Source: Octopus vulgaris (taxonomy: Eukaryota). From it: a stretch of 64,000 bases of DNA. The DNA lies in contig OX597828.1 of NCBI GenBank assembly GCA_951406725.2, positions 48,236,001-48,300,000 of the forward strand, read 5' to 3'. Positions 1-64,000 of the stretch are shown one piece after another. The notes beneath the pieces were generated by a model that made no database searches, was not told where the DNA came from, and was given only the letters and a program-made list of their open reading frames with translations. How positions within the stretch are numbered: position 1 is the stretch's first letter; each line of letters opens with the position of its first letter. The position numbers and the translations under genes are program-made.

Positions 1-128
1 TGGAAATGCCAGTTGAATTAATATGGTACAATAGGGGGATCTAGTAACTAAGTCGAACATATAGTTTATATAGATATAAGTGAACATACAAATATACCAC
101 ACAAACACATGGACATGCATACATAAAC

Positions 129-162
<34 letters not shown>

Positions 163-164
<2 letters not shown>

Positions 165-557
165 CGTAGGAGTGGCTGTGTGGTAAGTAGTTTGCTTACC
201 AACCACATGGTTCCAGGTTCAGTCCCACTGCATGGCACCTTGGGCAAGTGTCTTCTACTATAGCCTCGGGCCGACCAAAGCCTTGTGAGTGGATTTGGTA
301 GACGGAAACTGAAAGAAGCCCGTTGTATATATGTATATATATGTGTGTGTCTGTGTCTGTGTTTGTCCCCCCAACATCGTTTGACAAACGATGCTAGTGT
401 ATTTACGTCCCTGTAACTTAGCGGTTCGGCAAAAGAAACCGATAGAATAAGTACTAGGCTTACAAAGAATAAGTCCTGGGGTCGATTTGCTCGACTAAAA
501 GGCGGTGCTCCAACATGGCCACAGTCAAATGACTGAAACAAGTAAAAGAGTAAAAGA
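163..557 (+). mobile_element. tRNA-derived SINE family A (octopus OR-like, CORE-type)
   Basis: A/B-box-like head (GGCTGTGTGG..GGTTCAGTCCC), CORE-like GCACCTTGGGCAAGT, internal microsatellite, (GTAAAAGA)n tail; more than 12 copies in the window. Confidence 0.85.
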
Positions 558-1301
558 ATATATATATATTACGGAGATGTACTCGCATAGCAATTAATTT
601 GATCTGAGATCGTGTGCTGAAACGAAAACAATTGCAGCGTGGAAGGTGTTTATAAGCCATTTAAGAAACACACAAAAGCCGTTTGATTCACTTCAACATT
701 TAAGTTTAACTTATCAAAATATTTTCGTCGCTAAAATCCACGACCTGTTCACTGACAAAGTCCGTGCTGCATTATATATATATATAATCAACGGACATAC
801 TATTGGGGACTTTAATAGGAAGGACTATCAATCAATACACATATACAACCAGATGGACAATGTGTGTGTGTGTATAGATATGTATTAAAACCTACTTTTT
901 CCATTGAGAGCTTAATACCCCAATATTAGACTATTTTCTTTAACCAATACACAGTGAATGCTTATTATTATTATAGATATAAATGTATTTGATCTATATA
1001 AATGAAGATATTTCCTTCGTTTTACTGCTAAACATAGGCATTTTTGAATCAGCGTTTTTGCAATTTTTGCAATTTGGCAGCCCTTACATAGAATTTCATG
1101 TTTTTTTGAACATTGAAGAGGCTTGCATACATAGATAAGAATTTTTTTATAAATTCTCTACTGTACATAAGTCGGAACAAATTGTTGGCATTATATGTGG
1201 TTTTTAAGGATTTGTTATATTTATTATATTAGAATGTAAATAAATTTTTATTTTCTCAATTGTATTTCTCTGTTTCATTTAATATTTGTATATATATTCT
1301 T

Positions 1302-1674
1302 TCTTTTATTCTTTTACTTGTTGCAGTCATTTGACTGCAGCCATGCTGGAGCACCACCTTTAGTTGAGCAAACTGACTCCAGGACTTATTCTTTGTAAGC
1401 CTAGTACTTATTCTATCGGTGTCTTTTGCCGATAGAATAAGATGTAAATGCACCAGCACTGGTTGTCAAGCGATGTTGGGCACACAAACACAGACACACA
1501 AACACATATATATACAACGGGCTTCTTTCAGTTTTTCATCTACCAAATCCACTCACAAGGCCTTGGTCGGCCTGAGGCTGTAGTAGAAGACACTTGCCCA
1601 AGATGCCATGCAGTGGGACTGAACCTATAACCATGTGGTTGGTAAGCAAGCTACTTACCACACAGCCACTCCTG
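1302..1674 (-). mobile_element. SINE family A
   Basis: Reverse-complement copy of 163-557. Confidence 0.85.
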
Positions 1675-1678
1675 TATG

Positions 1679-1713
<35 letters not shown>

Positions 1714-1715
<2 letters not shown>

Positions 1716-1900
1716 TCAATCCAAACATGAACAAGCAAGAAAAAACAACAACGTGAGGACGTGGAATAAATAGTGTTATTGGATGCTCAGGAAAGGAAAG
1801 AAAAGAAAGAAGATTTCACGTTTCAAGCGAAGCTCTTCATCAGAAATATAGAAAAAGTCCAAAGAAGGGAAGACGGAGAAAGAAAATCGCCAACAATACA
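1714..1900 (-). mobile_element. Penelope-like element terminus with hammerhead-like motif
   Basis: Abuts (TA)n; minus strand TTTCTGATGAAGAGCTTCGCTTGAAACGTGAAAT. Confidence 0.55.
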
Positions 1901-2132
1901 CACATCACACACACATACATCTCATGACAACCATTTTACCACGTTTGCATGGGTCAGATGGAGTTTTTTTTTTAAGGTAGGTATTCTACAGCTAGATGCC
2001 CTTCTGTCACCAATTCCCACTCGTTTCCAAGTGAGGTAATATTCCCCTATGGCCAGTCATGATTTTGCAGAAAACTAGAAATGAATGACATTACTTTCAT
2101 GATGGTGACAATCATTTTACATTACACAGTCT

Positions 2133-2170
<38 letters not shown>

Positions 2171-4176
2171 GTGCTTCTTTTAGTTTCCGTCTGCCAAATC
2201 CATTCATAAGGCTTTTTGGTAGAAGACATTTTTCCAACCTACCATGCTGTGAGAATGAACCTGGAACCATGTTTTCGGTGGAAGTCAATGATATGGAAGC
2301 TAAATGGTTAGCCTGATATGGTGGCTAAATGGTTAGCATACCAAAATACTAAATTAATGAAATAATGTTCAAAAATTATTACATGTTGTGGTAGTTTTGA
2401 TCTCAGCCTCCAGGTCAGGGCAGATCTATGATCAAAGAAATGCTAAATAGGACCACCCCATCTTTTCCTTAGTATATCTAGGGCTGTACTGTCCAATAAG
2501 TCGTTACTGTTTTCAGACAGCAGGAAATGATTTGAGAGGATTTAGCTGCCGTCTCAAGCAGGACAATTAGCTGTACGGATGCTCTGTCATTTACTTGCCT
2601 TATTACAGATATTTTCTTCTATTAATGACCTGTTTTAGTGATGTAGCAGCTGTTACTGTTACAGGAGTAGTAGTAGTTTAGCACCAGGTCAACCTTGATG
2701 AGAGGACAGTGATCAAAAGGTGACCATGGTTGCAGATTCATTCTAGCCACAACCATCTTGTCTTGAATATTTTCATGCTCAGGCACAATGTATTCTTCCT
2801 TTTTTAAGGCACAAATGTATGATTCACAAGAAATTTGGCTGCTATTTCTAGCAAGCTGAGTGATTATATAGAGGTTCCCTTGTAGGCTTGTTATTGTGGT
2901 TTAGCCTGAAGTCAACTCTGATCAAGTAGATTTATCAAAAACTTTCCCAGCCTTCTTCAAGTATAGTACAGCCTCACAAACTAATGTCCCCTGTTTTGAA
3001 GATAGCAGAGTGTGATGGGAGATTTAGCTGCTCTTTCTCTTTAGCTGAGAAAAAACACCAAGTCTTCCTCAATGACTTGAGAGGACTGCAATAGAAGATT
3101 ATAATTGGTGCCATGCCTATGCTGGAGCCACTTAAAAAGCACTCAATACACACTATAAAGTGGCTGATGTTAAGAAGGGCTTCCAGCCACAGAAACCAAG
3201 CCCAAACAGACAAATGGAGCCAGATCCTGTGAAACCATCCAATGCATGTCAGCATGGAAAACAGACGTTAAATGATGACAAGGATTCATTATTTCATTTA
3301 TTTCCATGAGATAATGCCGTATTAGACTTTAATTGCAAAATTAAATTTCATGGTTATTCCAGTAACAATGTCAAATATCTAGCAGAACAAGCGATTAATA
3401 GATAAAGAAAAAAAAAATTTTTAAACTGATATTTCTAAGTCTCATTGCCTCAATAAACTTGACATATCTCAGCAAATTGCTTTCCACAGTTGAGAGTAAT
3501 GAAATTTTGAGTAGATATATCTGATTTCTGCAGCGAACAGATTGAAAGACAAAGTTCCTATTTCTAAAAAGAGAAGTGTTTCCTAGCTGAAATATTGAAC
3601 AGGTCAAAAGACTCTTTTCAAAGATTTCATATCAACTAAAGGTCAGGGGCATGATAGTAGGATGTGGTTTGGCCTAAGTGTTCCCATCAACAAACAGAGC
3701 ATTGGTCTTAACTTATCATCATCATCATCACTTAACATCTGTTTTTCCATGCTGTCATAGGTTGGATGGTTTGATACAATCTGACAAGCTACAGGACTAT
3801 GTTATTCTCCTATGTCAGCTTTGGCATGGTTTCTTCAGCAGGATGCCCTTCTTAACACCAACCACTTGACAATGTATACTGGGTACCTGTATTTGTGACA
3901 CTGGCACTAGTGATGTTATCAACTAACTTGTAGGACAAGAAAAAGACCCCGCATCTTCTCTGAGTAAGAGTTTATTTGAAAGAGGGGAGGTGGCTTTATG
4001 TTGGGTGTTGAGGGGCTAAAGTATGACAGACAAGTACAGGTGCCATGCTATAGAAGAAATACACAACCATCCTGCATTATATAAGAGTAGGTGGGAATAG
4101 CTGTAAAAAAGATAAAGATTATGGTGATGAGATACCAGAGCAAACTCTCGAGGCACAAAATGGTGAGCATTCAAAG

Positions 4177-4657
4177 CAATGGTTTTTAACCAGGGTCCAT
4201 ATAAGATTTTGTTGTTAAAGTTTATGTGCAAAAAACTGGTTATATTTTTGTAATATATAAAATATTTTAAATAATTTTGTTACATAATTCCTAGCAATAT
4301 TTAATGATAAAAAGATGGCAAGATGGTGCAACTGTTAGCATGCCAAGTAAAATGCTTAGCGGCATCTCAGGTTTTTATATTCCGAGTTTAAATTCTGCCA
4401 AGGTTGACTTTGCCCTTCGTCTTTCTGGGGATCAATAAAACAAGTACCAGTTGAACAACTGGGTTGATGTAATTGACTTACCCCCTTGCCCAAAATTGCT
4501 GGTCTTGTGCCAAAATTTGAAACCAACATTTAATGATAAAACTAAAATAGGATTGTTTCTTGCTTTTTTTTTATATCAAATAGCTATGAGGGTTCATACA
4601 AATAAAATAGGAATCAAAGAGGTCCATAGGTTATAAGAAAATGGTTGAGAACCACTG
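4177..4657. mobile_element. hAT (Charlie-like) MITE containing a family C SINE
   Basis: CAATGGTTTTTAACC ... GGTTGAGAACCACTG termini. Confidence 0.65.
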
Positions 4658-5133
4658 ATATAAACTAATCTACACAGGAAAACATGCTGTTATCACATAT
4701 TTAAAGAGAAGAACAGATTTTGTGATGTATTTCCAGGTAATTTTGCCATAAATAAGTGTAGTGAAAATTACGGGGGGGTGGAGTTCCAGACAAATGCTAC
4801 TGTTGTTGGTGTCGAGGGCATAAAAGAGTTAGAGGCTCCAGGAAAGCAATAACCAATCTAAGCTCTTTCTAAAAGGCCACTCCAGTTTCGTGCTTTCATT
4901 CTGAATCACCATATTCGTGTGTTCGTTTATTGATCCTAAACTATGAAATATTTCCTGCTTCTCTAGGTCAAGTCCTGTATTCATTTGTCCAGGCTGTTAA
5001 ATAATATATTATGTGTTTATAGCAAACCCAATGAATGCCAAATGCCGGCAGGAAAAGTGGATAGTAAAACAATAACAAAGTCAATGATAATAATGATGGT
5101 GGTGGCATTGGTAACAATGATGAAGATTATAAT

Positions 5134-5187
<54 letters not shown>

Positions 5188-6736
5188 TAGATAGATAGAT
5201 AGATAGATATATGGTCATTTTTTTCCCTCCCTACTTTATATTTATTGTCACTTGATTGGGTGAAAAAAGAAAAGAAAAAAAAAAGCACTTCTTGACCAAT
5301 AAAATTATGCTGGTTACCTGTATAAATAGAAGTATATTTTGTCCTGAGGCAAGTACAAATTCACTCTTATTATCTCAAATTAGATCTACACTGAGCCCAC
5401 AGAAAGAATACGTACAGGCCAGTAAGGTGCAGTGTCAAACTAACCCTTGGGTTAATAAGGAGTAGATGGTAGAATTGGTAAAATATTGGAGACAAAAGAC
5501 TTTGAGGTAATTAATTATGAGTTCAAATCCTGTCCAAGCTAACATTGCTGGCAAGTCTAATGATAGTTGTTTTTGATAGGACCCTATGGAAGAGATGCCT
5601 GAGGATTCTACCCCAACAACCCTACCAGGAATAGTGAATAGAGAAGATGGATGGATGGATGGATGTAAACTTTATCTCAACTCTAATTACAGGTAAAATC
5701 TGAAATACAAAGTTATTAAAATTTTTTGATATCACCATATATTATATGTGATGTCAAGATAAGAAGTCATAATCACACACACACAGAGTTTAAAACAGCA
5801 CAAAACAAAAAACAAAAGACACATACAGGTGAAGAAACAACAAACAAGGTGTATTAGTTTGACATGGAAATGTCTTCGATATTTTGAGCATACACTCTTC
5901 TACAGAAGGAAAATGAAAAGAGGATAAAAAAAAATGTCTGGATTAATAGTTGCAGAGGCTTCTTTCAGTCTACCAAACTCATCAGAAGGCTTTTGGTTGG
6001 CCTGAGACTATACAAAAGACCTGCTCAAGATGTCATGCAATGGAGTGAGCCCTAAACCACGTAACTATGAAACAAACTTCATAATTACACAGCTATGCCT
6101 GTGCTTATATTATATATATATATATATATAAAAAACAAGCTCATTGGCTAATTGTGACACCAGCACCTGTTCTGGCATTGTTATTTGATATATCACTAGC
6201 AAGGAGAGGAGCTGCTGTTATCTCTAGCAGTCAAGTATCCATCACTGACAAGACAAAGGAAGATCAAAATCACATGATCTGATAGTCTTGGGCTGGGGAT
6301 TTGTCTCACTGCTAGCAATATAAACAAGAGTGCATTTTGCACCAAAAACCCATATGAGAGTTCTCCTGATGGTAACCATTGCCGTATAGTTTGTTCTGAT
6401 AGAAAATTCACGTTCAAGTGGGAATAAATATTACTTCTCAGTATTGATACTGCCTCTTGCTAATATATATTATATTTATGGCAAAATGACTTCATTTTCT
6501 TTAGTTTACCCTCCTGTTTTCGTTGCTTATATTTTGCAAAGTGATTTGTCTCCATTTATTATATGAATCACATGAACTGGAGCATAAGGCAAAGAAAATA
6601 GCCAATGAGTTTTGGGTCATGAGTATGACTGATTGGGCCAAGGATCTTTCTACGAGAAATATCTATAAAAAAAAAAAGCCCCAAAAAATCACCCCCCAAA
6701 AAACTTTTTAAAATCCACCTCCTAGTTTATATATGT

Positions 6737-7188
6737 ATGGCTGAGTTCCTTTCAAGTGTTGGGCCCCACAGAGGCGAGGTGGACGAATTTCTTTTGAGCA
6801 GGCCTCATGGAGGTGAGGTGGCTAAGTTTCCTTCAAGTGGTGGGCCTCATGGAGGCAGAGTTGCCAAGCTCCTTTCTACTGTTGGGCCTCACAGATGCAA
6901 TGACCAAGACCTTTGGCATTATATTGTGCTTGAGAAGAAGACCCATCAAGCTGAGCAAAATCGCAGTTGTGGCAAATACCGGTGTCATGCAAACGGCACC
7001 GGTGCTGGTGGCATGTAAAAGGACCCATTACACTCTCGGAGTGATTGGCGTAAAGAAGGGCATCCAGCCATAGAAAATCATGCCAAATCAGACTTGATCC
7101 TGGCACAGCCTTCCAACATGCCAGCTCAGTCAAACTGTCCAACCAATGCCAGCATGGATATCAGGCGTTAAATGATGATGATGATGAT
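6737..7188 (+). mobile_element. non-autonomous retroelement family B with (GAT)n tail (RTE-related), 5' tandem ~40-bp units
   Basis: GGTGGCAYGTAAAA..GGCG..GAAGGGCATCCAGC..CATGCCAGCATGG..GTTAAATGATGAT; four degenerate ~40-bp units at 6737-6897. Confidence 0.7.
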
Positions 7189-7307
7189 CAAACATTGTCA
7201 TTAAATTTTCTTCTTGACTCATGTTATTTTATATGAAGTCTGTATATTTCATACCATCACTTGAGAAAATACTAATAACACTGGGGATCAGTTTTTTAAG
7301 AGAGATA

Positions 7308-7828
7308 CCGTAAATCCTCGAGTATAATCTGCAATTTTTTCCCAAAATTTAAAGGTCAGAATCCCTAGTGCGTACTATATACGAGGTTAAAAATGAAAAA
7401 TATTTTCTAAGCAATGTCCGAGTCTCAATTTGCTGTCCGGCAATGTTTATTCAGACGCATTTTGTGATGTCGGGTACGAAAATACTTTAAGCTAAGCCTG
7501 AAGGGAATGAAGTCATAAAAGAATCATCCAGAACTTGTAGTAAGCAACATTTATTAAACTTTATTACTATTATTACTGTTATTTCTTTATTTACTGCAAA
7601 CAAAATGCACAAAATAGCTACATGTTTGCATTATGTTATATATACAATAATAATAAAGGACGTTATCGTATACATTTTTACAAACCAAAGACGTTATATA
7701 GACCGCCTAGACTCAAGTTAGAGAAGGGGTGCGTATTACACACAAGGTTTAGGTTTTTCAGAGGTACAGCCTCCTAAAAATCCCCTGTGTATTATACTCA
7801 AGTGCGGACTATACTTGAGGATTTATGG
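7308..7828. mobile_element. MITE, Tc1/mariner superfamily (Tc2/pogo-like termini)
   Basis: TA|CCGTAAATCCTCGAGTATAATCTGCA ... TGCGGACTATACTTGAGGATTTATGG|TA: imperfect TIRs with a TA target duplication and subterminal repeats. Confidence 0.85.
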
Positions 7829-7922
7829 TACTTATAATTCATTTATTGGATGGTGGTCAAAACAATGAAATCCAATTCCAGCAAGTTCGACATATTTTCT
7901 TCAAGAGTTTATACATTATAAT

Positions 7923-7924
<2 letters not shown>

Positions 7925-8008
<84 letters not shown>
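7925..8008. repeat. (GA)n microsatellite
   Basis: About 42 GA units. Confidence 0.95.
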
Positions 8009-8011
<3 letters not shown>

Positions 8012-8489
8012 TGTGAATTCATAATTTATTCTGTATAAGTTTATATATTTTTGTTGGGTGGTGTGTAGCCTAATTGGAGTGAGGTTTGAGATAAAAATGG
8101 CACCAACTTGCAGCCTTTAGATAGTCGTTAACTGACAAAGAAGCCATTAGATTACTATTGTTCAGTTATTTTGGATCCAACTATAGAGAGAAATATTTGG
8201 AATTTTTGTAATATGAAAGCAGGGGAGATGTTAATCTGAGAACGAATTAATTGATTCATCTCCATAGCAACAAGTGTCCAACAGCCATAACCAAACAACC
8301 ACCTCCATTCTCCAACTTTCTAAAATAAAAATGCCAAATTATTATTATAGACTTACTATTCAAATAGCAAATGGTGCTGAATTCCTTGATGAATAAACAG
8401 AGATTTGTGAAGTTGTTGTTTAGCTGTAGGTCAGTCTCGATCCAGCAGATCAATAATTAAAAATATTTCGGTTGTGTTCATTGTATATA

Positions 8490-8892
8490 CTCTTTACTCT
8501 TTTACTTGTTTCAGTCATTTGACTGCGGCCATGCTGGAGCACCGCCTTTAATCGAGCAACTCGACCCCGGGACTTATTCTTTTGTAAGCCCAGTACTTAT
8601 TCTATCGGTCTCTTTTGCCGAACCGCTAAGTGACGGGGACGTAAACACACCAGCATCGGTTGTCAAGCAATGCTAGAGGGACAAACACAGACATATACAT
8701 ACACATACATATATATATATACATATATACGACAGGCTTCTTTCAGTTTCCGTCTACCAAATCCACTCACAAGGTATTGGTCGGCCCGAGGCTATAGCAG
8801 AAGACACTTGCCCAAGATGCCACGCAGTGGGACTGAACCCAGAACCATGTGGTTGGTAGGCAAGCTACTTACCACACAGCCACTCCTATGCC
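8490..8892 (-). mobile_element. SINE family A (young)
   Basis: Near-consensus copy, CpGs retained. Confidence 0.85.
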
Positions 8893-9075
8893 TATATGTA
8901 GAAATACATTATCCAAAGTGTCCTTCCTTTATAAAAGACTGCAGGATATGATTCAAGAAAGATTTAGCAGTCATTCCCACCAAGTTGGGCATCATCACAG
9001 AGGCTTCTCTGCCTGTAGCAGAGAAATTCCAATTCTAACCAATAACATTTGAGTTTGAAAATCCCTTAAAAACAC

Positions 9076-9303
9076 TTAACCCTTTTGACATTAATCCTTC
9101 TGAGACTGCTCCTGGTCCTTTGATACAAACTTCACATTTTAAAGTGATGTAAATTGAAAACGTTCCATTGAAGTTTCATGTTAATTTATGCTTTTAACAC
9201 CAGCTTAATGATGATAAAGTTATTTTACTAAATTCATTATTTTTTAAATCATCTGAAATAAAGGCTGTGTATTTCAACAGAAACATGGTAACAAATGGAT
9301 TAA
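9076..9303. mobile_element. piggyBac-like MITE
   Basis: TTAA|CCCTTTTGACA ... TAACAAATGGA|TTAA; related copies near 10380-10492, 40620-40817 and 53955-54035; similar termini at 11890-12110. Confidence 0.65.
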
Positions 9304-9594
9304 TCCTCGTAGGGCCCTTCTGTTTGCTTTAACTTGATAAGATGTTAAAACCTTTGGTCCAAAATGTTAGATCATAACCTACCAAAAGGTAGAGGTAACT
9401 ATGGGTTAGCAGATATCAGTTTGTAAGGTTGAGCCAAAGATCGGCCAGGCACTTGTTTGGCTGTTAGCAATGCTGAAAAAGAGCTGAATGGAATTAAATG
9501 ATTGAGTAGATTTCAATGGATCTATAATAATTGGAGGTTTAAAACACTGCCAGAATGATGAAGCTTTTAATTTTACTAGCTTAAGCTGATGAAG

Positions 9595-9987
9595 GTGTGG
9601 ATGTGTGATGAGAAGTTCTCTTCTCAGCTACATGGTTCCATGTTCAGTTCCACCACATGGCACCTTGGGCAAATGTCTTCTACTAAGGCTCCAGGGTAAC
9701 CAAAGCCTTGTGAGTGGATTTGGTAGAAACAGAAAGAAACCTGTTGTGTGTGTGCGTGTGAGAGAGTTTGCTCCTCACCAGTGCTTGACAATTGGTGCTG
9801 GTTTGTTTACATTCCTGTGATGTAGCAGTTTGGCCAAAGAAATCAATAGAATAAGTAATGGTTTTCTTAAAGCAAATAAATAAATAATAAATAAATAAAT
9901 AAAGCACTGAGGTTGATGTGTTTGACTAAACCCTCGAAGTCAAGGATCCAGCATGTCTGCAGTCCAATGACTGAAACAAGTAAAAGA
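9595..9987 (+). mobile_element. SINE family A (older)
   Basis: Diverged copy. Confidence 0.75.
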
Positions 9988-11134
9988 TGTTAAAAGCTTA
10001 AATACAAAAAAAGAATCAGGGTGGGTGGTCAAAGGAAGAATGGATGGGAGAGCATGCTTTATTTCCTTTTATATTTCTCGTTTTAAAAATAGAAAAAAAG
10101 AAAACTTCTGATAGATTGATGTAATAAGATGGAATATCAAACTCATTTGTTACCATTGCTATTTGAAAAATAATGAAGAATTTAGTAAAATAACTGCTAC
10201 TGTAAGGCAGCAAGCTGCCAGGGATGTTAGAGTGTTAGGTAAAATGCTTAGTAGCTTTTTGTCTGTCTTCCTTTCATTCTTTCAGAGGGTGATAAAATAA
10301 GTACCAGTTAATCACTGAGGCTGTTGTAATCAACTGAAATTGCTGGCTGAGTGTCAAAATGTGAAACCATTATTAAGCTGTAGTTAGGAACATGAATTAA
10401 CATGAAATTTTGATGGGAAGATTAAAATTGGATCACTTTAAAACCGGTGTTTGTGTCATAGAACCAGGGTGAGTTGATATCAAAAGGGTTAATGTTTTCA
10501 AGGTAGAGCCTATAGAGTTTTTCATTGGAAAAGAAATATGTGGAGACCAGAACCTAATTTTAGGATTATATTGGGCTTAAACACTGTTTGGGGTTAATGG
10601 TAAGGGCTTCTATCATAGGTGTCAAATATAAACCACCATTATCAGCATTAAAATTTTTTTCCTGTCTAACTAGGTTATGAATAAAAGGGGATGATAAATA
10701 AATAATTAGGAAGAGAATGAATGAATGAAATAAAAAGAAAATTGAAAGGGGACCATAAAAAAAGAAAAGGGAAAACATAGAAAATGAGAAAGAAAAGAGA
10801 AATTAAACCCCCAACATCTTTATCATCATCATAGCTATTCTCAAGGGACCCTTTATATTAAGGTTGTGAAGATGAGAGGTTTCTAAAAGAGGAATGGCTG
10901 GAGTGGTACTCCATGGTAACTGTAGAGATGAAATTATCAGATGCAATGAGAGAGAGAGAGAGAGAACAGAGATGAAAGGATAAAAGAGATTTCTAAAACA
11001 GAGACAATGGATGGACTGAATAATAGTTGTTTTAGCTCCTAACAGCAATCACACTTCACTGGTTGTGAGTAAATGAAGGAACTCACTGTGGTTTCAGTCA
11101 GTCTGCTAGAAATAACAGCTAAAATCTCTAGAGA

Positions 11135-11498
11135 TAAGCATGGTTGTGTGATTAAGAAGTTTGCTTAGCCACCACAAGGTTTCAGGTTCAGTCACACTTC
11201 ACAGCAGTTTGGGCTGACCAATGCCTTGTGAGTGAATTTGGGAGATTGAAACTGTGTGGAAGCCTGTTGTGTGTGTATGTGTGCAGGCATGCATGCCAAT
11301 CTTTGTATTTGTCACACCTGCTACCACTGCAGGTGTGACAACCTATATAGGTTTATTTGTGTGCCAGTAACTTAGTAGTTTGGCAAAAGAGACTGATACA
11401 ATAAGAACCAAACTTAAAAAATGAAAAAAAAATGTACTAAAACTCTTCAAGTCAGTGCCCCAGCATGGACATAGTCCAATGACTGAAACAAGTAAAAG
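11135..11498 (+). mobile_element. SINE family A (older)
   Basis: Diverged copy. Confidence 0.7.
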
Positions 11499-12989
11499 AA
11501 TAATAGAAAATGAAAGTAAAATAATACTTTCTTAAGAAAGAAGAAAGCAACACTTTGGATAAATGATCCTAAATACATAATGTTTGAATAAAAGATATGA
11601 CGGACATTGCTGGAACACATTTTACCATAGTGTCAGATCTGGACTAACTAAGGTTTACACAACTATACATCCATTAGCAATACTACTACTAACAATATTA
11701 ATATGAGCGGCTAAATGGTTAGAATTTGCAGCTAAACTCCTCTCAAATCACATTATCATCTTAAACTAAGAAGTTTGCTTGAGATTTGGTTGCTATTTCT
11801 AGCAGATGGATGAGTCAAAACCATACTGTGAAATGAGCATTACTATGGAAAAAGAAGCCGATGCATTGCTTGCTCCAGTTTATACATTGTTAACTCTTGA
11901 TCCATTAGAATTTAAACCTGTTATATCTGGCTCAAATATTTTAGCTGTTTTAAGTTCAAAACAACCACACGTCTTCTCACACTTCAATATCATTCTAAAG
12001 ATAAATGCCCACATCATCTCAAAGCTACAAGATGATGTAGGATTAATTCAAAACAATTTCGATAAATAAGCATTACATTTGACTGAGTAAGCTAAACGCA
12101 AAAGGGTTAAAAGCCCTGTTTTTTAATCTTGTTAAAAAAAAAAAGCTAGAGATTTTGATGAGATGCAGTACAGCATAAAGACCTAGTGTACTTTGTGAAT
12201 TGGTTTTTTGTCAGGTACTTTCACCTGCCAAGGTAGATTGAACAGTTTACTTGTTAAGGTTATCTCTACAGGTGTTCTACAGAAATTAAAACCAGTACTG
12301 ATTTTTGTTGCAATGTTTTGTACACAAGACATCAGATGTAAACAGACAATGAAATCAAAGATGAAAAAAGGGTAATGGGTGTATATGCCATATTGGGGGG
12401 GGGGGTTGCCCCTTCATCAGCACCCATCTAACCCTTTAATCATTCACAAACACATTGCTTAAATAGCCACAATATACAGTGGTGTAATGTTATTGGATAT
12501 ACCAATTTTACATATTAAATACATTCCTGGAAGCTGGTAAAGTTGATTACCAGTTTTTTCCACGTATAATTTAGAAGATATGATTCCTGGTCATCAGTCT
12601 CCTAATTAAATGAGGAATAAATAATGTCAGAAAATTCTTACTCACTGCTGGGGGTAATGAAGTCACTATTTAGCTTGAAAATTGAAAGAGGAAATTTGGA
12701 GAAATTTATTTGATAAAAAGCAAAAAAATAAACACACAATGCAAACAGGAAATCATTTGAGAGGATGTTCTTTCTAAAATGAAGTTAAACTTTGTTTCTT
12801 GCACAGAAGAGTGCTTAGTTCCAGTTTTGTATCCCAAACAAGAACATAGTTTGAAGCGCAGTTTCGTGTGGTTCATGATTTGGCAACAGGTGCAGACATT
12901 TGTAGTATAAGACAGCAAGAGTCAAAGTACCATTATAGCAACTTGCACTTTAATTAACTGGAGGCACACAAAGTAGAGCTGAATAAAAT

Positions 12990-13397
12990 AGCGCCGCCTA
13001 GACTGGCTTCCATGCCGGTGGCACGTAAAAAGCACCATCCGAACGTGGCCGATGCCAGCGACGCCTAGACTGGTTTCTGTGCCGGTGGCACGTAAAAAGC
13101 ACCATCCGAATCGTGGCTGATGCCAGTGCCAACTTGACTGGCTTCCGTGCCGGTGGCACGTAAAATGCACCAATCTGATCGTGGCCGTTGCCAGCCTCGC
13201 CTGGCACCTGTGCCGGTGGCATGTAAAAAGCACCCACTACACTCATGGGGTAGTTGGCGTTAGGAAGGGCATCCAGCTGTAGAAACACTGCCAGATCAGA
13301 CTGGAGCCTGGTGCAGCCTTCTGGCTTCCCAGATCCCTGGTTGAACCGTCCAACCCATGCTAGCATGGAGAACGGACGTTAAACGATGATGATGATG
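12990..13397 (+). mobile_element. family B element with four tandem ~65-bp internal units
   Basis: GCCGGTGGCACGTAAAAAGCACC x4, then the family B body and (GAT)n tail. Confidence 0.8.
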
Positions 13398-15329
13398 AAT
13401 CATATTGAAGTTCACGTAGACTCAGATATGGGAATGCCTTTCACTGTGGAAATTGTCTTTGAGGGGAATTTCCTCCAAAGAACACATGTGTTAAGAAACA
13501 TTATCAAACTATGAATGATGTCATCAGATCATAGGACACGTTTCAGTGTTGTTTAGCTTCATCAGTTACAAATACAAAATCAGTTGCTCCACAGCCCTGT
13601 AAGAACAATAGTTCTTATATACAAATATACAAGAACTGTAAATAATAGATTTGTGTATGTATTCAAAACTTGATGAAGCTGGAATTAATTAACTGGAGGT
13701 GCATGATGTAACACTGAATGTTTTAATGATGCTGTCGCCCGATGATGTATTTTCACACATTGTCTGTAAGGAGAATTTTCTCCAGAGACTATTTTTGCAG
13801 TAAAAGGGATTCTCATGTCCAAGAGTACAAGAACATGTTAAATGTAATTGTACATACATTTCACACTTTAATATTTGCTGTAGGACAGGGCTGACAGCTG
13901 GATGAAACTGCTTAAAGAATATAAGTTTGGAATTTTATAGAATTGGTGTGTGTGGGGGGAGGGGTAGCTATTGCTTCTTCTATGACGTGGTGGAACAATG
14001 ACTAACTGTCTTCACTCTTAATATCTTTAATATTCTTCAAATGGTGTGATGATCAAGTCTTTTCCAAAAGAGCATTAGCAATGAAATGTGCAGCTTCAAT
14101 CAATGAGATCAAGAATTTTGCTTAAGTAAATGGTTTTAGGTTCAAATCTATTGCAGAGCACCTTGGATGATTGAAATATGTGTATTCTATCATCAAACTA
14201 GGTTTAAAGTCATCACTCAGTTTAGCATCACCACCTGGACCTTGGATGCCTTTAGTGGAGGCTACTCTGTTAGAAGCATTTAGTTCTAGTTTCCAATAAC
14301 TTCACCTCATCCTACCACCACTTTACAAGACTCTGAAGAAAAGTGAAAAGTGCACTGCCTTTACTCGTCAGACTAAATGACATAAAACACAAAACAAAAC
14401 CAAAAAGGGAAATGATTTTATTTCAATAGAGGGTATAAAAATCAAATTATAAGATTAATAGCAACAGGAACATACAATTTTCTTGTAAAAAACACCCATG
14501 CTGGTGCCACTTAAAAAGCACCCAGTACACACTGTAAAGTGGTTGGTACTAGGAAGGGCATCTAGCCATAGAAATCATGCCAAAACAGACAATGGCGCCT
14601 GTGGCAGCCCTCCTGTTTGCCAGCTCCTGTCAAACCATTCAACTCATGCTGGCACAGAAAACAGACAAAAAGGTTTTTAAAAGAAAGAAAAAGATAAATG
14701 GAAACACAAGAACAAAAAAAAAAAGTAACAAATGGTAAATATATGTGGGTGCTTGGAATTTGTAAACTAGGTGAACTGATTACATTAATTTCCATTCACA
14801 ACATGGTGCATGGTGAAGAATTCTGCACAAGTTCATGTAAATACGATGTTAAATATTCCAGAGATGTAACGGAAGCTGGTTGTTTATTTTATCAACAACA
14901 GAATCAGTCCAAGAGTTCTGAATCATTGTTAATTTACACACACACATACAAAACAAAAGATAAAAAATCATTGGTTAAAGTAATAGACACCCAATTAATT
15001 ATTTCAGCCTATTAATATGACAGTGTCAGAATTTCGGCATGGCATAGATTAATAAAATTATATCCTACCTATGTCTGCAAGGGTCTTAAACATGCTGAGA
15101 TTGCAGACATTGATTGATTGAGCAACTGTTACCAGTGCAATCAGTTTTGCAGACCATTTTGTATCTTTCTCTGTCTTTTGCAGTTTTAATGTTTTAAAAC
15201 CAAAAGAAGAAAAAGAAAATGTCAGGGGGGAAAAAAAAAAAGGAAACAGTTATTTCACTGGTGATTATACAATTATTTTTATACAAACTATGCCAGCATG
15301 GAAAACACAAATTAATGATAAAAATAAAA

Positions 15330-16295
15330 ATGGCTTCAAATTTTGGTATAAGGCCAGCAATTTTTATTGGGGGAAAAGAAAGGAGCAGGTGGTTAGCCAG
15401 ATACATCAACTGCAGTGCTAAATTGGTATTTATTTTATCGACCCAGAAAGGACAAAATTTAAAGCCAATCTCAGAACATAAAGAGCCAAAAGAAATGTTG
15501 CTAAGCATCTTGCCCAGTGCGCTAATGATTCTAGCAGCTCACTGCCCATATAATACTTTCGAATTTTGGCACAAAGCCAGCAATTACGAGGCGGAGGAGA
15601 GACAAGCCAATGACATCAACCTCGGTACTTGACTGGTTCTTAATTTTATTGACCTCTAAGAGAATGAACAGCAAAATTGGCCTTGGCAGAATTTGAACTC
15701 AAAACGTGAAGATGGTGAAGTGTTGCTAAGCATTTTGTCTGACACACTAACAATTCTGCCAGCTTATCACCTTAATAATAATTCTTCTTCCTACTATAAG
15801 CACAAGGCCTGCAATTTTGAGGGAAGCAGGTTAATCAATTACATCAACCCCCCAGTGCTTAACTGGTACTTATTTTATCAACCCTGAAAGGATGAAAGAC
15901 AAAGTCAGCCTTGGTGGAATTTGAACTCAGAATGTAAAGACATGAAATGCTGCTAATGATTATGCCAGCTTATCACCTTTAATGGCTTCAATTTTTGGCA
16001 CAAAACCAGCAATTTCAGGGGAGGAGGGACAGTCAATTACATCAACCCTAGTGCTCAACTGGTCCTTAAAAGATGGAAGGCAAAGCTAACTTCAGTGGAA
16101 TTTGAAAAAGAAAATGTTACTAAGCATTTTGCCCAACATGTTAATGATTCTGCCAGTTTGCTGCCTTTGATGGTTTCAAATTTTGGTACAAGGCTAGCAA
16201 TTTTAGGGGAGTGGGTTAGTTGATTACATTGACTCCAGTACTTGACTGGTTCTTTATTTTATCAACCCCAAAAGGATGAAAGACTAAGCTGATCA
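15330..16295 (-). mobile_element. head-to-tail array of ~5 copies of SINE family C (Meta-domain-like)
   Basis: Repeated ~200-bp unit; minus-strand consensus ...GAGCTGGCAGAATC..GAGTTCAAATTCC..GCCTTTCATCCTTTCGGGGTTGATAAAATAAGTACCAG..; single copies at 4315-4525, 10200-10370 and 52945-53167. Confidence 0.75.
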
Positions 16296-16619
16296 AAAAG
16301 ACTTGCTATCTTTAATAAAGACGATGAAGAATTTACAGCAACATGTGTCAACCCATTTTAAAAAGAAAAAAAAATGTTAAATAAAACAAGGAAAATAAAT
16401 ATTGATATTAAGAAGAGCTACAAAAACAACTCCAAATAGGAGGAGCCTGAAAATAAAACATTATTCAAGGAATAAATATATACTAAAATCACAAAATCTT
16501 CAATATTGTTTTCAGACAGTCCCGTTTATCTATGAACAATACCTAAACTATTTGCCAAGGACTGGACTTCATCTCTGAGGCCAAGAAATAGGTTAGTCCA
16601 GCCAAATGAACCATTTTCT

Positions 16620-17090
16620 ATCTTTTACTTGTTTCAGCCACTGGACTGCAACCACGCTGCATCACCACCTTGAAAGGTTTAGCCAAATCAACCTCATTGC
16701 TGATTTCTTTAAAGTTTTGCACCAAGTTATGGGGGTCTTTTACTCGTTTCAGTCATTAGACTGCAGCCATGCTGGAGCATTACCTTGAAGAAATTTAGTC
16801 AAATGAATAAATCCTAGCATTTATCTTTTTTTCTTTTTCCAAGTATTGGTATTTATTCTATTGGTCTTTTTTGCCAAACTGCTAAGTTACAGGGATGTAA
16901 ACACACCACCATCGTTTGTCAAGCAATGGTGGGACATGCATGGGGCTTCTTTCAGTTCCTATCTACCAAATCCACATGCCCAATGTGCCATGCAGTGGAA
17001 CTGAACCTGGGACCATGAGGTTAGGAAGCAAGCTTCTTACCACACAGACATGAACAGTTGTCAAGCAGTGGAGGGTGAGGGGACAAACAC
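16620..17090 (-). mobile_element. SINE family A fragments (old, rearranged)
   Basis: Diverged tail and head segments. Confidence 0.65.
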
Positions 17091-17282
17091 ACAAACATAC
17101 ATGTTGTTAGTGATGATGATTGTAGTGACAATAATAATGGTGACACATGTAGGGATGATGAAGATTTCATGATGGTGATGACAATAATGAGGGAGATAAC
17201 ACAGTGACAAAACTAAAACGAGAGAGCAAAAAAGAAAACGGGTAGAAACTTTTTAAAAATGTAAAATATTATCATCGTGTAT

Positions 17283-17695
17283 AGGCGCAGGAGTGGCTGT
17301 GTGGTAAGTAGCTTGCTAACCAACCACATGGTTCTGGGTTCAGTCCCACTGCGTGGCATCTTGGGCAAGTGTCTTCTGCTATAGCCCTGTGCCGACCAAT
17401 GCCTTGTGAGTGGATTTGGTAGATGGAAACTTAAAGAAGCCTGTCGTATATATGTATATATATATAAGTGTGTGTGTGTGTATGTTTGTGTGTCTGTGTT
17501 TGTCCCCCTAGCATTGCTTGACAACCGATGCTGGTCTGTTTACGTCCCCGTCACTTAGCGGTTTGGCGAAAGAGACCGATAGAATAAGTACTGGGCTTAC
17601 AAAGAATAAGTCCCGGGGTCGATTTGCTCGACTAGAGGCGGTGCTCCAGCATGGCCGCAGTCAAATGACTGAAACAAGTAAAAAGAGTAAAGAGA
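17283..17695 (+). mobile_element. SINE family A (young)
   Basis: Near-consensus copy. Confidence 0.85.
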
Positions 17696-18426
17696 GTGTA
17701 GAGTAGACTATACATAACACGCAACTCAACAATCGACAAATGAAAGGAAATGGTAAGAGATGTGAAGCAGAACATGTTTTTGCTTCTGCTAGGAATAAAA
17801 TAAACAAGTACCAACTTCATAAAACCAGTCTCCAGAAATGAAGTCAAGTATTATATGATTTGATACGAATAGTAATTATGTGATTCTTTGAGCTTGGTAA
17901 AATAAAACATCCAGAACTTTGTGAAGAAGTCAAATCTTTCATTAAACATTTCAACTGTAATCAAATCTAGCAGTAAATCGCTTTAGAAATTTCACTGAAA
18001 GCAATAATGGAATCTACAGAGCAAAACATAATTGGTCTGGAAATTATAGAATGTGATTGCATAAAATGGTTCTAATTTCACAGACTGGCATTAGACAATG
18101 ACTTAACTGCTGCTGGTTGCTGAGATTGATATGGTGAGAATTGCATTTTATGAATTATTATGGTAAGAGATGATATACATTTTTACATATATGTTACAAC
18201 AACGATGATTTAAATCACCCAAAGAAAATAGATTTAACTTATTTAACAAACCATAGACTTTACTACTTCACGCTCTGTTGTAGAATTACTCAGTCGTAAA
18301 TGTAAAGAATTTTTTTTCTTTCTACCATTTCAGATGAATACATATAATGTGTATACATGCATATACATACACACATCATCATTATCATCATTTAATGCCT
18401 GCTTTCCATGGTGGCTCGAGTTAATT

Positions 18427-19091
18427 CAGTTGTTCTCAAATGGGGGCCATATGACCGTTGGAGTCCTGGGAGTCCATCTAAAATGTTGGTGGGGACCACA
18501 CAATCAAAATGGTAAACTGGAGATCTACCATAGTATTTTAGGGGTTCATGAAAAAATTTTGCTCTAGCGCCGCCTCGAGCCGGTGGCACGTAAAAAGCAC
18601 CATCCGTTCGTGGCCGTTGCCAGCCTCGCCTGGTCCCCATGCTGGTGGCACGTAAAAAGCACCATCCGATCGTGGCCGTTTGCCAGACTTGTCTGGCACC
18701 TGTGCTGGTGGCACGTAAAAGGCACCCACTACACTCATGGAGTGGTTGGCGTTAGGAAGGGCATCCAGCCGTAGAAACATTGCCAGATAAAACTGGGCCT
18801 GGTGCAGCCTTCTGGCTTCCCAGACCCCAGTTGAACCGTCCAACCCATGCTAGCATGGAAAGCAGACGCTAAACAATGATGATGATGATGATGATATATT
18901 TATTGCAAGAAACAGCCAGGTTTCTTTCTCAAATGTTTTACATATCTCAACCTAAACAAGGGAACGTGTGACTAACAAAACAGGAATTTTGAAAGAACTA
19001 TATGTAAAACATCGAAGGGCTATGGGGGTCCACCAAAACAAAATAATTATCAAAATGGACTCCTAGATAAAAAAATGGTTAAGAACCATTA
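18427..19091. mobile_element. hAT (Charlie-like) MITE containing a family B element
   Basis: CAGTTGTTCTCAAA ... GGTTAAGAACCATTA termini; related to 4177-4657. Confidence 0.65.
18566..18893 (+). mobile_element. family B element with three tandem internal units
   Basis: Same structure as 12990-13397. Confidence 0.8.
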
Positions 19092-20384
19092 GGTTAGATG
19101 ATTTATTTATATTCAAAGACCTGTGTTGTTATGGTTTCTATGGCCAGATGCCCTTCCTCGTGTCAATCACTTTTCACAGTGTACCGAGTGCATTTTTCAT
19201 GGGGCCATCTTGTAACTTGCACAACTAAAGGGCATAAAAGGACCTGACCTCTGTAACAGAAGGAAGATAGGAGAGTGAGAGGATATTTAAACAAGGTGAT
19301 CAGAGAGAGAGAGAGTGAAGTATGACAAGAAGAACAGACTGTTAGTCATGGGAAATGTGGAAGTGGAGGAAGTAACAGAGTAGACATTTTTAGGAGAGGC
19401 AGTATTGAAGGAAGAGGGGGAAAGAGAGTAGTGTTAGTGGATAGTGAGAGAGAGAGGTGAGGGTGATGAGGTGGGTTATAGAGAGGGATTCAGGGTTACC
19501 TTATATTATAAAGGCAAGTATGGCCAGAAGATGTAAGGAGAAGGGAACACATATACAATGGAAACTATTTACTGTGATCATTTGGGGATAAAATCTTTTC
19601 AATAACAATGTCCCACTAATTTTGATAATAACCAACTGAGACCATTAACTATGATTGTAATAAGGGGCTTTCACTGTATATACATATGGTAGAGTCTCAC
19701 ACCAAGTGTCTTGATAGTTATTACCAAAACTTTTAATACTCCGGTTTGAGGGAATTTAGCTACCATTTCTAGAAGCTGAAGACCAGTGGTGGGCACATCT
19801 AACCAAAAAGTTAGCTTCTCTAACCACTAATTTGTTAACTAAAAAGTTAGCTTTGCAAATGCTAAACAGGTAAAAAAACAATTAGCAGAAGTTAATGCTA
19901 ACTGATAACCACTAACTTTTATTAGTGTGTTTATGTCCCCATAACATAGCAGTTCGGCAAAAGGGACCAACAGAATAAGAACTGAGGTCAATTCATTTGA
20001 CTGAAACTCTTCAAGGCCATGCCCCAGCATGGCCACAATCTGACTGAAACAAATAAAAGATAAAAGACCATATGACCATTCCCAGTACTAATTTCATTAT
20101 TCTCTAAAGATTAGCTAAATCACCTTTACTATATTTATATATCTTTTTTTGACGCGGGAAGACATAATCTGAGTCACAGACACTTATAAATACAAGTTTC
20201 CTAACAGTTTCTATTTTCCAAGATTTCCATTCTGGCACTGATCAACTTGAGGTTGCAGCAAAATACCTAAGGTGCCAAAATGTAGGACCAAACTGCAGGC
20301 TTGTGATGTAAATTTTTTAACCATATGTCCATGGCTGTCTTAACTCTTTTGTTACCATATTCCTGCTGAAATATACACTACATT

Positions 20385-20770
20385 TTACTCTCTTTTACTT
20401 GTTTCAGTCATTTGACTGCGGCCATGCTGGAGCACCGCCTTTAGTTGAGCAAATCGACCCCAGGACTTATTCTTTGTAAGCCTGGTACTTATTCTATCAG
20501 TCTCTTTTGCCAAACCGCTAAGTTATGGGGACGTAAACACACCAGCATTGGTTGTCAAGTGCTGTTGGGGGGGGGGGGGACAAACACAGGCACAAACATA
20601 TACACACATATACATACATATATACGACAGGCTTCTTTCAGTTTCTCTCTACCAAATCCACTCACAAGGCTTTTGTTGGCCTGAGGCTATAGTAGAAGAC
20701 ACTTGCCCAAGGTGCCATGCAGTGGGACTGAACCCGGAACCATGTGGTTAGTAAGCAAAGCTACTTACTA
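20385..20770 (-). mobile_element. SINE family A
   Basis: Reverse-complement copy. Confidence 0.8.
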
Positions 20771-23064
20771 ACTGTTCCAAATTTACCTCAGTAAATTCCA
20801 TTTGACACATGCAAGCATAGAAAAGTGGATATTCAAACGATGATAATACAACCTCAAACATAGAAACATACAAGCCAAACAGTCACTTGACATGCAAAAA
20901 GAACAGTTAGATCTCCCTCAAATCACATAAACTGCTTAAAAAGAAATGCTGGTGCCATGTAAAAAGCACCTGTTCTGGCACCATGTAAAAAAAAAACACC
21001 CTGTATACTTGTAAGGTTTTGGCATTAGAAAGAGCATTCACCCAGAAACCATGCCAAAACAGACAATTGAAGCCTGGTGTAGTTCTTCAGCTGCCAGCAA
21101 AACAGATGTTAAATGATGATGATGATGATGATCATCATCATCATTGGGCAACGTATATAAGTAGTGAATATACAAAAGATTCATGTGTCAGGGATGGAAC
21201 AACTTTGGCCAGGGGTTAAACAACAACCTACACTTTGTTAATTACACTATATTATGTCCTTTAAGTCAAGCTACTTAGAACATGATAAAAATCAACAACA
21301 CCCTGTTATTCTGCAATGTCCTGATTCAAACCTGTCCAAGAATAACTATTTTCTCAAGCTAACTAAACAAGAAGGAAAAAAACAGGAAAATGGAAAAAAA
21401 AAAAAATTTCTTGTTGTTATTCTTTACAGAGTGTCTTGTACTGCTGAAAAGCCACATTTTTTTGACAGCAGCATGTATAATTCTGTTCTCACGCCTCTTT
21501 CGGGGGATATTTGCCTTGACAATTTTTTGATTAGTCATTAACAAAACAACCAACCAACAAAACTTCTCAAGTATTACACCACTATATCTAGTCTTTGAAT
21601 TTTATGTAAAATCTTGTTTGTTGAAGAGTAAAAAGAAGAAAAAAAATGTATGCATGCACGCACACACACAAAGAAAAAAAAGATCCTGACAAAGTACTTT
21701 ATGTTCTCTTTGTCACAGCTTCATGGATAGGAAATTTACTCTGTAGCTACATGGCTTCACATTCAATCCCGTAACACAATGTCTTAGGTAAGATGAATGA
21801 ATAAATAAATAAATAAAAGTAAAATGTCATATACCTGTGGAGAATATCTCTGCACCTTTTGGCAGTAATTTGAAGAAATCAACCACTTTTGTAATACTGA
21901 GGTCATACAAGTAAAGATTAGATTGTGGGTTTTCCAGTTGTTTGGTTTATCAGCTTCACCTATATCATATGTTATTGGTGACATTAGAAGCAACTTGTAC
22001 CAGATAAAGGAAATTTAAAAGGCGCCATGTATATACTGGTGCCATATAAAGAGCATACAGCACACTCTGTAAAGTGGTTGGCATCAGAAAGGGCATCTAT
22101 CCACAGAAGCCAAGTCAAAACAGACAATTGGAACCTGGTGCAGCTTTCCAGCTCCTATGAAACTGTCTAACCCATGCCATCGTGGAAAATGGATGTTAAA
22201 TGATGACCATTCTGTAAGTCTTTATGAGTAAAATCTGGTCAATGGAAACCATGTTGAAGCCCACTAGAGAAACTGTTCCTGCTTTTTTTCTTTGTATGGT
22301 AGATTTAATCTTCCCCACCAGCTGGTGCTTGAATGCCTTTAGCAGAGTCCAATTTGGGCAAGGTTTCCAAACTGAGAATAATTATGTCCCTTCCTCCCAG
22401 AAGTCTCAGGCCTGAAAAGCTTACAGACACAATCATTCCACCTCTGAATAAATCATGTAACAAAAACAGAAAAGCAGTTTCCATTCTAGTCTTCTTAATT
22501 CTCAGACAACTGAGCTGATCTAGCAACCCACATTTATGGGCTACAAAGAAAATAGAGCTGGCCTCTTCATAATAACTGATACAGTTATGAAATTATTATT
22601 TTCTCAAGAGAAATATAATATATGACGAAGAGTCACCTAAACAGATTTAGCTCTTATGTTAGAGATTGCACATAAACGTGGGGGCTTGTGGCTTAGTGGT
22701 TAGGGTATCAACATATGATTGTAAGATGGTGGGTTTAATTCCTGGACCAGGTGATGTGTTGTATTCTTGAGCAAAACACCTCATTTCATGTTACTCTAGT
22801 CCACTTAATTGGTAAACATGAGCAAGCTTGTGATGGACTGGCGTCCTATCCAGTAGGGAATATATGTGCCACGGAAACCAAGAAACCAGCCCTATGAGAC
22901 TTGGGAAGGATCTTTATCCTTATTGAGATATGTAAAGTTTTATTTTTTTGTGGGACCAATACAAAAGTACTCTATACAAGGAGAGATAAATATTATTTGA
23001 TACACACAGGATTTAAATTCAAGCTACCATTTGTTTCATACATCAGAAAATATAATAGTTGGTC

Positions 23065-23103
<39 letters not shown>

Positions 23104-23168
23104 GGAGTAAACACATAAATGTGAAACAAGGTGGAAAAAAAGAGTACTCAAATACCAGTGGTAGAGTA

Positions 23169-23330
23169 ATATGCTTTATTTAAAGCAGCAGAAAATTCCA
23201 CAAAACCTATTACTCTGAGTTTCCCATTGCCGTTCATCGGACAGTTTTTGCTAGCAAAAACTGTCCGATGAACAGCAACAGGAAACTCAGAGTAACAGGT
23301 TTTGTGGAATTTTCTGCTGCTTTAAATAAA

Positions 23331-23336
<6 letters not shown>
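23169..23336. repeat. 168-bp near-perfect palindrome with no spacer
   Basis: Symmetry centre GCT|AGC at 23252/23253; arms differ at about 5 positions. Confidence 0.9.
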
Positions 23337-23364
<28 letters not shown>

Positions 23365-24299
23365 AGATTAATCAGCCAAAATTGCGAAGATGATCCGATT
23401 CTTGACTGATGACTGAGGGCTTTGAAAGTCCCGTCAGTGTTTTTTGTGTCGTCTTCTAAATGTTTCATGTTCTTGTCCCAGTTTGTATATTATTTAAAAA
23501 AATTTTTTTTTTTTAAACTTTTACATATATATATACACATACATACACAGGTAGAGTGACCAGCACTAAATTCTGCTCCTCTGGTAAGTCTTGAGAGAGA
23601 GAGAGAGAGAGAATCAGTAAGAGTCACTTGCAACAACAACCACATAAGCTAACAAGGGAGCTGGCCACTCTACCTGCTAGAAATATTAGCCAAATCTGCT
23701 TTAAATCACACTCTATCATCTTGACAAATAGAACACACTGAACAGTGGCCAGTGGGACATTCTGAATAGCACACATAATGAATTGCCTTGAAATATTTTT
23801 TTTTTGCAGTATGGCCCACTTTCCCCAAAAAAGATTGCTCATGCAAGTCCTGGAGGAAGGAGGGGGTGAGGGGGAAGAGGGGGAAATATGGATGGAGGGA
23901 AGAGAGAGGAGAGAGGGGGAAAGGAGAGAGAGAGGGGAAAGGAGAGAGATAGAGATAGAAGATGAGCAGAATGTACAATACTGGAACCTCTTTGGTCATA
24001 CATAGCTCTGCTTAATTGAGGCTGACCTGTTGAAACTAGAAGACCAGTTGTGTACCCTTAATGGAATATATTATATCCAATATATAATACACACACAAGG
24101 CAGTAACTTATGATATTGGTCCTGTACCTGAGTTCAAACCTTGCTGAGAGCAACATCTTTTATTCCTTTGGTACTGATAAATAAAATATTAGTTCAGGAC
24201 AATGAACTGGCAGAATTGGTAGGCTATCAGACAAGTCCTACTAATGACTATTCAAGTTCTATTCAATCAAAATCTGTCATTTTTCCCCCTTTTATTTTC

Positions 24300-25050
24300 T
24301 TTGTTGGGTTTGGAAGAGACAATGCTCAAGGCTTTTGCAGGCTTTCCTAGACAAGTGGAAACGATGCCATTAATGTTGTACTCAAACTTTTCTAAGTTAA
24401 CATCTGCGAGAAAGAAAGATTGGTTGTAGTAATTGGTGGTGGCGGTGGGGTCACAAGGATGAAAGAAGAAAAGCTGAGTGGGACAAGGATGCCTAAATGG
24501 AGGCAGTAGGAGCCCAGCAAGCTCCAAAAAGTAGAGGCCATTATAGAAGTGGTAGTAAAATCAGAGAGAAGAGACAGTTTGCTTACAGGCTTGAGGTTGG
24601 AGTGTATGTGCAAGTGACTCTATATCAATCAGTTGGGTGGCTCTTTTGTGGATATAGTTTAGGATGTCTGTGCAGAGCAGCAGCATTATCTCTGATGTAG
24701 GCACAATATACCATTGCAAGCCTCACTTGATCTTTGTAAAGTATCAATAATTGTTGGGGGTTTATGTAGCTTCTGACTCCACAGAGAGTGATCAATCATT
24801 GGGTTACAATGGTAGCCGTATCAAGGAAGTGTTTTAGCCAGGAGAAATCCTCAGTGATAATGAGACCCAATATTTGTGATATTACCCAATCAAGGAAGCA
24901 ACCTGAACAAACCATAAATGACCAGCATAGAAAAGCTGGCAATAGTATACTGAGGCTTTCATCCAGTAGTGAACCAACAACAGCTAAATGGATCTAGAAT
25001 CCAGAAAACTGGTGACGGCATGAAATGAGTTCAATCGATGTGGTCATCAA
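24300..25050 (-). pseudogene. decayed CR1/L2-group LINE ORF2 C-terminal fragment
   Basis: Minus-strand translation with frameshift and stop: QQLLILYKDQVRLAMVYCAYI..DILNYIHKRATQLI..LAHTLQPQACKQTVSSL*FYYHFYNGL..ELAGLLLPPFRHPCPTQ, resembling the LYKAQVRP.LEY / LQPL.HRR..SL..FYRYY motifs downstream of RT. Confidence 0.7.
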
Positions 25051-25997
25051 ATCACACAGCCATATCTCTTGTGGCGGCATGGTTAAGAAGTTTGCTTTGC
25101 AATCAAATGGTTTTAGGCTCACTCCTACTCCAGTCTCTAATATAGCTCCAGGTTGGCCAAAGCTTGGAGAGTGGATTTGGTAATTGGAAACTGAAAGAAG
25201 CCTGTCATGTATATATATATAACCTTTTACTTGTTTCAGTCATTTGACTGTGGCCATGCTGGAGTACTGCCTTTACTTGAACGATCTGACCCCAGGACTT
25301 TTTTTGTAAGCCTAGCACTTATTCAATCAGTTACGGGGACGTAAACACAGACACACAAATACATACATACATATACATGACAGGCTTCTTTCAATTTGTC
25401 TACCAAATCCACTCACAAAGCTTTGGTTGGCCTGTGGCTATTGTAGTGTGTGTGTGTAAGGGCATCCAGCTGTAGAAACACTGCCAGTTCAGACTGGGCC
25501 TGGTGCAGCCTCCTGGCTTCCAAAACCTGTTGAACTGTCCAACCCATGATAGCATGGAAAGCGGACGTTAAACGATGATGATGATGATGATATATATATA
25601 TATATAATATAGACAAATAGATAAGTGACAGAAAATGGAATGAACAACATTCTTAATTTGAAATCACTACTATTGTTTCAACATATTTTTACACTTGTAG
25701 TACATCAGTGAGATGTTGTGTAATCATTATCATACATCCATATGTAAAATGCACCATCTCAGGTGATTGTTTAAATAAGGCCTTCATTAGCTGTACAGTC
25801 ATTTCACTCAGTGTGAGAATACATATCCAAACTAAGGTGTCATTTTCAGCAGTTTACAGACAAAACTTAAAACCACAACTGTGCATAGTTTTCTACAAGG
25901 TTTTTACCTGAATCTTTAACTAATATAATAATGTACTAGCAATGCACCCTGGCATTATGACCAACAGCCACATAGTATTATACACACACACATATAT

Positions 25998-26195
25998 TCT
26001 TTATTCTTTTCTTTTACTTGTTTCAGTCATTTGACTGCGGCCATGCTGGAGCACTGCCTTTAGTCGAGCAAATCGACCCCGGGACTTATTCTTTGTAAGC
26101 CCAGTACTTATTCTATCGGTCTCTTTTGCCGAACCGCTAAGTTACGGGGATGTAAACACACCAGCATCGGTTGTCAAGCAATGCTAGGGGGACAA

Positions 26196-26232
<37 letters not shown>

Positions 26233-26395
26233 CGACAGGCTTCTATCAGTTTCTGTCTGCCAAATCCACTCACAAGGCATTGGTCGGCCCGGGGCTATAG
26301 CAGAAGACACTTGCCCAAGATGCCACGCAGTGGGACCGAACCCGGAACCATGTGGTTGGTTAGCAAGCTACTTACCACACAGCCACTCCTGCGCC
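25998..26395 (-). mobile_element. SINE family A (young)
   Basis: Near-consensus copy. Confidence 0.85.
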
Positions 26396-28798
26396 TTATA
26401 TATATATATATATATATTCAATTTTCGAATTCAAGCAGAATGTATGCACCACACACAATGCACTTTGGTATTGTCCAGGTCGTTGATAACAGTAACACCA
26501 TGACCAACTGGTATTGCAGTACATGTCTCTGATAAGGTAAAACTGATTTGAAATTGAACCAATCAGTGAACATGGTGTGTATTCCGACCAATGAATGGAC
26601 ATGCACCATGGGTGGACTCATGTATGTATTACCTTAATTTGTCTTCACATAAATGTGCGGTGTTGTTGTCTTCACTGAAGTTATCAGGTCAGACATTTAT
26701 GTTCCATTGCCTCCAAGTCTTAACACGTATGAACTGCTTTAAACAAGTGTTACCATCATACAAACAGTGTCATTTGTTTGCAATCTCCCATCAATACATG
26801 TACAGCCATTATGCTGTTCATGTTTGAAGGACTAGGGAAAATATCTTATTTATAGGCAGGTAAGGGTTGATATCAGGAAAAGCATCCAGCTTTAGAAAAT
26901 CTGCCTCTATGAATTTCATCATAAGCATGGAAAAAGTAGACATTAAAACAATTTGGTTGGGGAAAACAAAACTTGAAAATCACTTTACATTATCTTCTGC
27001 CACCTGGTATGTTGGCAGTAAGAGTTATCAGCTGAAATACTTTGGTTACATAAGGACTTCCCCAGCCTACTGGGGGTTTGTGATGGGCTCCCAAATGACT
27101 CTTATCTTGGTGATAGGAAGCAATATTTGAATGCAGAACACATTCAAAAGAGATACTCGCAAATTATCTTGCTCTACCATTCCATTAGTTCACCATTCTG
27201 ATCTGGCATTTAATTCACTGAACCCAGAATGGTTGACTCAGGTACTGGAACAAATCCCATAAAACATTTTAATAGGACACTCTTAAAACCCTAATTGTGT
27301 TGTGTGTGTATGTCTGTGTACACACCTGCGTGTATCATGATCATTTAGTGACTGTTGTTTCAATGCTGGCATGGGTTGCATGGTTTGATAGAATGTGGTA
27401 AGCCAAGGGGCTGTGCCAAGCTACAGTATCAGTCATGACACGGTTTCTACAGTAGAATACCCTCCTAACACCAACCACCTAACAGAATGTACTGGGTGTA
27501 CTTTTCGTGAGGTCATCATTTAAGTTGCATGACAGTCGAGGACAGGAAAGAGAAAAGCCCTCATGAGTAAGCGATATCAAATACCACTGAAGAAAGGGAT
27601 GGTGTCGTAAATGCCTTTTAGGAATCTTTTTGAATACGTTCTGTTAAGATCAACTTTGCTTTTCCATTGATACAAGGGTCACTCATAGAGAGTGACAAAG
27701 ATATTATAGAGGGAATCAAGATCAAAATCATTGGGCTATCCATCACCCTTTAACAAAGGGGTCACTGTTCCTGGGCAAACTGTTTATGTGTTACTACATC
27801 AGGAGGCTGATCCTTTTAGCTAATGTTATCTATATGCATGTAGGTCCCTCTTCGTGTATGTCATGTAATTACGTATGTGTGTGTACATGTGTATAAGTAT
27901 CATGTCCATATGTGTATATTACATCATATCTACGCTTCGTGTGTGTATATTACGCCAAGTCCATTTGGGTGTGTCTAATGTTATGTCCATGTGTATACGC
28001 GTATTATATCATGTCACAGTGTATGAGATCATGTATGTATGACATGTCTATGTGTCACGTGTGTCTATATATTACATCACGTGTATGTATGTGTAAGTAT
28101 GTGTCTGTTAATACCTATCAGGTAAGTTGTTAATTATGTGTATACCATACGCAATTAATTATACATATGCGAGTACGAGTGTGTGTGTGTATATAATGTA
28201 ATTGAGTATGTGTATGTCACACAAGTATATAGCATGACATGTAACAGGTATGAAACCGATAATAAAAGAAAGGTAAAACACATATCAAACAGATATGAAG
28301 ATGGAAAGTTAAGCTGTGTTATGGTTTTGACAGTATATAAACAACAAACAGCACATGTAAATAAATATGGAAGTTATTAGTTATATTTACATAGAAGTCG
28401 GTAGAAGAGTGATGAACATGTGTCCCGGCTGTGGGCAAACATCTTAGAAATATTTAATAAATAACGAAACATGAACAGACGAAAAGAGAATAGAAAGAGG
28501 AAAAAGAAAAGATATATATATATATATAATAATATATAAGAAGAAGTCAGGTAGAAATTGTCATCAAATTGTTTAAAGAACATGGAACTAGCCATTGTAC
28601 ATCACCTCGTCCACAAGTAGTCGTAGCAGTAGCGGTATTACAGCCAGTGGAGTTAACGTGGCAGAGAGTTAAAGTGCAACTAGGATATTGGCAGTGGTCG
28701 TGTAGGAGCATCCTTGTTAATACAGTGGAATGTTTGTCTTCGTTGGACATTCCACCGGCCATTCGAATGGCGAGCCACTCATGGTTAAGGCCACTTAC

Positions 28799-28919
28799 GT
28801 TCTATCGAAAAACCCAGTGCAACTCCTTCACTCGACGCTACTCCGACTACTCCCCCTCTTTGAGATTTTTTCTACGTTAAAAGTATTTTGCTGTGACGAT
28901 AATTACGAATCGGATTTTA
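28799..28919 (-). other. candidate non-coding exon of a divergent minus-strand transcript
   Basis: Minus strand: polypyrimidine acceptor ttcttttattag| ... AAC|GTAAGT donor; CpG-rich unique sequence. Confidence 0.4.
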
Positions 28920-29439
28920 CTAATAAAAGAACTTGAATATTAAAAAAGAAAACAATATTGGTTATTGAACGTGATTTTGAGACAAGAATAAATAAAATTG
29001 AATCGGTGCGAATATAACGGAAGTTGTACATATCTACACACATAATATACATATATATGTATATACGTACGTACGTGTGTGTATGTGTGTATATATCTAT
29101 ATATTTTTATAATTATTCTTTTTTTAAAATAATATAAATTTCTCAGTGGAAAATTTTCAGTGAAATTAAAAATATATCAAGGAAAAAAGCAGAAGTTCCG
29201 TATTTCTTGGTTCATATACGTTCTCACGTTCTCAAAAAAAGCCTCCACGAACGATAATCCATAAACGAATGAATAATATTTAAATGAATATTTAAAAATT
29301 ACAAAAAAAAACCCATTGTATATTCATTGAAACTTTATTTATTTTCTGCGATTTATATATAAAAATATTAATTTTTAAAAGATAATATCGTGTTTGTGTG
29401 TAGATGTATTATGTGATCGGCGATGTTATTTGTAGAGTA

Positions 29440-29620
29440 GGTAAGGGGCCGAGCTAAACAGGTCAATCCTCCCCACAGTTCGGCCATTTTACAGTTGCTG
29501 CTTCTTCTTCTTAGACACACTTTTACCAACACACACTCGTGCTAAGGTCGTTCGCCTCGTACGGAGTCCTCAAATCTAGTTCGGCCCGACTCAACACTAC
29601 AAACTCCAACAACAGAGATC
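29440..29620 (-). promoter_or_regulatory. candidate promoter/first exon of minus-strand gene
   Basis: CpG-rich unique patch; YY1-like AAAATGGCCG on the minus strand (29481-29490); possible donor TTG|GTAAAA at 29527. Confidence 0.35.
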
Positions 29621-29764
29621 TTATATACATATATATACACATATATATATATACTTTTACATACATAGAGACACAGAGTGAGGAGCAAAAAAAAAAAAAA
29701 AAAAAAAAGAAAAGAGACAGAAACATATAAAGATATTTTCTATATCCGCAGTTTTCTACTGCCT

Positions 29765-30790
29765 TCGTCTTTAAAACACATTTGAAGTATGTAAACCAGT
29801 CTTTTTTTTCACCTTTCATTTCATTTCATTTTTTCCCTCCTCTCTCTCTATATATATATATTTCTCTTACCTGTTTTTTCCCCCCTATTTTCTCAGCGGT
29901 GGTGTGCCCCAGCATGGCCGCGGCGGCCTTCTTGCTAAAACACTTTTAAGGATTTTAAGGGATTTATATCTCATCAAATTGCATACACTCACAGATACAG
30001 GCTATATATATATCCTTACAATATATATATATATATTTCTCTTACCTGTTTTTTTCTCTGCGGTGGTGCTCCAGCATGGCCGCGGCCTTCGGTCTAAAAC
30101 ATTTTTAAAGGATTTTAAGGGATTTATATCTCATCAAATTGCATACACTCAGATACAGGGTATATATATATATCCTTAGAATATATATATATATATATAT
30201 ACATATCCATATTTCCCCCCCCCCTCTTTTCTCAGCGGTAGTATTGCCCCAGCATGGCCGCGGCGGCCTTCGGCCTAAAACATTTAAAAAGGATTTTAAG
30301 GGATTTATATCTCACATCAATTTACATACACTCACAGATACAGGCTATATATATCCTCAGAATACATATATATATATATATATATATACATATCCATATT
30401 TCCTACATCGGTCTGTGTAAAACACGTTGAAGTATGTAAGCCAGTATTTTCTCCATTTCATTTCATTTACCTTCTTCTCTATTTCTCTCTCTCACACTTC
30501 CTCAAGATATACATACATGCACAGACACAGGATATATATACCCAATACCCAAGCTATATATATATATATATATATATGTCCATAATTCCTATAGCGATCT
30601 TTAAAATATACGAAATATGTAACCAGCCCAAGTCTTCCCCATCTCATTTCACTTCATTTTTTCCCCTCTATATGTTTCTCTTACCAGTTTTTTCTTTCCC
30701 CATCTTTTCTCTGACATTTCATCAAGATATATACACATACATATACATACATAGACGCAAGCTATATATATATATATATCTTTATATTGG
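29765..30790. repeat. compound tandem repeat (three ~175-bp units plus recurring flanking block)
   Basis: Unit GCGGTGGTGCYCCAGCATGGCCGCGG..GGATTTTAAGGGATTTATATCTC..CAGATACAGG x3; block AAAACAC..GAAGTATGTAA..TTTCATTTCA at ~29770, ~30415 and ~30600. Confidence 0.8.
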
Positions 30791-31121
30791 AATATATCTT
30801 ATAATTCCTACAACTGTCTGAAGTCTGTAGCTTGTTCCTTTTTTTCTTTAATTTTTGCCCTCCTGTCGCTTTCTTTATCCATTCTTCTTCATTTCTGAGG
30901 AGCTTTGTAGAAAAATTAAGGCGCCAGCTTCCTTTTTCTGTCTCTTCTGATTTCTTTTTTTTCCATTCTTCAGTGGAAAATTGATTCCTTTTAGAAAGGT
31001 AAATGAGGCTTTATATACATATATATATACTGTATATATATATATATATATGTTGAACATTTATATATGTTGAACGATAATGTGTATATTTAAAGCATAC
31101 ATAAATACATATCAAACAGAT

Positions 31122-31170
<49 letters not shown>

Positions 31171-31356
31171 GCTTTGCAGTTTATTGTATTTCTTAACAAT
31201 TGGGTGTAAAGATGAATGTATAGCGAGGAAAATTTAATTCTACATTTTCCATACATGCATTTCACATATATACACTCACACATTCGGGGGGTAAAAAACC
31301 AGGGACTTTTCAGGGGGGAAAATCTTTCTTGAAACGCATTTTTGTTGTACCCTCAC

Positions 31357-31920
31357 ATATATATATATATATATATTTGTGTATGTATACGTGTGTATAT
31401 ATGTATATATATTTGTGTGTGTATATATATGTATATATATTTGTGTGTGTATATATGTATATATATTTGTGTGTGTATATATATATATATATATATTTGT
31501 GTGTATATATATGTATATATATATATATATATTTGTGTAAGTACCGTATACGTGTGTATATATGTATATATATATATTTGTGTATGTATGTGTATATATA
31601 TATATATATAATTTGTATGAATACGTGTATATATGTATATATATATTTGTGTATGTATACGTGTGTATATATGTATATATATATATATTTGTGTATGTAT
31701 ACGTGTGTATATATGTATATATATATATTTGTGTATGTATACGTGTGTATATATATGTGTATGTATTCGTGTGTATATATGTATATATATATATTTGTAT
31801 GAATACGTGTGTATATATGTATACCTATATATATATATTTGTGTATGTATACGTGTGTATATATGTACATATATATTTGTGTATGTATACGTGTGTGTAT
31901 ATATTTATATATATATATAT
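31357..31920. repeat. compound TA/TG minisatellite (~30-34-bp unit)
   Basis: (TA)nTTTGTGTATGTATACGTGTGTATATATG repeated more than 15 times. Confidence 0.9.
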
Positions 31921-32474
31921 AAACCCAACAATTGTATTTACTGTTATATTCTTCGTTCTAAAACGCCGCCCGCTTTTGAAGTATTTTCATGCATCTCAGG
32001 GTTTGCCCCGATCTTGTTAGGAAATCTACCTATGTGCATATTGTATATATAATATATATAAATATATTCCCATGTAGTGGTACGCCCAAACTAAATACTA
32101 CCATATAAATAAATGTATGTATATATAATTTTCATTCTGTGTATTATAGATGTTTATATTGCCGATGATTGCAATATTTCCTTAATAATCATCGCCATTG
32201 CATGTGTTAAACATCTCCCTCTATACTTTTTGTTTTCCCCACCCGTTGGTTCTCCTTATTTTCCTTTTAATTTCCCTTCATTTCACATTTGCAAAAGGAA
32301 CGTATATATGTATGTTTGTTGACAGGAGGCAAGAAAAGGAATATCGTTAATATATGTATTATGTGTGCCTAGTTCCTTCTATCTGTGCTGCAAAACCGCA
32401 CGGCATTGGCCATTGATCCAGGTTTTCTGTGTAATTATATCAATTTCACTATATACGCTCGGGAAATTATTTCA

Positions 32475-32530
<56 letters not shown>

Positions 32531-35500
32531 GAGGCGATCCTTTACCATCGCCATATATATATATATATAATATCATTAACAGATATTACACGCTGATAGT
32601 TCCCACTAGCACATGGCCAGCTAGGTTCCTGTCGCCTTAATTTCACTCCGTGGCTTCACGTAATCACCCACACCCACCATAGGCCCTATATATACACATA
32701 TATATATATATATGTGTGTATGTATATATATAATGTATGTGTGTGTGTGTATAAGGATATTGCGCCTGGGTGTATTTTATTAGATCTAAAAGAATGAGTT
32801 AAATGGTTTTCCTCCATGAAAATGTGACTACTGACTGGAAAGGCGATGGTTAAAATTGTCTCATCTGATATATAGAAACTAAAAGAAAAAAAACCCCTTA
32901 ATCTTGTCTTTTTTTTTTTTAATGCTTTAAATCATTATTATCAACCCTTCATTGAAGTAAATCGTACGACATTTATCTTGGTCCGAAATCCCCCGATCAT
33001 TGCAAGAAAATCTTTATTTGAAAAACCTTCACTGAAGAAAAACTACTTCTTTCCTGCCCGAATCAGTCGTTTTACTATGTCACCTTTTTTATATTTTTTT
33101 TATTGCATTTATTTGTATCGTTGCTTTACGTTTTACTAAAAAAATTTTAATGAAAATATATAAATATTTAGTCTGAAAACCCGATTGCGGTTGGAACTGA
33201 ACTGATCAGGGAATCGTCCTTTTCTCTTCCTCAATCTCGCGTTACTTGCCGTTGCACCATGTGTTATTACGCAACAGAATATAGTCTGTGTAGCTTTCGC
33301 CATATATATATATATATATATATATATTTATTTATGTAGTATGCGTGTGTGTATATTTTGTTTTTGTTGCTAAGTCAGGCTTGTAGTTTCCTTATTTTGA
33401 TCACACAGTGATGATGCTGTAGTTTTTGGTCGCTGGTAATTTGATTGAAGAGATTTTTACGGGGAGGAACCGATAAGCTTCGCTTCGATGTGTGTGAGGC
33501 GGCGAGAGGAATAAGTCCCATTGAGTGCGTGGTGGTGGCGGTGGTAGTAGTGTGTATCGGGAGAGGAGGTTGGCTGTTCCAGTTTGTCTTCCTGCTATAC
33601 ATGTATTACTACGATCGGTGAACCGCCTCTCACTATCGCCATCGTTCCTCGATTTTTCAATCACAAAACTCTTGTATTTACTTTTTATTTTTATATTCGG
33701 AACCATCATCGTCCAACTTGTAGGATATTTGTATTCGCGTGTGCGCACACGCATATACGTGTGTGTATATATAAAAATGTGTGCGTGTCATGATTACAAA
33801 TTGGTGCCCCACCGGCCTCGTTTCTTTGTAACTTTCTGAAAAAAAGGCATATATTTTTAAAATGAAATTTGGCAGATACATTTTCATAGAAGTAAATTAC
33901 AATTATTTTGATAAAATTTTGAAATTTGTTTTTGGAGTTTCGGAGGATCGATCTTACTCCATCCAAGCTGTCTTCGTTACCACCACCAGTTTCCTAGTTT
34001 GAATATTTTTCTAAGGTTTATGTTTGAAACCTCATTGTGTAATAATCTCCACTCGCTTAGCACATTTCCACAAAATGTCATTTAATGACTTGCGAGCAAG
34101 ACTTCATTTTGTATATCCCCCGCCAAATAAAACACCCCTTTATTTTTTCCTGGGAGAAAATGGGTGGGGTGTCTTTCCTTGCAAAGTTTCTTTAAATATA
34201 AACTATAATTTTCAGAAAACTGGAACAGTCATTGAGGCCCTAAACTTTAGATGTGCCTTTGTGTTATGTGTATTAATTGAAATGAGTGGTTTCTTCGCTG
34301 AGTGATAAAACGCTAGTTTAAAATGGGTAGTAAGTTATCTAGATGAGTTTTTCTGTCCAGCTTTATCAATGGTCCTGCTATACCGGGTTTGCGGTTCCGT
34401 TGGTGGTTGGTGCACCAGACCATATCCTCTTGGAAACTTGTTCACATTTCAAATTGCTCCTGTCATATAAGACTGGCCATTCATTTATCCGTCAACGCTA
34501 AATATAGAAGCGACCAAACGTGTTTAATGGAATAACCATAGGTCAGATCTGATCGAGTTGATCTGTAGACATGGTCATTGTGTTTTCTCAATTGTATTAT
34601 CCCCTCTTGTTAATGCTTTATTATTATTAAAGATAATAGGAAATCATCTGAAGGATATTTTGCTGCTGTTTCTAGCGAATCCAGTGACTACATAGAGGCT
34701 TGTTCGATTTTTGATATGTAGCACTAGTTTTGGTTAGAAAGGACCGTTACCCGGGAGACCCCATTCTACCCATCGTATTCACAGTTAATAAAAGCAAGCG
34801 TGAATTGTTACGGGTTTTTTTATTTATTACACTAACACATGCACTGTGTGTATGTATAAAATCTGTAAACTGTGTATTTATTGGTCAAGTATAAAAGCCA
34901 GTTGTCTCTTTTTCATCCCGATCAGATAAGCATTGATTGATGGTCACATGTCTTTCAGATATCTTTTCCATCGTTTCTCGTTATTTAGTGGTGTAACAAC
35001 ATCGGCCTTTACTGCAGAGCAAGTTCGATCTTGCTGAGAGGACTGAATCTATTAGTAATGTAAAGCGTGCAAGTCTGTTGATTCGACTGGACTTCACTGG
35101 ATGTTGTTTGACTCCCAGGTCAGCACTTATCGAACAGCCTTATTGACTAAAGGCATTCCAAACGTAAAATGTTCCACATTTTTGTGTAACAGGAACTAGT
35201 GTTTCACACATCTAGACGAGAAGGTATGATGCGAGGATTTCGCTGCTATTTCTTGTAACGTCCAGTGACCACAAGAGAGTAGTCCTTCGTTAGCTCGGGA
35301 CCCTGCTTATTAAGACTTGATCTTCCTTTCTCACAAACATTATTTTTGATACCAGATGGTGTTTGGGTAAATGTTACCAGTATATTTTTTTACTTCAGTG
35401 ATTGCGAACTAGGAAGTGATATAGACTGAACTGTCGCAATAGTCCGTATATGTTTATATATACTGTGTTCATTGAATAGCAGGCCTGAAGGTGCAGTATT

Positions 35501-36049
35501 TAATTTTTTTTTTTTTTTTGCCTTGCCTCCTAGCTTAGAAATATATTTAGCTGATAATTATGTAGGTGGAATATGTAGTTATTTCACACGGAGATTCGAT
35601 GTCATAAGCTTCCTTGTGTATATTTTTTTTCCTAGTAAATCTGGTTTCATTATAGAAAAACGCGCGTGTGTGTGTGTGTGTGTGGGCATATATTATAAGC
35701 CTTCATTAAAATGGTGCTGCACACATGGTGGTGAAATTTGGCCGAACATCAAAGCTAATAATTAATCTTTTGTTGGTTTTTCCTGTCTGTTTAATGTTTG
35801 CCTTATATTTTGGCGGCCCCTGGTTGAATTTTCAATTAATAATCTTAATTGTTATCCAGATGCTTACACGCTTTGTACTCGTGTATAAAACTTCTTGTTG
35901 ATATGTACACGTATTCTTCCGCCCTTCTCTCTATCTCTACACACACACTTTTTTCACTCTCTTCTTCCTACCACCTCTGTTCTCTATCTGTACTCTCTCT
36001 CTCTCTCCCCTCCTATCACCACTTTTCTCTCTATATTCTCTGCCTTGCT

Positions 36050-36329
36050 GTCTGTCTGTCACATGGCGGCCATACTTCTTCCCTCCCATATTTCTCTTTC
36101 CTTAATTGCTTTTTACTCCTTTCGTCTGCCCTACAGTCGTGTTTCTCTCTGCTAACAGTAGGGATTTTTCTAATCTTTATATAATAAAACCGTCCCTCTA
36201 ACACGCCGACCTTTAACCGCTTCACTTTTTCCTGTTGCGTCTTTGTCGGCGCTCGATAGCTGATTAACTGTTGGAAGTAGGCAACAAGATGTTGAGGGCT
36301 TCATCCTTTTCCAACGTGAAGCGAGTGCG
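36050..36329 (+). promoter_or_regulatory. probable hnRNP K promoter and non-coding first exon
   Basis: Locally CpG-rich; YY1-type motif CATGGCGGC at 36062-36070; pyrimidine-rich start region; donor GCG|GTAAAT at 36329/36330. Confidence 0.5.
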
Positions 36330-39049
36330 GTAAATGTAAAATTTAGTTTGCATTCCACGGTTTCTTTACGTTTGTGTATATATTTAAAAGATGCAATTTA
36401 TTATTTGAGAGATTGCTACCGAAGCGATTCTCTAGCCTGGAGTTTGTTACTGCAAAAACTACTGGCCTCTGAACCATTCCTACCACCCACATTCTCAGCT
36501 AATAATAGATTATATATTAGTGTTTTTCGCTTATTTAGCTCTTTCTCCGTTTGCACGCTTGTCTGTCTGTGTGTGTGTTTATATATACACAATCTCCCTC
36601 TAACTGGATTCTTAGTTAATCTTCGTGTTTCTGCGTCCGTGTCCCACATCCGAAGTAGATTTAAAAATCTGTAAATCATAGGAGAACGCTAGATTTCACT
36701 ATTATTATTATAGACTCCAAAGTATACCTAGACAGTGGAGTGGTCTACTCGGCTCTCGTCTGGTTTCGGGCCTATTTCACTTTTAGCGGTCCGCATGCAG
36801 TTAGTAACCTTATTAGTAACCTGGTTCTTCCAAAAGAAATGTTGCTGAGTAACGCAGCATTAAAGAACTGAACAATGAAAAAGGTTCTTGAAATTTATCA
36901 AATAATCAAAACAATTTTTAATGCCATAAAAGGTAAAGGTCAGAAGCAACTTGTTTCCCCAAAATTGAAAACTGCTTCGTCACGAAGTCGTAGCTACGTG
37001 TAAAGGAAGGAAAAAATACTGGCGCCAAGCAGTCTACCTCCAGCTTGTTGAAGTCAGGTGTTATAGCATAGGTTGATTTTTTTTTTTTTTTTCTTTCTTT
37101 CCGAAGTATTGTATTCTAGTGTAATAAAATGACGCAAACGAACCGGCTACTCCACTATTATTGTAGTATTATTATTAACTATAATACCTCGAAGGGCGTG
37201 TCGTTCGTGAGGAGGTTTAAAAGTGAGTACAATTAATTTTCTTTTTAAAAAAAAAAAAAAAAAGGTCGCTGGACCAGCTGAAATTATTAGGCAACGATTT
37301 CTAAGTTCCCTGACTTTGTTATTTCCTTTCAAACTGAATTAGTAAACCGTAGCGGTGCTATATTTTGAATATATTACTGATAGCGATACTATCAAAATTT
37401 CTGATATTGAATATAAGGAAGCATATAGCTTAGAACTAAAGGTAAAACCTCTCGATTGCGCGCCTCGGTTTCATTGCCAACGTTTGAGTCTTTGAGTTTA
37501 ACCAGCGTTGCTCATGAGAGAGAGAGAGAGAGAGAGTGTGTGTGTGTGTGTTAGGAACGTGCATTTCTCTAAATTGAGGAATTGGTAAAATCTAGAAATA
37601 AAAACGGCAGATGAAGTAAAATTTTAGCGTTTACCCTCCTGTTTTAGGTTTGTTAATTCTGTTGATTATAAATACACCTCGTCACAGTAGTGGAAGTAAT
37701 GAAATATGCAAGAGTTTTGTAATCTTTTGTTTTCATTTCTTGTGTGAGTAATGCTTATTATGAAAATACATGAACGTCACAACTTCCAATTTCTTCGTCT
37801 TCAAAAATATCAGCCTTTTTTATGCAGTCCAAGGGAAGAAAATACTGCATCCAATCTTGTGTGTGTGTGTATTAAATTGTCTGCCTTGTACAGACTGCAT
37901 TGGGTGTGGTTATTTTGTGTTTTGGGCTTTTGGCACTCACCCACTCTCAACAACATTCGTTTTTTTCCATCCTGTGTGAATATGGATTATATTGTTTTAT
38001 TTGGTTGTCTTTCTACCTTTTGCTGTAATATTATGACATTAACGAAGAGTTTTTAATTTCTAGTGTCGGTTATACTTCAACATTGAGCTATTTAGATTAT
38101 ATAATCATGAATCCCTATATTTATTCTTTAAAAAATTCGTGTGGACGGATTTAAATATTGCGTTTGGGCGAAGTTGCGCGATGGTGTAACTTAGTGTGAT
38201 TATTGAAAGGGTAGCGAGCAACGTGGGCCCTACTATTCAATTTCTTGCCTGCTAAGCCCTCTATTTAAGTTTCAATTCTTACTCAACTCTGCCCATCTGA
38301 TACTATTAGGGCTTAATTAATGGGAAATAATGTTGGCAATGGGTTCTCTCATTTGGTACGCTAGGTCATAAATAACAGGAATAAATCTTTGGATCAGGGT
38401 TAAGGTGGTTTATGATTAACTCCGAAATGGGAGCGATCCCCTTCTATGTTCGAACTCGGGCCTTGGTAAACAAATCAGACATTATTGCTTGTAGCATTCG
38501 TCGTTCACTTTAATATTTATCGTGTCCATGGATGGTAATTATTAGTTTACGAGTGAAAAAAAAATGGCTATGAGATATTGGCAAGTATTTCATTACTGAT
38601 GCAACAGTTTCTATTGATTTCACTATTGATAACGTGGTCACAGCTTTGGAACTCGATTAACTACGCATCTCTCTCTCTCTCTTTAATATATATATAAATT
38701 TTATGGTGGGTCTGCTAGAATAGAGCAGGGTTTTGTGGACTGATATTCTCTTTCCCCATCCTACCCAGGAAAAAGTATCTTGTCACCATGACCCCAGTGT
38801 GCGGACAAGGAATAATTGTTGCTATAATGAAACAAGTTTATTTTGTGATCACAAACTGAAAGTGAAAGAAATATTGACAGGAAAACGTGTCCATGTTTAT
38901 TTTTTATTTATGATTTCTTCGGATTCCTGTTTTTAAAGGCAGACTTCGATATGTGAGGTAGGCTGTGTTTAAAAATATGGAGAATATGATTCTGAACATT
39001 TTTTGGTCCCAGAATTTCAGTCCCGATTGTGTTGGATAATTTTTCACTT

Positions 39050-39395
39050 AGGTAGCTTCCCAACCACATGGCTCTGAATTCAGTCCTACTGCGTGGCATC
39101 TTGGGCAGGTGTCTTCCACTATAGTTTCGGTCCGACCAGAGCCATGAGTGGATTTGGTAGGCAGAAACTCAAAGAAGCCCGTCCTATGTGTGTGTGTGTG
39201 TATAGCTTTGTGTTTGTCCATTATCACCGCTTGACAACCGGTGTTTACATTTCTGTAACTTCACCGTTCGGCGAAATAGATCGATAGAATAAGTACCAGG
39301 CTTAAACTTAATACTGAGGTCGATACATTTTTCTAAAAGTTCTTAAAGGCGTTGCCCCAGCGTGGCCACAGTCTAATAACTGAAACGAAAGATAA
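39050..39395 (+). mobile_element. SINE family A (diverged)
   Basis: Same body and tail motifs. Confidence 0.75.
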
Positions 39396-40453
39396 ACCGA
39401 AATAACGCTCACCAAAAAAAGTTTTAATAAAACATCTGGTGTTGATCAACTGGAAACTTTATTTCATGTGATTATTTAAATACAATTAAATTCTTAATGA
39501 GTTGGTGTTAAAGATGTAAATATCTTGGTTGTGAAAATAAAAACTTATTTCAGTTTGTCATGCTGTAAGATATTCTAGGCCAGCTTTTGGATTGTAACAT
39601 TTGATATATATCGTTTTCTTCTTGAAACTTGCACTCTATAGCAATTGATTAAAACTTTCACTTTTGCTGACGTTCTTCTCAGTCCGGACCTTTTTAGCTT
39701 TCACTTCTAGAGATGGCTGTTGGTTTTCTTATTTCATAGATTTAAAGTTACATAGATATATTTTTGATAAACTTATGGCACCATGTTAGACGTGAACAGT
39801 ATTGCTTTCATATTCTTGCTTGAATGTATATTGTTGAATATAATATATTGAAATGTAAGCTGAAGCTGGCAGAAATGAAAACGGTACACTATTCTCTTAG
39901 ATTTCCAAATCCTGTATTAAAGTTGTTTTACAAGATTTAATACCTTGACATAAGCAAATCCATCTAACCCCCTAAATTATAGTTAATCCATTGTAATTAG
40001 CTAAATTGCTGGTTAGTGAATTTTGTACTTGGTGAGATTTATTTTCTTTTCTCTTTAAAGGGTTGTTAACATATAAGGTTGATATTGTCTTTTTTTCTGG
40101 TTGCATACTGGTGATGCTAGATTCCCGGATGAGGATATAAGTGAAAGTAAACTATAACTGTATAAAATATAATTTTGAGCTAATTATACTAATGACTTTT
40201 ATCAGATTGTTTTGTGTATAGACATCAAAATAAAACTTTAAATGATATCTCTTTGAAGTACTATTCACAGCTAGATTTTCCCCCTAATTTAAGCTTCATA
40301 ATTTATAATTTCATTAACATAGTTTGTTGGCTGGTGTGGTCTGATTTTTTTGTATCGTGGCTATATTAAAGATTCCTGCCTATTTTTGTCTATTGGTGCA
40401 ACAAGTAATTTCGTTGGTCCAGATTTTCTTCTCATATCAATTTGTGTCTGTGC

Positions 40454-40528
<75 letters not shown>

Positions 40529-41027
40529 GAAACATCAGATTTTAGATATTAGTTGATGCATTTGATCCTGTGTAAAATTCTAATTCTTCAGCAGTAAAAG
40601 TAATTTTGAAAGTTCAGTTGAACCCTTTTGATATTAACCTGCCCAAGACTTCCAGTGCTATAAGCGATCTTTGTTAAAACCTTCCATCAAAATACCATGC
40701 TAATTTACATTCCAAATACCGGGTGTAGTAAAGACAAAGTTATTCCACTAAATTCTTCATTATTTTCAAAATTAATTGAAGCCAATGCTGTAATGAATTT
40801 TGGTAACAAAAGGATAAAGTACCTATATAGTAGTGTTGGGAATGTTTTCATTTGCTTCGTCTTAGTCCATTTGTCCTAACTTTAAACACACCATTATTGC
40901 TTTGTTTCCTTTCTCGTTGTAGGTGTGGTAAAGTGTTAAGTGAAGAAATAATTTCTTTTCAACAATAACAGTTGCTTCCACAGCACTCCTTAGAGATTTC
41001 ATTGAAACTTTTGGTCATCAATTAACG

Positions 41028-41043
41028 ATGGACTCGAAAGAAG
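41028..41043 (+). CDS. HNRNPK: hnRNP K coding exon 1 (MDSKE/G); exon begins 40923 with 5'UTR
   Basis: Polypyrimidine acceptor ttctcgttgtag ends at 40922; ATG at 41028; G|GTGAGT donor; phase 1 fits the next exon. Confidence 0.75.
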
Positions 41044-44000
41044 GTGAGTTCAGTTATAGTTTTTCATTGTTTTGTTTCTTTTCGATCTCCCTCACCTGTT
41101 AATTTCTTTAAGGTTTTCCCTTCTAATTGTAGGTGGGGTTACACTTTTTTTAATGTTATTTTTTATTTATTGTGGGTGGTGTGGCTATATTGTATATTGT
41201 TGGTGCAAATATTTTACAATATTCAAAATGTCCAGTTTAAACCATTTAATTGGTTGCTAAGTGTTGCCATGGCAGCTAGTCTGTATCACTAGCAGCAGCA
41301 GCAGCAACAGGTGTCATAAAGTACATGTTCCTTATTGATTTCTTTCCTTTTACATATTGTCTTCTGTATTTCTCCCCCTTCCATAGTGGCACCATGGCTG
41401 ACCCAGGTGAGAAGCAGCCTGCTTTATTATTCTTTAGTATACTTAAACTAGTATTTTCATAAGAAAGCATTAATATCATTATAGAAAATTTGTATTTTAT
41501 ATTCAAGTTTTATAAAACTATCTCTTAATATTTTAAAGCCGTCAATAATTTATGTAGATGTTATAGTTTCATTGTTATTTATTTATTTTTGTCTGTTAAA
41601 ATGTTCCATTATTTATAAGTGTGAGACATGTACATGTCTAGATTTATAAGCTATTATAATTTCAAATATACCAATGAATTAAATCAGGCTGCTCCATCAA
41701 TTAGTGTTAGGTGAATTTCTATGGCTTAACTTGTTGATTCGCTTCATCCCTTCCCTTTCTAATGATCCCATGTCATGGTTGCTTTAGCATTTGTGATTTA
41801 GATTATTAATTATCCTCCCCAACCAGCCTGTCCTACAGGCTGGTTTTTGAACAAAGCTTTTGCAGGATAGTATCGCCTACTCCTCCACAGCTAGGAGGAT
41901 GTGAGCAGGTGCTCATTGGTTGTTGCTAGGCCACTAAATATCAACAAAAAACTGGTGTATTGGGGTGTAAAGAGCCATTTAAGTAGTGCTACTAGTCAGG
42001 CTGGTTCATTCATTATCAGTTATTCCATTGGCTACATCACTATCATGCTGCTCTTTAGACCTGAAATGTTGTCTAACAAGTCCACAGGCAACCAGTTTTC
42101 ATCCCTCTCTGTCTTACTTTTATACACAACAAAAGAGATGATGATGGGAGTACATCAGTCTTGTTTAACTCCTACTTGAACACACACTCACACACATGCA
42201 GTGAAAACTAATGATGTTTTAACTGACCACTTTTTGGTCAATAGGTCACCTTGGGGTATGTATTTTCTTTCAGATGAATTTTTAAAATTTTATTTTTGTG
42301 ATATCTTTACATTTTTTTTTCTATTTTGTGTGTTTATCAACTTTTAACATCTCCAATTTTATTTCCCTTTGGCTATTTCTGTGTTGTATATTTCAAGTCC
42401 ACTTAATGCTTCTCTTTAACTGAAATTGAAGTAATTATATTTTATTGAAGAGGTGGGTGACTCTTATTAAATTTTGGCATTTATAAATTCTAAGTTACTC
42501 TTTAGTAGGACTGATAGTAATGGTTTTGTTATTTTCTTGCTCCTCATTCAGCAAATTAAGGGGTTCTGGTTATTTTTTTTTTTAAGGTTTTTTTTATATT
42601 AATATTTTTTCTCATTGCCCAAATTTACAAGAATTTTTATTTGTGAATCTGGTATTTTTCTTTATCATCCTATTGTTCCTTTCCAGTCTACTTCAGTTTA
42701 GTTCTATTTCTTCAGTGTGTGGGTTTTCTAGTTTTTCTACCTTTCATCTTAGTGCTAAAGATATACACTGTTGGATTATGTGGTTGCTAGGTGTGAGGAG
42801 TTGGTGTTCAATTGCATGTGCACACACAGGCACACTCTGGAATTGATTAGGTGTTACAAAAGAGATTAGATACATCTGAATTTAGTTTTAGGCATAGCAG
42901 TTACATCATTTTTAGCAGTTTGGCCAAAGAGACCAATGGAATAATTACGAGACTTAAAATTAGTACTGGGGTTGATTTGTTTCACCAAACCTTTCACTCT
43001 GATGCTTTAGCATGACCACACTCCAATAACTGAATCAAGGTAAAAGATAAAAGATGAAAAAAAAACTATCTTTTCATGTGTCATGTGTTGAGTCTGAATC
43101 TCCATCTCTTTGTTAAAGGCTTTGGTAAAACACTCTCTCTCTCTCTCCAGAATTATATTTGATATTCACTGTTAGGCATGTTGATTAATAATGGTAGTTG
43201 GTGTTCCACATGAAAAGAATTTTCATTTGAGTCTTCCTGAGTTTACTGTCAGTTCAGTTGGAGTTGAAAGCTGAGTTTAGCAGCCATTTTATCAGTTTTC
43301 TCTATCTTCATGCAAAAGAAGCAGGTACCTTCCTACTTGGCTGATTTACCTGTTGCTACCCTTTATTAATCTTAAAGGCACTCTTTTTACCTTTAGATTG
43401 ATTGCTGGGGCTATTGTAGGCATTTTTTTTCCATATGCAATTTCTAAAGATTTACTCTAGTAATTTGTAAAATTTTACTTACATGGATGGCTTGTGAAAA
43501 AATATTTCTGTAAATTAAACCCCCTAAATATTTGTTAGGGAGCTGCTTTTTATATATATACTTCTGTGTATTACAAATGAGACTAATGGGTTTTTGTTTT
43601 TCATTTTAATTGATTTTTCAACAGGCATAATGAAGCGGCCACTAGAACAAGAAGATGATGACTCATCGATGAAGAGAGCTCGTGGCAGTGGGCCAAAAAT
43701 TGAGTTAAGAATTTTACTTCAGAGCAAAGTAGGTTTCCAAAAAAAAACCCTTTTAAAACAATTCAATTTTGGGTCCTATTATTATTGCTGTAGTTTTTCT
43801 TCAATTAAAATGCATTTAAAAAAATTTTTTTTTTGGTGGGGTCTTATTGGATGTTTTCTGCAACACTTGCCCTTCTAATTTTGAGCAGTTGGTCTCCTTT
43901 CTTCATATGTCCATACCACTTATTGCATTAGCTTTTAACTTCTTTTTACTCTTGTGCTTTTCAGCAATACTCATAATTGCTGCTTCAAAATATCTTTCAA

Positions 44001-47000
44001 AAATGTGTGATAGTGTAACTGATATAAGCGAATAGGTTTAGAATAGTTTTCTTTGCAAGAAACGAACTAGATTTTTTTTTTTTTTTACCTAGATGTAGGC
44101 TTGCATTAATATCAGTTGATTTTTAATTTAACTAAACACACACACACACTCCCTCTCACCCACACTTGTTGAATAATAACAAAGTTTGTATTTGAAATGT
44201 CTTTCAGAATGCTGGAGCTATCATTGGCAAGGGTGGCAGTAATATTAAAAGATTAAGAGAACATGTGAGTATTTCTAATTCAACAGTTTTTCCTTTACCA
44301 TTTTCTCATATTATATTTTTTACTGTTTTTGTAATAATGAAAACAAAACTAGGCATTGCTTCTGCCTAGATGCTAGTTGCCATTTTATAAGAAGGTGACA
44401 TTAATTATTCTCTTGAGGGTGGGTGTGTTGTTATCAGTAAATATTAGTACCGAGTATTTTTTAAACTTTGTCTTAAAATAGAGATTAGAAATATATATCT
44501 ATCTAACTATTTATCACATTTTGTTGTAAATATTTCATCTTTGAAAGTAAAGAGATGATTATCCTTTATCTTCACCTTCATCGGAAAATGAACTTCGAAA
44601 GTAGTGAAGGTTGACCAGTTTGTTTCATTGTCCAAATTGGCCGTCAAATTTGACAGTTGTATCTAACAACTATTTATCATATATATATATATATATATAT
44701 GTGTGTATATATATGTATATATATATGTGTGTGTGTGTGCATATAAGTATATAAAAAGCACACCACATGAGATGCTATTTTCTGTTCTTACCCATCTTTT
44801 TTCTTTTTTTTTTAAGAAATTAATTCCCATATTGTATATTCAAACTGAATTGTTTTTCTTTTTTCTTTTTTTTTTTGTTTATATATTAAATTTTTTTTTT
44901 TTTTTTGTCATTTTAAATATAAATATTGAAATCTAGCTTAGTTTATTTGTATTTCATTTTTGAAACTGACATTGCTTTGTTTTATTTTTTCAAATTTTTT
45001 TTCCATACGGCTGCAATTCTGTTGTGATGTCTGGACTAAAATAAATAAATAAATAAATAAAATAAATGAATTTTCAAAATGATCTTTTTCACAAAGCATG
45101 CAAAATATTTAAGATCGAAACTAGTTTAAACTGTCTTTCTTATTTTTTTTTTTTCCTCCCCTATCTCTCTTTCTCTTTTTCTAACTTGTTTCTTGTGAAA
45201 TTATATGATCTTACTCCTGAACTTTTGATGATGATAGTTTTTTTCCCAAACTGGACTTCCAGTGCATGTCTAATAAATGATAAATGTAGCATCTGAACCC
45301 GACTATAGTGATTATAATAACTTGAAACGCTAAGCAGGAGTTGTAAAGGGGTCGAGAAGTAACCCCAGTCTTGCACAAAAGATGGAGGTGCATTTAACTT
45401 ATAGCTAATTCTCCTTCTTTATTCCTTTTAGGTATTATTTCTTTGAACAATAACCATGCATGCAAGAATGTTTTATTACTATGGAACAAAAAAAAAAAAA
45501 CTGTATTTATAAAAAGAAATTTTTTCAAATTCTGCTTGTTGACTGGGATGTTCCCCCAATCTGAAATGTAAGGCTTTGCACTGTTGTTCTTTTTATCAGT
45601 GGCAGCTGAATTCGACCAGCCAGCAGTTAATATCGTGAAGATATGTGTGAGGGGAAATGTAACTTTTCCTCTCTCTTTCTCTCTCTCACTCTCTCTCTCT
45701 CTCTCAGGAACAAAGCAGCTTCCTTTCTCTTTTATAACCCATTCCCGGGAACCTGTCTGTCTCTAAGAAGGGAAAAACTGAATTGAGGAGAAAGAGAACT
45801 AGTCAGAACGTTATAGGGGAAAACAAGACTTTCCCTGCAAGTATCTCTCAGTACTGCAAGTTTGTCTTAACTAATGCCTCCAGTTTTTATTCCACAGAAT
45901 TTCAGCCCCGTTGAAGTTGACTTGTTCAATGAATGTATGGATTCCATTTATATTACTTTTTTATGCCCATTGTGAAGATTTCTGGTAGTAATACTTTGTT
46001 ATATATATCTTGCCTGCCCCATTCTTCTTGCCCTTCCATGTCCACCAATGGCCCGTCTGTTGACCCTGAATATCCCTGACCCACGGAACGTCATCCCTGC
46101 CCGTCCGTCCGTCCATCCATGATGCAGTTCAAAGCAAGTGTTACAGTGCCCGATTGCACCGGCCCTGAACGGTATGCACCCTACTGCATTGTACTACTAC
46201 ACATTTTATTAATAACTGTTTCATAATGTTAAAAGCCCATTGTAAGTTCTTTTTTCTCCACACTGTTTTTACATTTTTTTCTTCCCACCCTTTCAAAACT
46301 TATCTGATGTCATTCACTCTTTAGTTCTTTTTTTTTACTTCTATTTAAATTTATTTTCCCACTCTTCTGTCACCCTCTAAATTTCTTTTTCTCTCTTTTC
46401 TCTTTCTCTCTCTCTCATTCTCTCTTATACCCAGTAAATGTAGCTAGCTAGTTAGGATCTTGGGAAATAACCACATACAGAGCTCAATAACTTGGAATCT
46501 GCATTACTCCCTGCTAGATGTATTAATATTCAGTCCATCCTGCCCAGCGATTCCCAGTCAACGACCAAATGTAAAATTGGGTACTTCATACTCATTATAG
46601 TTCCTTGTTACAGCTTCAAAAAATAAAATATTTAAAAAAATTGTTTATTTGCTTTTTCATCATGGGTTTCTATTTTCTTCTACTGCAATTCACTAAGTGA
46701 TCAACAACTTGACTTTTTTTTTTATACAATTCATATTGTAATTTAGATGTCTATCATAACTCTAATATAGTTTTCTTTTAATATGGAAGTGTTAAACCAG
46801 CAGCTATTATTACTATCCTCCAAGTTAGTGGATGACACTTGAAAAGTTGTATGTGCTCTGTGAATTGTAAAGATAGTTGTATATATTTATTCTTAAGTCA
46901 TTGAGTTCTGTATCAGTGGAGATCTCTGCTTAAAAATGAAAGGGCTTGGGTTTAAACAGCCTAACAATTACTTTGGGTATTTAGTGGTTTTTTATTTATT

Positions 47001-50000
47001 TTTAGTTTCATCTTCATGGTTTTTTTTTTAATATTAAATTCTCATACTCCAAATTCCCCTTGCTTAATTATATTTTTTAATAAAAAAAAAAAAAGTATTA
47101 ATGTATATTTATAAATATATTTTATTTTCCTTTTGAGATTTACTAATTTATTAGAACTTGCTTCATGTCACTTAAAGGAATACTTCATCACTATCAAAGA
47201 CCTAATTATCAAAGCTAATATTCTAGTAATTTAATTCATTTTATTCTAAGCTTTGGGTTTCTTCTGCACTTAACCATTCCCTCTTAATAGACAGCTTCAT
47301 ATGAAATGTGACACAGCTCAGAGTTTTAAATACCGTTTGGTTTCTATATATATATATATATCTCTACATAATATGAATTTGTTAAACAATAAAACTCCAA
47401 TGTTTGTAAGGACTAAATTCCAAGGTCTCTAGATGATATAGCTGCTGAAAGAGGTTAGAACTAGATTTCAGTAACTGAGTAAATGTAGTTCGTTCATCTA
47501 CACAGCATATCGTGAACGTTTAGTACAACAGTCAGTTAGTTTATTTTATTTTATTTTTATCCATTTGAACATTCAGATGGATTATGCACTTAGTTATTAA
47601 TCTGCATACCAGTCTAGTAAATTGGTATTTTTATTTTTAAAATTTTTTTAAAATAAAAGACATCTTGACTTATATTGTTTTCTACAGCTATAATTATTTT
47701 AAATCCTTTTTACATTTTACAGAATTTTGACAATTGGTGCAGACATAGATACAGCATTGGACTGTTTGGCAGACATTATACCATCCCTTGAAGATGTATG
47801 TATATTTCATGTAGTCTTTTGTAAAATATTGTCTATATTGAAGCTTCACTTTTCTGTGTTATTATTGGGATAAAAATCTAAGGCTCAATCTCTGTTGCAG
47901 TACAAACAGTTCTCCAATGATGAGTATGACTGTGAAATAAGAATATTGGTTCACCAGAGCCAGGCTGGTTGCATTATTGGTAGAGCTGGTTTTAAGATCA
48001 AAGAGTTGAGAGAGGTGTGTATCTTTCTTTGTTCTTCATTCTTTAGTGTCTATATTTTTCTCTTGCATTTTAACCCTATTTGAATGTTGAAGTTTTTTCT
48101 TACACGTCTCTATAAATATCAAATATTTCAGAAAACTGGAGCAAACATCAAGGTGTACTCAACCTGCTGTGCTCAGTCCACTGATCGTGTTGTGGCAATT
48201 TCTGGTCGACCTCCTGTGGTCATAGCTTGCATTAATGTTATTTATGAGCTTTTGGAAATGGTAAGACAATATATATTTTTTATGTTTTCTATTATATATT
48301 ATAGTAAATGTTTCAAAACTCTTCTCAAATACATAATTGTAAAGTAAATGACATGGTGTGAGGAACAGGCAACAGTTGGTGTATAATGGTTCCTCTCTCT
48401 TCTGTAGGCACCACCGAAAGGAGTTAACCAGCCATATGATCCACATAACTATGATGAGTATTACGCCCATGACTATGGTGGTTACACCATTGCAGAGGGG
48501 GGCCGTGGTAAACTACCTAGGGGTGCCCCGCCACCACCACCACGAGGAGGTGTCTCTCCATTGATGAGCCCACAGATAAGAGGACGGTAAGTTAACTTTC
48601 CAGATTTATATATAATTAGACGCTAGCATAAATAGCATTGTTTTTAAAGTACTGTAGTATGTAGAAACTTAAGATCTTTGATCACTTTTCATATTTAAAT
48701 GCTGCATTTGAAAAACATACCTTCATAAAATATTCCCTAATTAATATATTAAGTCACCCATTTAGTTGACTTGCCTGAAAATTAAGGGAAATAATTCCCT
48801 CGTCCTTATTTCATGTATAAACTTCAAAAGTGTTAATTTTTAAAATTTATTTCATTATTTCATCTCTTAACCCTTCATCAAGTATTTGAAGTATTTTCTT
48901 CATTGTATCATTTTTACTTCCCATTTATTTTATTCATTTGTTCTTCATCACACCTGAGTAACTTCATTAGTGTAATTAAGAAGTGTAGTGTTAATAAACA
49001 AAGCTATTAGCAAAGTGAGCCTTTGATCAAAACATAATTCCTAGCCACTACTTTTGATCCATAGATTTAATTTCCAGTAGCTCTATCCTAACCATTCATA
49101 AGATATTCGCATATTAGAGAAATGCAAGATCTTCTAAAGATACATATGTTTGTGTCAGTAATACTATATCTTAGAATATTGACTTAGAGATTCTCTGAAA
49201 AATTAAAATGGCTCAGTTTTTTTTTTCTTAGGTTTTGTTTTCTCTTTATTGTAAGTTAAGTATTAATGAAGTTTCACTCTTATCAATATTAAGGTTAATA
49301 TCAGTTTATGATATAGTTTTTATATGTAGATGTGAACTAGTTTGTGGCCACTGATTTTTTGGCAATTTTTATATAAACAATGATTTTCATTCTCTATATT
49401 TCATGCTTTGAAATGCTTAAATTTGAACTCCAAACTTTTGGATTCTGCTGTAAATAAGTCTGAATTGTGAAAATTTCAGAGGTACTGCTGGAGGAATGGG
49501 AGATATGGGCATGGGAGGGTCTGGCTCCATGAGCAGGGGTGGACTACCTAGCCTAACTGGAGGTAGAAACAACATGGGTGCTGCTCTCCCCTATGGCAGT
49601 GGTGGCGGTGGCAGTGGGGGCAGAGATGATGGCCTGCAAGAACTTGGAGGAATGAGGTAATAACACTCTATCATACTAGTGCTGTGCAGCAGAGATACCT
49701 CTAGAGAGGGCCCCAACCATCGTTAGATTATTCCTCTTGAACAATTTGTAAGTTTGTCAAAATTATTCTGTAGCCAAGTTCAATCTACAAACAAAAAACT
49801 TGCAAACTAATCAATGATATTTTAAAAACAAAACAAAACAAATTCAACAATCCAATTTTCATCACATTTTATTACTTTTAGTGGTTAAGTTTATTTCGAA
49901 AGCTTGTTGATTTTTTTTGCCTTTTCATTCAGTATTTGCCCAATTTCTCTTGAAGCTGTGCACTTACGAGTTGATAGTGGCCTTAAGTGTTCTAATTGTG

Positions 50001-50355
50001 GATTGAGTTATTTGTCCTAGGCAAACGTGCACAAAATAGCATCTAGGCTTAGCTTCCCTCTTTAGCTCTCCCCAAATTTCTGTCTAGAGGTATCACTGAT
50101 GGTCCTAATTAGGATTTAAATGTTATTCGAAGAATGTTTTATTGTTTTCTTTCCTCATTAAAATTCCTATTTCACAATTAAAATCAATATTATACTCTCT
50201 TCTAATGATCTCACTCACCTCAAGGTAAACGTAGTCACATCTTTTTCCTGCACCAAGCAGTTCTAACATCTTCATTCTGTTGAGTCAGACGGCATTAACT
50301 CACTAAATATATTTCTGTCTTCTGCAAATCTCTTTATTGAATCTAATTCATCAAA

Positions 50356-50396
<41 letters not shown>

Positions 50397-53300
50397 GGTA
50401 AATATTTTATTAGTTTCTCATTATCTCATAATGTTCCATGTTGTAGCTATTATTTCATTTCTAGTTCCACATTTATTTCAAATCTGTACTTTATAAATAT
50501 TAATCGGCCAAATGTTTCAATAATTTCAGGAATGCCATGAATGGCAGCATGGGTGCTCGTGCCGGGCGTGGAGGAGGTAAGTAAATTGCAGATTCTCTCA
50601 AACTCTTCAGCATTATTACTTTCTCTTTCATCAACATTTTCCTAAAATGTTCCCTTTTTTCCCTCCTCCCCTTTCAGATAACAGGTTTGGCAATCCTGCA
50701 AGAGGAAACAGTGGCCAAGGTTTCTATGGTGGCCAGCAAAACTTTGCCCAAGACAGTATGGTAAGTTACTTCAGTTATTAACTTTGTGATGATTCAGATG
50801 AAATATTTTGAGATATTATTACCCCTCCTTTTTTTTTTCCTTCCAGGGTGGTATGGGAAATCAAGGGATGATGTTTGGTATGGAACAGACTACAACCACA
50901 CAAGTAACCATTCCCAAGGAGGTAAGTTTCATTCCATTAGTTTCGCTGTACTTAAAAATTTTGCTAGAGTATTCTTAAAAAGAGCCATGTGTAATTTTGA
51001 ATTTTGTCCCTTTTGTTTCTCCCTCCATTTAGCTTGCTGGTGCCATTATTGGCAGATGTGGAACTCGCATTACTGATGTGCGGCGCCAGTCTGGAGCCCA
51101 AGTGGTTATAGATGAAGCCCTTCCTGGTTCCAGTGATCGGATAATTACTATCACAGGAACTCAAGAACAAATTGATGCTGCACAGTTTCTCTTGCAGAGC
51201 AGGTTAGTTGAATGTCATGTAAAGACTTGGTCTTTTTCTCCTCTTTGTTTCTCCTCTTTCCTCTCTTCTATTCCTCATTGCATTGCATTCTGTTGGTTGT
51301 AAACAAAAGAGACACTAATGCCTTGATGAGAAATTGTATTAGCTATCTGTACCTTCATCTTCCATTACTCACATGTACTAACCTGTTTTTTTAGTGACAC
51401 TAAAACTTTTTACTACTGTTACTAAAAGTAAATCCAGTGCACGAAGAATTAATTCTATAGAATGGTTGCCACTTGATTTCCCATCCTCTCGTAGGAAAGC
51501 TTTAATTATTGATACATTATATCAAAAGGAATTTGCTATTTGGTTAATTTGATAATTGCATCTTTATCTAATTGTTGGTCCATTTAGGATTTACACAGCA
51601 TAAATTAGTATAGTTTTTATTTAGTAAGCTAGCAAAATGTATAATATATGCCAGAGAGAGAAGTGTAGGTTCAGTTTGAACACCTTTAGAAAAACTAAAC
51701 ACTAAGATAAGAGTGGTAACAAGTATTACAAATTCTCATTTATCCAATGTAAGGAAAAAAACAAAGCTTCGTTTTATTGATATCTTTTTTTTATACAGTT
51801 AGAAAGTCTGTTAACTTTTGGAATCTAAATTCTTAGTTTAAATGTCTTTTAAATAAAGAAAAATATTAACAGATGTATAAATCGAATTTATTTCTTAAAA
51901 TCTAAATGTGTGTTATTGTGTTACATTGTGAAGTAAGGGAGTGTTTCCTCTAAAGATTAATGTTCTTGTTGTAGCCATTACTTTTTCACAAAGTAGCTTT
52001 AGGTTTAAAATTTTGATGGTACCAGTTTAATGGGTGTGGTTAAGGCTTTCTTGGTTAGCATTGGGTGGCATCTGGTGGCTATTGTCGATGATGTGCATGA
52101 GACATTGGTGATGGGATTTGGCTTGTAACTAACCTTTGGCACCCATGGTCTGGAAGACTAATGAATTTTGTTGTTGTGTAGTGTGAGAACAATGAATCAT
52201 TATCTTCCTGAACCATGGATGTAAGTAGCAGCAACACCAGCTCTTGCTCATCCCTATCCTCTTCTCCCTTCCCTCACAACTGCCACTCATTCGATTGACC
52301 CCCTCCTGGATCCCTTGTTGATGGCTGCCCACCACTGCTGCTTTGCTAACCTTCAGCTCTGTTTCTGCTGCTGCTACTATTGTCATTACTACTACTATTA
52401 CTACTGTTTGCTACTATTATTATTATAACTACTACTACTATTGTTATAACCACTATCCAGAACTGGTACTGTGATTGGCATGTTACAAACTAATTTTTAT
52501 TTAATATTTTTAAATGTAAAATAATGAAATGTTTAAATGTGCATGACATGTTTACAGAGCGAAATTACGGTGAAAACTGAAGCAACTTGTTGGAATCGGT
52601 TTAGAATTCTTCCTAAATTTTAGATTTCAATTTTAGGAAAGTTTCCATGCGTCCTTGGTATAAATTATTATATTCTAATAATTGATTTGACATACAAAGT
52701 TAATAATTAATACACGTGTTGATTAAATGTCTTGTGATTTGTTGCCCTATGTGTTAGGTTTGTGTTGAAACTGGAGATAAATTCTAATTAAGGTCTTTAG
52801 GAAATATTTAAGTCAGGAAGTATAAATACGTACATAGCTGAAATTTAAAAAAAAATTATCTACAATAGCTACTGTCAGTGTGGGTGCACATTGATGGGAA
52901 ACCTAAGTATGAAATATACTAAGTTACATGAATTGCAGGATAACACTCCTTTCTATTATAGGCACGAAGCCTGAAATTTTGGGGTAGGGGTTAAGTTGAT
53001 TATATCAACCCCAGTGCACAACTGGTACCTATTTCATCAACCCTGAAAGGATGAAAGGCAAAATCAACCTCAGTGGAATTTGAACTCAGAATGTAAGGAC
53101 AGATGGACAAAATGCTACTAAGCATTTTTTGCCTGGCATGCCAACGATTCTGCCAGCTCACTGCCTTCTAGCAGGATAATAACAGTTGTTTACTGGAGAA
53201 CAATTCTGCAACATTGCAACTCTTATACAGCATATTCTTTCATGGCAGCCTGGTTTTTGTTTTTTCTTCTCTGGCTGTAAATGGCAAGCAAGTAGAAAGT

Positions 53301-55114
53301 GTTCATTCCCAGCTTAGGTCAGTTGTTAGCAAATGTCATTTTGAGGAAAGTTTTTTTTTTTTTTTAAATTTTACTTAACAGCCAAGTTTTTAAGGGAAAA
53401 AGTAAAATTTCTTGAAATTATAAACCAGAATGGGGTTCTTGTTTCAGAATTTTTTTGTTGTTGTTTACTGGGTACAATAATACCCATTAAATCGACCCAG
53501 TCTTTGACTAATCAAACTCAAAAGGTTGGAATGACAACACAAAGAGATACCATTCATTGCCCTTATAAATGCTAAAAAAAACACATTTTCTAACAATTTT
53601 CCTTTTCCTATTCATATACTCCAGAAAATGGTTTCTATTGCTAGTTATTTCCTGTTGATTTAGAAATGAAATGCATTGATTTATTTTGTTGGAGATATAT
53701 TTATAGTTTGGAAACTGAGTTACAGGTGTTCCAGACAGGTGACTCAGTTTGAAAATTTGTTTTGGTAAACTAGTCAGATGTGTCAGTTTGTAGAATCTTT
53801 GGCATCAGTTGGTAAATGAAAATAAGTAAAGCTTAATAGAATTTTTATGTGTTGGATATTTAGATAAGAAGTGAGCAACTGGACTAAACAAAGTTTTTTG
53901 TGCTTTGTTCAGACATAAATAGCTTTTCTGTTAATTTCCATTCTCAAACTCTGACTGGTTTTAACCTTTTTGATACTAAATTCTTATTTTCAAAATTAAA
54001 TAGAACAGAGGCAGTGTATTGCAACAAAAGGGTTAAAATATTTAACATAACTTTTCACATACAACTTGATTTATTAGCACAATCGTAGAAACTATCCACA
54101 GTGATGTAAGGATTAATCAATTAGATTTCTTTCTGAACTTCTTAGGAATATTATAAAAATCGTATCTAGTTCTAACCTGGTTATTGCTACTATAACAACA
54201 TAAAGGTTGTTTTGTGATGTCCAGTTGTTGGAACATCCGATTTCTAAAACTGTTATGCTCTAATCCATAGACAATTTACTGTAATTGCATTTACCAACAT
54301 GTTTTGACTACAACGTTGGAGAGTTTAATTCCTGCAAACTTCCTTTATATGTATTGTTTCATATCAGTTTTGCTTTATGTACTTGATTATATATAAGTAA
54401 CTAACTTCAAGATATGTATGCTTATATATCGTAAGCTGATATTCATGTTCCTGAAAATCAGATAGCTTTGAATTAACTGATAGCATTTATCAAACTTGTG
54501 TAATTGTGGGAAAGGGAGAATTTTTAGTTACAACATAGGAATAATCTTGGCTTATAATGAAAATACTTTTTTGTTAGTACCTACAGAGTTGGGAGAAGTT
54601 ATTTTCACATTTGTTTCTCAGACCTAGGGATTTTAAAACTAGTCGATTCTAACCCACAAGCCTACTTACTGTTCAATGTGTTGTGTATCTACATCATTGC
54701 TCCAACTAGTTCGTAGGGAAAGCACTAAGACATGTAGACTAATCTCTTACACACTTCCTACACTATACCATGATCAACTGTACTTCATGTTTATTTGTTT
54801 TTTTAATTTCCCCAACCCCTTAATCTCAACTAATTCACCTTTAGCATAAGAAATTTACTGTCAACTTACAAATCTTACTGCCATCATTTTATATAGTTAA
54901 ATTTACTATTGTATTCAATAATAGTGGAGAGGCTAGATTAACCGTCCCAGCCTCTCTCTTGTAATTACAGGTTATGTTTTATATAAATTCTAGTTGGATT
55001 TTTTTCTTTGTAATTTATTGATGAAAATGACTTAATTTTATTATTGTCTTTTTGATAGTAAATCATTTTCCTCTTTTTGTTTTCAGTGTGCGGAAATATT
55101 CAGATAAATTTTGA
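41028..55114 (+). CDS. HNRNPK: heterogeneous nuclear ribonucleoprotein K (spliced, 14 coding exons, ~431 aa)
   Basis: Exons 41028-41043, 43625-43728, 44208-44264, 46128-46171, 47723-47795, 47901-48014, 48132-48260, 48408-48586, 49480-49656, 50530-50576, 50678-50760, 50847-50921, 51033-51202 and 55087-55114 join through GT-AG introns into one open frame of 1296 nt. Motifs: MKRPLE..KRAR NLS, KH1 ([26 protein letters not shown]), KH2 ([28 protein letters not shown]), [20 protein letters not shown]/Pro-rich region, KH3 ([20 protein letters not shown]) and C-terminus SVRKYSDKF, matching the hnRNP K architecture. Confidence 0.95.
43625..43728 (+). CDS. HNRNPK: hnRNP K exon: NLS and start of KH1
   Basis: tttttcaacag| [35 protein letters not shown] |gtaggt. 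Confidence 0.93.
44208..44264 (+). CDS. HNRNPK: hnRNP K exon: KH1 GxxG loop
   Basis: ctttcag| [19 protein letters not shown] |gtgagt. Confidence 0.95.
46128..46171 (+). CDS. HNRNPK: hnRNP K 44-nt exon (KH1)
   Basis: gatgcag| [14 protein letters not shown](R) |gtatgc; similar to vertebrate YNASVSVPDSSGPER. Confidence 0.93.
47723..47795 (+). CDS. HNRNPK: hnRNP K exon: end of KH1
   Basis: ttttacag| (R)[24 protein letters not shown] |gtatgt. Confidence 0.93.
47901..48014 (+). CDS. HNRNPK: hnRNP K exon: KH2 N-terminal half
   Basis: ttgcag| [38 protein letters not shown] |gtgtgt. Confidence 0.95.
48132..48260 (+). CDS. HNRNPK: hnRNP K exon: KH2 C-terminal half
   Basis: tttcag| [43 protein letters not shown] |gtaaga. 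Confidence 0.95.
48408..48586 (+). CDS. HNRNPK: hnRNP K exon: Tyr-rich linker and Pro-rich/RGG region
   Basis: ctgtag| [48 protein letters not shown]... |gtaagt. Confidence 0.93.
49480..49656 (+). CDS. HNRNPK: hnRNP K exon: Gly/Met-rich low-complexity region
   Basis: tttcag| (R)[21 protein letters not shown]...QELGGM |gtaata; phases compatible with both neighbours. Confidence 0.85.
50530..50576 (+). CDS. HNRNPK: hnRNP K exon (RGG)
   Basis: tttcag| (R)[15 protein letters not shown] |gtaagt. Confidence 0.85.
50678..50760 (+). CDS. HNRNPK: hnRNP K exon
   Basis: ctttcag| (D)[27 protein letters not shown] |gtaagt. Confidence 0.85.
50847..50921 (+). CDS. HNRNPK: hnRNP K exon: start of KH3
   Basis: ttccag| [25 protein letters not shown] |gtaagt. 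Confidence 0.92.
51033..51202 (+). CDS. HNRNPK: hnRNP K exon: KH3
   Basis: catttag| [56 protein letters not shown] |gttagt. Confidence 0.95.
52137..52223 (+). ncRNA. mir-7: miR-7 precursor hairpin (5p mature ~52151-52174) in last intron of hnRNP K
   Basis: 5p UGGAAGACUAAUGAAUUUUGUUGU(U) carries the miR-7 seed GGAAGAC and pairs with the 3p arm AACAAUGAAUCAUUAUCUUCCUGA. Lower stem CCAUGGU/ACCAUGG; basal UG at -14/-13, apical UGUG, CNNC at +18. miR-7 is known to lie in the last intron of hnRNP K in vertebrates and Drosophila (bancal). Confidence 0.95.
52945..53167 (-). mobile_element. SINE family C in last hnRNP K intron
   Basis: Same unit as the 15330-16295 array. Confidence 0.75.
55087..55114 (+). 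CDS. HNRNPK: hnRNP K terminal coding exon
   Basis: Long T-rich acceptor tttcag| (S)[11 protein letters not shown]; similar to vertebrate SVKQYSGKFF. Confidence 0.92.
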
Positions 55115-55900
55115 GGCCTGCACTGCATGGCAACTCTAGCAGGGCAGAAGCTGGCAAAATTGGAAGGAAGAAGGGCTGGGTGGTTTTTGGGATGGGACAG
55201 AAAACAAACAAACAAATTTAGTTAAAAGGGTTGGTTTGGAAAGATACAAGTCAGATTCAGTTAATATGAAAGGCAAGAATGCCTACAACAACAAAATAAA
55301 AATGGGGAAAAAAAAAAGAAAAAGCAACATGTCTACTATGTGGGTGGTGCAGAAATGTAGGATGGCAGCTGTATATTCAATGTGGAGTACAATAGCTGTT
55401 TTTGTAGCTTCTGGCACATGTTAATAATGGCAATGCCACTTTGCACACTGCTGCCCACATTGCTCTTTTCAATCCATTTTCTTTCTTTATAGTGATCTAT
55501 GTATTTCAGCATCTATCCTTTGCACTTCCTAATTTTATTGATCCTAATGGTAGTAGAGGGCCTATTTTTATATCTTAGCTCTTAGTTGAAAAAGAAAAAA
55601 AAAAAAGTAATTTCCTAAACATGGGCGGAGTTTTCTTTATCACGTTTTAATTTTTAATTTTTTTTTTTTTTTACCCGCCGCCGCCACCATCACCAGTTGT
55701 CAGTTGGACCCCACTGACCTCAGTTTATCTGGTGTATATTCATGTGTATGCATGTATTTTATATATGCATATATATAAAGCATATACACATACATGCATA
55801 TTATATATAGAGCACTACTTTAAATTTTATCTGATTCTTAGTTATGAACACTTTTTTTTTTGTTGTCTTATTGAGTAACTTAATATCCGTCAACTCACTG

Positions 55901-55940
<40 letters not shown>

Positions 55941-56450
55941 ATATATATACATATTCACACGCACACAAACACATACCCCCAACCAAAAAGAAAAAAAACA
56001 ACCCCCCAAACTATGCATGCACATACACCACTCACTCATACATTGTTTCTGTCACATTTGTATATTTCATTTCATGTTCATTAACTTTAGCATTCCTCTC
56101 ATTGAAAAATATTAAAAAAAAGAGAAAAGAAAAAAAAGGGAGAACTATGGGGAACAACTTCAAATGGCCAGAGCAAGCATTATTATTATGATTATTATTA
56201 ATATTCATCATTGCCGCCCATTATTCTGATGTGTATGGATCTCATTGTTAGGTACTGATTTAGTTAATGTTGTGAGTTCCATGTGTTGCAGTAGTTAACC
56301 ACCACCTGAGGCTGCCAACTAGGGGGAGGGGAAGGGGGCATGGGGTGTTCTCTCCTTTTAAATATTGTTTCAGCTGGCGTACACATAGGTTTGTGAATAC
56401 ACCTGTTTTGGCAGATTTGGTGTTAATAAAAGTTGGTTTCAGAATATATA
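55115..56450 (+). other. HNRNPK: hnRNP K 3'UTR (approximate end)
   Basis: Follows the stop codon; AATAAA at 56425-56430 followed by a U/GU-rich tract. Confidence 0.65.
56425..56430 (+). terminator. polyadenylation signal AATAAA
   Basis: Canonical hexamer with downstream T-rich element (56467-56510). Confidence 0.65.
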
Positions 56451-57229
56451 TATCATAAAATATGGATTTGGTTTTCTTTTTACCTTTTTTTTAAATTTTT
56501 TTTTTTTTTACTAATTTGTTGTACAATTGGCTCAATATTGGAACATATTACTTTCCATGTCCTTTTATCAATCCTTGAAACACAGTAGTCAAACCCCTCA
56601 TGTTTTGAAAATTATAATTGTTCCAGAGGACTTGAGGTGTACTGGACCAGATGTTACCCTCATTTACATTTCGAATCTCTTTACATTGTAAATTAATTGA
56701 AGAAATGCTTAATGTTTCTCAACTAATCCTATCCCTTTACTCTTTCTATCAATATATATTTTACACATGTACCAATTTTGAGCCATTTGTGAAGTTTATT
56801 CAGCAGCTGTTTCCATTAGCCTCTGCAGTCACCACTCTGCTGGGCTATATAGGTAGTAGCTGCTGTTTGAGTCTTTCATATTGACATTTGCAGTGTTCGT
56901 ATTCCTGGAATCAGATTACCCAGATTTGGTCAAATAGTAAATTGTGGAGAACTGCTTTATGGAAAGAATATTGATGAGCCACCAAGGAGCACATAGCTCT
57001 TGTTTGTTAAAATACTGAACAGAATTTCGTGGCATCCATATATGTACACACACACACACAGTTCTGTCTCTACAACATCTCAGATCAATCATCTGTCAGC
57101 TGTTGTACCAAATATTTTGTAGCTGATAATAATCTACACTGAACACAGTGTTGGCCAAAAGTCACCTGACAGTAAATCAAAACCATTATTTATGTTTAAC
57201 AACTGAATGACTATGAAACATCATGAAAA

Positions 57230-57470
57230 TTTGGAGTAAAGATTGTTTGCCAACATAACATGGCAGTCCTGTTTAGAACAAGTGTTGCTGTAATTTAGCC
57301 CCAGGAGAAAATGTTTCCAGCTGGCTATACGACATGATCTGCTAGATTCTCTTGTTTGAAAATGTAAGGAAACAGATCATGTATAGCCAGCTGGAGATGG
57401 TCTCTTGGGGCTAATATTTGTCCTAAGCCAGGACTGCCATGTTATGTTGGTAAACAATCTTTACTCCAAA
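57230..57470. repeat. ~240-bp foldback inverted repeat
   Basis: TTTGGAGTAAAGATTGTTTGCCAACATAACATGGCAGTCCTG..CCAGCTGGCTATAC..ATGATCTG is mirrored on the right arm. Confidence 0.88.
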
Positions 57471-58384
57471 GTACTGTTGCTCAATCTCTCTCGTGAGATT
57501 TACAAATAGTAATTTTCTAATCATGAAAATTGTTCAAACTGAAGTCCTTGAGTGACACATTTTTCCATTCAAGTCAATACAGAATTATAGATAGTAATTA
57601 TGGACTTTCGATTTACTGTCGGCTGACTTTTGGCCAACCCTGTGTATTCCAGCTGGTTCTGATTTTTGTGGGTTACCATTTAAATAATGTTTGTCTTATG
57701 ACAAGAATTGTAGCTTTTGGGGATTTTCAATTCCAAAAAAAACGTTGGAATTCTGTTCTGTTCCTAGCTAAGAAGGGCCCACTGATGGCCCCTTTTTATA
57801 TTTTGGTGTAACAACATTAATTTTCCATGAAATGTACATGAATGTTGATTTGTCAACTACACGCTCCGACTGGGGTTACCCCTGCAGCAAGACACCTGTT
57901 TGTCACTGTATCATAATCTGATCTCTCATCACCTGGCACAAAACCACTCCCTTTCAGTTGAGGTGTTTTGCAAGTTATTTGGTGTCATTGGTAGTGCTAG
58001 TGCCTCATATAAAGCACCTAGTGCACTGTAAAGTTTCGGGCATCAGGAAGAGCATCCAGCCATAGAAACCATTCTAAAGCAAACAGAGCTTAGTGCAGTC
58101 ATACAGCTTGCTAGCTCCTGTGAAACTGACCAATCTTTTCCAGCATGGAAAACTGGTTAAATGATGAGCAGACAGCCTAATCTTTTATTTTAACATCCAC
58201 TTTTCCATGGTGTTGACAAGACTTTGGGCTGGTTTTTAGGGTAGTACTTCCCATAGTCCTTGAAACAGCTCAATGGTTGAACAACTGTTCACTGAAGACT
58301 ACGTACTGGCCATGCAAGATTGGCTTGCACAGATAGGTATTTGAGACGTTTTCTACGACTGGATTCACCGCCTGTTGTCAACCC

Positions 58385-58555
<171 letters not shown>

Positions 58556-58608
58556 CAAAAGATCTTAAGTTCTTTAAAGATTTATTAAATAAGAGACAGT
58601 ACTTAGAT

Positions 58609-58709
58609 GTATACAAATACGTCTATGTAAACAATGCAATTGAAGATAGAAAAATAGGTTACACCACTAAATTTTCGATCCCATTGTTTACATAGACGTA
58701 TTTGTATAC
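58609..58709. repeat. perfect 28-bp inverted repeat with 45-nt spacer
   Basis: GTATACAAATACGTCTATGTAAACAATG / CATTGTTTACATAGACGTATTTGTATAC. Confidence 0.9.
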
Positions 58710-59012
58710 GAAACGTCGTAACTCTCGGCGCTGGCTCTAATTTCTATAGAAAATCTGTAGAGATATGCTTAAAAAGCATTAGATACATTATAGATAATAG
58801 GGTTCTTGGCTGGAAAGGTGTAATAATCTGATACAAAATAAGAATTTACCCAAATTTATTAGAGATCGCTTCCTTCGTCACTTATCTTGTATCCGCTATA
58901 CAACATTTCTGAAAGATGTGAGAACAGGCCCTTTATTCATCTTGCCATCAGCAGATGCAAGTCCCTTTGTCTTCTCGCTCACGGATACACACACACGCAC
59001 GCATATATACAT

Positions 59013-59742
59013 ACTTGGAAATGGATGCGTTGCGTTCGATCATGTAATAATATATATATATATGCATAAATATATGTACATATATATGGGCACAGGGCGT
59101 CAAAAAGACTTGGACAACATAAAACAAAAACATGGAAGACGAACTTTCTTTTCGAACAACGAAAGAAACAGAGAAACGAGACAGGCAACAAAAAGAACAA
59201 TTCCTTCATCAGTTGTCCCCTGTTTTATCTACTCCACATTTCGGACGTTTAGGACAAGATGCGTCTTCGTCAAAACAGTCGTTCCTGCAAAGAGGGTTGA
59301 AGTGGTAACAAACGTTAAGGGCTGTTAGGTTATAACAGGGTGAAGTGTGAACGCTGGAGGAACAAGCTTTGACAGGAGACGGGCGAAAATGTTTGTTGTC
59401 TCTTGCAGCGTTAGGAGAAAGTAAGATAGCCGCTGGTCACGTGTGAGCAACGCGATAGTCAAGGAGGGAGAGGAGAAGAATTAGAGAAAGGGTGGGAGAG
59501 AAAAAAAGAAGAGCGGAGAATAGAGATAGTGATACAAGTGTCGCATGGGAATTAAGATAAAACTTGGAAATGGATGCGTGGCGTTCGATCATATAATAAT
59601 ATATATATGCATACATGTACATGTATATAAATATGCATATATGGGTACAGGACGTAAAAAAAAAACGTGGATAACATGGAAAATGAACTTTTTTTTTTTT
59701 TGAACAACGAAAGAAACAAATAGAGAAACGAGACAGGCAACA
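59013..59742 (-). mobile_element. Penelope-like pseudo-LTR (partial tandem duplication)
   Basis: ~180-bp direct repeats at 59013-59190 and 59562-59742 flanking a unique middle; CTGATGA motif on the minus strand at ~59206-59212. Confidence 0.5.
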
Positions 59743-59807
59743 TATATGCATGTGTATATACATATATATGTAGGTATAGAAACGTATAAGTATATATATA
59801 TATATAC

Positions 59808-60187
59808 CCTTTACTCTTTTACTTGTTTCAGTCATTTGACTGCGGCCATGCTGGAGCACCGCCTTTAGTCGAGCAAATCGACCCCGGACTTATTCTTTGT
59901 AAGCCCAGTACTTATTCTATCGGTCTCTTTTTGCCGAACCGCTAAGTGACGGGGACGTAAACACACCAACATCGGTTGTCAAGCAATGCTAGGGGGACAA
60001 ACACAGACACACAAACATACATATATACGACAGGCTTCTTTCAGTTTCCGTCTACCAAATCTACTCACAGGGCATTGGTCGGCCCGGGGCTATAGCAGAA
60101 GACACTTGCCCAAGATGCCACGCAGTGGGACTGAACCCGGAACCGTGTGGTTGGGTAGCAAGCTACTTACCACACAGCCACTCCTAC
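59808..60187 (-). mobile_element. SINE family A (young)
   Basis: Near-consensus copy. Confidence 0.85.
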
Positions 60188-60514
60188 TCATATATGTATG
60201 TATGTATGTATAAAAAATATATATAAAATACAAAATGGGAAAAGAACGCAAAACATTCAAATAGACGACACAAAAAACGGACGGGTCATTCGAAGCCTCT
60301 AATCTTCAGTCAAGAACCGGATCATCCTCGCAATTTCGGCTGATTAATCTTGAGATCGCTCCGATCCGGACAGCCCCAAGGAAAAACTAAGCTACGAGCA
60401 TTAGATTTCTTGGAAAAAGGATCGAATGTATACGAAACAAGGACAGAAAATATGTATATATATAAGGGATTCTCTCGTGCACGACAAAAGAGAGTTCAGT
60501 AAAATAAAGCGGCA

Positions 60515-60745
60515 ATCATGTATGGACACGCATGTCTTTTGAGGCCTGCTGGTACCTTGCAAACCTTTTGGCAAATGGCACAAGTTGAGGACTCGGTTTG
60601 CTCGAGCACTTGTGGATCATTTACTGCTAGCCATGAGTGGACGGCAAAGCCTGCTTTGCATCGTGTCACAAAACCACAATCACAGAAGCGGCGTTTTGCT
60701 AGCGTACCTTCAAGCTTGCACGAAGTTGGTTCCTTCCGATGCTAA
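60515..60745 (-). pseudogene. decayed RTE-type LINE 3' end with C2H2 zinc-finger motifs
   Basis: Minus strand: CDCGFVTRCKAGFAVH..TCAICQKVCKVPAGLKRH(M)RVH with a frameshift; no splice context. Confidence 0.55.
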
Positions 60746-61085
60746 GTTGAAGGATTGGTTGTGCAGTTATGAAGCTTCCTTCCCATTCACATGGTTTTGA
60801 TTTCGGTACCTTGGAAAGTGTTTTATATGCCCCTGGGTCAACCAAATCCTTGCAAGTGAATTTGTTAGGTGAGAGTTGAAAGGCTTGTACGTGTGTTTGC
60901 GTATGGCTCTGTGGTTAAAAAGCTTGTTTCTCAACCATGTAGTCTCGAATTCAGTCTCACTGCAAAGTACTTTTGGCCCTGATAGACCAAGGCCTTCTGA
61001 TTGGATTCGGTAGAAAGAAACTGAAACTGAAAGACACCCATCATGAGTGTGTATCATCATTTTTTAGCGTCTAGTTGTCCGGTAC

Positions 61086-61466
61086 TCTCTTTACTCTTTT
61101 ACTTGTTTCAGTCATTTGACTGCGACCATGCTGGAGCACCGCATTTAATCGAGCAACTCGACCCCGGGACTTATTCTTTTGTAAGCCCAGTACTTATTCC
61201 ATCGGTCTCTTTTGCCGAACCGCTAAGTAACGGGGACATAAACACACCAGCATCGGTTGTCAAGCAATGCTAGGGGGACAAACACACACACGCATATATA
61301 TATGCGACGGGCTTCTTTCAGTTTCCGTCTACCAAATCCACTCACAAGGCTTTGGTCGGCCCGAAGCTATAGTAGAAGACACTTGCCCAAGGTGCCACGC
61401 AGTGGGACTGAACCCGGAACCATGTGGCTGGTAAACAAGCTACTTACCACACAGCCACTCCCGCGC
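61086..61466 (-). mobile_element. SINE family A (young)
   Basis: Near-consensus copy. Confidence 0.85.
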
Positions 61467-62198
61467 ATTTCTAATCCGGATAAATTATGAGGGGAGGCTT
61501 GAAATTCCCGTGGCCGCCAGTCTAGTTCAGTGCGCAGCTACACGTGTCGTGTGTTCTCATGAAATTTTTTACATTGTTCTTGTCACAGTGGAGATCCTCT
61601 GCTTGTTTAGCTTAATGTTAACCTCAGTTATGGCTACTGCGGGTAAGAGAACTGAGAACATCAGTGATAATGTCACACATAAACAGCGGTCCGAGATAAA
61701 ATACAACTGCTGAGGGGTGGAGGGAAATGGAACGCAGGGTTTCGATGCGTGAGTTGTACGATATCTATGACATTGGTTTATATTTTACTTGTTTCGGTCA
61801 TTAGATTGTGGCCAGGCTGGGGCACCGCACTGAAGAATTTTTACTCGACTTATTTGAGCCTCGTACTTGTTTTATCGATCTCTTTGGCTAAGTTGCAAGA
61901 GTGTAAACAAGCACAGGTTGTCAAGTGGCAGTGTGGGGCAGAGACAACACACGCACACATATATATATGTATACGACAGGCTTCTTTCAGTTTCCGACCA
62001 CCAAATCCACTCACAAATCTTTGATCGGCTCGAGGCTATAAAAGAAGACACTCGCCCTAAGTGCTATGTAGTGGAACTGAACCCTGAACCCTAGCAGTTG
62101 AAGAATTCTGCCCTGTGTAAGTGGAACGTATATTGGCGAAACACATATAGGAAAACATTAACTGAAGGCGAAGAGCTATAAAAGAAGACACTTGCCCT

Positions 62199-62545
62199 TG
62201 GAAGCACTCCGTCGGTTACGACGACGAGGGTTCCGGTTGATCCGAATCAACGGAACAGCCTGCTCGTGAAATTAACGTGTAAGTGGCTGAGCACTCCACA
62301 GACACGTGTACTCTTAACGTAGTTCTCGGGGATATTCAGAGTGACAAGGCCGGCCCTTTGAAATACAGGTACAACAGAAACAGGAAGTAAGAGTGAGAGA
62401 GAGTTGTGGTGAAAGAGTACAGCAGGGATCACCACCATCCCCTGCCGGAGCTTTAGGTGTTTTCGCTCAATAAACACTCACAACGCCCGGTCTGGGAATC
62501 GAAACCGCGAGTCCGCTGCCATAACCACTGGGCCATTGCGCCTCC
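62199..62545 (-). mobile_element. tRNA-derived SINE family D (young)
   Basis: Minus-strand head GGAGGCGCAATGGCCCAGTGG..GGTTTCGATTCCC; inserted in a duplicated family A fragment. Confidence 0.7.
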
Positions 62546-62594
62546 CCTAAGTGCTATACAGTGGAACTGAACCCGGAACCCTATCATTTGAAGT

Positions 62595-63800
62595 AGGATT
62601 TAAAGAATCTCAAGCCAGAGTTAACATCTTTTGGTGCTGAAATAGCAGGCAGTACACACAAACGTAAGTCATTAGCAATAGGAAAAATACTCTTGGGCTT
62701 TGAAAGGTGCTAAGTCTACCTACTAACAAACTTAGCAAATAAAAATGCTGAGGTTATAACTGATTTATGCCAGAACTACGAAATTCTTTTGGACAATTGC
62801 TCAGCACACTCCATGTTTATGAAAAATGTTTGCACAGTGGCTGTGTGGTAAGTAGCTTGCTAACCAACCACATGGTTCCGGGTTCAGTCCCACTGCGTGG
62901 CATCTTGGGCAAGTGTCTTCTGCTATAGCCCCGGGCCGACCAATGCCTTGTGAGTGGATTTGGTAGACGGAAACTGAAAGAAGCCTGTCGTATATATGTG
63001 TGTGTGTCTGTCTTTGTCCCCGTCACTTAGCGGTTCGGCAAAAGAGACCGATAGAATAAGTACTGGGCTTACAAAGAATAAGTTCCGGGTCGATTTGCTC
63101 GACTAAAGGCGGTGCTCCAGCATGGCCGCAGTCAAATGACTGAAACAAGTAAAAGAGAAAAAGAGTGTATTTACCACCACTTGTCCATCTACAAGACCAA
63201 GGAATACGGTGCTCTTTGAAAGCAAAATTTGCTCACTTTTCATGAAACATGTTTTAGATGCGGTGAATGCCGGCAGGTCTGTACCGGCATTTATAAAGAA
63301 TTTAACATGAAATGAAAGATGTTCATTGCTAAAGAATGGGATTGCGTGGGAACGTAAAGAAAAGCTGGTATAAGTCGAGGCCTGCTCTAATTTTCAGCAG
63401 TTGAAACTGTTCATAATGATTTTGCAGGATTTCATGTATGAAACGTAAAAGATGTTTGACTGTGCAAATAGTGTCAGAACCTACCGCTAAAAAAATGGCA
63501 AGTTATCTTAATGGATAAATGTCGACGAAGAAAGATCAGTTTATGTGCCAAATTTCGGGCTCTGAAATTATTGACATTGTTCTGAATGTTGATAAAAATA
63601 CAGGAAATGATGAAAACGAAGCAAGTGTCTCTGAAAGACGAGTTGGTGAGTGAAGCTATCGAAGGGTTAGAGAGGCGTACCTTCGTTATACAAGAACTAA
63701 TGAATTTTCTTTTCATGCTTGAAAAATTACATAACGAGGATAAAAAAAGCCACGTGAATCAAGTTCGCTCTAATAATATGTCTAGAAAAAACAACCAATC
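62595..63800 (+). pseudogene. decayed Tigger/pogo (DDE_1) transposase, split by a SINE
   Basis: Fragmented translation GFKESQARV..THKRKSLAIGK..ALKG..ANKNA..FLDNCSAH..[SINE]..LQDQGIRCSLKAKF matches pogo/Tigger catalytic motifs (LDN..AH, QP.DQG..LK). Confidence 0.75.
62836..63165 (+). mobile_element. SINE family A inserted into Tigger remnant
   Basis: Near-consensus copy with internal deletion. Confidence 0.85.
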
Positions 63801-64000
63801 ATATATAGTCGTGTGTTCGAAAAATTGAACAACGAAAGCGCTTACACACAATACAAAAGCTTCCTTCCCAAAAGTTCGTGTCATTCTGTTTTTCGAAGAT
63901 TTTATTAAAAATAGTTAACTTTTAAGAAACTATTTCTTCAAATATTATGACTGTATTAAGTATGTTTTTGCAAACGCTTTTACACACATACATACAGATA

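Follow-up and report, generated by a model that had tools for sequence, protein, structure and literature searches.

Among exons with a long AG-free zone the paradigm is exon 11 of PTB, a self-repressed exon coupled to NMD (Gooding 2006, PMC1431707). PTBP1 encodes an RNA-binding splicing repressor, and its exon 11 is short, with a length that is no multiple of three; upstream lies an extended AG exclusion zone packed with motifs of the type that the protein itself recognises, in that case UCUU-type pyrimidine tracts, and skipping produces a premature stop (PMC1431707, PMC1940037). The wider class of distant-branch-point exons described in the same paper is marked by an AG-free zone with a U-rich stretch at its far end; regulated exons are over-represented in it, and a mutation that creates an AG can harm such an exon wherever it falls in the zone. 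AG-free zones of 100 nt or longer occur in 0.68% of human introns, the exons concerned being enriched in alternative splicing (PMC1431707). Two supplementary files of that study contained no mention of HNRPK.

Two further systems involve C-rich acceptors. hnRNP K has been described as a direct competitor of U2AF65 at a 3' splice site, and its targets Snap25 exon 5a and Runx1 exon 6 have C-rich motifs upstream of the repressed exon (Cao et al. 2012, PMC3439897), as does the HNRNPK silencing map (KATMAP, PMC13751310). The cassette exons enhanced by alphaCP/PCBP, which like hnRNP K are KH-domain poly(C) binders, also have C-rich rather than U-rich acceptors (Ji et al. 2016, PMC4797308); that pathway enhances inclusion and would therefore provide no negative feedback. 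Whether hnRNP K regulates its own abundance was called an open question in 2021 (PMC8423707), and our searches of the literature on hnRNP K autoregulation turned up no account of a circuit of this kind.

Exon 4 of the octopus hnRNP K gene resembles PTBP1 exon 11 in its short length not divisible by three, in the kind of gene that houses it, in its long AG exclusion zone and in the premature stop expected on skipping. It differs in its motif, which is GYCC/GCCC, in that skipping, NMD and self-binding are here predictions from sequence, and in that the arrangement persists across protostome groups while its motifs turn over and its sequence cannot be aligned. It shares with the distant-branch-point exons the AG-free zone (137 nt in octopus, up to 396 nt in the other loci analysed) and the U-rich stretch at its far end, while its spacer contains C and G and is GYCC-rich, unlike a plain pyrimidine tract. 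From the exons of Cao et al. it is set apart by its motif, as their TCCCT sits within 50 nt of the acceptor whereas TCCC is depleted across the taxa analysed here, and by its predicted target, which is the protein's own gene; from the alphaCP/PCBP exons it is set apart by the near absence of the consensus YYYYC[U/A][C/G]CCY. New here are a defined cis-element that distant groups of invertebrates have retained, the skip junction predicted for it and a predicted ligand, which together make the question of how hnRNP K level is controlled testable.

Exon 4 of the octopus gene and its acceptor

The + strand of the window (the whole 64-kb stretch of DNA that was analysed) carries the Octopus hnRNP K gene in 14 coding exons, the joined translation of which is the hnRNP K protein, with database matches P0001 (Octopus vulgaris) and P0002 (O. 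bimaculoides) that bear the name hnRNP K in the source database. The KH_1 domain was matched three times in the octopus protein, and octopus KH3 matched human hnRNP K chains best (E 7e-26, vs 1.3e-14 for PCBP2 KH3), so that, judged by sequence similarity, the gene is an hnRNP K orthologue, closer to hnRNP K than to PCBP.

Exon 4 (46128–46171, + strand) is 44 nt long and encodes 14 residues plus the CG of an Arg codon. It reads TTCAAAGC...CTGAACG, is flanked by cag on its 5' side and gtatgc on its 3' side (donor ACG/gtatgc), and contains GCCC twice, at 46148 and 46162. Its neighbours on the same strand are exon 3 (44208–44264, 57 nt, in KH1), the upstream partner of the predicted skip junction 44264->47723, and exon 5 (47723–47795, 73 nt).

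A preliminary description of this DNA had drawn attention to the 44-nt exon and to a C-rich tract of about 137 nt without AG before it, in a gene with mostly U-rich acceptors, and these observations were borne out. The AG exclusion zone spans 45989–46125 (137 nt, + strand), the nearest upstream AG being at 45987–45988, and the exon 4 acceptor is an outlier among the 13 acceptors of the gene, since the other 12 have AG-free zones of 16–65 nt. The last 50 nt before exon 4 contain 22 C and 10 T, compared with 5–18 C and 17–31 T at the other acceptors, and the last 100 nt contain 41 C, compared with 9–29. TCCCT was rejected as a mark specific to this acceptor because the E11 and E13 acceptors have TCCCT pairs too, a further difference from the targets of Cao et al. 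2012 (PMC3439897).

The tract is also unusual within the window as a whole. It has no AG where composition alone would give 3.7, and only 11 of 3718 AG-free gaps in the window are at least 137 nt long; by inspection of the ORF listing, several of the other gaps of this length are simple repeats. The many C-runs noted earlier are real and distinctive: the tract is the sole place in the window with 7 or 8 runs of at least three C per 120 nt, and one of three places on the + strand where 100 nt hold 41 C or more. Its CpGs are retained as had been claimed, with an observed/expected ratio of 0.78 vs 0.47 for the window and 0.24 in the octopus gene region outside the tract. A repeat or transposon origin was ruled out by its single match in the 2.8-Gb genome of the animal itself. 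As a known RNA family it was likewise rejected, an Rfam E-value scan of 44300–47700 giving sub-threshold matches alone, some within a TA/TG microsatellite and a further one at 46458–46513 on the minus strand. Compared with shuffled sequences, the octopus tract showed no excess of RNA structure (z -0.90).

Within the zone lies an array of eight GYCC motifs (46016–46114, + strand), with GCCC at 46016, 46030, 46051 and 46099 and GTCC at 46040, 46103, 46107 and 46111; each of the two tetramers reaches 29.2 per kb in the tract vs 1.2 per kb in the remaining gene. A 21-nt unit repeated in tandem, ATCCCTGNCC, forms part of the array (46072 and 46093).

The intron end in other animal hnRNP K loci

A degenerate pattern built solely from the letters of the exon was searched against metagenome contigs and brought up 21 animal hnRNP K loci, which fall into 10 independent sequence groups of mollusc-like and insect-like appearance, the taxon of most contigs being assigned from best protein matches only. 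As a control, a looser pattern was run on 596 Gb of prokaryote contigs and gave 0 matches. The preliminary description had made its proposal depend on conservation of the C-rich tract, and in 11/11 further loci analysed an AG-free C-rich tract with a GYCC array stands before the homologous 44-nt exon. The AG-free zone is the longest such gap of its locus in every case (rank 1 of 84–383) and measures 165–396 nt, so that these loci, like octopus with its 137 nt, pass the 100-nt mark of AG exclusion by which the distant-branch-point class is defined. Each tract has 0 AG where composition would give 6.4–14.9, and 13–34 CT, which is AG on the opposite strand. A coding extension of the exon was rejected as the source of these tracts, the upstream sequence having no frame preference.

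The earlier suggestion of aligning this intron end across species succeeded in part: the exon and the splice sites align among loci, and the tracts do not align base by base. Constraint across species is thus on architecture, not on aligned bases. Motif arrays can persist in this way without alignable sequence, and conservation scores based on alignment would therefore miss them.

What the tracts share is a vocabulary. In 2481 nt of tract from 10 independent taxa GYCC occurs 101 times where 38.3 +/- 5.1 are expected (z about 12), and its reverse complement GGRC 4 times vs 13; GCCC accounts for 52 (22.5 expected, present in 10/10 taxa) and GTCC for 49 (15.4 expected), while CCCC (18 vs 54 expected) and TCCC (19 vs 32) are depleted. 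Poly(C) had been proposed as the recognised unit; what is selected in these tracts is GYCC and not poly(C) in general. TGGYCC occurs in 10/10 taxa and its reverse complement 0 times. The density of GYCC per 50 nt is 1.6–3.2 from -200 to -1 and 2.0 in the exon bin, compared with 0.1–0.5 elsewhere, so the sense-strand-only array spans the final ~200 nt of the intron plus the exon and stops exactly at the donor. Inside the homologous exons there are 1–3 GYCC each (12/12), and the Gly-Pro codons are written GGYCC in 11/12. A second sense-only motif, CCAATGG, was found in 5/10 taxa (0.3–0.44 expected; CCATTGG 0). The NOVA-type motif YCAY was set aside at a z of 2.2 only.

With CCAATGG in five taxa, CCGCCC-type words common and the CpG observed/expected ratio above that of the rest of the locus in all 11 loci that offer 111 nt or more of upstream sequence as well as in octopus (0.78 vs 0.24), one could take the tract for an element acting as DNA, such as a CpG-rich promoter or enhancer inside the gene that uses CCAAT and GC boxes. 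We consider this highly improbable, as all the signals are strand-specific (GYCC 101 and GGRC 4; CCAATGG 5 and CCATTGG 0; AG 0 and CT 13–34) and end at the exon donor.

A reading at the RNA level without any switch also has to be weighed. The exon is very short and its branch point would be distant; AGs would be purged from the zone, GYCC would be a filler that leaves the spacer without structure or competing signals, and the exon would always be included. The exon 4 peptide is indeed present in every annotated protein recovered, in molluscs and arthropods alike, and a conserved RNA structure was rejected, the 12 tracts being no more structured than shuffles (z -1.5 to +3.1); the lack of alignment between taxa suits this reading as well. 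However, avoidance of AG alone needs neither a one-strand tetramer at the observed enrichment nor the use of synonymous codons that carry this tetramer on into the exon, and the known distant-branch-point exons are mostly regulated, as described in PMC1431707. A constitutive arrangement of this kind seems to us decidedly unlikely. The lack of structure equally fits a platform for a protein that binds single-stranded RNA.

Predicted branch point, ligand and consequence of skipping

The preliminary description had interpreted the acceptor as an autoregulatory switch, an interpretation that our results partly support. We tentatively favour, at somewhat less than an even chance, a distant-branch-point exon that is repressed by hnRNP K itself to yield an NMD-prone mRNA, and hence negative feedback.

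As for its first element, exon 4 would be spliced from a branch point at the 5' end of the AG-free zone. The edge of the octopus zone (45985–45994, + strand) has the AG at 45987–45988 followed by TAATAC, a predicted distant branch-point region about 135 nt from the acceptor. It adjoins a U-rich stretch (45992–46038, + strand; TTTGTTATATATATCTTGCC...TTCTTCTTGCCCTTCC), which would be the polypyrimidine tract of that branch point, and the T-richest 20-nt window of the zone begins at +3. Across taxa the T-richest window lies within the first 0–74 nt of the zone in 9/10, and YTAAY lies within -12..+42 of the zone edge in 5/10, about 2.5 being expected (0.28 per window). The TGAC branch-like motifs pointed out earlier do exist in octopus, as TTGAC at 46060 (A 46063) and CTGAC at 46076 (A 46079), and this region (46060–46080, + strand) supplies alternative, proximal candidates; CTGAY and TGAC are weakly enriched across taxa (z 2.0 and 1.2). 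We predict that the branch point is more likely to lie at the 5' end of the zone, beside the U-rich stretch, than at these motifs.

The second element is the ligand, which would probably be hnRNP K itself, binding the GYCC array and repressing exon 4 rather than activating it. GCCC is a motif of human hnRNP K reported in vitro, by RBNS, and by CLIP (PMC7498318; the RBNS logo as given by papers citing Dominguez 2018), and the hnRNP K gene itself houses the array in every taxon found. About half of the array is GUCC, which is no reported hnRNP K motif and is enriched just as GCCC is. UCCC is the classical KH3 motif, and to our knowledge the binding preferences of hnRNP K come from the human protein only. 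With GUCC making up half of the array, and with UCCC and long C runs depleted, another GYCC binder could be the real ligand. The array would then be a conserved splicing platform for a PCBP-type KH protein or for a protein that binds GYCC/UGGYCC; this ligand would control or support inclusion of exon 4, and the output of hnRNP K would be set by cross-regulation, with no feedback. The presence of UGGYCC in every taxon and of CCAATGG as a second motif would suit such a ligand, and C-rich acceptors are established targets of PCBP1/2 (PMC4797308); yet the alphaCP consensus has a single match in the 2481 nt from 10 taxa and none in octopus, and both the reported preference of hnRNP K for GCCC and the constant location of the array in its gene speak against it. 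We regard a different ligand as somewhat unlikely.

The third element of the favoured reading, self-repression leading to decay, depends on what skipping would produce. As had been proposed from the exon length, joining exon 3 to exon 5 shifts the frame, and the predicted translation runs through 22 residues of exon 5 to a TGA at 47789–47791, nine junctions before the last. This premature stop precedes the last exon junction by more than 50 nt, as in an AS-NMD cassette, and skipping in vivo would be expected to give a frame-shifted mRNA subject to NMD. No database protein of at least 71 aa carries the skip-frame peptide (40-aa contiguous query, 47669–47788), an absence that would also follow from constitutive inclusion of the exon and that is weak evidence because NMD isoforms are rarely assembled.

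The human exon

That vertebrate HNRNPK has a homologous short exon, as had been supposed, is confirmed by the variant names in Table 1 of PMC9606382 and the genomic coordinates in PMC9001983, which give a human exon of 44 nt. The variants named at this exon are c.213+5, c.214-77, c.214-35, c.257G>A and c.257+5 (PMC9606382). Those at c.214-35 and c.214-77 are Au-Kline variants (PMC9606382, PMC9001983), and a splice effect is reported for the first, c.214-35A>G (cited from papers citing Murdock 2021). With several splice variants clustered nearby the human exon appears fragile, which a constitutive exon with a distant branch point would also explain.

Too little and too much hnRNP K are both harmful: Au-Kline syndrome is a haploinsufficiency, and the title of a mouse-muscle paper states that absence and excess of hnRNP K each impair function. 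We consider it unlikely that bilaterians in general, with human HNRNPK among the genes concerned, use this arrangement as an hnRNP K homeostat with an age of more than 500 million years. If they did, c.214-35A>G and c.214-77G>A would be explained as AG-creating changes inside the exclusion zone. Should vertebrates share the architecture, any AG-creating variants within ~100–400 nt upstream of the exon would become candidate loss-of-function alleles, and the exon a possible target for splice-switching oligonucleotides. The preceding exon also corresponds between the two animals, octopus exon 3 having the same size and borders as human c.157–c.213 (PMC7503209, PMC9606382).

The hnRNP K gene and its exon 4

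The KH3-coding exon of the window (G000:C15:48236001-48300000, from the 2.8-Gb genome) matched two database proteins named hnRNP K by their sources, P0001 of O. vulgaris (372 aa) and P0002 of O. bimaculoides (435 aa), both at 100% identity. A gene model was built from the tblastn mapping of these proteins plus splice-site reading, and it places the hnRNP K gene on the + strand with 14 coding exons, the joined frame being open: exons 1 (ATG at 41028, end at 41043), 2 (43625-43728), 3 (44208-44264), 4 (46128-46171), 5 (47723-47795), 6 (47901-48014), 7 (48132-48260), 8 (48408-48586), 9 (49480-49656), 10 (50530-50576), 11 (50678-50760), 12 (50847-50921), 13 (51033-51202) and 14 (start 55087). The octopus protein carried three KH_1 matches, and its KH3 matched human hnRNP K chains (E 7e-26) better than PCBP2 KH3 (1.3e-14).

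Exon 9 (177 nt, Gly/Met-rich), present in P0002 and missing from P0001, is a cassette that preserves the frame. P0002 also carries four additional residues (DFST), for which the exon 2 acceptor would have to lie 12 nt further upstream (43611-43625), a position that reads TG, not AG, in the window. Elsewhere in the genome, L002 (G000:C9:86275796-86279653) is an intronless hnRNP K paralogue, likely a retrogene, with an open frame of 361 aa (L002:1501-2586) that is 65% identical to hnRNP K across residues 1-287. It retains KH1 and KH2, including FKANITVPDCSGPER, homologous to exon 4, and no KH3 match was found in its open frame; since it has no introns, it would evade any splicing-based control.

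The preliminary description had singled out the acceptor of the 44-nt exon 4, and its account of this site held. The closest upstream AG lies at 45987-45988, so that the AG-free zone (45989-46125) spans 137 nt, versus 16-65 nt at the other 12 acceptors, and the final 50 nt contain 22 C and 10 T, versus 5-18 C and 17-31 T in the others. This tract is single-copy in the genome, has a density of C-runs (7 or 8 of at least three C per 120 nt) that no other place in the 64 kb reaches, and retains CpGs (observed/expected 0.78, against 0.47 in the window). Skipping of exon 4 shifts the frame, giving a TGA stop at 47789-47791 in exon 5. The suggestion of a homologous short exon in vertebrate HNRNPK was likewise borne out for the human gene by variant names in PMC9606382 and genomic coordinates tabulated in PMC9001983, from both of which the human exon c.214-c.257 is 44 nt with identical borders. 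Table 1 of PMC9606382 lists the Au-Kline variants c.213+5G>A, c.214-77G>A, c.214-35A>G, c.257G>A ("abnormal splicing") and c.257+5G>A (NM_002140.4).

Most other AG-free gaps of at least 137 nt in the window are long TA/TG/TC microsatellites (30100-32600 and 58340-58560). Rfam matches to mir-297, mir-1277 and mir-3149 at 44672-44749 were sub-threshold (best 37.6 bits, gathering score 90) and were rejected as a low-complexity artefact on a TA/TG microsatellite.

AG avoidance before the homologous exon in other animals

Metagenome contigs were scanned with a degenerate back-translation of the conserved exon part, from the Ala to the donor GT, which recovered 21 loci. A looser version of the pattern matched nothing across 596 Gb of prokaryote contigs, so chance does not account for the 21 loci. 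Each of them codes for A(S/T)VTVPD..GPE and then has a donor, and with L022 and L031 set aside (truncated at most 25 nt from the exon), an AG lay precisely where a 44-nt exon requires it in 19 of 19. The best matches of their other exons were proteins named hnRNP K by their sources. Judged by these matches, L012-L015, L017, L018, L020, L026 and L027 are closest to gastropods and bivalves, while the L019 group and L025 are closest to insects, the former with the arthropod "CPGPER" form and an insect-type "SIIGKGG".

Merging near-identical contigs left 11 sequences, counted as 10 independent groups (L013 paired with L017, L015 with L027). In all 11 the homologous exon follows an AG-free zone of 165-396 nt, the longest such gap of its own locus (rank 1 among 84-383). 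Each tract contains no AG, against 6.4-14.9 expected from composition, while GA occurs 6-17 times and CT, the opposite-strand AG, 13-34 times, so the avoidance is specific to sense-strand AG, as is characteristic of the interval separating a branch point from its 3' splice site. The AG-free zone and an array of GYCC words (GCCC plus GTCC) recur across taxa, whereas alignment was limited to the exon and splice sites.

A stranded GYCC array and a predicted distant branch point

Words were counted over 10 taxa (2481 nt) against dinucleotide-preserving shuffles. GTCC (49 observed, 15.4 expected, z about 9) and GCCC (52, 22.5, z about 7.5) were the top enriched 4-mers, whereas CCCC (18, expected 54) and TCCC (19, expected 32) were depleted. 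GYCC as a whole reached 101 against 38.3 +/- 5.1 (z 12.2), and its reverse complement GGRC was depleted (4, expected 13). UGGYCC occurred in 10/10 taxa and its reverse complement never. Between -200 and -1 GYCC reached 1.6-3.2 per 50 nt, and the exon bin had 2.0, versus 0.1-0.5 in all the other bins (-600 to +400). The exons themselves hold one to three GYCC (12/12), with Gly-Pro codons written GGYCC in 11/12, and the octopus has eight in the tract and two in exon 4. A second sense-only word, CCAATGG, was present in 5/10 taxa (octopus, 46045-46051; L014, L018, L019, L026) against 0.3-0.44 expected, never as reverse complement, and AATGG had z 5.5-6. A DNA element in the tract would be a rival reading, and its probability is lowered by the strict strandedness of these signals. 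No reading-frame preference was found in the tracts. We are highly confident that a conserved, sense-strand splicing element is present.

In 9/10 taxa the T-richest 20-nt window lies 0-74 nt into the AG-free zone (in octopus it starts at +3), and YTAAY falls within -12 to +42 of the zone's 5' edge in 5/10, with 0.28 expected per window. In three taxa CTAAC, CTAAT or TTAAC lies 6-7 nt before the edge AG, a distance too short to allow use of this AG. From these features we infer the order distant branch point, U-rich tract, GYCC spacer, acceptor. The branch point is rather likely to be distant, with proximal TTGAC and CTGAC as possible branch points.

Conserved RNA structure was rejected, since the tracts did not fold better than their shuffled versions (z -1.5 to +3.1). 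In the predicted octopus fold, exon 4 is flanked by a stem (UGAUGCAGU / ACUGCAUUG; 46119-46128 with 46183-46191; about 9 bp), probably by chance, since the overall fold does not surpass that of shuffled sequence (z -0.90). The intron ends in (C)ATGATGCAG or CACGATGCAG in 4/10 groups (octopus, 46119-46127; also L013, L015, L017, L026 and L027), putting an ATG just 5' of the acceptor, in frame with exon 4; the remaining groups are without it.

Predicted feedback and other C-rich places in the gene

hnRNP K competes directly with U2AF65, as reported in PMC3439897. According to PMC1431707, AG-free zones of at least 100 nt occur in 0.68% of human introns, and most of the exons concerned are regulated; the example is PTB exon 11, which is coupled to NMD and represses its own inclusion through PTB. 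Taken together, these findings make negative feedback the best-supported reading, which we advance tentatively: hnRNP K in excess would occupy the GYCC array and exon 4 and cause skipping of this exon, yielding a frame-shifted mRNA that NMD would remove. That hnRNP K is the ligand of the array is an evenly balanced prediction. Against the feedback reading, exon 4 is present in every annotated isoform recovered, the skip-frame protein has no database record, GUCC is not known to be an hnRNP K motif, and UCCC is under-represented. Alternatively a PCBP-type enhancer could act on exon 4, although the near-absence of the alphaCP consensus from the tracts (1 match) lowers this probability.

Autoregulation of hnRNP K was given as an open question in 2021 (PMC8423707), and we found no published description of the exon 4 element or circuit in the literature searched, which included two reviews and one analysis paper; subscription journals and supplements outside it may contain one. 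The feedback mechanism is of a kind already known (PTBP1-type), which the octopus case would join as a new member whose architecture is conserved unusually deeply.

Finally, a single further place in the window, at 52209-52371 within the 3.9-kb last intron, has clustered C-runs (five or six per 120 nt), and it may represent either another regulatory tract or an alternative exon. Its AG-free stretch of 114 nt (52241-52354) ends in GCTAACCTTCAG, a branch-point-like word very near an AG, and a donor-like word, GATGTAAGT, lies near 52219. The acceptors of exons 11 (83 nt) and 13 (170 nt) each also have two TCCCT words at most 30 nt away (50651-50677 and 51007-51032, respectively). Skipping either exon would shift the frame, and both conform more closely than exon 4 to the rule of Cao et al. 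2012 ("2 copies within 50 nt").

Follow-up and report, generated by a model that had tools for sequence, protein, structure and literature searches.

A variant Mir-7 hairpin in the last hnRNP K intron of Octopus vulgaris, with arms that appear to be shared with squid

A hairpin in the last intron of the Octopus vulgaris hnRNP K gene is very probably this animal's Mir-7 gene, whose product would silence as an ordinary miR-7 through an unchanged seed. Its mature arm carries two changes, a substitution of G by A at position 11 (G11>A) and one extra A, both of which would predate the split between octopus and squid and would have a slight effect on 3' pairing. A Mir-7 gene of octopus already has a published annotation, and a data set of 2021 contains the variant sequence, unnamed. 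The variant is thus real, known as a gene, and a modest evolutionary curiosity.

The window analysed here is a stretch of 64,000 nucleotides from contig OX597828.1 of assembly GCA_951406725.2, read on the forward strand, and all positions refer to it. An initial annotation, made from the letters of this stretch, had described a variant miR-7 hairpin, and the coordinates it gave for the hairpin (52137-52232) all proved correct on re-reading the sequence. The features on which the argument rests are the following.

43630..55114, + strand: hnRNP K, 13 coding exons and 424 amino acids from ATG to stop, an open frame with all introns GT-AG
51203..55086, + strand: last coding intron of hnRNP K, 3884 nt, which holds Mir-7, from splice joins in contigs
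52105..52237, + strand: conserved island, roughly the pri-miRNA, from the extent of the X16 and X20 contig alignments
52137..52138, + strand: basal UG, at -14/-13 from the mature 5' end
52139..52150, + strand: lower stem, 5' side, pairing with 52210-52222
52151..52175, + strand: mature miR-7-5p variant, 24-25 nt, the same consensus mature being listed in the small-RNA tables of Euprymna
52152..52158, + strand: seed (nucleotides 2-8), identical to canonical miR-7 in the Rfam alignment and the precursor alignment
52161, + strand: G11>A substitution relative to the Rfam mir-7 consensus
52164..52165, + strand: extra A at position 14 or 15 (placement ambiguous), without compensation in the star arm
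52175..52178, + strand: apical UGUG, with the same letters in the Euprymna precursor
52176..52189, + strand: loop, 14 nt between predicted Dicer limits, with other letters at 52183-84 in squid and in the X16 and X20 contigs
52190..52211, + strand: star arm, 22 nt, its predicted 5' end set by a 2-nt overhang and its 3' end that of the Euprymna precursor
52229..52232, + strand: CNNC at +18, that is, 18 nt past the predicted 3' cut at 52211

The sequence from 52137 to 52232 folds into one long hairpin of -34.8 kcal/mol (z -3.83), a stability matched by none of 200 shuffles, and the 61-nt precursor at 52151-52211 gives a z of -4.57. The Rfam mir-7 family (RF00053) matches within 52000-52400 over the full length of the model at 41 bits (E 2.4e-7), with a weaker antisense shadow and no other family in that interval. 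This falls short of the gathering score of 51.8 bits, which is a database threshold and not a biological criterion, and at the gathering score Rfam gave no match in the whole 64-kb window. Comparison with the Rfam consensus bore out the description of the 5p arm as canonical miR-7 altered by G11>A and one extra A. The accompanying claim, that a change in the star arm preserves pairing, holds for the substitution, since A11 pairs with U52200 at a probability of 1.0 where the consensus has G-C. It fails for the extra A, for which the star arm has no matching insertion; the extra base produces a 2-nt bulge at positions 15-16, and the star columns of the precursor alignment run without a gap.

The three Microprocessor motifs, basal UG, apical UGUG and CNNC, are all present at the positions and with the correct spacing first reported, the window for CNNC being 16-18 nt. 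Singly they are weak evidence, and their chances of occurrence at the local composition are 0.07, 0.02 and 0.12, respectively; a second UGUG lies at 52182-85. Arms of 25 and 22 nt, a 14-nt loop and an imperfect stem agree with the structural criteria for microRNAs used by MirGeneDB, the ranges of this type being 20-27 nt for the arms and at least 8 nt for the loop (PMC11701709). The observation made by the initial annotation is confirmed.

That the hairpin lies in the last hnRNP K intron, on the same strand as the gene, had also been proposed, and is supported by the gene model, by spliced contigs and by the identity of the KH3 exon. Three of the five hnRNP K exons scanned matched KH_1, and among solved structures the best matches of the KH3 exon were to hnRNP K (E 1.6e-17) and then to PCBP2 (2.4e-11). 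Contigs from X15 (RNA) and X4 (RNA by our guess) join 51202 to 55087, skipping 3884 nt with GT..AG ends, and the hairpin is about 950 nt from the donor of this intron. The last hnRNP K intron is likewise the site of miR-7 in Ciona, human and fly (PMC6829576), and the octopus hairpin occupies this orthologous position in the sense orientation. It therefore shares with the MIR-7 family (hsa-miR-7-1, Drosophila, Ciona) its seed, 5p mature arm, hairpin and location, and differs from that family in G11>A with the star C>U, in the extra A at 14/15 and in the 2-nt bulge. Neither the hnRNP K gene nor the interval 55115-58000 contains a 7mer-m8 miR-7 site, and there is thus no sign of feedback on the host.

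Some other features of this gene were seen in passing. Short, GC-richer, exon-like stretches with AG and GT nearby lie at 45590-45660 and 46520-46590, in the introns flanking the third coding exon, and are possible alternative or poison exons. The last intron also holds a high-copy, SINE-like interspersed repeat at 52940-53170, over which the summed contig depth was very high in all four runs mapped. The two contigs of X15 end at 52156 and 52171, away from the predicted cut sites.

Evidence on the age of the two changes comes from squid. Data Set S1 of PMC8125070 contains, for the bobtail squid Euprymna scolopes, the entries miR_181709_2949 and miR_181709_3197 (rows 59 and 253), whose miRDeep2 precursor, compared by eye, shares 59 of 61 positions with 52151-52211; both differences fall in the loop, and the mature and star arms are the same as those of the octopus locus. 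The 5' end at 52151 and the star end at 52211, both predicted from the octopus letters, are the ends of this squid precursor, although the tables supply a consensus mature and a precursor with matching ends, not read stacks. In light organ miRDeep2 gives a consensus mature of 25 nt with a score of 1.5, in haemolymph one of 24 nt with a score of 710. The level of the microRNA in aposymbiotic light organ exceeds that in haemolymph (logFC -2.73, logCPM 12.27, FDR 0.02; PMC8125070). In that data set the sequence is filed as a 'predicted' miRNA without miRBase match or name, and four miR-7 names gave no match in seven supplements of the paper. The novel squid miRNAs counted in PMC8125070 include at least one ancient family, miR-7.

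Of four runs mapped on 52040-52330, X16 and X20 gave one contig each, at low depth (4.7 and 4.3); X12 and X22 gave none here, which may be due to filtering. The X16 contig aligns solely over 52105-52232 and the X20 contig over 52106-52237; beyond this island X20 diverges from the window on both sides and X16 on the 5' side. Four differences are common to them, at 52136, at 52143 and at the two squid loop letters, and the change at 52143, C to U, would leave the lower-stem pair intact as U-G. No listed difference falls in either arm, with 2 (X16) and 3 (X20) further differences not itemised and CNNC lying near the contig ends. Across the Euprymna precursor and these two contigs, the arms are more conserved than the loop and flanks. 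In another mapping, contigs from X4, X9 and X12 also span the hairpin, with no difference in it among those listed; 88 substitution and 36 indel rows are additional to that listing, and we place no weight on this result.

Because bobtail-squid small RNAs and two diverged RNA contigs show the same arms, G11>A and the extra A would together represent an old octopus-squid trait, the two lineages having split nearly 300 million years ago (PMC9699675). The same observations bear on whether the variant bases could be assembly errors, which had been named at the outset as grounds for abandoning the variant: squid small-RNA data and two independent contigs carry identical letters, and the star change matches the substitution, which refutes this reading; we assign it next to no probability. 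In O. vulgaris itself Mir-7 shows broad neural expression and is also expressed in suckers (PMC9699675, table S5), and the miRNA annotations of that study were deposited in MirGeneDB; the Mir-7 annotated there is probably this very gene.

The variant had further been described as a functional, lineage-specific miR-7. It is real, expressed (in squid) and restricted in lineage, and its seed is intact, but G11>A is not unique to the lineage; specificity is weakened again by the snails, which have 3' variants of their own, and by the fact that compensation covers one of the two changes. Oyster cgi-miR-7 has the same seed and a canonical arm (PMC3916443), and the miR-7 of Biomphalaria and Bradybaena has the same seed, keeps G11 and the 24-nt spacing, and carries U18>A (PMC7328434, PMC7838618). 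A metagenome scan with a gapped pattern, which is blind to variants such as this U18>A, returned a redundant set of at least 116 loci. Among those listed, the centre is canonical in 52; another 28, every one of which folds, show G11>A without the extra A, and the remaining 36 have some other centre, 28 of these without a fold. The cephalopod centre occurs in none of those listed. The G11>A loci among the first 80 represent 15 distinct precursors with flanks common to them and unlike those of the window. Like the octopus gene, these hairpins (for example L019, L027 and L061) nearly always carry the star C>U, with A11 facing a star U in 14 of 15 aligned; unlike it, they are without the extra A and have another loop and other flanks.

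Our alignment of the window with metagenome precursors took in 31 of the 37 distinct ones; the six omitted are canonical and mostly have long or unclear stems. In these 32 sequences pair 11 is A-U in 16, G-C in 14, G-U in one and unpaired in one, a covariation that likely reflects two or a few independent events, not 16. Since G11>A without the extra A is found in 28 of the 116 metagenome loci listed, the compensated substitution is likely recurrent and likely arose more than once. The extra A, judged from the same comparisons, would be the distinctive cephalopod trait. Related non-cephalopod Mir-7 hairpins with G11>A include L019, L022, L027, L029, L035, L037-L040, L044, L047, L050, L062, L071, L075 and others, matching at about 301-323. 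Three further loci (L017, L113 and L116, at about 301-324), comprising two related sequences with 12-16 paired positions, have an intact seed, keep G11 and show a different, one-base-longer centre, and are possibly another Mir-7 insertion variant; a Mir-7-like hairpin at L036:259-323 (- strand) has U at position 11.

The octopus locus could in principle be a diverged duplicate, with a canonical Mir-7 retained elsewhere in the genome. A DNA search of the 2.8 Gb genome assembly, which may be incomplete, found the Mir-7 locus alone, and the canonical 18-mer of miR-7 is absent from it. An 18-nt pattern covering the canonical and variant forms found the locus and one non-folding site, and a gapped pattern one more site that does not fold. 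These additional pattern matches, and a second Rfam match scoring above the true gene (48.5 against 41 bits), would favour a duplicate. However, the higher-scoring match (L004), which came from 55 candidates scored with the Rfam mir-7 family across the genome, forms the tip of a long inverted repeat that is nearly perfect; it lacks a miR-7 seed and matches many families unrelated to mir-7. The two sites from the pattern searches, L002 and L006, show no fold (z 0.5/-1.3 and 1.2/0.2). The duplicate reading is largely refuted and we regard it as extremely unlikely; as far as these searches reach, a single Mir-7 in the genome is the best reading. The L004 repeat (about 900-2200, C4 near 70.975 Mb) is an inverted duplication with arms of about 650 nt by eye, and a false-positive trap for the mir-7 model. 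It is also very unlikely that the genomic variant is partly masked in RNA by A-to-I editing that would make A11 resemble G again. A11 does sit in a paired stem and coleoids edit heavily (PMC9699675), but the Euprymna consensus mature has A at position 11. The editing table of PMC9699675, whose inclusion rules we have not seen, has no Mir-7 row, its four 'mir-7' text matches being Mir-71, and that paper reports no functionally important miRNA editing.

The reading that we prefer, an ordinary miR-7 with an altered 3' region, would work as follows. The hairpin would be transcribed together with hnRNP K and cut by Drosha-DGCR8 at 52150/51 and 52211/12, aided by UG, UGUG and CNNC; Dicer would then cut near 52175 and 52190, leaving the 5p arm, whose 5' U is predicted to be unpaired, to load into Argonaute. 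An unpaired first U is typical of 5p matures (PMC11701709). The substitution at position 11 would be balanced by the star C>U, and the guide would be about one base longer because the extra A is predicted to loop out. With its seed intact the variant therefore likely works as an ordinary miR-7, and since the seed is unchanged the main target set should be unchanged as well; what is predicted is that 3' pairing becomes slightly weaker and re-registered, with consequences for a minority of sites. Fixation of both changes likely preceded the octopus-squid divergence, and they have persisted since; such long retention fits general constraint on mature arms as well as selection for a new form.

Position 11, however, is not an inert one, because G11 adds to the affinity of miR-7 sites and begins the pairing with Cyrano, and this counts against reading the variant as an ordinary miR-7. 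In human miR-7 G11 supports the positive-offset binding mode, and Cyrano pairing starts at this base (PMC8940178); trigger-dependent ubiquitylation of AGO2, in turn, requires 3' pairing (PMC13083262). The loss of G11 and the gain of an A could accordingly be imagined to re-tune miR-7, altering 3'-supplementary sites, or making or breaking a link between the microRNA and a decay trigger, in cephalopod neurons. Computed duplexes point in this direction at positions 11-16 (-2.5 kcal/mol for the variant vs -4.1 for the canonical form) and for the variant guide paired to a canonical 3' site (-10.4 vs -16.3 kcal/mol, a loss of about 6), and the two changes are fixed across octopus and squid. At positions 12-17 and 13-16 the computed energies are the same for both forms, and nearest-neighbour models predict AGO-bound affinity loosely (PMC8940178). 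According to the same source, miR-7 is among the weaker 3' pairers, without the GG, GC or CG steps of the strong ones, and 3' contributions largely survive a shift of one base. A genome search for trigger-like sites of the variant, defined as an exact 11-nt 3' match with a seed match, found the antisense of the locus itself alone, against two matches for a reversed control. The canonical-type pattern gave five matches against three for its control, which is not above control; both searches covered exact blocks, with wobbled, bulged and spliced sites outside their scope. The recurrence of G11>A in another lineage also argues against re-tuning. An effect on 3'-supplementary targeting or target-directed decay, as first suggested, is plausible, but re-tuning of miR-7 by the variant is possible but unsupported, and we consider it unlikely. 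A bolder version, in which the neural miR-7 of the octopus-squid ancestor lost G11 and gained a base, rewiring its 3'-dependent targets or turnover, with G11 lost again elsewhere, has in our view a similarly small chance of being right. If true, a rewired miR-7 and the repeated loss of G11 would amount to a natural experiment on the purpose of an ancient microRNA's centre.

We found no paper that remarks on the miR-7 variant, and no Nautilus or octopus Mir-7 sequence, in the literature searched, which included few subscription papers and had some supplements and MirGeneDB outside its scope. A full-text search with the variant motif returned one unrelated cancer paper only, and the supplement of PMC11067994 contains no miR-7 motif. 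The variant slips past homology filters: it lies below the Rfam cut-off and entered the squid tally as a 'predicted' miRNA. Probes or inhibitors modelled on canonical miR-7 would mismatch it. It provides a clean octopus-squid marker within a very conserved microRNA. Moreover, because the altered base, G11, is known to matter for the 3' pairing of miR-7, the canonical guide, the G11>A guide and the guide with G11>A plus the insertion form a ready series in which the constraint on non-seed positions may be tested.

Follow-up and report, generated by a model that had tools for sequence, protein, structure and literature searches.

The last coding intron of the hnRNP K gene of Octopus vulgaris carries what is probably an ordinary intronic miR-7 gene, with the long-range helices that can be drawn around its hairpin arising as a by-product of a G-rich upstream and a C-rich downstream flank. 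An initial annotation had placed the hairpin at the tip of a selected, sequence-specific RNA scaffold of about 450 nt, built of six strictly nested helices (H1 to H6). Its underlying observation, a tendency of the G-rich and C-rich flanks to pair with each other about the hairpin, is borne out in the predicted fold. The selected scaffold itself fares less well: it shows no gain over composition-matched shuffles, three of its six helices lie outside the predicted ensemble, a similar predicted enclosure recurs at other octopus microRNA loci and at random placements of the hairpin, and H5 and H6 lose pairing in a distant relative.

The miR-7 locus and its host gene

In the window (the whole stretch of 64,000 nucleotides that was analysed) the hnRNP K gene lies on the plus strand, and the exons of its protein P0002 map to 43612-55111 by tblastn. 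The exon immediately upstream of the miR-7 intron shows 100% identity to proteins named hnRNP K of Octopus vulgaris, O. bimaculoides and O. sinensis, and the Rfam mir-7 match falls squarely in the following intron (Table 1), so that the placement of miR-7 within hnRNP K was right from the start. A hidden coding exon in this region was considered and rejected: the 13 stop-to-stop frames are of 30-93 aa and low complexity, and the annotated protein skips the region. This arrangement is a known one. Because human MIR7-1 likewise occupies the last intron of hnRNPK (PMC4600152), and Mir-7 is already listed among the microRNAs expressed in neuronal tissues and suckers of O. vulgaris (PMC9699675, table S5), the core of the locus adds nothing new.

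The hairpin scores 41 bits against a gathering score of 51.8, and it is because of this shortfall that a default Rfam scan gives no match; the low score itself is due to two changes in the mature arm together with a divergent star. Orthology to mir-7 rests on the seed, the single genomic copy (the miR-7 pattern has one match only in assembly G000) and the host intron; the octopus locus shares seed, hairpin and host intron position with the RF00053 family and human MIR7-1. The region 52130-52232 folds with a z of -4.85. The star arm matches the variant mature miR-7-5p, and the variation alters the 3' supplementary region. A looser miR-7 pattern retrieved 88 loci of other animals from metagenome contigs, many of them near-duplicates from related species and not independent. 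The A at mature nt 11 is common to 29 of these 88 and the extra A at nt 15 to none, the exact octopus mature sequence was found at no locus in the metagenome contigs, and a KH exon lies at most 1.5 kb from miR-7 in 11 of the 88. Apart from a few short chance matches, these loci resemble the window in the hairpin only. A main-text literature search found no paper with the variant mature sequence, which is probably already in MirGeneDB.

By the definitions in PMC6298569 (as far as its available text gives them), the canonical motifs of a Microprocessor substrate are present, namely a basal UG, an apical UGUG and a downstream CNNC. A mismatched GHG was not evident when the hairpin was inspected by eye. 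Directly upstream of the basal UG, UAACUAAC occurs at 52125-52133 (+), which we take to be a QKI/HOW-type or a branch-point-like motif. The ACUAAC site within it has no change listed in the relatives X15, X16, X18 and X20 (see below), and the same QKI-type motif stands at equal distance in one other miR-7 locus (L011). A deeply conserved QKI element was rejected, the motif being present at 4 of 62 miR-7 loci against about 2 expected, i.e. not enriched. For human pri-miR-7-1, regulation by QKI has been reported (PMC4600152).

Table 1. Features of the octopus miR-7 locus and its flanks, in window coordinates. Pair probabilities of H1-H3 and of the initially annotated H4 are from the partition function of 52010-52480.
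Feature	Position	Strand	Basis and remarks
hnRNP K penultimate coding exon (KH3)	51033..51202	+	tblastn; 56 aa, 100% identity to Octopus hnRNP K P0001/P0002
hnRNP K last coding intron (GT...AG), host of miR-7	51203..55086	+	splice ends; junction yields the P0001/P0002 C-terminus
G/U-rich 5' flank	52016..52136	+	G 32%, C 12%; carries the 5' arms of H1-H6
H1 5' arm	52019..52027	+	partner 52461-52469; pair probability 0.995; extends to 13 bp (52016-28 / 52460-72)
H2 5' arm	52031..52042	+	partner 52447-52459, 2-nt bulge; pair probability 0.92
H3 5' arm	52053..52060	+	partner 52344-52351; pair probability 0.99
H4 region	52063..52078	+	predicted partner 52329-52343 (G-U-rich), 0.85; initially annotated partner 52320-30, 0.001
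Block common to distant relatives	52105..52237	+	pre-miR-7 with about 30 nt of 5' flank and 13 nt of 3' flank
ACUAAC	52128..52133	+	mostly unpaired in predicted fold; presumed QKI/HOW-type core
pri-miR-7 hairpin	52137..52224	+	Rfam RF00053, full-length match, E 5.5e-7, 41 bits
Basal UG	52137-38	+	sequence; position -14; cut sites by homology
Mature miR-7-5p	52151..52175	+	ends placed by homology; A at nt 11 and an added A at nt 15, with the seed unaltered
Apical UGUG	52175-78	+	sequence
C/U-rich 3' flank	52225..52353	+	C 40%, G 14%; includes C patch 52251-52277 and H3 3' arm 52344-51
CNNC motif	52229..52232	+	about 18 nt past the 3p end placed by homology; unpaired probability 0.42
TAC/TAT/TGC microsatellite	52354..52445	+	about 92 nt; lag-3 identity 0.67; predicted looped out, unpaired 0.74
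3' arms of H2 and H1	52447..52472	+	arm matching and pair probabilities
hnRNP K last coding exon up to stop codon	55087..55114	+	splice reading and tblastn

Composition and predicted fold of the flanks

The region around the hairpin does stand out from the intron, as had been remarked: it is GC-richer, G-skewed upstream and C-skewed downstream (Table 1), against 15% each of G and C in the intron. A polarity statistic, chosen after the locus was seen, is at least 25 in both flanks at 2 of 12,818 control positions (at 8 with the sense reversed). Among 9,660 positions in 200 kb of genome, 8 attain the summed polarity of 60, which none of eight other octopus microRNA loci and none of 60 other miR-7 loci attains. 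The octopus flanks are far more G/C-polar than those of the 60 other members of the mir-7 family. As a separate observation, 49 of 60 distinct other-animal miR-7 loci (L010-L097), many from related species and not independent, themselves lean G-rich upstream and C-rich downstream. Polarity as a general property of octopus microRNAs was rejected, given that the other eight loci span -25 to +17. Our literature searches found no description of these G/C-polar miR-7 flanks.

The absence of a recognisable repeat, also part of the initial description, holds for most of the region, which has no genome matches elsewhere, and fails at about 52354-52445, where the microsatellite lies; all 85 other genome matches fall on the microsatellite part (query positions 322-461). 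The microsatellite is polymorphic in length, with a 6-nt insertion in X4, X10 and X12. A transposon or foldback origin of the scaffold was discarded, there being no genome match beyond the microsatellite part, as was a reading of the 5' arm as a decayed triplet repeat (lag-3 identity 0.25, without periodicity; the 3' arm is weak at 0.39). H1-H3 and the nested pairs around the hairpin are absent from the 25 longest of the 62 inverted repeats in the intron.

The six helices had been read correctly as strings: all 12 arms are in place and nested. As a structure the set divides. The outer helices H1-H3 are predicted with high probability (Table 1), consist mostly of Watson-Crick pairs and keep probabilities of 0.87-1.0 when folded at 18 C as well as within 1.1 and 1.6 kb of sequence; H4 as initially written, H5 and H6 reach 0.001, 0.001 and 0.017, respectively, and forcing all six together costs 9.7 kcal/mol. 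The helices are of 7-13 bp, the longest continuous one being of 13 bp. Closure onto the pre-miR stem through H5 and H6 is not predicted; the basal flanks are about half unpaired, and H6 forms solely in folds of the isolated core (0.37; MFE of 52105-52240).

Comparison with shuffled sequences and other loci

The folding test against shuffles that had been proposed along with the scaffold did little for it, giving a z of -1.60 (4 of 100 shuffles) with the hairpin included. A segment trimmed to the helix ends yields a z of -2.6 against whole shuffles (1/120) and of -1.5 and -1.6 against flank-wise shuffles (10/120 and 6/120), with 85 enclosing pairs versus about 58 in the flank-wise shuffles (3/120 and 1/120). 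For a segment fixed beforehand at ±300 nt, compared with 63 shuffles of 50-nt blocks that keep local composition, the real energy is equalled or beaten in 29 of the 63, the 38 confident enclosing pairs (probability >0.8) in 22, and the total of 88.5 expected enclosing pairs in 24. Stability above composition-matched controls is absent in the fixed segment and borderline only in the helix-trimmed one; composition-keeping shuffles cannot tell whether the composition itself is selected. The best local duplex score between the flanks, 51, is reached by flank-wise shuffles in 16-23 of 2000 trials and at 47 of 632 window positions, and a physically meaningless parallel-strand control outscores the true antiparallel pairing (66.5 versus 51).

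Of the eight other octopus microRNA loci, two have at least 38 confident enclosing pairs predicted (mir-8 with 72 and mir-1 with 50, a mir-10-family locus following at 37); as many are predicted in 5 of 60 random genomic placements of the miR-7 hairpin, at 3 of 47 other-animal miR-7 loci and in none of 25 placements within the window. The total of 88.5 is exceeded at one of the eight octopus loci, in 4 of the 60 genomic placements, at none of the 47 other miR-7 loci and in none of the 25 in-window placements. These model folds put the locus within the top tenth by predicted enclosure, a rank for which its base composition suffices.

Left out of the octopus microRNA count were one duplicate (L107) and two loci (L101 and L102) that score as mir-9. 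The latter (1300-1800; G000:C1:103518208 and C4:61992146) are perfect foldback elements of hundreds of nucleotides, with several more genomic copies, whose centre scores above the Rfam mir-9 cut-off on both strands; they are likely a MITE-like repeat, as either a mir-9 false positive or a source of miR-9-like hairpins. At a further locus (L106, 11-1570, minus strand) mir-71 is followed by seven mir-2 family hairpins inside 1.5 kb, which is the known mir-71/mir-2 cluster.

Variation among relatives

Relatives were compared in eight of the 24 listed runs, and the parts that X15, X16, X18 and X20 leave uncovered were not counted as absence. The distant relatives X16, X18 and X20 align at 80% or more only over 52105-52237, with 6-7 differences. 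The four that are listed comprise two loop changes, a U-G in place of C-G in the lower stem, and a change at an unpaired position. No change is listed in their mature arm, and conservation of helix-arm sequence was not found in these three beyond the shared block. The X18 contig runs on for a further 265 nt upstream and 135 nt downstream, ending short of the 3' arms of H1 and H2, without a further alignment at 80%. The loose ends of this contig, 30 letters each, resemble the window loosely, 13 of the 30 letters past 52237 being C. By eye, the 5' arm of H5 ends in X18 in a C without partner, and H6 retains three of five pairs in register.

The nearer relative X15 covers 51927-52156 and 52171-52359, with nine listed changes in the scaffold, a list that lacks one substitution and 14 gap letters. 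None of the nine falls in the initially annotated helices (P about 0.04; 0.25 for H1-H3 alone). Four lie within 1-5 nt of a helix end, two break and one keeps predicted inner pairs, and none is two-sided. Within the 5' flank, substitutions are as dense (4 in 121 nt) as they are outside it (3 listed in 89 nt). The close relative X12, which covers the whole stretch, has no changes in 364 scaffold nucleotides versus 2.3 expected (P 0.10). Two-sided compensatory changes were absent from the 17 listed variants that were mapped, a small set that falls short of a full orthologue set. Among the runs compared, no diverged orthologue was seen that carries the 3' arms of H1 and H2 in full length. On these sequences the near relatives lean slightly to constraint, and the distant relatives lean against deep conservation of the helices.

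Alternative explanations of the flanks

The behaviour of the outer helices could still reflect an octopod-specific selected scaffold, a long stem in which H1-H3 (and H4) hold the flanks together and the microsatellite is tolerated as a bulge. Such a stem would display or screen the hairpin and modulate cropping. We regard this as unlikely. The persistence of H1-H3 in every context tried, the flank duplex score (P about 0.01), the position of close-relative variation in the looped-out microsatellite and the sparing of helices in X15 would all suit such a stem; its inner half, however, is not predicted, the enclosure shows no excess over composition-matched shuffles in the fixed segment and is paralleled at other octopus microRNAs, no change is two-sided, and distant relatives have no 80% match outside the shared block. 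Structural gating of cropping has precedents: the tertiary fold of miR-17-92 gates its processing. In pri-mir-30c-1 the CNNC is occluded by flank structure, to go by the available text of PMC6298569, and the octopus flank pairing could likewise hide or expose its CNNC. Whereas both precedents rest on probing and mutation, the octopus fold is a prediction that is not better than composition-matched shuffles. Doubtful too is the reading in which selection acts on the flanks as single-stranded tracts that bind proteins, such that the host protein sets miR-7 output: the C/U patch would bind hnRNP K or a PCBP and the G/U side another factor, and binding would compete with the loose G-C pairs close to the CNNC and the basal junction. 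The C-rich 3' side, for which resemblance to hnRNP K sites had been claimed, does hold a real C patch (52251-52277). It is the densest YCCC cluster on the sense strand of the gene (1 of 467 windows), with a density shared by 24 of 3,040 genomic windows, it is unpaired at 0.54 in the predicted fold, and the C-rich loose end of X18 is consistent with it. Human HNRNPK binds degenerate C-rich patterns (10.1101/201996, in the part of the text available), but the octopus patch fits neither of two published HNRNPK patterns against which it was compared, and the hnRNP K gene holds 19 C/U-rich patches, of which this is one. It is absent at all ten hnRNP K-linked miR-7 loci of other animals (0-2 YCCC downstream), and 4 of 50 unlinked loci have 7-8 YCCC downstream. 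Processing of human pri-miR-7-1 is controlled by several proteins, i.e. HuR/MSI2, SRSF1, NF90/NF45 and QKI-5/6 (PMC7337520, PMC6298569, PMC4600152); in the available portions of these papers the regulators bind loop, stem or QKI elements, and neither hnRNP K nor a long-range flank duplex is named. Feedback of hnRNP K on miR-7 may occur, and would then be lineage-specific; our literature searches found no description of host-protein feedback on an intronic microRNA.

In a composition-encoded switch, which we hold to be rather improbable, the G/U-rich 5' and C/U-rich 3' flanks of cephalopod pri-miR-7 would zip in many registers around the hairpin, and hnRNP K would open the inner part at the C patch by the CNNC, thereby determining how much of the neural microRNA within its own intron is made. 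As selection would here act on base make-up and not on pairs, both shuffles and covariation would miss the element. Least probable is an enclosure that acts as an ADAR-recruiting duplex, editing pri-miR-7 or blocking its processing. Known long-range ADAR substrates involve editing complementary sequences and inverted repeats; the octopus pairing is likewise intronic, long-range and imperfect, but its helices are short, neither an edited site nor covariation was seen in the sequences compared, and far longer foldbacks occur in the same 64-kb window. Octopus A-to-I editing lies mostly in introns and 3' UTRs, which would suit such a duplex, yet in the available text of the same source no microRNA editing of functional importance is reported for octopus, and Mir-7 has no row in the editing table, as available (PMC9699675). 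Over the stretch no A>G was found in the X4 and X8 contigs, whose status as RNA is a guess and which bear the same organism label as the best DNA sets; this result excludes majority editing only, because contigs drop minor variants. A single A>G at 52298 is seen in X15, at a depth of 3.4 and in another organism, and cannot count as editing. Elsewhere in the window, a long imperfect inverted repeat lies at about 57230-57471 (+), some 2.1 kb past the hnRNP K stop codon, with a duplex score of 117 versus 51 for the miR-7 flanks. If in the 3' UTR, it would be a far better candidate ADAR substrate than the scaffold.

Mechanistic interpretation and implications

We return to the reading of the locus as an ordinary intronic miR-7 gene, which we hold to be likely. 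The hnRNP K pre-mRNA would carry a canonical pri-miR-7, of which Microprocessor likely crops the local hairpin. The working signals would be the hairpin itself, the basal UG, the apical UGUG, the CNNC and those short flanks that the distant relatives retain, i.e. a working unit that roughly corresponds to the conserved block of about 130 nt. Around it, the polar flanks would fold loosely: H1-H3 and the G-U-rich H4 are predicted to close about the hairpin and to leave the microsatellite as a loop, the basal junction being half open. H1-H3 may form in the nucleus, as the folding models suggest, and would represent the best-scoring outcome of this composition, without selection on particular pairs. 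Selection is probably not on particular helices, because almost any ordering of the flanks encloses the hairpin equally well. More generally, G-rich and C-rich flanks always yield a neat nested fold, and scaffolds of this kind therefore need flank-wise shuffle controls.

The rare composition of the flanks is the residue of the finding and the sole lead worth following in cephalopod orthologues. A neural microRNA is here produced from a ubiquitous host transcript, and control at the level of cropping is therefore plausible in octopus too. The microRNA expansion of this lineage has been linked to the complexity of its brain. If the flanks do gate cropping, miR-7 output could by this means be made neural-specific in such a lineage, and the locus would constitute a case of feedback by a host protein on its intronic microRNA.
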